From contig VGCZ01000008.1 of assembly GCA_016869975.1 (NCBI GenBank), positions 26,869 to 50,868 of the forward strand: a stretch of 24,000 nucleotides of DNA, read 5' to 3'. The notes beneath the pieces were generated by a model that was given only the letters and a program-made list of their open reading frames with translations, was not told where the DNA came from and made no database searches. Each line of letters starts with the position of its first letter. Positions within the stretch are counted from its first letter, which is position 1. The DNA comes from Alphaproteobacteria bacterium. GTDB lineage: Bacteria > Pseudomonadota > Alphaproteobacteria > Reyranellales > Reyranellaceae. Position numbers and translations under genes: made by a program. Of this stretch, positions 1-24,000 are shown piece after piece.

Positions 1-1
1 C

Positions 2-313
2 CTGCTGGCGGTGTTCACCGCCACGCGCATCAAGCGCTTCCCCGAGGTGCCGACGGTGCGCGAGTTGGGCGTTGACGTCGTCGTCGAGTCGCCCGGCGGC
101 CTGGTCGGGCCCAAGGGCATGGACGCGGGTGTCGTGAAGATCCTCGGCGAGGCCTTCAAGGCGGCGGCACAGGAGCCGGCGCATCTGGAGTTCCTCGACA
201 AGGTCGACCAGCCGCTGCTGCTCAAGGATGGCCCCGAGTACCGCGACTACATGGCGAAGACGTTCGACGAGGAGCGCGAGCTCCTGCGCAAGCTGAACCT
301 GCTGCCGGCGTAA
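2..313 (+). CDS. Tripartite tricarboxylate transporter substrate-binding protein (Bug/TctC family). C-terminal fragment; the 5' end lies outside the window.
   Basis: The frame is open from the window edge. The C-terminal sequence ...RFPEVPTVRELGVDVVVESPGGLVGPKGMDAGVVKIL...PEYRDYMAKTFDEERELLRKLNL is typical of Bug/TctC periplasmic binding proteins. GC3 is high. Stop TAA at 311-313. Confidence 0.8.
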   Translation: MLAVFTATRIKRFPEVPTVRELGVDVVVESPGGLVGPKGMDAGVVKILGEAFKAAAQEPAHLEFLDKVDQPLLLKDGPEYRDYMAKTFDEERELLRKLNLLPA

Positions 314-314
314 C

Positions 315-343
315 TGTCATCCCTCGCTCCGCTCGGGATGACA
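315..343. other. Intergenic stem-loop: 9-bp stem TGTCATCCC / GGGATGACA with an 11-nt loop
   Basis: Inverted repeat read directly from the sequence, between the TctC stop (313) and the next gene start (359). There is no U-run, so it is a REP-like or weak terminator structure rather than a canonical intrinsic terminator. Confidence 0.4.
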
Positions 344-358
344 CCAGGGAGGATTGCC

Positions 359-1348
359 ATGACCGACACGATCCCCGTCCTCGATCTCGCGCCGCTGCGC
401 GCCAATGAGCCTGGTGCGCTGGAGACGCTCGGCGCCCAGCTGCGGCACGCCTTCACCGAAATCGGCTTCTACTTCGTCAAGGGCCATGGCGTGCCGCAAT
501 CCCTGCTCGACGCCACCTTCGCCGAGGCGGCGCGCTTCCACGCCCAGCCGCTCGAGTCCAAGACGGCGATGAAGATCGACGAGCACAATATCGGCTACAT
601 GCCGATGCGCGGCGCCACCGCGCGCTACAACCTCGTCGGCGACACGCCGGTGCTGCCCAATGTCAACGAAGCGGTGTTCTTCAAGCGCGAGCTGCCGGCC
701 GATCACGTCGACGTGCTGGCCAAGGCGCGCTTCCGCGGCCGCAACCGCTGGCCCGCGCTGCCGGGCTTCCGCGAGCAGATCCTCGCGACCTGCGACGCCT
801 TCGAGCGGCTCGCCCTGTCGCTGCTGCCGATCTACGCCCGCGCCCTCGACCGGCCGGCCGACTACTTCGCCCGCTTCTTCGTCGATCCGATGTACACGCT
901 GCGCATGTCGCACTACCCGCAGCAGAGCCCGACGGCGCCCAACAACGAGTTCGGCATCGCGCCGCATCTCGACACCAGCTTCATGACCATCCTGGCGCAG
1001 AACAGGATCCCCGGCCTGTCGCTGCGCCTGCCCGACGGACGCTGGATCGACGCGCCGGCGCCCGAGGGCGCGCTCCTCGTCAATGGCGGCATGATGCTGC
1101 GCCGCTGGACCGACGGCCGATTCCTGGCGACGCCACACCGCGTGATCAACCGCTCCGGCCAGGAGCGCTACGCGATTCCGTTCTTCTTCGACTGCAACTA
1201 CCGCGCGGTGATGACGCCGATCACATCAGACGGCGGCGCAGGCAAGGAGCCGCCGTTCACCTACGCCGAGTTCATGACGACCTACCAGCAGGCGAACTTC
1301 CACCACGCACAGGTGGATGGGAAGAAGCTGGAGCTGCAGGGGGCGTGA
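359..1348 (+). CDS. 2-oxoglutarate/Fe(II)-dependent oxygenase (isopenicillin N synthase-like family)
   Basis: ORF 338..1348. The ATG at 359 is preceded by GGGAGG with a 6-nt spacer. Start MTDTIPVLDL. HxD (HLDTS) and distal His (ATPHRV) facial-triad context and RYAIPFFF are typical of the 2OG-FeII_Oxy family. Confidence 0.8.
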   Translation: MTDTIPVLDLAPLRANEPGALETLGAQLRHAFTEIGFYFVKGHGVPQSLLDATFAEAARFHAQPLESKTAMKIDEHNIGYMPMRGATARYNLVGDTPVLPNVNEAVFFKRELPADHVDVLAKARFRGRNRWPALPGFREQILATCDAFERLALSLLPIYARALDRPADYFARFFVDPMYTLRMSHYPQQSPTAPNNEFGIAPHLDTSFMTILAQNRIPGLSLRLPDGRWIDAPAPEGALLVNGGMMLRRWTDGRFLATPHRVINRSGQERYAIPFFFDCNYRAVMTPITSDGGAGKEPPFTYAEFMTTYQQANFHHAQVDGKKLELQGA

Positions 1349-1413
1349 AGCAACCGGGCTGTCGTTCTTCGCTGCGCCCAGGACGACGGTAGAGAGCCTT
1401 TCAGCTCCACTCC

Positions 1414-1740
1414 CTACTTCAACGTTGCGATATAGGCCGCGAGGTCGGCGGCCTCGGCGCGGGTGAGCGCCATGTCGGGCATCTTGGGGTGCGGGTCGAG
1501 CAGGAAGAACGCGACCGTGCGCTCGCTGAAATCGGGGCGGCGCGCGATGACCGGGAAGGGCGGCGCTTCGGCCACGGTGCCGGTCTGCTTCTCGGACACG
1601 ACGTGACAGGCCGAGCACCAGCGTCGCGCCAGGCGCTCGCCGTTGTTCGGGTCGGCGGCGAGGGCGGGCTCGCTTGGCCATGCCATCAAAGCCAAGGTCA
1701 GGATCAGGAACGCCAAGGTCAGGATCAGGGAACGTTTCAT
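1414..1740 (-). CDS. Small secreted c-type cytochrome (class I-like, 108 aa) with a signal peptide
   Basis: ORF 1414..1815. The internal ATG at 1740 gives MKRSLILTLAFLILTLALMAWPSEPALA (signal peptide). There is a single CSACH heme-binding motif (CxxCH) and a distal Met region (HPKMPDM). Confidence 0.8.
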   Translation of the reverse strand: MKRSLILTLAFLILTLALMAWPSEPALAADPNNGERLARRWCSACHVVSEKQTGTVAEAPPFPVIARRPDFSERTVAFFLLDPHPKMPDMALTRAEAADLAAYIATLK

Positions 1741-1801
1741 CGGTCTCGCCCGCGCGCGGTCGTTCGAACGACAATGATGGCGCGCGGGTCGGTCGCGCGC
1801 T

Positions 1802-1815
1802 TTGATCCGGATCAA
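1802..1815. promoter_or_regulatory. FNR/FixK-type anaerobox, TTGAT-CCGG-ATCAA
   Basis: Perfect 14-bp palindrome matching the FNR/FixK consensus TTGAT-N4-ATCAA. Its centre is about 68 nt upstream of the cytochrome c ATG. A minus-strand -10-like hexamer CATCAT (plus coordinates 1774-1779) would put the TSS near 1767, placing the box at about -41.5. Confidence 0.65.
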
Positions 1816-1879
1816 GCTTTCGTCGACGCCGTCGCATAGGAGCGTTTCGCGTCGATCGCGCGAGCGCGCCGCTCACGGT

Positions 1880-1908
1880 CTTGATCGCGCGGGTGGTCCA
1901 CCCAAATC
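1880..1908 (+). promoter_or_regulatory. Candidate RpoH (sigma-32)-type promoter for the hsp20 gene
   Basis: CTTGAT (1880-1885), a 15-nt spacer, then CCCAAATC (1901-1908). This resembles CTTGAA-N13-17-CCCCATNT. It lies about 55 nt upstream of the hsp20 ATG. Match judged by eye only. Confidence 0.3.
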
Positions 1909-1960
1909 GATACGTAAGAGCCGCGCTCACTCCCTGAGCGCGTGGGTGAGGAGACAGGAC

Positions 1961-2473
1961 ATGGCGAGCGAGATCAGGAAATCCGAAACCGTCGGCACGC
2001 CGGCGCCGCGCTATCGCGACCCGTTCGCCGAGATGCGCTCGGAGATGGACCGCGTGTTCGACGCCTTCCTCGGCCGCGGCTTCCTCGGCCGGCCGAGCGT
2101 ACCGAGCCTGCCCAGCGCGATGGCCCAGCCGCTGGTCGCGCCCGACATCGACATCCGCGAGAACGACAAGGAGATCGTGCTCGAGGCCGAGCTGCCGGGC
2201 ATCGACGAGAAGGACGTCGCCGTCGTGGTCAAGAATGGCGTGCTGTCGCTGAAGGGCGAGAAGAAGGTCGAGCGCGACGAGAAGAAGGACGCCTGGCACC
2301 TCTCGGAGCGCAGCTATGGCGCCTTCCAGCGCACCTTCCAATTACCCGACGGCATCGACGAGGACGCCATCAAGGCGAGCTTCGAGAAAGGCGTGCTGCG
2401 CATCGCCATGCCGAAGATCCCGGAGAAGACGCCGGCCGAGAAGAAGATCGAGATCGGCAACGGGCAGCGTTAA
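1961..2473 (+). CDS. Small heat-shock protein, Hsp20/alpha-crystallin family (170 aa)
   Basis: ORF 1802..2473. The ATG at 1961 is preceded by GAGGAG (1948-1953). The alpha-crystallin domain PDIDIRENDKEIVLEAELPGIDEKDVAVVVKNGVLSLKGEK...SYGAFQRTFQLPDGIDEDAIKASFEKGVLRIAMPK is present. Confidence 0.9.
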   Translation: MASEIRKSETVGTPAPRYRDPFAEMRSEMDRVFDAFLGRGFLGRPSVPSLPSAMAQPLVAPDIDIRENDKEIVLEAELPGIDEKDVAVVVKNGVLSLKGEKKVERDEKKDAWHLSERSYGAFQRTFQLPDGIDEDAIKASFEKGVLRIAMPKIPEKTPAEKKIEIGNGQR

Positions 2474-2482
2474 GGCACGGCT

Positions 2483-2594
2483 TCTCCCTCTCCCCGCAAG
2501 CGGGGAGAGGGAGAGTCGCGGGTTGCGTACGGCGGTCGTGCGTCACTTGACGCAGCCCCTCACCCCAACCCTCTCCCCGCTTGCGGGGAGAGGG
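2483..2594. repeat. REP-like hairpin doublet, family 1 (core CTCTCCCCGC-N2-4-GCGGGGAGAG)
   Basis: Copy a is at 2483-2514 (14-bp stem). Copy b is at 2569-2594 (11-bp stem) with a 5' flank AGCCCCTCACCCCAA at 2555-2568. The doublet sits between the convergent hsp20 and amidohydrolase genes. The same core recurs at 4339, 7275, 7391, 11714 and, as a variant, at 14441 and 14567. Confidence 0.85.
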
Positions 2595-4311
2595 CGGAAG
2601 AGGCTGCGGCGCCCTTCATCACTTCGCCGGTGAAGGTGCCGGTCGACCGGCCGTTCTCCATCGTCACCGCGCCGTTGACGATGGTGGCGCGGATGCCTTC
2701 GGCTTTCTGCACCAGGCGGCGAGCGCCGCCGGGCAGGTCGTTTTCGACCCTGGGCAGGCACGGCCGCACGCGGTCGGCCTCGAACAGCACCACGTCGGCC
2801 TTGTAGCCCGGCTTCAGCAGCCCGCGGTCCTTCAGCTCGAACGCCTCGGCGATGTCGCGCGTCATCTTGCGCACGGCGTGCTCCAGGGTGAAGGCGCCGC
2901 GCTTGTTGACCCAGTAATGCAGGAAATGCGTCTGCAGGCAGGCGCCCATTTCCTGCGCCGAATGCGCGCCGGCGTCGGAGAAGGTCGCCAGGGTCGTGTC
3001 GCGCTTGAGCATGCCCAGCACGTCCTCGCGATCCTCGTTGACCACCGGCCAGACGAAGATCTGGTCGGGATCCGCCAGCGCCAGCTCGATCATGGTCTCA
3101 ACGGGATGCGTGCCACGAACACGCGACAGCTCGGCCACGGTCGGATCGTCCCAGTCCATGCTCTTCAACGCAAAGAGCTGCTCGTAGTCGGGCTTGCGCG
3201 GATCGAGCGTGGCGGCACCACCACCCTGCAGCACGTTGTCCTTGGGCTTCATCCGCTGTTCGGCCTCGACCAGCGCGCGCCGCCGCGCGGGATCGCGCAG
3301 CATCTGGAGCTGTTCGGGCAGCGGCCGCTCGCGCACCAGCTTCCACTCCGGCAGCACGTCGAAGGGCAGGTAGGATTTCAGCGAGTAGATCGCGTTGATC
3401 GAGCGCGTGCTGACCTGGCCGAACATGCGGCCGCCGGCGCGGTTGGTATCCTCGATGACCTGGGCCTGGGTGCGCCACGACGCCGGATCGTCGCCCTGGC
3501 GCGTGCTGATGAGGCCGAACATGATCGTGCGCTTGTAGGCCAGCGCCAGGCGCTTGAGCTCGTCGAGCATGGCGACGTTGCTGGCGTGGCTGCGCACGTC
3601 GGAGCCGACCTGGAAGATGCCGGTGCCCAGCGCGGCCATCGACGCCACGATGCGCTCGAGCTCGTGCCACGACGCCTGCCGGCTGGCCACCGGCTGGCCC
3701 TCGGGCGTCAGATGGGTGTGGGCGCGCGAGGTCGACACGCCGATGGCGCCGGCGCGCATCGCCTCCTGCGCCATCGCCGCCATGGTGGCGATCTCCTCGT
3801 CGGTCGCTTCATCGGAAAGCGCGCGGCGGCCCATGACGTACATGCGCAGCGCCGAGTGGCCGACATACATCGCGTAGTTCAGCGCCTTGGGCCGGCGCTC
3901 GACCGCCTGCAGATACTCGGCGAAGGACTCCCAGGTCCAGTCCATGCCGGCGGCCATCGCCGCGGCAGGGATGTCCTCCACGTAGGACAGGCAGTTGGCG
4001 TACCACTGCCGATCGGCCGGCTTGCATGGCGCCAGCGTGAAGCCGCAATTGCTCATCACGACAGAGGTCACGCCGTTGTAGCAGGACGACGTGCCTGGCG
4101 CGTCCCACATCACCTGCGCGTCCATGTGGGTGTGGCCGTCGATGAAGCCGGGCGCCACGATCAGCCCGTCGGCGTCGATCGTGCGCCGCGCCGTGTCGCT
4201 CAGGCGTCCAACGGCTGTGATGCGTCCATCGACGATGCCGACATCGGCGGTGATACGGGCGGCGCCCGACCCGTCGATCACGGTGCCGCCGCGAATCAGA
4301 AGATCGAGCAT
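2560..4311 (-). CDS. N-acyl-D-amino-acid deacylase (D-aminoacylase)-like amidohydrolase (583 aa)
   Basis: ORF 2560..4374. The ATG at 4311 is preceded by GGGAGG. Start MLDLLIRGGTVIDGSGA...VAPGFIDGHTHMDAQVMWD is typical of the COG3653 D-aminoacylase group of the amidohydrolase superfamily. The last ~12 codons run through REP copy b. Confidence 0.8.
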   Translation of the reverse strand: MLDLLIRGGTVIDGSGAARITADVGIVDGRITAVGRLSDTARRTIDADGLIVAPGFIDGHTHMDAQVMWDAPGTSSCYNGVTSVVMSNCGFTLAPCKPADRQWYANCLSYVEDIPAAAMAAGMDWTWESFAEYLQAVERRPKALNYAMYVGHSALRMYVMGRRALSDEATDEEIATMAAMAQEAMRAGAIGVSTSRAHTHLTPEGQPVASRQASWHELERIVASMAALGTGIFQVGSDVRSHASNVAMLDELKRLALAYKRTIMFGLISTRQGDDPASWRTQAQVIEDTNRAGGRMFGQVSTRSINAIYSLKSYLPFDVLPEWKLVRERPLPEQLQMLRDPARRRALVEAEQRMKPKDNVLQGGGAATLDPRKPDYEQLFALKSMDWDDPTVAELSRVRGTHPVETMIELALADPDQIFVWPVVNEDREDVLGMLKRDTTLATFSDAGAHSAQEMGACLQTHFLHYWVNKRGAFTLEHAVRKMTRDIAEAFELKDRGLLKPGYKADVVLFEADRVRPCLPRVENDLPGGARRLVQKAEGIRATIVNGAVTMENGRSTGTFTGEVMKGAAASSALSPQAGRGLG

Positions 4312-4338
4312 CGAGAACCTCCCGCCGATATCGTCTTT

Positions 4339-4370
4339 CTCCCTCTCCCCGCATTGCGGGGGAGAGGGAG
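4339..4370. repeat. REP-like hairpin, family 1, single copy
   Basis: CTCCCTCTCCCCGC-ATT-GCGGGGGAGAGGGAG, 28-59 nt upstream of the amidohydrolase start codon. Confidence 0.8.
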
Positions 4371-4466
4371 TCATAGAGAGCGTAGTCGTTTCGCGCGCGG
4401 AGTCGATGGCGTTCGTGGCGCGACGCTAGCAGCGCCTTGCCCGAAGACGCCAGCGGCGCGTCGCGA

Positions 4467-5021
4467 TCAGCCGGCGGCGGCCAGCATGTAGGCGGCGTCG
4501 ATCACCAACTGCCGGGCTTTGCGCTCGTCGGACGAATAGGCGGCCGCCTCGAATTCCTCGCCGATCTCGCCGATTTCGTGCTCGGGATTGGCGGTGCCCC
4601 GGGCGTGGAGCCAATGCGTCAGCTCGTGCAGCGTCACCAACTCGAAGGCCGCACGCGTGTCGTTGAGGTTGACCATGGCCTCGAGGCCCTTGAACAACCG
4701 CGCATTGAACGTGATCGAATTGCCGAGGGCGATGGTCATGGCGTCGACCCGCTCGACCGCCTTCGTCTTGGGGTTAAGCTTCTTCATGATCGGCAGGACG
4801 AGGGCCGTAGGGCCGCCGCCGGGCCTCAGCGCCATCTTGCCGATGAGTTCGTAGTTAAAGAGCTTGCCCTTGGGAACCTGCCGTCTCCCGCCATTGGTCG
4901 CCGCGGTCATGATGTAGGCGTTCAGCAAGGGCTTGTTGTCGACCACCTTGGGCAGCTCGTTCTTCAGGTAGTGCAGGAGCCTCGGGAACTTGATGAAGTA
5001 CGTCTCGCTGGCGATGATCAT
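4467..5021 (-). CDS. Hypothetical zincin-like protein with an HExxH motif (HELTH), 184 aa; family not recognised
   Basis: ORF 4467..5321. The ATG at 5021 is preceded by GGGAG. Start MIIASETYFIKF. Motif ...FELVTLHELTHWLHARGTANPEHEIGEIGEEFE. GC is visibly lower and codon usage atypical around 4850-5020 compared with neighbouring genes. Confidence 0.6.
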   Translation of the reverse strand: MIIASETYFIKFPRLLHYLKNELPKVVDNKPLLNAYIMTAATNGGRRQVPKGKLFNYELIGKMALRPGGGPTALVLPIMKKLNPKTKAVERVDAMTIALGNSITFNARLFKGLEAMVNLNDTRAAFELVTLHELTHWLHARGTANPEHEIGEIGEEFEAAAYSSDERKARQLVIDAAYMLAAAG

Positions 5022-5149
5022 GTTCGGCTCCCACGCAGGGACGCGTAGCTGATCGCGACGATCGTCGGTCCAGTGTACGCATGCCCGGCCGCGCCACAAC
5101 CGTCGCTCGCGCGATCTTGTTGCCCGCGACGTGCAAAGTGCGCACCACC

Positions 5150-5533
5150 TCAAGCGCTGCCTTCGGTGTCGATGCGCAGCAGCATCTCCCGGAAGAAGCT
5201 GAAGTCGTCGAACCATCCGGCGCGCGTCAGCGGGTGGGTGGCGGCGACGCGCAGCGCGGTGTCGCCGAGCCGGGGCGAGGCGGGCGCGGTCTTCCAGGCT
5301 TCCATGAGCGGATGCCGCCACATCTCGGCCAGCGCGCCCAGGCGCAGCAGGATGCGCTCGGGCAGCGCAGGGTCGTACCCGAAAGTGTCGTCGAGCATCT
5401 CCAGCATCAGCGCGCGCAGGCGCTTAGGGTCTTGGTGCGTGACGCCGTAAAGCAGCGCGTGGCCTTCGAGGAATTCCTCTTCGAGCACGGGCGCGTGCGG
5501 ATCATCGGGGGGTGGATGATGGGGGTGTGTCAC
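5150..5533 (-). CDS. Hypothetical protein (127 aa), upstream partner of the HExxH protein
   Basis: ORF 5150..5533 has a protein-like composition (F, W, Y, M, D and E are all represented). The overlapping plus-strand ORF 5081..5644 looks like an Arg/Ala/Gly-rich antisense artefact. I recognise no family. Confidence 0.55.
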   Translation of the reverse strand: MTHPHHPPPDDPHAPVLEEEFLEGHALLYGVTHQDPKRLRALMLEMLDDTFGYDPALPERILLRLGALAEMWRHPLMEAWKTAPASPRLGDTALRVAATHPLTRAGWFDDFSFFREMLLRIDTEGSA

Positions 5534-5648
5534 GGGATAATCCGTCGGCTTGGCGCGAGGGTTGAGGCGCGAAGCGCAAGCGCGGCGACGATGGCGCAGG
5601 CGTTGTCTGAGGGCATAGGGACCTACCAGGGGCGTCGTTCCTGATGGG

Positions 5649-5692
5649 TCTTATTTTTAACTATTTTACGAAATTATCAATAAAAAATATGA
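5649..5692 (-). promoter_or_regulatory. AT-rich tract with sigma-70-like elements upstream of the 5533 gene
   Basis: tcttatttttaactattttacgaaattatcaataaaaaatat is strongly AT-rich within a GC-rich context. The minus strand reads TTGATA (plus 5675-5680), about 15-16 nt of spacer, then TAAAAA. Promoter assignment is by eye only. Confidence 0.35.
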
Positions 5693-5738
5693 CGCCCGTT
5701 ATCCCGGGGTGATCGCCAGTAGTGGGTCAGCTGTCTTC

Positions 5739-5791
5739 GGGCCGCGCCGCTCCAGCGGCGCTCCAGATGCGTCGCTGGAGCGGCGCGGCCC
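5739..5791. repeat. REP-like hairpin, family 2 (18-bp arms GGGCCGCGCCGCTCCAGC / GCTGGAGCGGCGCGGCCC, 17-nt loop)
   Basis: Perfect 18-bp inverted repeat read from the sequence. A near-identical copy lies at 11161-11213. Confidence 0.85.
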
Positions 5792-5849
5792 AAATGGCAC
5801 GAAAACGGCAGCCTGGCCGCGCGCACCCCAACCCCTCGAGGGCCGCATG

Positions 5850-6851
5850 CTACACCCCGTGATACCGCACCACCGTCCAATCAAACGCCGGCTGGAATCC
5901 CACCGCGCTATACGCCGCGATCGAGGCCGGCTGTTCCTTCTCGGCCAGCAGGCAGGCCTTGCTGACGCCGTCGCGCCCGGCGTCGCGCACGATGCCGGCG
6001 ACGACGGCCTTGGCGTAGTCGCGCCCGCGCATGTCGGGCGGCACGTAGACCGCGCCGATGTTCACGCAGTCGTCGAGCTTCGCCGTGGCGGCGGCGTAGG
6101 CCACCGGCTTGTCGCCCACCGTGACCACCATGCCCTGCCGCAGATCATGCGCGCGGCGCACCCAGTTGCGCGCCTCGAGATCGCTCTCCTCGCCGCGCGC
6201 GATGCCGAACACCTCCTCGCGGAAGGCGGCGTGCCAGTCGCCGAGCAGCGGCAGCTCCTCGCCCATCGGCGGGCGGAAGTCGACGCCGGCGGCGCCCAGC
6301 ACATCGGGGGCGCGCAAGGTCTCGGCGCTCGCGGTCATTACGACGCAGTCGTGGCGCTGCAGGATCGGCCGGTCGCGCAGCCACAGATGCGACAGCGTCT
6401 TCTCGACCTGCGCCGTGGGGCCGGCGACCTCGCTGAAGTCGCGCGGCGCGGCGGCGGCCAGCACGTCGAGCACCTCGGTGGCGCGCTCGGGCAGCTGCAA
6501 GAGCACGCGACCGCCGGCGAAGATCGCCGCCGCGGCCAGCACGCGCTGCGTGTCGGTGTCGGGATCGTCCTCGACCGCGCCCACCCAGGTGCCCTGATAG
6601 GCGCGGCCGTCGTCGACCAGCCCGCCCTGGCGCAGATTGAAGCGCAGGAAGATGTGCGTATCGGGCCGGCTGGCGAGGAAGGCGTCGAGCATGTCCTCGT
6701 CGCCCTCGCGCAGCACGCGGCAGCGCACGTCCTTGGGCGTGGGCTCGCTGTCGGCGTCGTCGGCGATTGGCTTGGCGCCGGCGACATCCTTGCCCATGTC
6801 GAAGCGCACGCCGGTCTGGATCGTGGGCTTGGATTGCTTCTCGTCGGCCAT
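5850..6851 (-). CDS. GNAT-family N-acetyltransferase, two-lobed, about 290-aa core plus N-terminal extension (333 aa)
   Basis: The ATG at 6851 is preceded by GGGGAG. The C-terminal GNAT core is ...VNIGAVYVPPDMRGRDYAKAVVAGIVRDAGRDGVSKACLL...AAYSAVGF. It aligns by eye along its length with the product of 7424..8287. Confidence 0.7.
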   Translation of the reverse strand: MADEKQSKPTIQTGVRFDMGKDVAGAKPIADDADSEPTPKDVRCRVLREGDEDMLDAFLASRPDTHIFLRFNLRQGGLVDDGRAYQGTWVGAVEDDPDTDTQRVLAAAAIFAGGRVLLQLPERATEVLDVLAAAAPRDFSEVAGPTAQVEKTLSHLWLRDRPILQRHDCVVMTASAETLRAPDVLGAAGVDFRPPMGEELPLLGDWHAAFREEVFGIARGEESDLEARNWVRRAHDLRQGMVVTVGDKPVAYAAATAKLDDCVNIGAVYVPPDMRGRDYAKAVVAGIVRDAGRDGVSKACLLAEKEQPASIAAYSAVGFQPAFDWTVVRYHGV

Positions 6852-6947
6852 GCGAGTCTCCCCTCGGCGTTATGCGCCATGGTGACCGATCCGCGTGCCG
6901 GTTCAAACTGTCTTTCGCGTCGCGCGGCGCCATGCTGACATCGCGCC

Positions 6948-7319
6948 ATGACACCCACCGTCTTCCGCAAGCTCGCGCTCTCGATGCCGGGCGCCGTCGA
7001 GGGCGCGCATGGCGGCCACGCCGATTTCCGCGCCGGCACCGGCGGCAAGGTTTTCGCCAGCCTTGGTTATCCAGATGACGCCTGGGCCGTGGTCAAGCTC
7101 GCGCCCGAGCAGCAGGAGATGCTGGTGGCGAGCGCGCCTGACGTGTTCGTGCCGGTGAAAGGCACCTGGGGCCTGCGCGGCAACACCCAACTGCGGTTGG
7201 CGACCGCCGACACCACGACGGCGAAGAGCGCGCTGACGATGGCGTGGCAGGGTGTGACGGCGAAGAAGGAAGTCCCCACTCCCCGCAAGCGGGGAGAGGG
7301 CGGGGCCCGTCGGGCGTAG
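6948..7319 (+). CDS. MmcQ/YjbR-family protein (123 aa)
   Basis: MTPTVFRKLALSMPGAVEGAHGGHADFRAGTGGKVFASLG...VFVPVKGTWGLRGNTQLRL matches the YjbR/MmcQ pattern. The 3' end (PTPRKRGEGGARRA) is encoded by REP copy d. Confidence 0.7.
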   Translation: MTPTVFRKLALSMPGAVEGAHGGHADFRAGTGGKVFASLGYPDDAWAVVKLAPEQQEMLVASAPDVFVPVKGTWGLRGNTQLRLATADTTTAKSALTMAWQGVTAKKEVPTPRKRGEGGARRA

Positions 7320-7416
7320 CGCGACGGGAGGGTGAAGGGCTGGTGCAGGTTGCGCTGGCCGGTTCAACCTTCGACAGCCCCTCACCCCGACCCACTCCCC
7401 GCAAGCGGGGAGAGGG
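7275..7416. repeat. REP-like inverted doublet, family 1
   Basis: Copy d is at 7275-7300 (one mismatch) with an inward flank GGGAGGGTGAAGGGCT at about 7327-7342. Copy e is at 7391-7416 with an inward flank AGCCCCTCACCCCGA at 7376-7390. The two flanks are approximately reverse complements, giving a hairpin-flank...flank-hairpin architecture. Confidence 0.8.
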
Positions 7417-7423
7417 AGACGGA

Positions 7424-8287
7424 TCAGAACCGCGCGATGCCCCAGTCGCCGACGGCGCTGAAGCCCAGCGCGCCATAGGCGCGTTGCGCGGCGACGTTGG
7501 CGACGTCGGTGAACAGCACGGCGCGGCGGGCGCCGCTTTCGCGCGCCTTGAGCAGGCTGCCGGCCACCGCGGCGCGCGCCAGCCCGCGGGCGCGGGCGAA
7601 GGGCGGCGTGTAGACGCCGCCGACCTGCACCACGTCGGGCAGCGCCGCGTTGAAGCCGCTATAGGCCAGCATGCGGCCATCGGCCTCGACGACGAAGCCG
7701 CGCTTCTCGCGCAGCGCCGCGTCGAGATCGCCCGCCGCCTCCTCGAAGGTCGCGGGACCGCGCGAGAGCTTGAAGGTGTCGACGAGGAACTCCATGCGCC
7801 ACGCTGTCAGCATGGGCACGTCGTCCGCCGCGATGGCGCGCACGCCGATCTCGCCCAAGCGCAGCGGCTCAGGCACGCGCAACGCCTCGAGTGGCAGGCC
7901 GTAAAGGATCTCGCGCGCGCAGCGCCGCACGGCGCGGCCGTTGATGCGGGGATGCATCAGGGTCGCGGTCACCTGGTCCCAATCGCCGACCGCGCCGTTG
8001 ACCGGCAGCGGCGAGGCGTCGAGCAGGGCGTCGAGCAGCGGCCGGAAATCGCGCGCGATATCGCCGACCAGCGGCAGCAGGAAGCCGTTCCAGTAATGCG
8101 CGATCACGCCGCTCAGCCGCGCGCCGTCGAAGGCGCCGGCGAACATGCCGCCATAGCGCTGGCCGCTCCAGCCGGCGCCGGCGCGCGCCAGGTTGGACCG
8201 CTGCATCAAGGAGCGGTCGGGCGCGTGCTCGAAGAAGGCACTGAGCTGGCGTTCGTCGCCGACGCCGAGGATCCGGATGCTGGACAT
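7424..8287 (-). CDS. GNAT-family N-acetyltransferase, two-lobed (287 aa); paralogue of 5850..6851
   Basis: ORF 7424..8335. The ATG at 8287 is preceded by GGAG. Start MSSIRILGV. The GNAT core is VQVGGVYTPPFARARGLARAAVAGSLLKARESGARRAVLFT...AQRAYGALGF. Confidence 0.7.
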   Translation of the reverse strand: MSSIRILGVGDERQLSAFFEHAPDRSLMQRSNLARAGAGWSGQRYGGMFAGAFDGARLSGVIAHYWNGFLLPLVGDIARDFRPLLDALLDASPLPVNGAVGDWDQVTATLMHPRINGRAVRRCAREILYGLPLEALRVPEPLRLGEIGVRAIAADDVPMLTAWRMEFLVDTFKLSRGPATFEEAAGDLDAALREKRGFVVEADGRMLAYSGFNAALPDVVQVGGVYTPPFARARGLARAAVAGSLLKARESGARRAVLFTDVANVAAQRAYGALGFSAVGDWGIARF

Positions 8288-8342
8288 GACGGTCTCCGCT
8301 TGGGGCTGGAGGCCATCGCCGGGCGGGGTTCCCAAAAACGCG

Positions 8343-8367
8343 AACGCCCGGCGAGTGGCCGGGCGTT
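8343..8367 (-). terminator. Candidate intrinsic terminator of rpmE
   Basis: 10-bp stem AACGCCCGGC / GCCGGGCGTT with a 5-nt loop. On the minus strand it is followed by CGCG-TTTTT. It lies 37 nt downstream of the rpmE stop. Confidence 0.5.
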
Positions 8368-8403
8368 TGTCGATATCCCCGCTGGGGGACTATCTGTCGG
8401 GGG

Positions 8404-8640
8404 CTACTTCTTGCCGCCGCCCGAACGCCCGAGTGCGCCGAATTTTTCGTTGAATCGCGACACGCGACCGCCGCGATCGACCATCTTGCTGACGCCGGTC
8501 CACGCCGGATGCGTCTTGGGGTCGATATCGAGGCGCAAGGTCCCGCCCGGCTCGCCATAGGTCGAGCGGGTCTTGAACGAGCTGCCGTCGGTCATCACGA
8601 CGGTAAGCTCGTGGTAGGACGGGTGAATCTTCTCTTTCAC
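8404..8640 (-). CDS. rpmE: 50S ribosomal protein L31 (form lacking the CxxC zinc motif)
   Basis: GTG start at 8640, preceded by GGAG. (M)[48 protein letters not shown]...[14 protein letters not shown] is the conserved L31 sequence. Confidence 0.9.
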
Positions 8641-8670
8641 GGGGCGATCTCCGGACGCGAGCGGCGCCTT

Positions 8671-8697
8671 ATATAGGAGAGGGTCGGCGGGGGCAAG
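8671..8697 (-). promoter_or_regulatory. Candidate sigma-70 promoter of rpmE
   Basis: The minus strand reads CTTGCC-N15-CTATAT, close to the alphaproteobacterial consensus CTTGAC-N16-17-CTATAT. It ends about 30 nt upstream of the GTG start. Confidence 0.4.
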
Positions 8698-8773
8698 CGG
8701 GGTGGAAAAGGAGCGGATTCGCCTGGAATCAGCTGCGAAAAACCCCGGGGATCCTGGGCCAGAGATCCTGGGA

Positions 8774-9013
8774 ATGTCTCGACGCATTATCCTGACCGTC
8801 CACCTCGACCGAGAGCTGGCCGACTTCGTGGCGACGCGGGTCAGCGACAGACGCGCCGACGCCTATATCCGCGATCTGATCCGCCGCGACGGGGAGCGGG
8901 TGGAGGGCGAAGCGTTCGACCGATCGAAGGTCGAGGTGGCCCGAGCCTTCGCCGCGACCTCGGTTCGCTTGTTGACCACCACATCGCCTGCTATAGGCGG
9001 CGGCAATCGTTGA
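8774..9013 (+). CDS. ParD-family (ribbon-helix-helix) type II antitoxin-like protein with no adjacent toxin (79 aa)
   Basis: ATG at 8774. GC3 is high over the first ~60 codons. [36 protein letters not shown] resembles the ParD motif (...SDYVRDLIRRDQER). The C-terminal third looks degenerate. The stop overlaps the cyaY upstream region. Confidence 0.5.
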
Positions 9014-9048
9014 AAATCAACGCGCTGGGCGACGGATTCACGAAGACC

Positions 9049-9369
9049 ATGGACACCGCCTTCGACAGTGCCGCGACCCGCTTCCTGGCGGCGCTGACCA
9101 GCGCCTTCGAAGATGCGCTGCCGGCGGCCGAGGTCGACCTGGAGGGCGGCGTGCTGACCGTCGAGCTGGAAGGCGGCGGCACCTACGTGATCAACAAGCA
9201 CGCGCCGACGCGGCAGATCTGGCTGTCCTCGCCGGCCTCTGGTGCCACGCATTTCGCGCGCGACCAGGGCTCGGACCGCTGGATCGACACGCGCGGCGGG
9301 CGCGACCTCGCGCGCCTGCTCACCGACGAGATCCGCGCCGCCACCGGCGCCGAGCTGGCGTTGGGCTGA
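9049..9369 (+). CDS. cyaY: Iron-sulfur cluster assembly protein CyaY (bacterial frataxin)
   Basis: MDTAFDSAATRFLAALTSAFEDAL...VDLEGGVLTVELEGGGTYVINKHAPTRQIWLSSPASGATHF...RWIDTRGG aligns with CyaY/frataxin. The alternative TTG start at 9010 is less likely. Confidence 0.85.
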   Translation: MDTAFDSAATRFLAALTSAFEDALPAAEVDLEGGVLTVELEGGGTYVINKHAPTRQIWLSSPASGATHFARDQGSDRWIDTRGGRDLARLLTDEIRAATGAELALG

Positions 9370-9376
9370 GCGCGCG

Positions 9377-11151
<1,775 letters not shown>

Positions 11152-11160
11152 CTTTTTTTT

Positions 11161-11213
11161 GGGCCGCGCCGCTCCAGCAGCGCTCATGATGCGTCGCTGG
11201 AGCGGCGCGGCCC
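11161..11213. repeat. REP-like hairpin, family 2, second copy
   Basis: The 18-bp arms are identical to those at 5739-5791 and the loop differs at a few positions. It is preceded by a T8 run (11153-11160), directly after the ABC stop codon (11149-11151). Confidence 0.85.
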
Positions 11214-11294
11214 GAACTGCGAAATGACTTCAGAAGTAATTGTGCGAGCCTCGCCCGGCATGGTCATCTGCGTCGCCAACCGCAGAGGACTGCC

Positions 11295-11705
11295 ATGCCT
11301 GTGATGACCGCCGCCGACCTCAACGCCCGCATGACGGGCACGCTCGCCGCGACCCTGGGACTCGTGGTCGTCGAGGCGTCGCCCGAGCGCGTCGTCGGCG
11401 AGTTCACGGTGAAGCCCGAGCTGACCACGATCGGCGGCACGATCCACGGCGGCACGTTGATGGCGGTGGCCGACACCGTGGGCGCGATGGGCGCGGTGCT
11501 CAACCTGCCCGACGGCGCCGGCACGACGACGCTCGAGTCCAAGACCAACTTCTTTGCCGGCTGCAAGGCGGGCAAGGTCCGCGCCATATGCGATCGCCTG
11601 CACGCCGGCCGCCGCACCAGCGTCTGGCAGACCCGCCTCTACGACGAGAACGGCCGCATGCTGACGCAGACCACGCAGACGCAGATGGTGTTGCTGCCGA
11701 CGTGA
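11295..11705 (+). CDS. PaaI-family hotdog-fold thioesterase (136 aa)
   Basis: ...GEFTVKPELTTIGGTIHGGTLMAVADTVGAMGA...TTLESKTNFFAG...RRTSVWQTRLYDENGRMLTQTTQTQMVL is the typical PaaI/4HBT class II pattern. Confidence 0.8.
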   Translation: MPVMTAADLNARMTGTLAATLGLVVVEASPERVVGEFTVKPELTTIGGTIHGGTLMAVADTVGAMGAVLNLPDGAGTTTLESKTNFFAGCKAGKVRAICDRLHAGRRTSVWQTRLYDENGRMLTQTTQTQMVLLPT

Positions 11706-11713
11706 TGTCTTCC

Positions 11714-11742
11714 TTCCTCTCCCCGCGCGCGGGGAGAGGGAA
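11714..11742. repeat. REP-like hairpin, family 1; probable bidirectional terminator between convergent genes
   Basis: TTCCTCTCCCCGCGCGCGGGGAGAGGGAA fills the gap between the PaaI stop (11703-11705) and the stop of the minus-strand OmpA/MotB-like gene (11743-11745). Confidence 0.75.
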
Positions 11743-13209
11743 TCACCGACTCGTCAGCTTCAGCTCGATGCGCCGGTTCTTCGCGCGGCTCGCCGCGTCG
11801 GTGCCGGGGACCAGCGGTTTGTGCTCGGCGTGGCCGGCGGCGACCAGGCGATTGGGCGGGATGCCGTTGGCTTCGAGCACGCGCACGACGGCGATGGCGC
11901 GCGCCGTCGACAGCTCCCAGTTGGAGCGGAATTGCGGTGTGTTGATCGGGATCGCGTCGGTGTGGCCGTCGATCTGCAGCACCCAGTCGACATCGGAGGG
12001 GATGCGCTCGGTGATCTCCCGCAGGCGTCGGGCGAAATCGGCCAGCTGCTGCTCGCCTTCCTCACGCAGCGCCGCCTGCGCCGCATCGAACAGCACCTCG
12101 GACTGGAAGACGAAGCGGTCGCCGACGATGGTGACGTCGCGGCGCCCCGCCAGCGCCTCGCGCAGCTTGCCGAAGAACTCCGAGCGGTAGCGCGATAGTT
12201 CCTCGACCTTGCTGGCCAGCGCGCGGTTCAAGCGCGTGCCGAGATCGACGATCTGCGCGTTCTGGTCCTTGAGCTGCCGATCCCTGATGTCGAGCAGGTC
12301 GCCCAGCCGGGCCATCTCCTTCTTGATGGCGGCGATCTCGGCGGTCAGCCGCACGACCGCCGCCTTCTGCTCGGCGCTAAGCTTCTGCTCGGCCGACAGG
12401 TCGTCCCACAGCTTGCCCCTCTCGTTGTTGGCCGCGGCCATCGCCGCCGACAGGCGCGTGAGCTCGAGGCGCTGCCGCTCGATCTCGGCCTTCAACGCGT
12501 CAGCCATCTTCTGGTCGTCGACCAGCTGCGCCTTGGCGCGATCCTCGATGTCCTTCAACCGACCGGCCAGCCGCTCGCGCTCCTCCAGCAGCCTGGCCAG
12601 CTCCGTCCGCAGCGTCTCGCGGTCGGTGGTCATGCTGGCGATACGGCGCTGCAGATCCTCGATCTCGGCCTGCGACTTGGCGGCCGCGGCGCCCGCCGCG
12701 TCGAGGCGGCGTCTGAGCTCGTCGGCTTCGCCCTGCGACTTGCTCGCCGCGGCCGCGGCGGCGTCGCGCTCGCGCACGAAGCCCTCGACGCTCGACTGCA
12801 GCTGGTCGCGCTCGCGGATTGCGCCGGCGAGCTGCCCCTGCAGCTGGTCGCGCTCGCGGCCCAGCGCGGCGATGCGCGCCTCGGCGTCGCGCAACTGGCC
12901 CGCCAGCTGGTCGCGCGCCGTCGCCGTGTCGCGCAGCTGCGTGCCCAGGGCGCTCAAGCGGCGATCGAGGTCGGCGGATTTGGCGCGCTCGACATTGAGC
13001 ACGTCGCCCAGCGCGGCAAGCTGGGCGTTGAGCTTGTCGATGGCGCTGTCGCGGTCCGACACGGCCGAGCCCAGTGCCATCTGGCCGACGGCGTAGAACG
13101 ACAGCAGGAAGACGAAGGCCATCAGCAGGCTGGCCAGGGCGTCGACATAGCCGGGCCAGGTGTAGTCGGCGTGGGCGCCGCCGCGGCGACGGCCGGCGAT
13201 GCTGGCCAT
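11743..13209 (-). CDS. MotB-like stator/anchor subunit (488 aa): N-terminal TM helix with a conserved Asp, a ~290-aa coiled coil and a C-terminal OmpA/MotB peptidoglycan-binding domain
   Basis: ORF 11743..13209. The N-terminus YTWPGYVDALASLLMAFVFLLSF has a MotB/ExbD-style plug/TM with Asp23 (codon at 13141-13143). Residues ~50-340 are Ala/Leu/Arg/Glu/Gln-rich and heptad-like. The C-terminus is ...IDGHTDAIPINTPQFRSNWELSTARAIAVVRVLEANGIPPNRLVAAGHAEHKP...NRRIELKL (OmpA_C signature). Confidence 0.85.
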   Translation of the reverse strand: MASIAGRRRGGAHADYTWPGYVDALASLLMAFVFLLSFYAVGQMALGSAVSDRDSAIDKLNAQLAALGDVLNVERAKSADLDRRLSALGTQLRDTATARDQLAGQLRDAEARIAALGRERDQLQGQLAGAIRERDQLQSSVEGFVRERDAAAAAASKSQGEADELRRRLDAAGAAAAKSQAEIEDLQRRIASMTTDRETLRTELARLLEERERLAGRLKDIEDRAKAQLVDDQKMADALKAEIERQRLELTRLSAAMAAANNERGKLWDDLSAEQKLSAEQKAAVVRLTAEIAAIKKEMARLGDLLDIRDRQLKDQNAQIVDLGTRLNRALASKVEELSRYRSEFFGKLREALAGRRDVTIVGDRFVFQSEVLFDAAQAALREEGEQQLADFARRLREITERIPSDVDWVLQIDGHTDAIPINTPQFRSNWELSTARAIAVVRVLEANGIPPNRLVAAGHAEHKPLVPGTDAASRAKNRRIELKLTSR

Positions 13210-13215
13210 GGCGGC

Positions 13216-14415
13216 TCAGGCCTTGTCGGCTGGCGGCATGATCCGCTCGCCGGCGGTCAACGGGCGCTGATCGGCGGGCGGCGGCGCGGCGCCGCGCGAG
13301 GAGGCCAGGGTGCGCGCCAGCAGCTTGAACTCGCCGCGCAGCTCGTCGGCGAGTGCCGTGCGTCCCCGCACCGTTTCCTCGAGCAGGCGCGCCATGTAGG
13401 CCTCGAGATTGCGCAGATGCGCGCGCGTCGGATCGTCAGCCGCCTGCGCCAGCGACTGCTCGGCGAGCTTGGTGGTCAGGCCGCGCAATTCCACGGCGTT
13501 CTCGGCCAGCCGCGCCAGCAATTGTTGTTGCTGCCGCAAAGTCTCCGACAGGGTCGACAGCCGCTCGATGAGCTGGGTGACGGCGGCGCCGGTGTTCTCG
13601 CGATTCTCCTCGGAGCGCAGGAGTGTGCGCTGCAGCTTGTCGATGTTCTCCGCGCTCTGCTCGAGCAGCGCCTCGACATAGGCCGGAATCGTGCCGTCGC
13701 CGTCGACCGACAGCGTGCCGCCGCTCACCCTGGTATGCGTCGAGAGCCAGTCCTCGAGCTCGCGGAAGAAACGGTTGTTGGCCTGGCCGGCCTGCAATTC
13801 GAGGAAGCCCAGCACCAGCGAGCCGGAGAGGCCGAACAGCGAGGCGCCGAAGGCCGTGCCCATGCCGCGTAGCGGCCCTTCGATGCCGGCCTTGAGACGC
13901 GCGAACATCTGCGCCGCGTCGCCGCTGGAGACCTGCAGGTTGGCGATCGCCTCGCCGACCGAACTGATGGTCTCGAGCAGGCCCCAGAAAGTACCGAGCA
14001 GGCCGAGGAAGATCAGCAGGCCGATGGCGTAGCGCGATGTCTCGCGCGACTCGTCAAGTCGCGCGCCGATGCCCTCGAGCATCGAGCGCATGGCGACGGG
14101 CGACAGCGCCAGCCGCTTGTCGGCGCGCTCCCGCAGCATCGCCGCCATCGGCGCCAGCAGGCGCAGGTCGGAGCCGTCGGTGGCGGGAACCTCGTCGCGC
14201 TGAATGCTCTCGAGCCAGCGCACCTCGGGCCCCAGCATCCAGACCTGGCGCGCGATGTAGAGGATGCCCAGCACCAGCACCAGCAGGATGGCGCCGTTGA
14301 GCAGCATGTTGTGCTGGAAGATGCGGATCAGCTCGACGCGCAACAGCCAGGCGCCCGCGCCGACGGCGAGCAGGAAGACGAGGATGCGCAGAAGATAGAG
14401 GCGGGGGCGCGTCAT
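13216..14415 (-). CDS. MotA/TolQ/ExbB proton-channel family protein (399 aa) with a ~190-aa helical C-terminal tail
   Basis: ORF 13216..14415. Four predicted TM segments at about residues 7-25, 37-56, 129-150 and 185-207. TolQ/ExbB-like motifs IFLGLLGTFWGLLETI and GMGTAFGASLFGLSGSLVLGF are present. The stop is 6 nt from the start of the MotB-like gene. Confidence 0.85.
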   Translation of the reverse strand: MTRPRLYLLRILVFLLAVGAGAWLLRVELIRIFQHNMLLNGAILLVLVLGILYIARQVWMLGPEVRWLESIQRDEVPATDGSDLRLLAPMAAMLRERADKRLALSPVAMRSMLEGIGARLDESRETSRYAIGLLIFLGLLGTFWGLLETISSVGEAIANLQVSSGDAAQMFARLKAGIEGPLRGMGTAFGASLFGLSGSLVLGFLELQAGQANNRFFRELEDWLSTHTRVSGGTLSVDGDGTIPAYVEALLEQSAENIDKLQRTLLRSEENRENTGAAVTQLIERLSTLSETLRQQQQLLARLAENAVELRGLTTKLAEQSLAQAADDPTRAHLRNLEAYMARLLEETVRGRTALADELRGEFKLLARTLASSRGAAPPPADQRPLTAGERIMPPADKA

Positions 14416-14440
14416 CGCCGGGTCCCTGGAATCTTGAATT

Positions 14441-14594
14441 CCTTCTCTCCGCGCGGGCGGGGAGAAGGTGCCGAGCGCCAGCGGGGCGGACGGGGGGCGT
14501 GCTCGCGCGACGACAAACGCTGTCGCTGTCGAGACTCAGTGGGGCGCCTCATCCGCCCTTCGGGCACCTTCTCCCCGCCTGCGCGGGAAGAAGG
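14441..14594. repeat. REP-like inverted doublet, variant of family 1 (core CCTTCTCCCCGC-N4-GCGGGRAGAAGG)
   Basis: Copy g is at 14441-14468 and copy h at 14567-14594. The inward-facing flanks GGTGCCGAG... and ...TTCGGGCACC are reverse complements. The doublet lies between the proline-rich OmpA-like gene and the MotA-like gene. Confidence 0.8.
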
Positions 14595-14663
14595 GACGTG
14601 CGGCGCTTCCATGTGCGATCACCCTGCGGCTCACCGGGGGTATAGACGGATAGTGTGGCGAGA

Positions 14664-15986
14664 TCACGTTCCAGTGCCGCTGACCGCGTCGACCCGGTCG
14701 GCTGGGCCGCCATCGGCCGAAGCGCCCAGAGCCTGCACGTCCAGCCGCTCGCGCGCCACGCCCTTGTCGATCAGGTAGGCGCGTACCGCCAGCCCGCGGG
14801 CCAGCGACAGGCGTCGCGTCTCGGGGCCGCCGCCGCCGGAGCTGTAGGCTTTCAACGTTATCTTGCGCGCGGGATCGGCGATCATGTCGGCGGCCAGTCG
14901 ATCGAGCGCCGCGCGCGCCTCGGCCGAGAGCGCGGGCGAGTTGGCCTCGAAGGTGACGCGCGTGGCGCCAACGACGGACGGTCTGGCGGGGGCCGGGGGC
15001 GGCGGGATCACAGCGGCGGTCTGGCCGGGCCGCTCGACCGCGACGGCCGGCGCCGGTTTCGGTGGCTCAGGCGGCTGAGCGGCGACAGGCGCAGGGGGTG
15101 GTGCCGGCTTGGGCGATTCGGGCGGCGCGGCGACCACGAGCGGTGCTGCAGGCGCCGGCTTCGGTGGCTCAGGTGGTCGGGCGATGGCGGGGGCCGGCTT
15201 GGGCGGCTCCGGCGGTGCGGCGGCCGCGGCTGGCGCTACGGGCGCCGGTTTTGGCGCGACTACGGGTGCGGGCGCTGGCGCCGGCTTCGCGGCGGCCGTC
15301 TGCGTGGGGCGTTCGACGACGACGGCTGGCGCCGGCTTGGCGGCGGGCGGCGGATTGGTGATGCGCGGCGTCGGGCTTGGCGCTGGCGGCGGGCTGTCCG
15401 TCGTGCCGCCGTTGGCACCCTGGGCGGGCGCCGGAGCGGCGGCCACCGATGTGCGCGGTGGTGCCGCAGGTCGCGCGGCGCCAGAACGGCGCGGCGCGTA
15501 AGGCACGGTGCCGAACGGCCCGGACGCGCCCACTGGGTTGCCGGTCTCGGGGATCGACAGCAGGCGGCTGCGAATCGGCCCCGAAGGAGGCGGCGGCAGA
15601 CTGGCGCCGGGATCGGCGGCCCGGGGCGGGGCGGGCGGCGCGTAGAAGCCCGGTGCGCCGCCACCCGGTGCGACGCCACCCGGCTGCTGCTGTCGCCAGG
15701 GATTATAGGCGCCGACCTGGCCAGCGGGCGCCTGACCGGCGGCTGGTGCGCGCGGTCCGGTGGGCGGGTAGGCGGGTGGATAAGGCGCCACCGGCGGCGC
15801 GCCATACGCGCGTCCCGTGGTCTGGCCGGGGCCGGCCTGGGTGTAGGGGTTGTAAGCGCCCACCACGCTCGTGCCATAGCCGGGCTGCTGGGCCATGGCC
15901 GGCGGCGACACGATGGCGAGGCCTGCGAGAAGCGGCAGGACGACGCGACGCCGCGCCAGGATCGGAGAGGTCATGTTAGTCGCCAT
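14664..15986 (-). CDS. Secreted proline-rich protein (about 440 aa) with four PPEPPKPAPA-type repeats and a C-terminal degenerate OmpA-like domain
   Basis: ORF 14664..16052. The likely start is the ATG at 15986 (MATNMTSPILARRRVVLPLLAGLAIVSPPAMA-QQ, a signal peptide), with an alternative at 15974. Composition is extremely rich in Pro, Ala and Gly. The C-terminus is VTFEANSPALSAEARAALDRLAADM...ITLKAYSSGG...RRLSLARGLAVRAYLIDKGVARERLDVQALG. Confidence 0.7.
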   Translation of the reverse strand: MATNMTSPILARRRVVLPLLAGLAIVSPPAMAQQPGYGTSVVGAYNPYTQAGPGQTTGRAYGAPPVAPYPPAYPPTGPRAPAAGQAPAGQVGAYNPWRQQQPGGVAPGGGAPGFYAPPAPPRAADPGASLPPPPSGPIRSRLLSIPETGNPVGASGPFGTVPYAPRRSGAARPAAPPRTSVAAAPAPAQGANGGTTDSPPPAPSPTPRITNPPPAAKPAPAVVVERPTQTAAAKPAPAPAPVVAPKPAPVAPAAAAAPPEPPKPAPAIARPPEPPKPAPAAPLVVAAPPESPKPAPPPAPVAAQPPEPPKPAPAVAVERPGQTAAVIPPPPAPARPSVVGATRVTFEANSPALSAEARAALDRLAADMIADPARKITLKAYSSGGGGPETRRLSLARGLAVRAYLIDKGVARERLDVQALGASADGGPADRVDAVSGTGT

Positions 15987-16103
15987 GCTGAGCCGCCGCA
16001 GGGAATCGCGTCGACTGGCCCCGGAGTTCGCGCACACTACCCTGTCGCCCATCGCGTCTCAACCGCGAGCCCGGTTGTCCCCAACGCGGCGCGGGATAAC
16101 ACG

Positions 16104-17015
16104 CTAGGCCGAGGGCGCCAGCAGCTCGACGACGGGATCGCGCAGCGGCGGGTTGATGGCGAGGATCGTGGGGCCGCCCAGCGCGTAGGGCCGGCCGGCG
16201 ATATCGGAGATCACGCCGCCGGCCTCGCGCACGATCAGCGTGCCGGCCGCGACGTCCCACGGCGAGAGGTCGAACTCCCAGAAGCCGTCGAAGCGCGCCG
16301 CCGCCACCCAGCACAGATCGAGCGCGGCGGCGCCGAAGCGGCGCACGCCCGAGGTCTTGGCCATCACGGCGCGCAGGCTCTCGGTGAAACGCGCGTGGTC
16401 GCCACGCTCCTGGTAGGGAATGCCAGTGGCCATCAGCGCGCCGCCGAGCTGACGGCGGCCCGAGACGCGCAGGCGTCGCCCGCGGGCGGACGGCGTCTCC
16501 AGGAAAGCGCCGGAGCCCTTCTCGGCGTAGAACAGATCGTCGTTGGCCGGATTGTAGACCAGGCCGGCGACGACCTCGCCCTCGCGCTCCAGCGCGATGG
16601 AGATGGCGAAATGCGGCACGCCGTGCATGAAGTTGGTGGTGCCGTCGAGCGGATCGACGATCCAGCGATACTCGCCCGCGCCCTTGGTCTCGCCGCCTTC
16701 CTCGCCCAGGAAGCCGAAGCTCGGCCGGCCATGCAGGAGATGCTCGCGCAAGACTTGTTCGGCGCGCAGATCGGCGTGGCTGACGAAATCGCCCGGGCCC
16801 TTCTCGCTGAACTGCAGGTGCTCGACCTCGCCGAAGTCGCGCTTCAGCCCCTTGCCGGCGGCGAAGGCGGCGCGCTGCATAATGGTCATCAGCGGCGAGC
16901 GCGGCGCCTGGCTGGCGCGCGGTAGCGGCGCGGAGCGCTCGCGGATCGGACCCGCGGGCGCGCGGCCCACACGCGCCACCGGCCGGTCGCCGCCCTTGGT
17001 CGGTGGCCGTGTCAT
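16104..17015 (-). CDS. suhB: Inositol monophosphatase family protein (SuhB-like), with a possible ~40-aa Arg/Pro-rich N-terminal extension
   Basis: IMPase motifs FLGEEGG, WIVDPLDGTTNFMHG and DLSPWDVAAG are present. The ATG at 17015 has a good GAGGAA site 8 nt upstream. Alternative GTG starts at 16979 and 16970 and an ATG at 16889 would shorten the N-terminus. Confidence 0.85.
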   Translation of the reverse strand: MTRPPTKGGDRPVARVGRAPAGPIRERSAPLPRASQAPRSPLMTIMQRAAFAAGKGLKRDFGEVEHLQFSEKGPGDFVSHADLRAEQVLREHLLHGRPSFGFLGEEGGETKGAGEYRWIVDPLDGTTNFMHGVPHFAISIALEREGEVVAGLVYNPANDDLFYAEKGSGAFLETPSARGRRLRVSGRRQLGGALMATGIPYQERGDHARFTESLRAVMAKTSGVRRFGAAALDLCWVAAARFDGFWEFDLSPWDVAAGTLIVREAGGVISDIAGRPYALGGPTILAINPPLRDPVVELLAPSA

Positions 17016-17063
17016 CGCAAACGTTCCTCTTCATCGGGACCGCCGGCGGTCCCAGGAAAGCCA

Positions 17064-17633
17064 CTAATCCTTGGCGCGTTCCATGTACTCGCCGGTCTCG
17101 GTGTTGACCACGATGCGCGTGCCGGCGCCGACATGCGGCGGCACCATGACGCGCACGCCGTTCTCCAGCACCGCCGGCTTGTAGGACGACGAGGCCGTCT
17201 GGCCCTTCACCACCGCGTCGGCCTCGACGATCTTGAGCGTCACCGACTTCGGAATCTCGATGCCCACAGGCGTGGTCTCGTGCATCGAGACGACCACTTC
17301 CATGCCGTCCTGGAGAAACGGCGCGCGCTCGGCGCCGATCATCTCCTCGGTCATGGTGAACTGCTCGTAGGAGTCCTTGTTCATGAAGTGGAAGCCGTCG
17401 CCGTCCTTGTAGAGGTACGTGCAGTCGTGCGCGTCGATGCGCACCAGCTCGACGGTCTCGCCGGAGCGGTAGCGCTCCTGCAGCTTGTTGCCTTCCTTCA
17501 GCGCGCGCGCCTCCAGGGTGACGAAGGCGCCACCCTTGCCGGGGTTGACGTGCTGCACCTTCATCGCGGCGTAGAGGCGACCGTTGACGTCGATGACGTT
17601 GCCGGCGCGGATGGTGTTGATGGGCACTTTCAT
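17064..17633 (-). CDS. efp: Translation elongation factor P (189 aa)
   Basis: ORF 17064..17666 with an internal ATG at 17633. MKVPINTIRAGNVIDVNGRLYAAMKVQHVNPGKGGAFVTLEARAL... has the PGKG loop (Lys33). The C-terminus ...VNTETGEYMERAKD is also conserved. Confidence 0.9.
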   Translation of the reverse strand: MKVPINTIRAGNVIDVNGRLYAAMKVQHVNPGKGGAFVTLEARALKEGNKLQERYRSGETVELVRIDAHDCTYLYKDGDGFHFMNKDSYEQFTMTEEMIGAERAPFLQDGMEVVVSMHETTPVGIEIPKSVTLKIVEADAVVKGQTASSSYKPAVLENGVRVMVPPHVGAGTRIVVNTETGEYMERAKD

Positions 17634-17668
17634 GGCGATCCGACCGAAGCTCGATGGCAAAAACACGG

Positions 17669-17691
17669 CCGGGGGCGAACGCCGCCCCCGG
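17669..17691 (-). terminator. Candidate intrinsic terminator downstream of the VOC gene
   Basis: 9-bp GC stem CCGGGGGCG / CGCCCCCGG with a 5-nt loop. On the minus strand it is followed by CCGTG-TTTTT. Confidence 0.45.
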
Positions 17692-17737
17692 AAAGCGCGC
17701 GGAACCTATCAGAGCGGGTACGGGGGGGCAACCTGCC

Positions 17738-18277
17738 TCAGGCGGCCTTTTCAGGGCCTTTCTCGCCTTGGGCGGCGCTGGTCACACGGGTACCGTTACT
17801 GACGATCTCGGCGTCCCACGGGCCGGGGAAGCGGCCGCTGCCGGTCTTCTCGCGGGTGAAGACGTTGGAGTCGACCGGCCACTCGGCGCGCGGCATCTCG
17901 TAGAACACCTCGACGCCGTTGCCGTCGGGGTCGCGCATGTAGATCCCGAGCGAGATGCCGTGGTCGATGACGCGGTCGATCGGTTGTCCCTCGGCCTTGA
18001 TCCTCCGGTAGAACTCCTTGAGGTCGTCGAGGCTTTCGAGGCGCCAGGCCATGTGGTTGAGGCCCACCTGGCCCTTCTGCTGCAGCGGCGCGTCCTCGCC
18101 GACCTGCATCAGCGCCACCTCGTGCGACTGCTCCTCGTCGGCCGACAGAAAGGCGGCCCAGCCTGGCCGGTACTCGTAGACGTGCAGGCCGAGCAGATCC
18201 TCGTACCATTTCTTCGACCGCTCGACGTTGCGGACATAGACTTTGACGTGCTGCAGGTACATCGGGCGCTTCGCCAT
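17738..18277 (-). CDS. VOC (glyoxalase / bleomycin resistance / extradiol dioxygenase) family protein (179 aa)
   Basis: The ATG at 18277 is preceded by [33 protein letters not shown]...GLNHMAWRLESLDDL...HGISLGIYMRDPDGNGVEVFYE is the typical VOC beta-alpha-beta-beta-beta pattern. Confidence 0.75.
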   Translation of the reverse strand: MAKRPMYLQHVKVYVRNVERSKKWYEDLLGLHVYEYRPGWAAFLSADEEQSHEVALMQVGEDAPLQQKGQVGLNHMAWRLESLDDLKEFYRRIKAEGQPIDRVIDHGISLGIYMRDPDGNGVEVFYEMPRAEWPVDSNVFTREKTGSGRFPGPWDAEIVSNGTRVTSAAQGEKGPEKAA

Positions 18278-18370
18278 GGTGTCCTCCCGCCTTCTTCAGT
18301 CGCAAGTCGCAGCCTAGCGCGCCTCTGTCCCTGTCGCCACGCACGAAGCGGCGGGATGACCCGCGGCGGC

Positions 18371-19510
18371 TCAGCGCGATCCACCGCCGCGTCGGGTCGA
18401 GGCGATGGCGACGGCCGCCGTGGCGGTGAGCATCAGCCCGGCGACAACGATCAGCGCCGTCGACAGCGACGCCGCGGTCAGCAGTGCGCTGGCGAAGATG
18501 ACGCCGGTGGAGTTCGCGGTGCGTTGCAGGGCGAAGACCTCCGCGCGTCTGTGCGGCGGCGCCAGCGCATCCAGCGCCAGCGAGTAGTGGGTCGCCAGCG
18601 GTGCCAGGACGGCGCCGATGAGAACAGTGCCGACGATGGTCGCCGTCACGCCGATATTGGCGGCCGCGAGCGTCGCGCCCAGCGTCATGACCAGGAGCTG
18701 GGCGACAACGACCGCGTGGCTCGCCATGCGGTTGCGCACGCTGACCCAGATCCCGCCCGCGACCGAGGCGACGCATAGAGGTACGGTGAACAGGATCGCG
18801 AGAGCCGGCTCGTGGCCGAAGTTCAGCGCCAGCGAGACGGCGCCAATCTCGATCGCCGCGACGGTGGCGCCGCCGGCGCCGGCGCAGAGCAGCCACAGCG
18901 CCATCGAGCGGTTGAGGACCGAACCTTCGGCAGGGCGCGGTTCGTCGCTATCGGGCGAGGCGACATGCGGGACGAGCAGCGCCGGCGCCGCGCCGATGGC
19001 GGCGAGCGCCAGCACGGCGAAGACCGGCGAGATCGTGCCCAGGCCGGAGGCCGCCACCGGCGCCAGCACGAAGACCGTTTCATTGAGCGTGGCGGCGATG
19101 CCCAGCGCGCGCGGCAGGCGCGATGCGGGCGCGAGCTGGGTGAGCAGCGCGCGCAGCTGCCCAAAGGCCGCGCCATTGACCGATCCCGCGATCGCCGCCA
19201 GCGCGACGAGCCACGCGAAGGCCGCGCCGTGGTGCGCGAGCAAGGCCACGCTCACCAGGGCGACAGTGCGGATGACCACCAGCAGCCGCACCGCCGTCGC
19301 CAAGGGCAGCTTGCGGGCGAGCCGAACGATGGGGACGGCGCCGATCACCTGCGCCAGCGTCATCGCGAGCATCATGGCCGCGCCGCCACGGGCGTCGCCG
19401 GTGAGGCTCAAGGCGACCAGCGCGAAGGCGATCGGCCCCGCCGCCTGCGGCACGCCGAAGGCGGCGGACGAGACGAACCAGCGGATCAGCGGCGCTCGGG
19501 TGGATGTCAT
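18371..19510 (-). CDS. MFS-type transporter (379 aa)
   Basis: ORF 18371..19510. It is hydrophobic throughout, with about 11-12 predicted TM segments. All overlapping plus-strand ORFs are Arg/Ala-rich artefacts. Confidence 0.7.
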   Translation of the reverse strand: MTSTRAPLIRWFVSSAAFGVPQAAGPIAFALVALSLTGDARGGAAMMLAMTLAQVIGAVPIVRLARKLPLATAVRLLVVIRTVALVSVALLAHHGAAFAWLVALAAIAGSVNGAAFGQLRALLTQLAPASRLPRALGIAATLNETVFVLAPVAASGLGTISPVFAVLALAAIGAAPALLVPHVASPDSDEPRPAEGSVLNRSMALWLLCAGAGGATVAAIEIGAVSLALNFGHEPALAILFTVPLCVASVAGGIWVSVRNRMASHAVVVAQLLVMTLGATLAAANIGVTATIVGTVLIGAVLAPLATHYSLALDALAPPHRRAEVFALQRTANSTGVIFASALLTAASLSTALIVVAGLMLTATAAVAIASTRRGGGSR

Positions 19511-19621
19511 GGTGATAGGGGCGTCGCGCGGCAGGAGAAGACCACCACGATGCGCTCTTCGGATCGGCCCACCCTTCGTGAGTCACCCGCTGTGGTGGAC
19601 CGCGACCTGCGCTGGCGCGGG

Positions 19622-20446
19622 CTACGCCGCCTTCTTGAGCCGGAAATCGTATGTCAGCTTGCCGCGGTCCTGGTCGCCGAAGTCGCGGATCAGCGATTCC
19701 TTCACGCCGAACACCACGTCGCTGTCGAGGTACTTGTCGCCGCGCACGAAGAGATGGGTGATGACCTGGCGGTGGCCCGGCGCCTGGACCCAGAAGTGCA
19801 GATGGCCCGGTCGCCAGGGATGGCGGCCCATCTTGCGCAGCACGTCGCCGACCGGTCCATCGTCGGGGATCGGGTAGCAGGCGGGCAGCACGGTCTCGAA
19901 CCAGAAGCGGCCCGAGGCGTCGCTCTTCAGCCGTCCCCGCAGGTTGTGCGCCTCGCCGTCGCCGATCTGCGAATCGTAGCCGCCCTCGGGCGAAGCCTGC
20001 CAGCAATCGATCTGCGCGCCCTCGATCGGCTTGCCGTCCTCCGACAGCACGCGGCAATCGACATCGACGCGCTTGCCGGCGATGCCGGGCGAGATGTCGC
20101 CGCCGTTCTTGATGATCGGCGGGTTCTCGCGGAAGAACGGGCCGAGCACGGTCGATTCCGTCGTATTGCCGGCGGTAGGGTTGGCGATGGCGTCGACCAG
20201 CATCGAGACGCCCATGGTGTCGGACAGCAGGATGAACTCCTGCCGCTTGTCGTCGCACCACTTGCCCGTTTCGGTGAGGAACTGGATGCCTTTCAACCAT
20301 TCCTCTGGCGTCAGCCTGGTCTCGCGCACGAAGGCGTGCATGTGACGGATCAGGCTGCTCATCACCTCCCGCAGGCGTGGATCGCAATCCTTGCCCATGC
20401 GCGCGACGACTTCCGCGGTGAGGTTCGCCTCGGTGAAGTTGCGCAT
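19622..20446 (-). CDS. Intradiol ring-cleavage dioxygenase (hydroxyquinol / catechol 1,2-dioxygenase family, 274 aa)
   Basis: ORF 19622..20461. The ATG at 20446 is preceded by GGGAGAGGG. A dioxygenase N-terminal helical domain (RLREVMSSLIRHMHAFVRETRLTPEEWLKGIQFL) is present. The core is ...GPFF...CYPIPDDGPVG...GRHPWRPGHLHFWV. Confidence 0.8.
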   Translation of the reverse strand: MRNFTEANLTAEVVARMGKDCDPRLREVMSSLIRHMHAFVRETRLTPEEWLKGIQFLTETGKWCDDKRQEFILLSDTMGVSMLVDAIANPTAGNTTESTVLGPFFRENPPIIKNGGDISPGIAGKRVDVDCRVLSEDGKPIEGAQIDCWQASPEGGYDSQIGDGEAHNLRGRLKSDASGRFWFETVLPACYPIPDDGPVGDVLRKMGRHPWRPGHLHFWVQAPGHRQVITHLFVRGDKYLDSDVVFGVKESLIRDFGDQDRGKLTYDFRLKKAA

Positions 20447-20457
20447 CGCCCTCTCCC

Positions 20458-21039
20458 TCACATCAGCGTGCAGGCGTCGTCGAAATCGAGACGCGGGCTA
20501 CGCGCGAAGATCTTGGTCGGATCGCCGTAGCCGATATTGCACAGGAAGTTCGACTTGAAGCGGCCGTCGGGGAAGAAGGTCTTGTCGACCACCGCGTTGT
20601 CGAAGCCGCTCATGGCGCCGATGTCGAGGCCCAGCGCGCGCGCGGCGATGATCAGGTAGGCGCCCTGCAGGGTGCCGTTGCGGATCGCCGTCGGCATCGC
20701 CGCCGGCGTGCCCTTGAACCAGTTGATGGCGTCCTGGTTGTGCGGGAACTGGCGCGGCAGGTTCTCGTAAAACTGCGTGTCGTAGGCGACCAGCACGGTG
20801 ACCGGCGCCTCCATGGTCTTGGCGGTGTTGCCCTCCGACAGCGCTGGCCGGAGCTTCTCCTTGCCCTCCTTGGTGCGGATGAAGACGAAGCGCGCCGGCT
20901 GCGAGTTGGCCGAGGTCGGGCCCATCTTGACGATGTCGTAGATGGCGCGGATCTGCGCGTCGCTCACCGGCTTGGGCAGCCAGCCGTTCTGCGTGCGGGC
21001 GCTGCGGAACAGCAGGTCGAGGGCTTTGTCATCGAGCAT
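20458..21039 (-). CDS. Nitroreductase-family protein, RutE-like (malonic semialdehyde reductase-like, 193 aa)
   Basis: ORF 20458..21294 with an internal ATG at 21039. [63 protein letters not shown]...[26 protein letters not shown] closely follows the E. coli RutE pattern as I recall it. Confidence 0.75.
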
Positions 21040-21107
21040 GGCGGGCGAACTCCGGAAGCGGTGAAGCGGCGCGATTGTCGGCCGGATGACGCGTCCAAGC
21101 CAAGCGC

Positions 21108-22469
21108 CTAATCCATGCCGTAGCTCGCGGCGTCGAGGCGAAAGAGGAGTCCTCGCCAGTCGCGCACGCCGGTATCGTGCCGGTAACGATTGGCGTCGGC
21201 GACCTCGCGGTACAGCGCCATCGCCGCGCGATCGTCGAGCGCCTGGACGTCGCAACACAAATGCTCGGCCATCAGATCGCAGCGCAGCCGGCACGCGATC
21301 TCAGGGTCATGGAACGAGCAATTCATCTCGGTGCTGCCTTCGAGCGAGAAGGCGTGCAGGTTGCACGAGCCTATGGTCGCCCAGACATCGTCGACGATCA
21401 TCACCTTGTCGTGGACGTAGATGCCGTAGGGCGTGCCCTTCGCGTCATGGCCCTGGATGCCGGCGAGCCGGAAATTCGGGTAGCGGTCGAGCGCGCCGAG
21501 CTGCGCGAACAGCGCCTGCCGTTCGCCGCGGCGGCGCGCCTCGCGCACGAAGGGCTCGACCTCGGCCGGCACCAGCATGTTGACGTCGACACCGCGCTTC
21601 AACGCCGCTTCGAGCCGCTCAGCCACGGCGACGATCGGCACCGACTGGTTCTCGATGTAGATCGTGCGCCGCGCCGCCTCGATGGCGCGCAGGTACTGGT
21701 CGAGGATCGACCGCTCGCCACCCGCGATGTCGAACGGCCGTCCCTCGGGCGTCGCCGCGCCGTCGCGGTAGCGGCCGGCATGCACCGTGCGCTGAATCTG
21801 CACCAGCGCGCGGCCGCGCGGCACCGAAAGGCTGGTCGGAAAGGCCAGCTGGTCGTCGCCGGTATGGCCCCAATGGCCATCCTCGACGTCGCGCTCGCTG
21901 GCCTCGTTCCAGCGCTGCGTGAAATTGTGGTGCACGTCGGTGGCGGCGGGGCCTTCGATCTCGAGGTAGAGGTCGTGGCGCTGGCCGGGGCCGGGATGGC
22001 CCGGCACGCTGTCGCCGCGCAGGGTCATGTTCACGCCGCCGACGAAGGCGATCTCGCAGTCGCGGCCGGCGTCGATCAGCCAGCTCTTCTGATGCTGGCA
22101 ATAGGCGTCGTGCGCGCGATCCCAACGCGCGCGCCAGCGCGTGCCGCGCGCGCCGAGGAACTCGCGGTCGAGCGCCGTGCCGCGGAAGGCGGTGACGTTG
22201 CCCTCCAGCGTATTGGGCCGCCAGAAGATCACCCGCACGTCCAGCCCACGCGCGGCCGCGCGATCCAGCACGTCGAAGAACGAGCCGCGCGCGTCGGGCA
22301 TGCGGAAGTCGATGGTGGCGAAGGCGGCGCAGATCCACACGCTGTGACGCGCGCGCTCGACCGCCTCGCAGATGCGCCGGAACACCGGCGTGCCGTCGAT
22401 CAGCGGCTTGAGCGCGTTGCCGGCGCGCACGGGATAGGAGCCGGACTCGACGAAGGGAACGTGGCTCAT
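21108..22469 (-). CDS. Phospholipase D superfamily protein with two HKD motifs (453 aa)
   Basis: ORF 21108..22469. HKD 1 is [12 protein letters not shown]...GGVN. HKD 2 is [19 protein letters not shown], a perfect HxK(x)4D(x)6GSxN. Confidence 0.8.
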
Positions 22470-22474
22470 GGTGC

Positions 22475-22879
22475 CTAGAATGCTTCGTCGAAGGCCGAGC
22501 GCCGCTTCGCGCTCGGCCGCGGCGGCGGCGTGAAGCCCAGTGCCAGCTGAGTCTTGCGCGGCAGCCTGGCGGCAATCACCTGGTGGGCACGACGCAGATA
22601 GGCCTTGAGCATCTCGTCGTCCTGCGCTTCGGGCTCGGCGACCGCCACCCAGCGGGCGCGCGCCAGATAGGGGCAGGGGCGGAAGCCCGGCGCGTCCTTG
22701 AGCGATTCATAATGCGCGTCGTCGGCCTTGAACCACGCTTCGCGCCGTTTTTTGTCGCGCGGCGGCAGCATGCAGAACATCTTGCCGCCGACCTTGAAGA
22801 CGATGACGCCTTCCCACTGCACGATGCGCGTCGCCTTGGGCAGCTTGCGGCAGAAGCGATCGATCGTCGCGCCGTCCAT
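22475..22879 (-). CDS. MmcQ/YjbR-family protein (134 aa), second copy in the window
   Basis: MDGATIDRFCRKLPKATRIVQWEGVIVFKVGGKMFCML...FRPCPYLARARWVAV matches the YjbR pattern. The stop is 5 nt upstream of the PLD start codon. Confidence 0.7.
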   Translation of the reverse strand: MDGATIDRFCRKLPKATRIVQWEGVIVFKVGGKMFCMLPPRDKKRREAWFKADDAHYESLKDAPGFRPCPYLARARWVAVAEPEAQDDEMLKAYLRRAHQVIAARLPRKTQLALGFTPPPRPSAKRRSAFDEAF

Positions 22880-23011
22880 CCTGAGATTCCTGTCGTGAGA
22901 GCCGGCGGGAGAATGGTTCGATTCGCACGCGCCGTCGAGCGCGGCCTCGCGAGTAGAGGCTCCCCATCTGCCAGGAGGCGGGGAGAGGGAGGAAGTGTTA
23001 GCGTCGCGCCC

Positions 23012-24000
23012 ATGAGCGGGGAGATCACTGGCGCGCCCGACTGGCGGCCCGACCGGCTAGGCCGAAAGCTGCCGTCGCTGCTGGCGCGCGGCCGAATCCT
23101 GACGGCGCTACGAGCGTGGTTCGCGGCCGAGGCTTTCGTCGAGGTCGAGACGCCTGTTCTGCAGATCTCGCCCGGCATGGAGGTGCATCTGCGCGCCTTC
23201 ATGAGCGAGCTGGTGGCGCCCGACGATTCGCGCCGGCGACTCTACCTGCACACCTCGCCGGAATTCGCGATGAAGAAGCTGCTGGCCGGCGGCGTGCCTC
23301 GGCTCTTCCAGTTCGCGCGTGTCTTTCGCAACGGCGAGCGCTCGGACCTGCATCATCCCGAGTTCACCATGCTCGAATGGTACCGGTCGGGCGCGACCTA
23401 CATCGATCTGATGGGCGATTGCGAGGCGTTGCTGCGCGAAGCCGCGAAGGCGGCCGGCGCGACGCGTCTGTCGTGGCGCGGTACCGAGTGCGATGTCGGT
23501 CGTCCGTTCGAGCGGCTGACGGTGGCGGAGGCATTCCGCCGGCACGCCGGCATCGACCTGCTGGCCACGGCGCCAGATCCGCATGCGCCCGATGCGGCGC
23601 TGTTGTCGCGCGCCGCGCGCGCGATCGGCGTCCGCACGACCGATGCCGACACCTGGGAGGACGTGTTCTTCCGCGTCATGCTGGAGCGCATCGAGAGCAA
23701 GCTTGGCTTCGGCCGACCGACCATCCTGTGCGACTACCCGGTGTCGATGGCGGCGCTGTCGCGGCCCAAGGCCAGCGATCCGCGCCTGGCCGAGCGCTTC
23801 GAGCTCTATGCCTGCGGTGTCGAGCTGGCCAACGCCTTCGGCGAGCTGACCGACGCCGCCGTGCAGCGTGCGCGCTTCGAGACCGACATGGCGCTCAAGG
23901 AGAGGCTCTACGGCGAGCGCTACCCGATCGACGAGGATTTCCTCGCGGCGCTGGAGCACGGCCTGCCGGAGTGCGCCGGCATCGCGCTGGGCTTCGATAG
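23012..24000 (+). CDS. epmA: EF-P-(R)-beta-lysine ligase EpmA (GenX/PoxA, truncated class II LysRS paralogue). N-terminal ~329 codons; the 3' end lies outside the window.
   Basis: Absent from the supplied ORF track because it has no in-window stop. I translated frame 2 from the ATG at 23012 by hand: MSGEITGAPDWRPDRLGRKLPSLLARGRILTALRAWFAAEAFVEVETPVLQISPG...LHTSPEFAMKKLL...FQFARVFRNGERSDLHHPEFTMLEWYR...AERFELYACGVELANAFGELTD...GLPECAGIALGFD. There are no stops to position 24000. Confidence 0.85.
   Translation, partial: MSGEITGAPDWRPDRLGRKLPSLLARGRILTALRAWFAAEAFVEVETPVLQISPGMEVHLRAFMSELVAPDDSRRRLYLHTSPEFAMKKLLAGGVPRLFQFARVFRNGERSDLHHPEFTMLEWYRSGATYIDLMGDCEALLREAAKAAGATRLSWRGTECDVGRPFERLTVAEAFRRHAGIDLLATAPDPHAPDAALLSRAARAIGVRTTDADTWEDVFFRVMLERIESKLGFGRPTILCDYPVSMAALSRPKASDPRLAERFELYACGVELANAFGELTDAAVQRARFETDMALKERLYGERYPIDEDFLAALEHGLPECAGIALGFD

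Follow-up and report, generated by a model that had tools for sequence, protein, structure and literature searches.

For ion-driven motors of the 5:2 type, only a few roles have been established: they rotate flagella, drive uptake by Ton systems, maintain the envelope (Tol-Pal), power gliding and serve in Zorya defence. In Zorya, the motor core is a ZorA5B2 complex, and the tail of EcZorA comprises about 500 amino acids (residues 223-729) (PMC11946911). Genes named motA and motB have, in addition, been manipulated genetically in Komagataeibacter hansenii (Jacek et al. 2019, PMC6570709; PMC7347698), a member of a genus that possesses neither flagella nor any other flagellar genes (PMC6570709). 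Their overexpression resulted in longer cells and more colony spreading, and GFP fusions localized to the pole; disruption mutants were viable and displayed an altered cellulose network (PMC6570709, PMC7347698). The work on these genes was directed solely towards the structure of the cellulose, the length of the cells and the spreading of colonies, read the proteins as 'motility' and left mechanism and family undefined (PMC6570709). The phenotypes rest on overexpression and plasmid-borne GFP fusions, for which polar artefacts are possible, and no envelope phenotype has been reported for the K. hansenii proteins. Here, we compare with these systems a gene pair, A and B, located within a 24,000-nt stretch of alphaproteobacterial DNA (the whole stretch analysed, hereafter the window), which a sequence-only reading had taken for a non-flagellar MotA/ExbB-MotB-type pair in which each subunit bears a coiled-coil module.

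Results

Gene A encodes a divergent channel subunit

Both open reading frames were found on the minus strand at the positions that the sequence-only reading had given (Table 1), and the 6-nt gap between A and B (TGA-gccgcc-ATG) was confirmed as well. Among 51 loci the gap has a median of 15 nt and measures 20 nt or less in 38, and the A and B genes are tightly coupled. The GC3 values (0.90 for A and 0.93 for B) are typical of genuine genes.

Table 1. Features of the A/B locus in window coordinates.
Feature	Position (nt)	Strand	Description
Gene B	11743..13209	-	488 aa; MotB/ZorB-like subunit; NCBIfam NF006543 member
B OmpA/MotB-type peptidoglycan-binding domain	11746..12132	-	residues 360-488; invariant GHTD (D418) and NWELS..R (R437)
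B coiled coil	12151..13083	-	residues 43-353; periplasmic; AlphaFold2 helices, heptads
B length-variable middle	12640-12888	-	about residues 108-190; holds 14- and 21-residue repeats; from indel map
B TM helix	13084..13149	-	residues 21-42; single TM; Asp23 (codon 13141-13143) in WPGYVDAL
Gene A	13216..14415	-	399 aa; MotA/ExbB/TolQ-fold, ZorA-like channel subunit; from ORF, profiles, Foldseek, homologues
A tail	13219..13794	-	residues 208-399; cytoplasmic, helical, heptad-like
A membrane core	13795..14403	-	residues 5-207; AlphaFold2 helices, invariant columns
Palindromic REP/MITE-like element	14441..14594	.	154 nt; between OmpA-like gene and A
Secreted OmpA-like gene	14664..16052	-	upstream; candidate accessory partner; PF00691 E = 1.1e-10
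suhB	16104-17015	-	Pfam Inositol_P; same-strand upstream neighbour
efp	17064-17666	-	same-strand upstream neighbour, conserved

Four transmembrane helices are predicted in A (about residues 5-27, 38-60, 129-150 and 185-207), and the channel motifs that had been read from the sequence, LGLLGTFWG and AFGASLFGLSG, are both present. They hold T142 (codon 13990-13992) and S192, respectively, and an alignment of 53 homologues revealed no variation in the columns G138-L147, S192 and S199. T142 is aligned with the Thr of the GLFGTVWG motif common to TolQ and ExbB. A search of PDB sequences returned nothing significant for A; its sole match was type I ZorA (E = 3.3), in which the motif region of A aligns with TM2/TM3 of the Shewanella protein. 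Of the profiles, PADLOC ZorA1 matched A with E = 6.4e-12, and Pfam MotA_ExbB reached 18.7 bits where 22.9 are needed; this model hit all 10 of the family members tested, each under the gathering score. None of the NCBIfam families, MotA models included, matched A. In a Foldseek search with an AlphaFold2 monomer model of A (mean pLDDT 66, compared with 75 for the model of B), the top 39 PDB matches were all TolQ, ExbB or ZorA chains, with TolQ ranked first (probability 0.57-1.0, E from about 0.01 to 0.3). By these measures A is a divergent MotA/ExbB/TolQ-fold protein which is nearest to ZorA by profile, and the ZorA likeness already perceived in the sequence is backed by the profiles and by the only PDB sequence match. 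Two features that characterize the superfamily are thus present in A, the membrane fold as modelled and the conserved polar residues T142 and S192 on the two inner helices that would face the Asp of B. The divergence of A from the Pfam model, the lack of a significant PDB sequence match and Foldseek E-values of only about 0.01 speak against reading the pair as an ion-driven complex.

The helical, heptad-like tail that had been proposed to follow TM4 was recovered in the AlphaFold2 model, with helices at residues 167-228, 245-323 and 329-374 in and around the tail and a heptad periodicity of z = 5.3 against shuffled sequences. Its tip is conserved (HLRNLEAYMARLLEE...RTALADELRGEFKLLARTLA), also in the Komagataeibacter-type orthologue, and the tail-tip repeat unit is multiplied in some homologues, which reach a length of about 690 aa. 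A cytoplasmic partner gene for the tail is not encoded nearby, which likewise counts against an ion-driven complex.

Gene B combines a peptidoglycan-binding domain with a coil of variable length

W18, P19, Y21, V22 and D23 of B did not vary among 48 sequences, and they also occur in the Sinorhizobium meliloti and Komagataeibacter-type orthologues. A third superfamily feature, a single transmembrane helix bearing a conserved acidic residue, is provided by B. At the C-terminus, PF00691 (OmpA) matched residues 373-479 with E = 6.6e-15, a PDB sequence search returned MotB, PomB and MotS, and the Foldseek matches were MotS, PomB and MotB (E about 1e-10). The pocket residues D418 and R437 are invariant columns among the 48 sequences, and the domain is a canonical MotB-type one which is predicted to bind peptidoglycan. 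The diagnostic Asp and the OmpA/MotB domain claimed for B thus both withstood the comparison with homologues. PADLOC ZorB3 matched the C-terminal part only (E = 3.4e-26). B scores 382.7 bits, where 305 are required, and is hence a member of NF006543 (PRK09039.1-2, "peptidoglycan-binding protein"), a model that carries a name only, without function; the best stretch comprises residues 215-488, and the coiled coil of the window B is longer than that of the model, which has 350 positions. The NCBIfam models of MotB, MotD and MotS scored 52-99 bits at cut-offs of 250-312.

The region from the transmembrane helix to the wall domain was modelled as three helices (residues 18-154, 159-264 and 273-353) with breaks at 155-158 and 265-272, and displays a strong heptad signal (z = 10.6; Fourier peak at 3.5 residues). 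The internal repeats that had been noticed in this coiled coil are real at the protein level, where we found 21-residue units (AAAAAASKSQGEADELRRRLD / AAGAAAAKSQAEIEDLQRRIA) and RERDQLQ units; no tandem repeats underlie them in the DNA. The coil comprises about 310 residues in the window protein and about 150 to about 640 between species, being expanded by repeats, and total B length ranges from 333 to 995 aa among homologues. As such coils would measure roughly 22 to 96 nm when extended, the region can hardly be a straight rod from the inner membrane to the wall, and the suggestion that it serves as a 'ruler' is rendered unlikely by the same variation. A coiled coil this long and flexible is seemingly a poor rigid anchor for torque, a further point against an ion-driven rotary complex.

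The variation may also be taken as an argument that B is mainly a structural coiled coil which joins the inner membrane to peptidoglycan, with A as a mere membrane holder and ion flow and rotation being vestigial. Repeat-driven length differences of this extent are typical of structural coiled-coil proteins, and a weak Pfam 'Filament' match in B and the lack of an output partner gene nearby point in the same direction. However, Asp23 of B and T142 and S192 of A, whose conservation was to be checked according to the sequence-only reading, are invariant across orders, which would be hard to explain otherwise than by a working ion path, and the tail tip of A is strongly conserved. Hence, we regard a static tether or scaffold as unlikely.

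An OmpA-like gene frequently precedes the pair

Directly 5' of A, at 39 of 66 loci, resides a gene for an OmpA-like protein, the gap to A ranging from -3 to about 100 nt. The gap of 248 nt in the window, compared with 35-100 nt elsewhere, is due to the 154-nt palindromic element, whose 32-nt arms are 91% complementary and each possess a terminal 28-nt hairpin unit (zero expected by chance). The protein probably starts at M23 (15986) and has a signal peptide ending in AMA before QQ. A long low-complexity stretch rich in proline follows, and residues 367-445 (nt 14718-14954) form an OmpA-like domain at the C-terminus. It is likely an accessory partner of A and B.

This partner raises the question of whether the pair is a Tol/Ton-like energiser, in which A and B would use the proton-motive force to pull or remodel a periplasmic protein, either the OmpA-like protein or the B coil itself as TolR, TolA and Pal fused in one chain, and so affect the spacing or connection of inner membrane, wall and outer membrane. 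Besides the position of the gene, which overlaps A by 4 nt in some loci and is kept in the Komagataeibacter-type locus, the PPEPPKPAPA repeats of the protein, which we take to resemble the TonB/TolA spacer, would fit such a role, as would the TM3 motif of A, almost the same as GLFGTVWG of TolQ and ExbB, and the first rank of TolQ in Foldseek. Against it, the gene is missing at many loci, S. meliloti among them, and the product, with its cleavable signal peptide, has neither a membrane anchor nor a TonB/TolA-type transmembrane motif; its domain, as read from the sequence, is devoid of the GHTD Asp. An OmpA domain as in B is, furthermore, found in neither TolR nor ExbD, and none of the NCBIfam models of TolA, TolB, Pal and TonB gave a score over cut-off. 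We therefore consider this reading rather unlikely.

The locus has a conserved housekeeping context

Synteny was surveyed in 80 genomes and, in addition, in S. meliloti and a Komagataeibacter-type metagenome locus (L085). The family gene order is efp, suhB, often the secreted proline-rich OmpA-like gene, A, B and then a convergent ABC exporter, and the order from efp to B is kept from Rhodospirillales and Acetobacteraceae to Sinorhizobium. Upstream suhB was present in 46 and efp in 45 of 60 loci, and both also at the S. meliloti locus, which is annotated with housekeeping neighbours only, and at L085. Of the two contexts that the sequence-only reading had set against each other, the conserved housekeeping one, not the variable island, was thus observed. 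Its description of the neighbourhood was correct in that genes for flagella, chemotaxis, Tol-Pal, TonB receptors or Zorya partners were not found in the window, but the upstream OmpA-like gene had been overlooked, and the thioesterase listed as a neighbour is convergent and therefore outside the A/B operon.

A search of species-representative genomes yielded 581 relatives, and 649 homologue clusters were obtained at 50% identity and E <= 1e-30. The architecture of the pair is the usual one in a large family across Alphaproteobacteria, and not an isolated oddity. Homologues carry database names such as 'flagellar motor protein MotA' and 'chemotaxis protein MotB'. No relative was detected on 2.9 million viral contigs, and a plasmid collection gave only five matches, each of which lies on a replicon of 3.5-4.6 Mb that is typed as non-mobilizable. 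Taken jointly with the ion-driven complex discussed below, vertical inheritance of the pair as a part of the alphaproteobacterial chromosome, and neither as a flagellar part nor as a mobile defence system, is on balance probable.

ZorA1 and ZorB3 were the best-scoring specific models for A and B, and this, along with type I ZorA as the sole PDB sequence match and the helical cytoplasmic tail shared with ZorA, would be consistent with a Zorya-like sensor of infection or envelope damage retained in the core genome, its effectors being encoded elsewhere or absent. Yet a PADLOC scan of 13 window genes, the OmpA-like gene included, identified no Zorya effectors (ZorC/D, ZorE, ZorF/G) and no other defence matches; efp, suhB, the thioesterase, the ABC exporter and cyaY were identified by Pfam or sequence, outside that scan. 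The fixed synteny across orders, the lack of relatives on viral contigs and mobile plasmids, the A tail of about 170 aa and the lack of a long coiled coil in ZorB further render this explanation improbable.

The Komagataeibacter 'MotA/MotB' proteins belong to the family

The published cloning primers match the ends of the genes in L085 with one mismatch at most. This locus carries suhB, an OmpA-like gene and the genes A and B, whose products, of 348 and 320 aa, share 47% and 49% identity, respectively, with the window proteins and are shorter versions with a B coil of about 150 and an A tail of about 135 residues. By this link, the K. hansenii 'MotA/MotB' are identified at the sequence level as true orthologues of A and B.

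Several database labels would make the pair an ordinary flagellar stator, that is, a paralogue of MotAB, MotCD or PomAB, and in agreement with such labels, four transmembrane helices are predicted in A as in MotA, and the closest counterparts of the B C-terminal domain are the periplasmic domains of stator proteins (MotS, PomB and MotB). The curated MotA and MotB models, however, fail for both proteins, as expected for the non-flagellar pair originally proposed; the cytoplasmic loop between TM2 and TM3 of A has just about 68 residues, no flagellar genes occur in the window or at the syntenic loci of the 80 genomes, S. meliloti and L085, and orthologues are present in an aflagellate genus (PMC6570709). 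A role as flagellar stator is, thus, highly improbable.

Discussion

Most likely, the pair constitutes, by analogy, a wall-anchored and probably proton-driven complex of the 5:2 type with an envelope or cell-shape function. Our reading, held with somewhat better than even confidence, is that an ion-driven inner-membrane complex of the MotAB/ZorAB type, with A and B as its two subunits, is inherited vertically. Five A subunits would surround two B subunits, and, as in MotAB and ZorAB, protons passing between A and Asp23 of B would turn the A ring with its cytoplasmic tail against a B dimer anchored to the wall. A cytoplasmic output or docking site might be provided by the conserved tip of the A tail, while the B coil, folded back or lying along the wall, might act as a tether or scaffold. 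The role is likely in the envelope, in cell length or at the cell pole. More tentatively, and as a possibility rather than an expectation, it might be speculated that the pair is an unrecognised housekeeping 5:2 motor across the class Alphaproteobacteria, in which the proton-motive force acts on the wall via the B coil as a winch or tether, sometimes with the OmpA-like partner, and in which the A tail tip mediates a cytoplasmic signal or action, so that envelope spacing, elongation or pole behaviour is controlled; the pair may even represent an ancestral, non-defence form of ZorAB.

The pair would add a further branch of 5:2 motors. It has a fixed chromosomal position across Alphaproteobacteria and an architecture unlike that of the motors with known functions, as the wall-anchoring subunit bears a periplasmic coiled coil of variable length and the ring subunit a conserved tail in the cytoplasm. 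Braun's lipoprotein is not known from Alphaproteobacteria, whose envelope is organised differently from that of Escherichia coli, and one more machine that is anchored to the wall and powered by protons could therefore matter for envelope geometry, elongation or pole marking. The family is tractable in Sinorhizobium, Azospirillum and Komagataeibacter; in the last of these, besides its effect on cell length, its influence on bacterial cellulose structure is of practical value.

Among the known systems, ZorAB is the best specific profile match for both subunits. It shares with the pair the transmembrane Asp in B, polar Thr/Ser residues on the inner helices of A (T147 and S184 in ZorA, T142 and S192 here), a peptidoglycan-binding B subunit and a helical cytoplasmic tail on A. 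In contrast, ZorA has three transmembrane helices and a far longer tail, ZorB is devoid of the long periplasmic coil (150-640 residues in the B family), and Zorya resides in defence islands with ZorC-G; of the Zorya hallmarks, the locus has the ZorA- and ZorB-like core proteins but neither linked effectors nor a variable or mobile context. With MotAB, PomAB and MotPS, the pair has in common adjacent genes, four predicted helices in A and the transmembrane Asp within (Y/F)VDA(L/M), whereas its short A loop is without the torque-generating interface, A has a C-terminal tail, the B linker is far longer and the context is not flagellar. TolQ and ExbB resemble A in fold and motif (GLLGTFWG and GLFGTVWG), the chromosomal envelope context is shared, and the linked OmpA-like protein of the periplasm with its proline-rich spacer recalls Pal and TonB/TolA; TolR and ExbD, however, possess a small periplasmic domain instead of an OmpA domain and coiled coil, and no anchored transducer of the TolA/TonB type, TolB or TonB-dependent receptor is encoded near the pair. 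As judged from these comparisons, the pair fits no characterised system, be it flagellar, Tol/Ton or Zorya. The statement to this effect in the sequence-only reading holds in that no system was matched, but the pair is not singular, given its many relatives, the membership of B in a named family and the earlier genetic work in K. hansenii; it rather provides the ZorAB defence motor with a non-defence relative to compare.

Gene organization

Genes A, for a MotA/ExbB/TolQ-type channel subunit, and B, for its MotB/ZorB-like partner, encode homologues of the A and B subunits of the 5:2 motors, the superfamily of MotAB, ExbBD, TolQR and ZorAB. Both open reading frames were found at the coordinates and on the strand given by the sequence-only reading, and in both the distribution of GC over codon positions is that of genuine genes, with GC3 values of 0.90 (A) and 0.93 (B) in a window of 69% GC. 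All features which that reading had named could be identified, i.e. the transmembrane motifs of A as well as Asp23, the OmpA domain, the coiled coil and the repeats of B. The repeats exist in the protein only, as units of 21 and 14 residues and thus whole heptads, and no DNA tandem repeats occur in either gene. The two genes are tightly coupled: six bases separate the stop codon of A from the start codon of B (TGA-gccgcc-ATG), and at syntenic loci, where B again comes after A, the distance between them has a median of 15 nt and does not exceed 20 nt in 38 of 51 cases. Around the operon no sigma-70 promoters or terminators were detected, except a terminator-like hairpin upstream of efp, and an Rfam search of the window returned no RNA families.

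Features of the window discussed in the text, with their neighbours
Feature	Position	Strand	Remarks
Gene A	13216-14415	minus	399 aa
Gene B	11743-13209	minus	488 aa
Upstream OmpA-like gene	14664-16052	minus	directly upstream of A
Palindromic REP/MITE-like element	14441-14594		154 nt, between OmpA-like gene and A
cyaY (frataxin-like)	9010-9369	plus	followed by ABC exporter
Atm1/MsbA-like ABC exporter	9242-11151	plus	convergent to B
Thioesterase			convergent to B
ORF with Tox-MPTase3 domain	4467-5321	minus
Two-domain PLD-family protein	21108-22469	minus	7 kb from A/B
TctC fragment, 2OG oxygenase, HSP20, amidohydrolase			neighbours listed first
Two GNAT acetyltransferases			next, before cyaY and ABC exporter
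suhB, efp			after B, A and the OmpA-like gene
Glyoxalase, MFS transporter, catechol dioxygenase, nitroreductase, YjbR			beyond efp, with the PLD-family protein

The protein encoded directly upstream of A has a signal peptide (...AMA/QQ; likely start M23 at 15986), about 300 residues of proline-rich low complexity with PPEPPKPAPA repeats, and a C-terminal OmpA-like domain (PF00691, E = 1.1e-10). An OmpA-like gene immediately precedes A in 39 of the 66 loci with enough flank and is missing at the Sinorhizobium meliloti locus. At the closest spacing (-3 nt) the two genes overlap by ATGA, and at the widest they are about 100 nt apart. In the window the gap measures 248 nt because the palindromic element has been inserted; its 32-nt arms are 91% complementary, each with a 28-nt hairpin CCTTCTCYCCGC...GCGGGGAGAAGG, and the window holds no further copies, with none expected by chance. 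We regard the gene as a frequent accessory of the A/B system. A less likely rival explanation is that A and B act as a Tol- or Ton-like energiser on this co-encoded protein; the frequent linkage and the TolQ/ExbB-like motif of A (see below) would fit such a role, while the gene is lacking in S. meliloti and the window contains neither Tol-Pal nor TonB-receptor genes. Since AYA/AYS stands in place of the canonical GHTD in the sequence of the OmpA-like domain, wall binding by the upstream protein may be atypical.

Protein A

The motifs LGLLGTFWG and AFGASLFGLSG of A sit within hydrophobic helices. Ion-path residues of the 5:2 motors are invariant in the pair: in an alignment of 53 homologues, residues G138-L147 of A, including T142, as well as S192 and S199 do not vary. 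GLLGTFWG aligns with GLFGTVWG of Escherichia coli TolQ and ExbB, so that T142 coincides with the conserved threonine of these channels. The hhalign probabilities of the A core profile against the single E. coli proteins were low (TolQ 20%, ExbB 37%, MotA 3%) and serve this motif alignment only.

No Pfam or NCBIfam family was above threshold for A; Pfam MotA_ExbB remained just under its cut-off in all ten family members tested (18.7 bits against 22.9 for the protein of the window). PADLOC ZorA profiles match residues 123-293 (E = 6.4e-12). Sequence searches of the PDB with the single protein and two profiles gave no significant matches: the full-length profile retrieved coiled-coil noise only, and the sole match of the family profile was type I ZorA (8vvn) with E = 3.3, insignificant by itself. 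A Foldseek comparison of the A model with solved structures returned exclusively TolQ, ExbB and ZorA chains among the top 39 matches (probability 0.57-1.0, E about 0.01-0.3). We conclude that A belongs to the MotA/ExbB/TolQ superfamily, within which it is divergent and stands nearest to ZorA.

The tail of A is predicted to be helical at residues 245-323 and 329-374 (AlphaFold2 monomer model, pLDDT 66) and is heptad-like (z = 5.3), and its tip is highly conserved from the window to Komagataeibacter. A comprises about 380 aa in most genomes, with a range of 352-432, and some metagenomic homologues reach about 690 aa through a repeated tail unit. These long A homologues (P0026-P0031, P0037, P0052 and others of 610-690 aa, some labelled Reyranellales) grow by a tandem unit of about 45 residues (...HQRN.E..LARL.EE..R.R..L.EELR...).

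Protein B and its coiled coil

Asp23 within the WPGYVDAL helix of B is invariant in 48 homologues. The C-terminal OmpA domain (PF00691, residues 373-479, E = 6.6e-15) is, judged by its sequence, a canonical wall-binding domain, and its pocket residues D418 and R437 are invariant in the homologue alignment. B passes the cut-off of the curated NCBIfam model NF006543 (PRK09039.1-2, 'peptidoglycan-binding protein'; 382.7 against 305 bits), and ZorB3 matches residues 321-484 (E = 3.4e-26), a part resembling the periplasmic domains of MotB, PomB and MotS in sequence and fold. B reaches only 52-99 bits with the models for flagellar MotB, MotD and MotS, whose cut-offs lie at 250-312; that the pair forms an ordinary stator is essentially excluded.

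Between its transmembrane helix and the OmpA domain, B is predicted by AlphaFold2 (mean pLDDT 75) to be helical over residues 18-353, with interruptions at 155-158 and 265-272; its hydrophobic residues are heptad-spaced (z = 10.6 against the shuffled sequence, Fourier peak at 3.5 residues). Across the family, B measures 320 aa in the Komagataeibacter type, where the coil comprises about 150 residues, 342 aa in S. meliloti and 488 aa in the window; in Falsiroseomonas it reaches 550 aa in one member and 995 aa in F. stagni. The F. stagni protein (locus L080, 8140-11127) has a coil of about 640 residues with tandem RELAEARTQGQALSRDL-type repeats, followed by the OmpA domain. This protein also carries an extra C-terminal domain of about 180 residues after the OmpA domain, with a weak DUF4384 match. 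Among the closest 47 homologues, every length change falls opposite window residues 108-190 or so, and the flanks 43-107 and 191-353 have neither gained nor lost a residue. The tail length of A does not co-vary with the coil length of B (rho = 0.01, n = 51).

At 0.15 nm per residue, the coils would span about 22 to 96 nm, while the distance from inner membrane to wall in E. coli is quoted as about 9 nm (PMC11946911). The coil is therefore too long to serve as a straight rod fixing how far the wall-binding domain extends, and it must fold back or run along the membrane or the wall. With a length that varies about four-fold between species, a 'periplasmic ruler' is unlikely. We hypothesize that the coil may fold back as a hairpin; such a model agrees with the two helix breaks and with indels centred near residue 150, but the short homologues of the Komagataeibacter type do not conserve the region of the second break, which counts against it.

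Genomic context and distribution

More than 7,900 of 8,000 candidates scored matched each subunit. The membrane-core profile of A identified 649 clusters (50% identity) at E <= 1e-30 and 3,070 at E <= 1e-3, and a scan of one genome per species yielded at least 581 relatives. The best 80 of these are almost all Alphaproteobacteria and include Azospirillum, Nitrospirillum, Niveispirillum, Caenispirillum, Reyranella, Defluviicoccus, Acidisoma, Falsiroseomonas, Elioraea and Kiloniellales. The synteny is of a housekeeping kind: of 60 loci, 46 have suhB and 45 have efp upstream in the same orientation, an ABC exporter, often together with cyaY, is convergent downstream, and the same gene order is found on an S. 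meliloti chromosome which PLSDB files as a plasmid. Other matches in the plasmid collection were likewise confined to replicons of 3.5-4.6 Mb typed as non-mobilizable, and 2.9 million viral contigs contained no relatives. As a possible sign of vertical inheritance, the divergence of A was compared with the divergence of SuhB and of EF-P, without any correlation (rho about 0.04-0.05); every locus lies about equally far from the window, a spread that carries no information on inheritance. The A/B locus is a vertically kept, chromosomal one and not a defence island. A Zorya-like sensor with unlinked effectors is a further, less likely rival; the ZorA and ZorB3 profile matches speak for it, and the lack of Zorya partner genes in the window speaks against it. 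Flagellar and chemotaxis genes are likewise missing from the window.

Several observations concern the neighbouring genes and replicons. The replicons of Sinorhizobium and Shinella filed as plasmids include CP090106.1, NZ_CP069303.1 and NZ_CP104131.1; CP090106.1 is labelled pSymB, yet has ribosomal protein genes, purE and purK and looks chromosomal. The pairing of cyaY with the ABC exporter is itself conserved beside A/B in many Alphaproteobacteria (e.g. the homologous loci L019, L064, L078 and L081) and recalls mitochondrial frataxin and Atm1. In the window the exporter is split into two overlapping ORFs by a frameshift at about 10520, an apparent 1-nt deletion within Walker A (GETVAL/VGPSGAGKT), and represents either a sequencing error or a pseudogene. 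The thioesterase next to B was likened to the E. coli ybgC-tolQ arrangement, which we take as coincidence, as the gene is convergent and seldom conserved. The ORF with a domain of the metallopeptidase toxin Tox-MPTase3 (30.4 bits against a cut-off of 25) lies in the lowest-GC stretch of the window, fails the GC3 test passed by the other genes and may have been acquired horizontally. Weak PADLOC matches of the PLD-family protein to DrmC and MkoB (E = 1e-9) probably stem from homology common to PLD proteins, such as a cardiolipin-synthase-like enzyme, and not from a role in defence.

Orthologues in Komagataeibacter

Jacek et al. worked on the aflagellate Komagataeibacter hansenii and selected 'motA' (348 aa, with four TM helices predicted) and 'motB' (321 aa), the sole motility-like genes that it has (PMC6570709). 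When these genes were overexpressed, cells became longer, colonies spread three times as wide and the cellulose was looser; GFP fusions were polar or bipolar (PMC6570709); disruption mutants were viable and formed denser cellulose (PMC7347698). The published motA forward primer (PMC6570709) has a perfect match on one metagenome contig, L085, on which all four cloning primers fall at gene ends with 0-1 mismatch. The qPCR primers show 4-5 mismatches, so the contig stems from a close relative and not from the same strain. L085 carries suhB and a proline-rich OmpA-like gene together with the pair, A having 348 aa and B 320 aa. The A proteins of L085 and the window share 47% identity over the full length, tail tip included (E = 3e-85); the B proteins share 49% over the last 198 residues and both contain the WPGYVDAL helix, and the upstream genes match with E = 1e-12. 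The K. hansenii 'MotAB' proteins are thus, on primer and identity matches, orthologues of A and B. Apart from these papers, searches for PRK09039, ZorAB-like, non-flagellar MotAB and MotA-like proteins revealed no publication defining the family; the pair is mentioned neither in a study of S. meliloti Rgs and Tol-Pal proteins (PMC7327166) nor in a list of alphaproteobacterial signature proteins (PMC2241609).

Proposed function and comparison with known systems

By analogy with the structures of MotAB and ZorAB (PMC11946911 and general knowledge of these motors), five A subunits would be arranged around two of B. As B-Asp23 takes up and releases protons, the ring of A would be driven around a B dimer held by the wall, and the tail of A, the likely cytoplasmic interface, would turn with the ring. 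Less probably, the pair is mainly a structural tether; the repeat-rich coil of B, so variable in length, would suit this reading, and the invariant ion-path residues speak against it. Three observations favour a role in the envelope, in cell length or at the pole over one in motility or defence: the chromosomal context is fixed, a genus without flagella has the pair, and K. hansenii shows the phenotypes described above. As a putative motor conserved across the Alphaproteobacteria, with an unusual two-sided coiled-coil design, the pair is a good experimental target, although earlier annotation and the studies in Komagataeibacter make it less novel.

The sequence-only reading was correct on the architecture and on the misfit to characterized systems; it was unaware that the pair belongs to a large, already labelled family with genetics in one genus. 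A recent survey of MotAB relatives assigns pairs that are not flagellar to 'generic ion transporters' and does not include Zorya-like proteins in its trees (PMC12505986). We assign the A/B pair to the ZorAB lineage of ion-driven 5:2 motors; unlike ZorA, which has three TM helices (PMC11946911), A is predicted to have four.
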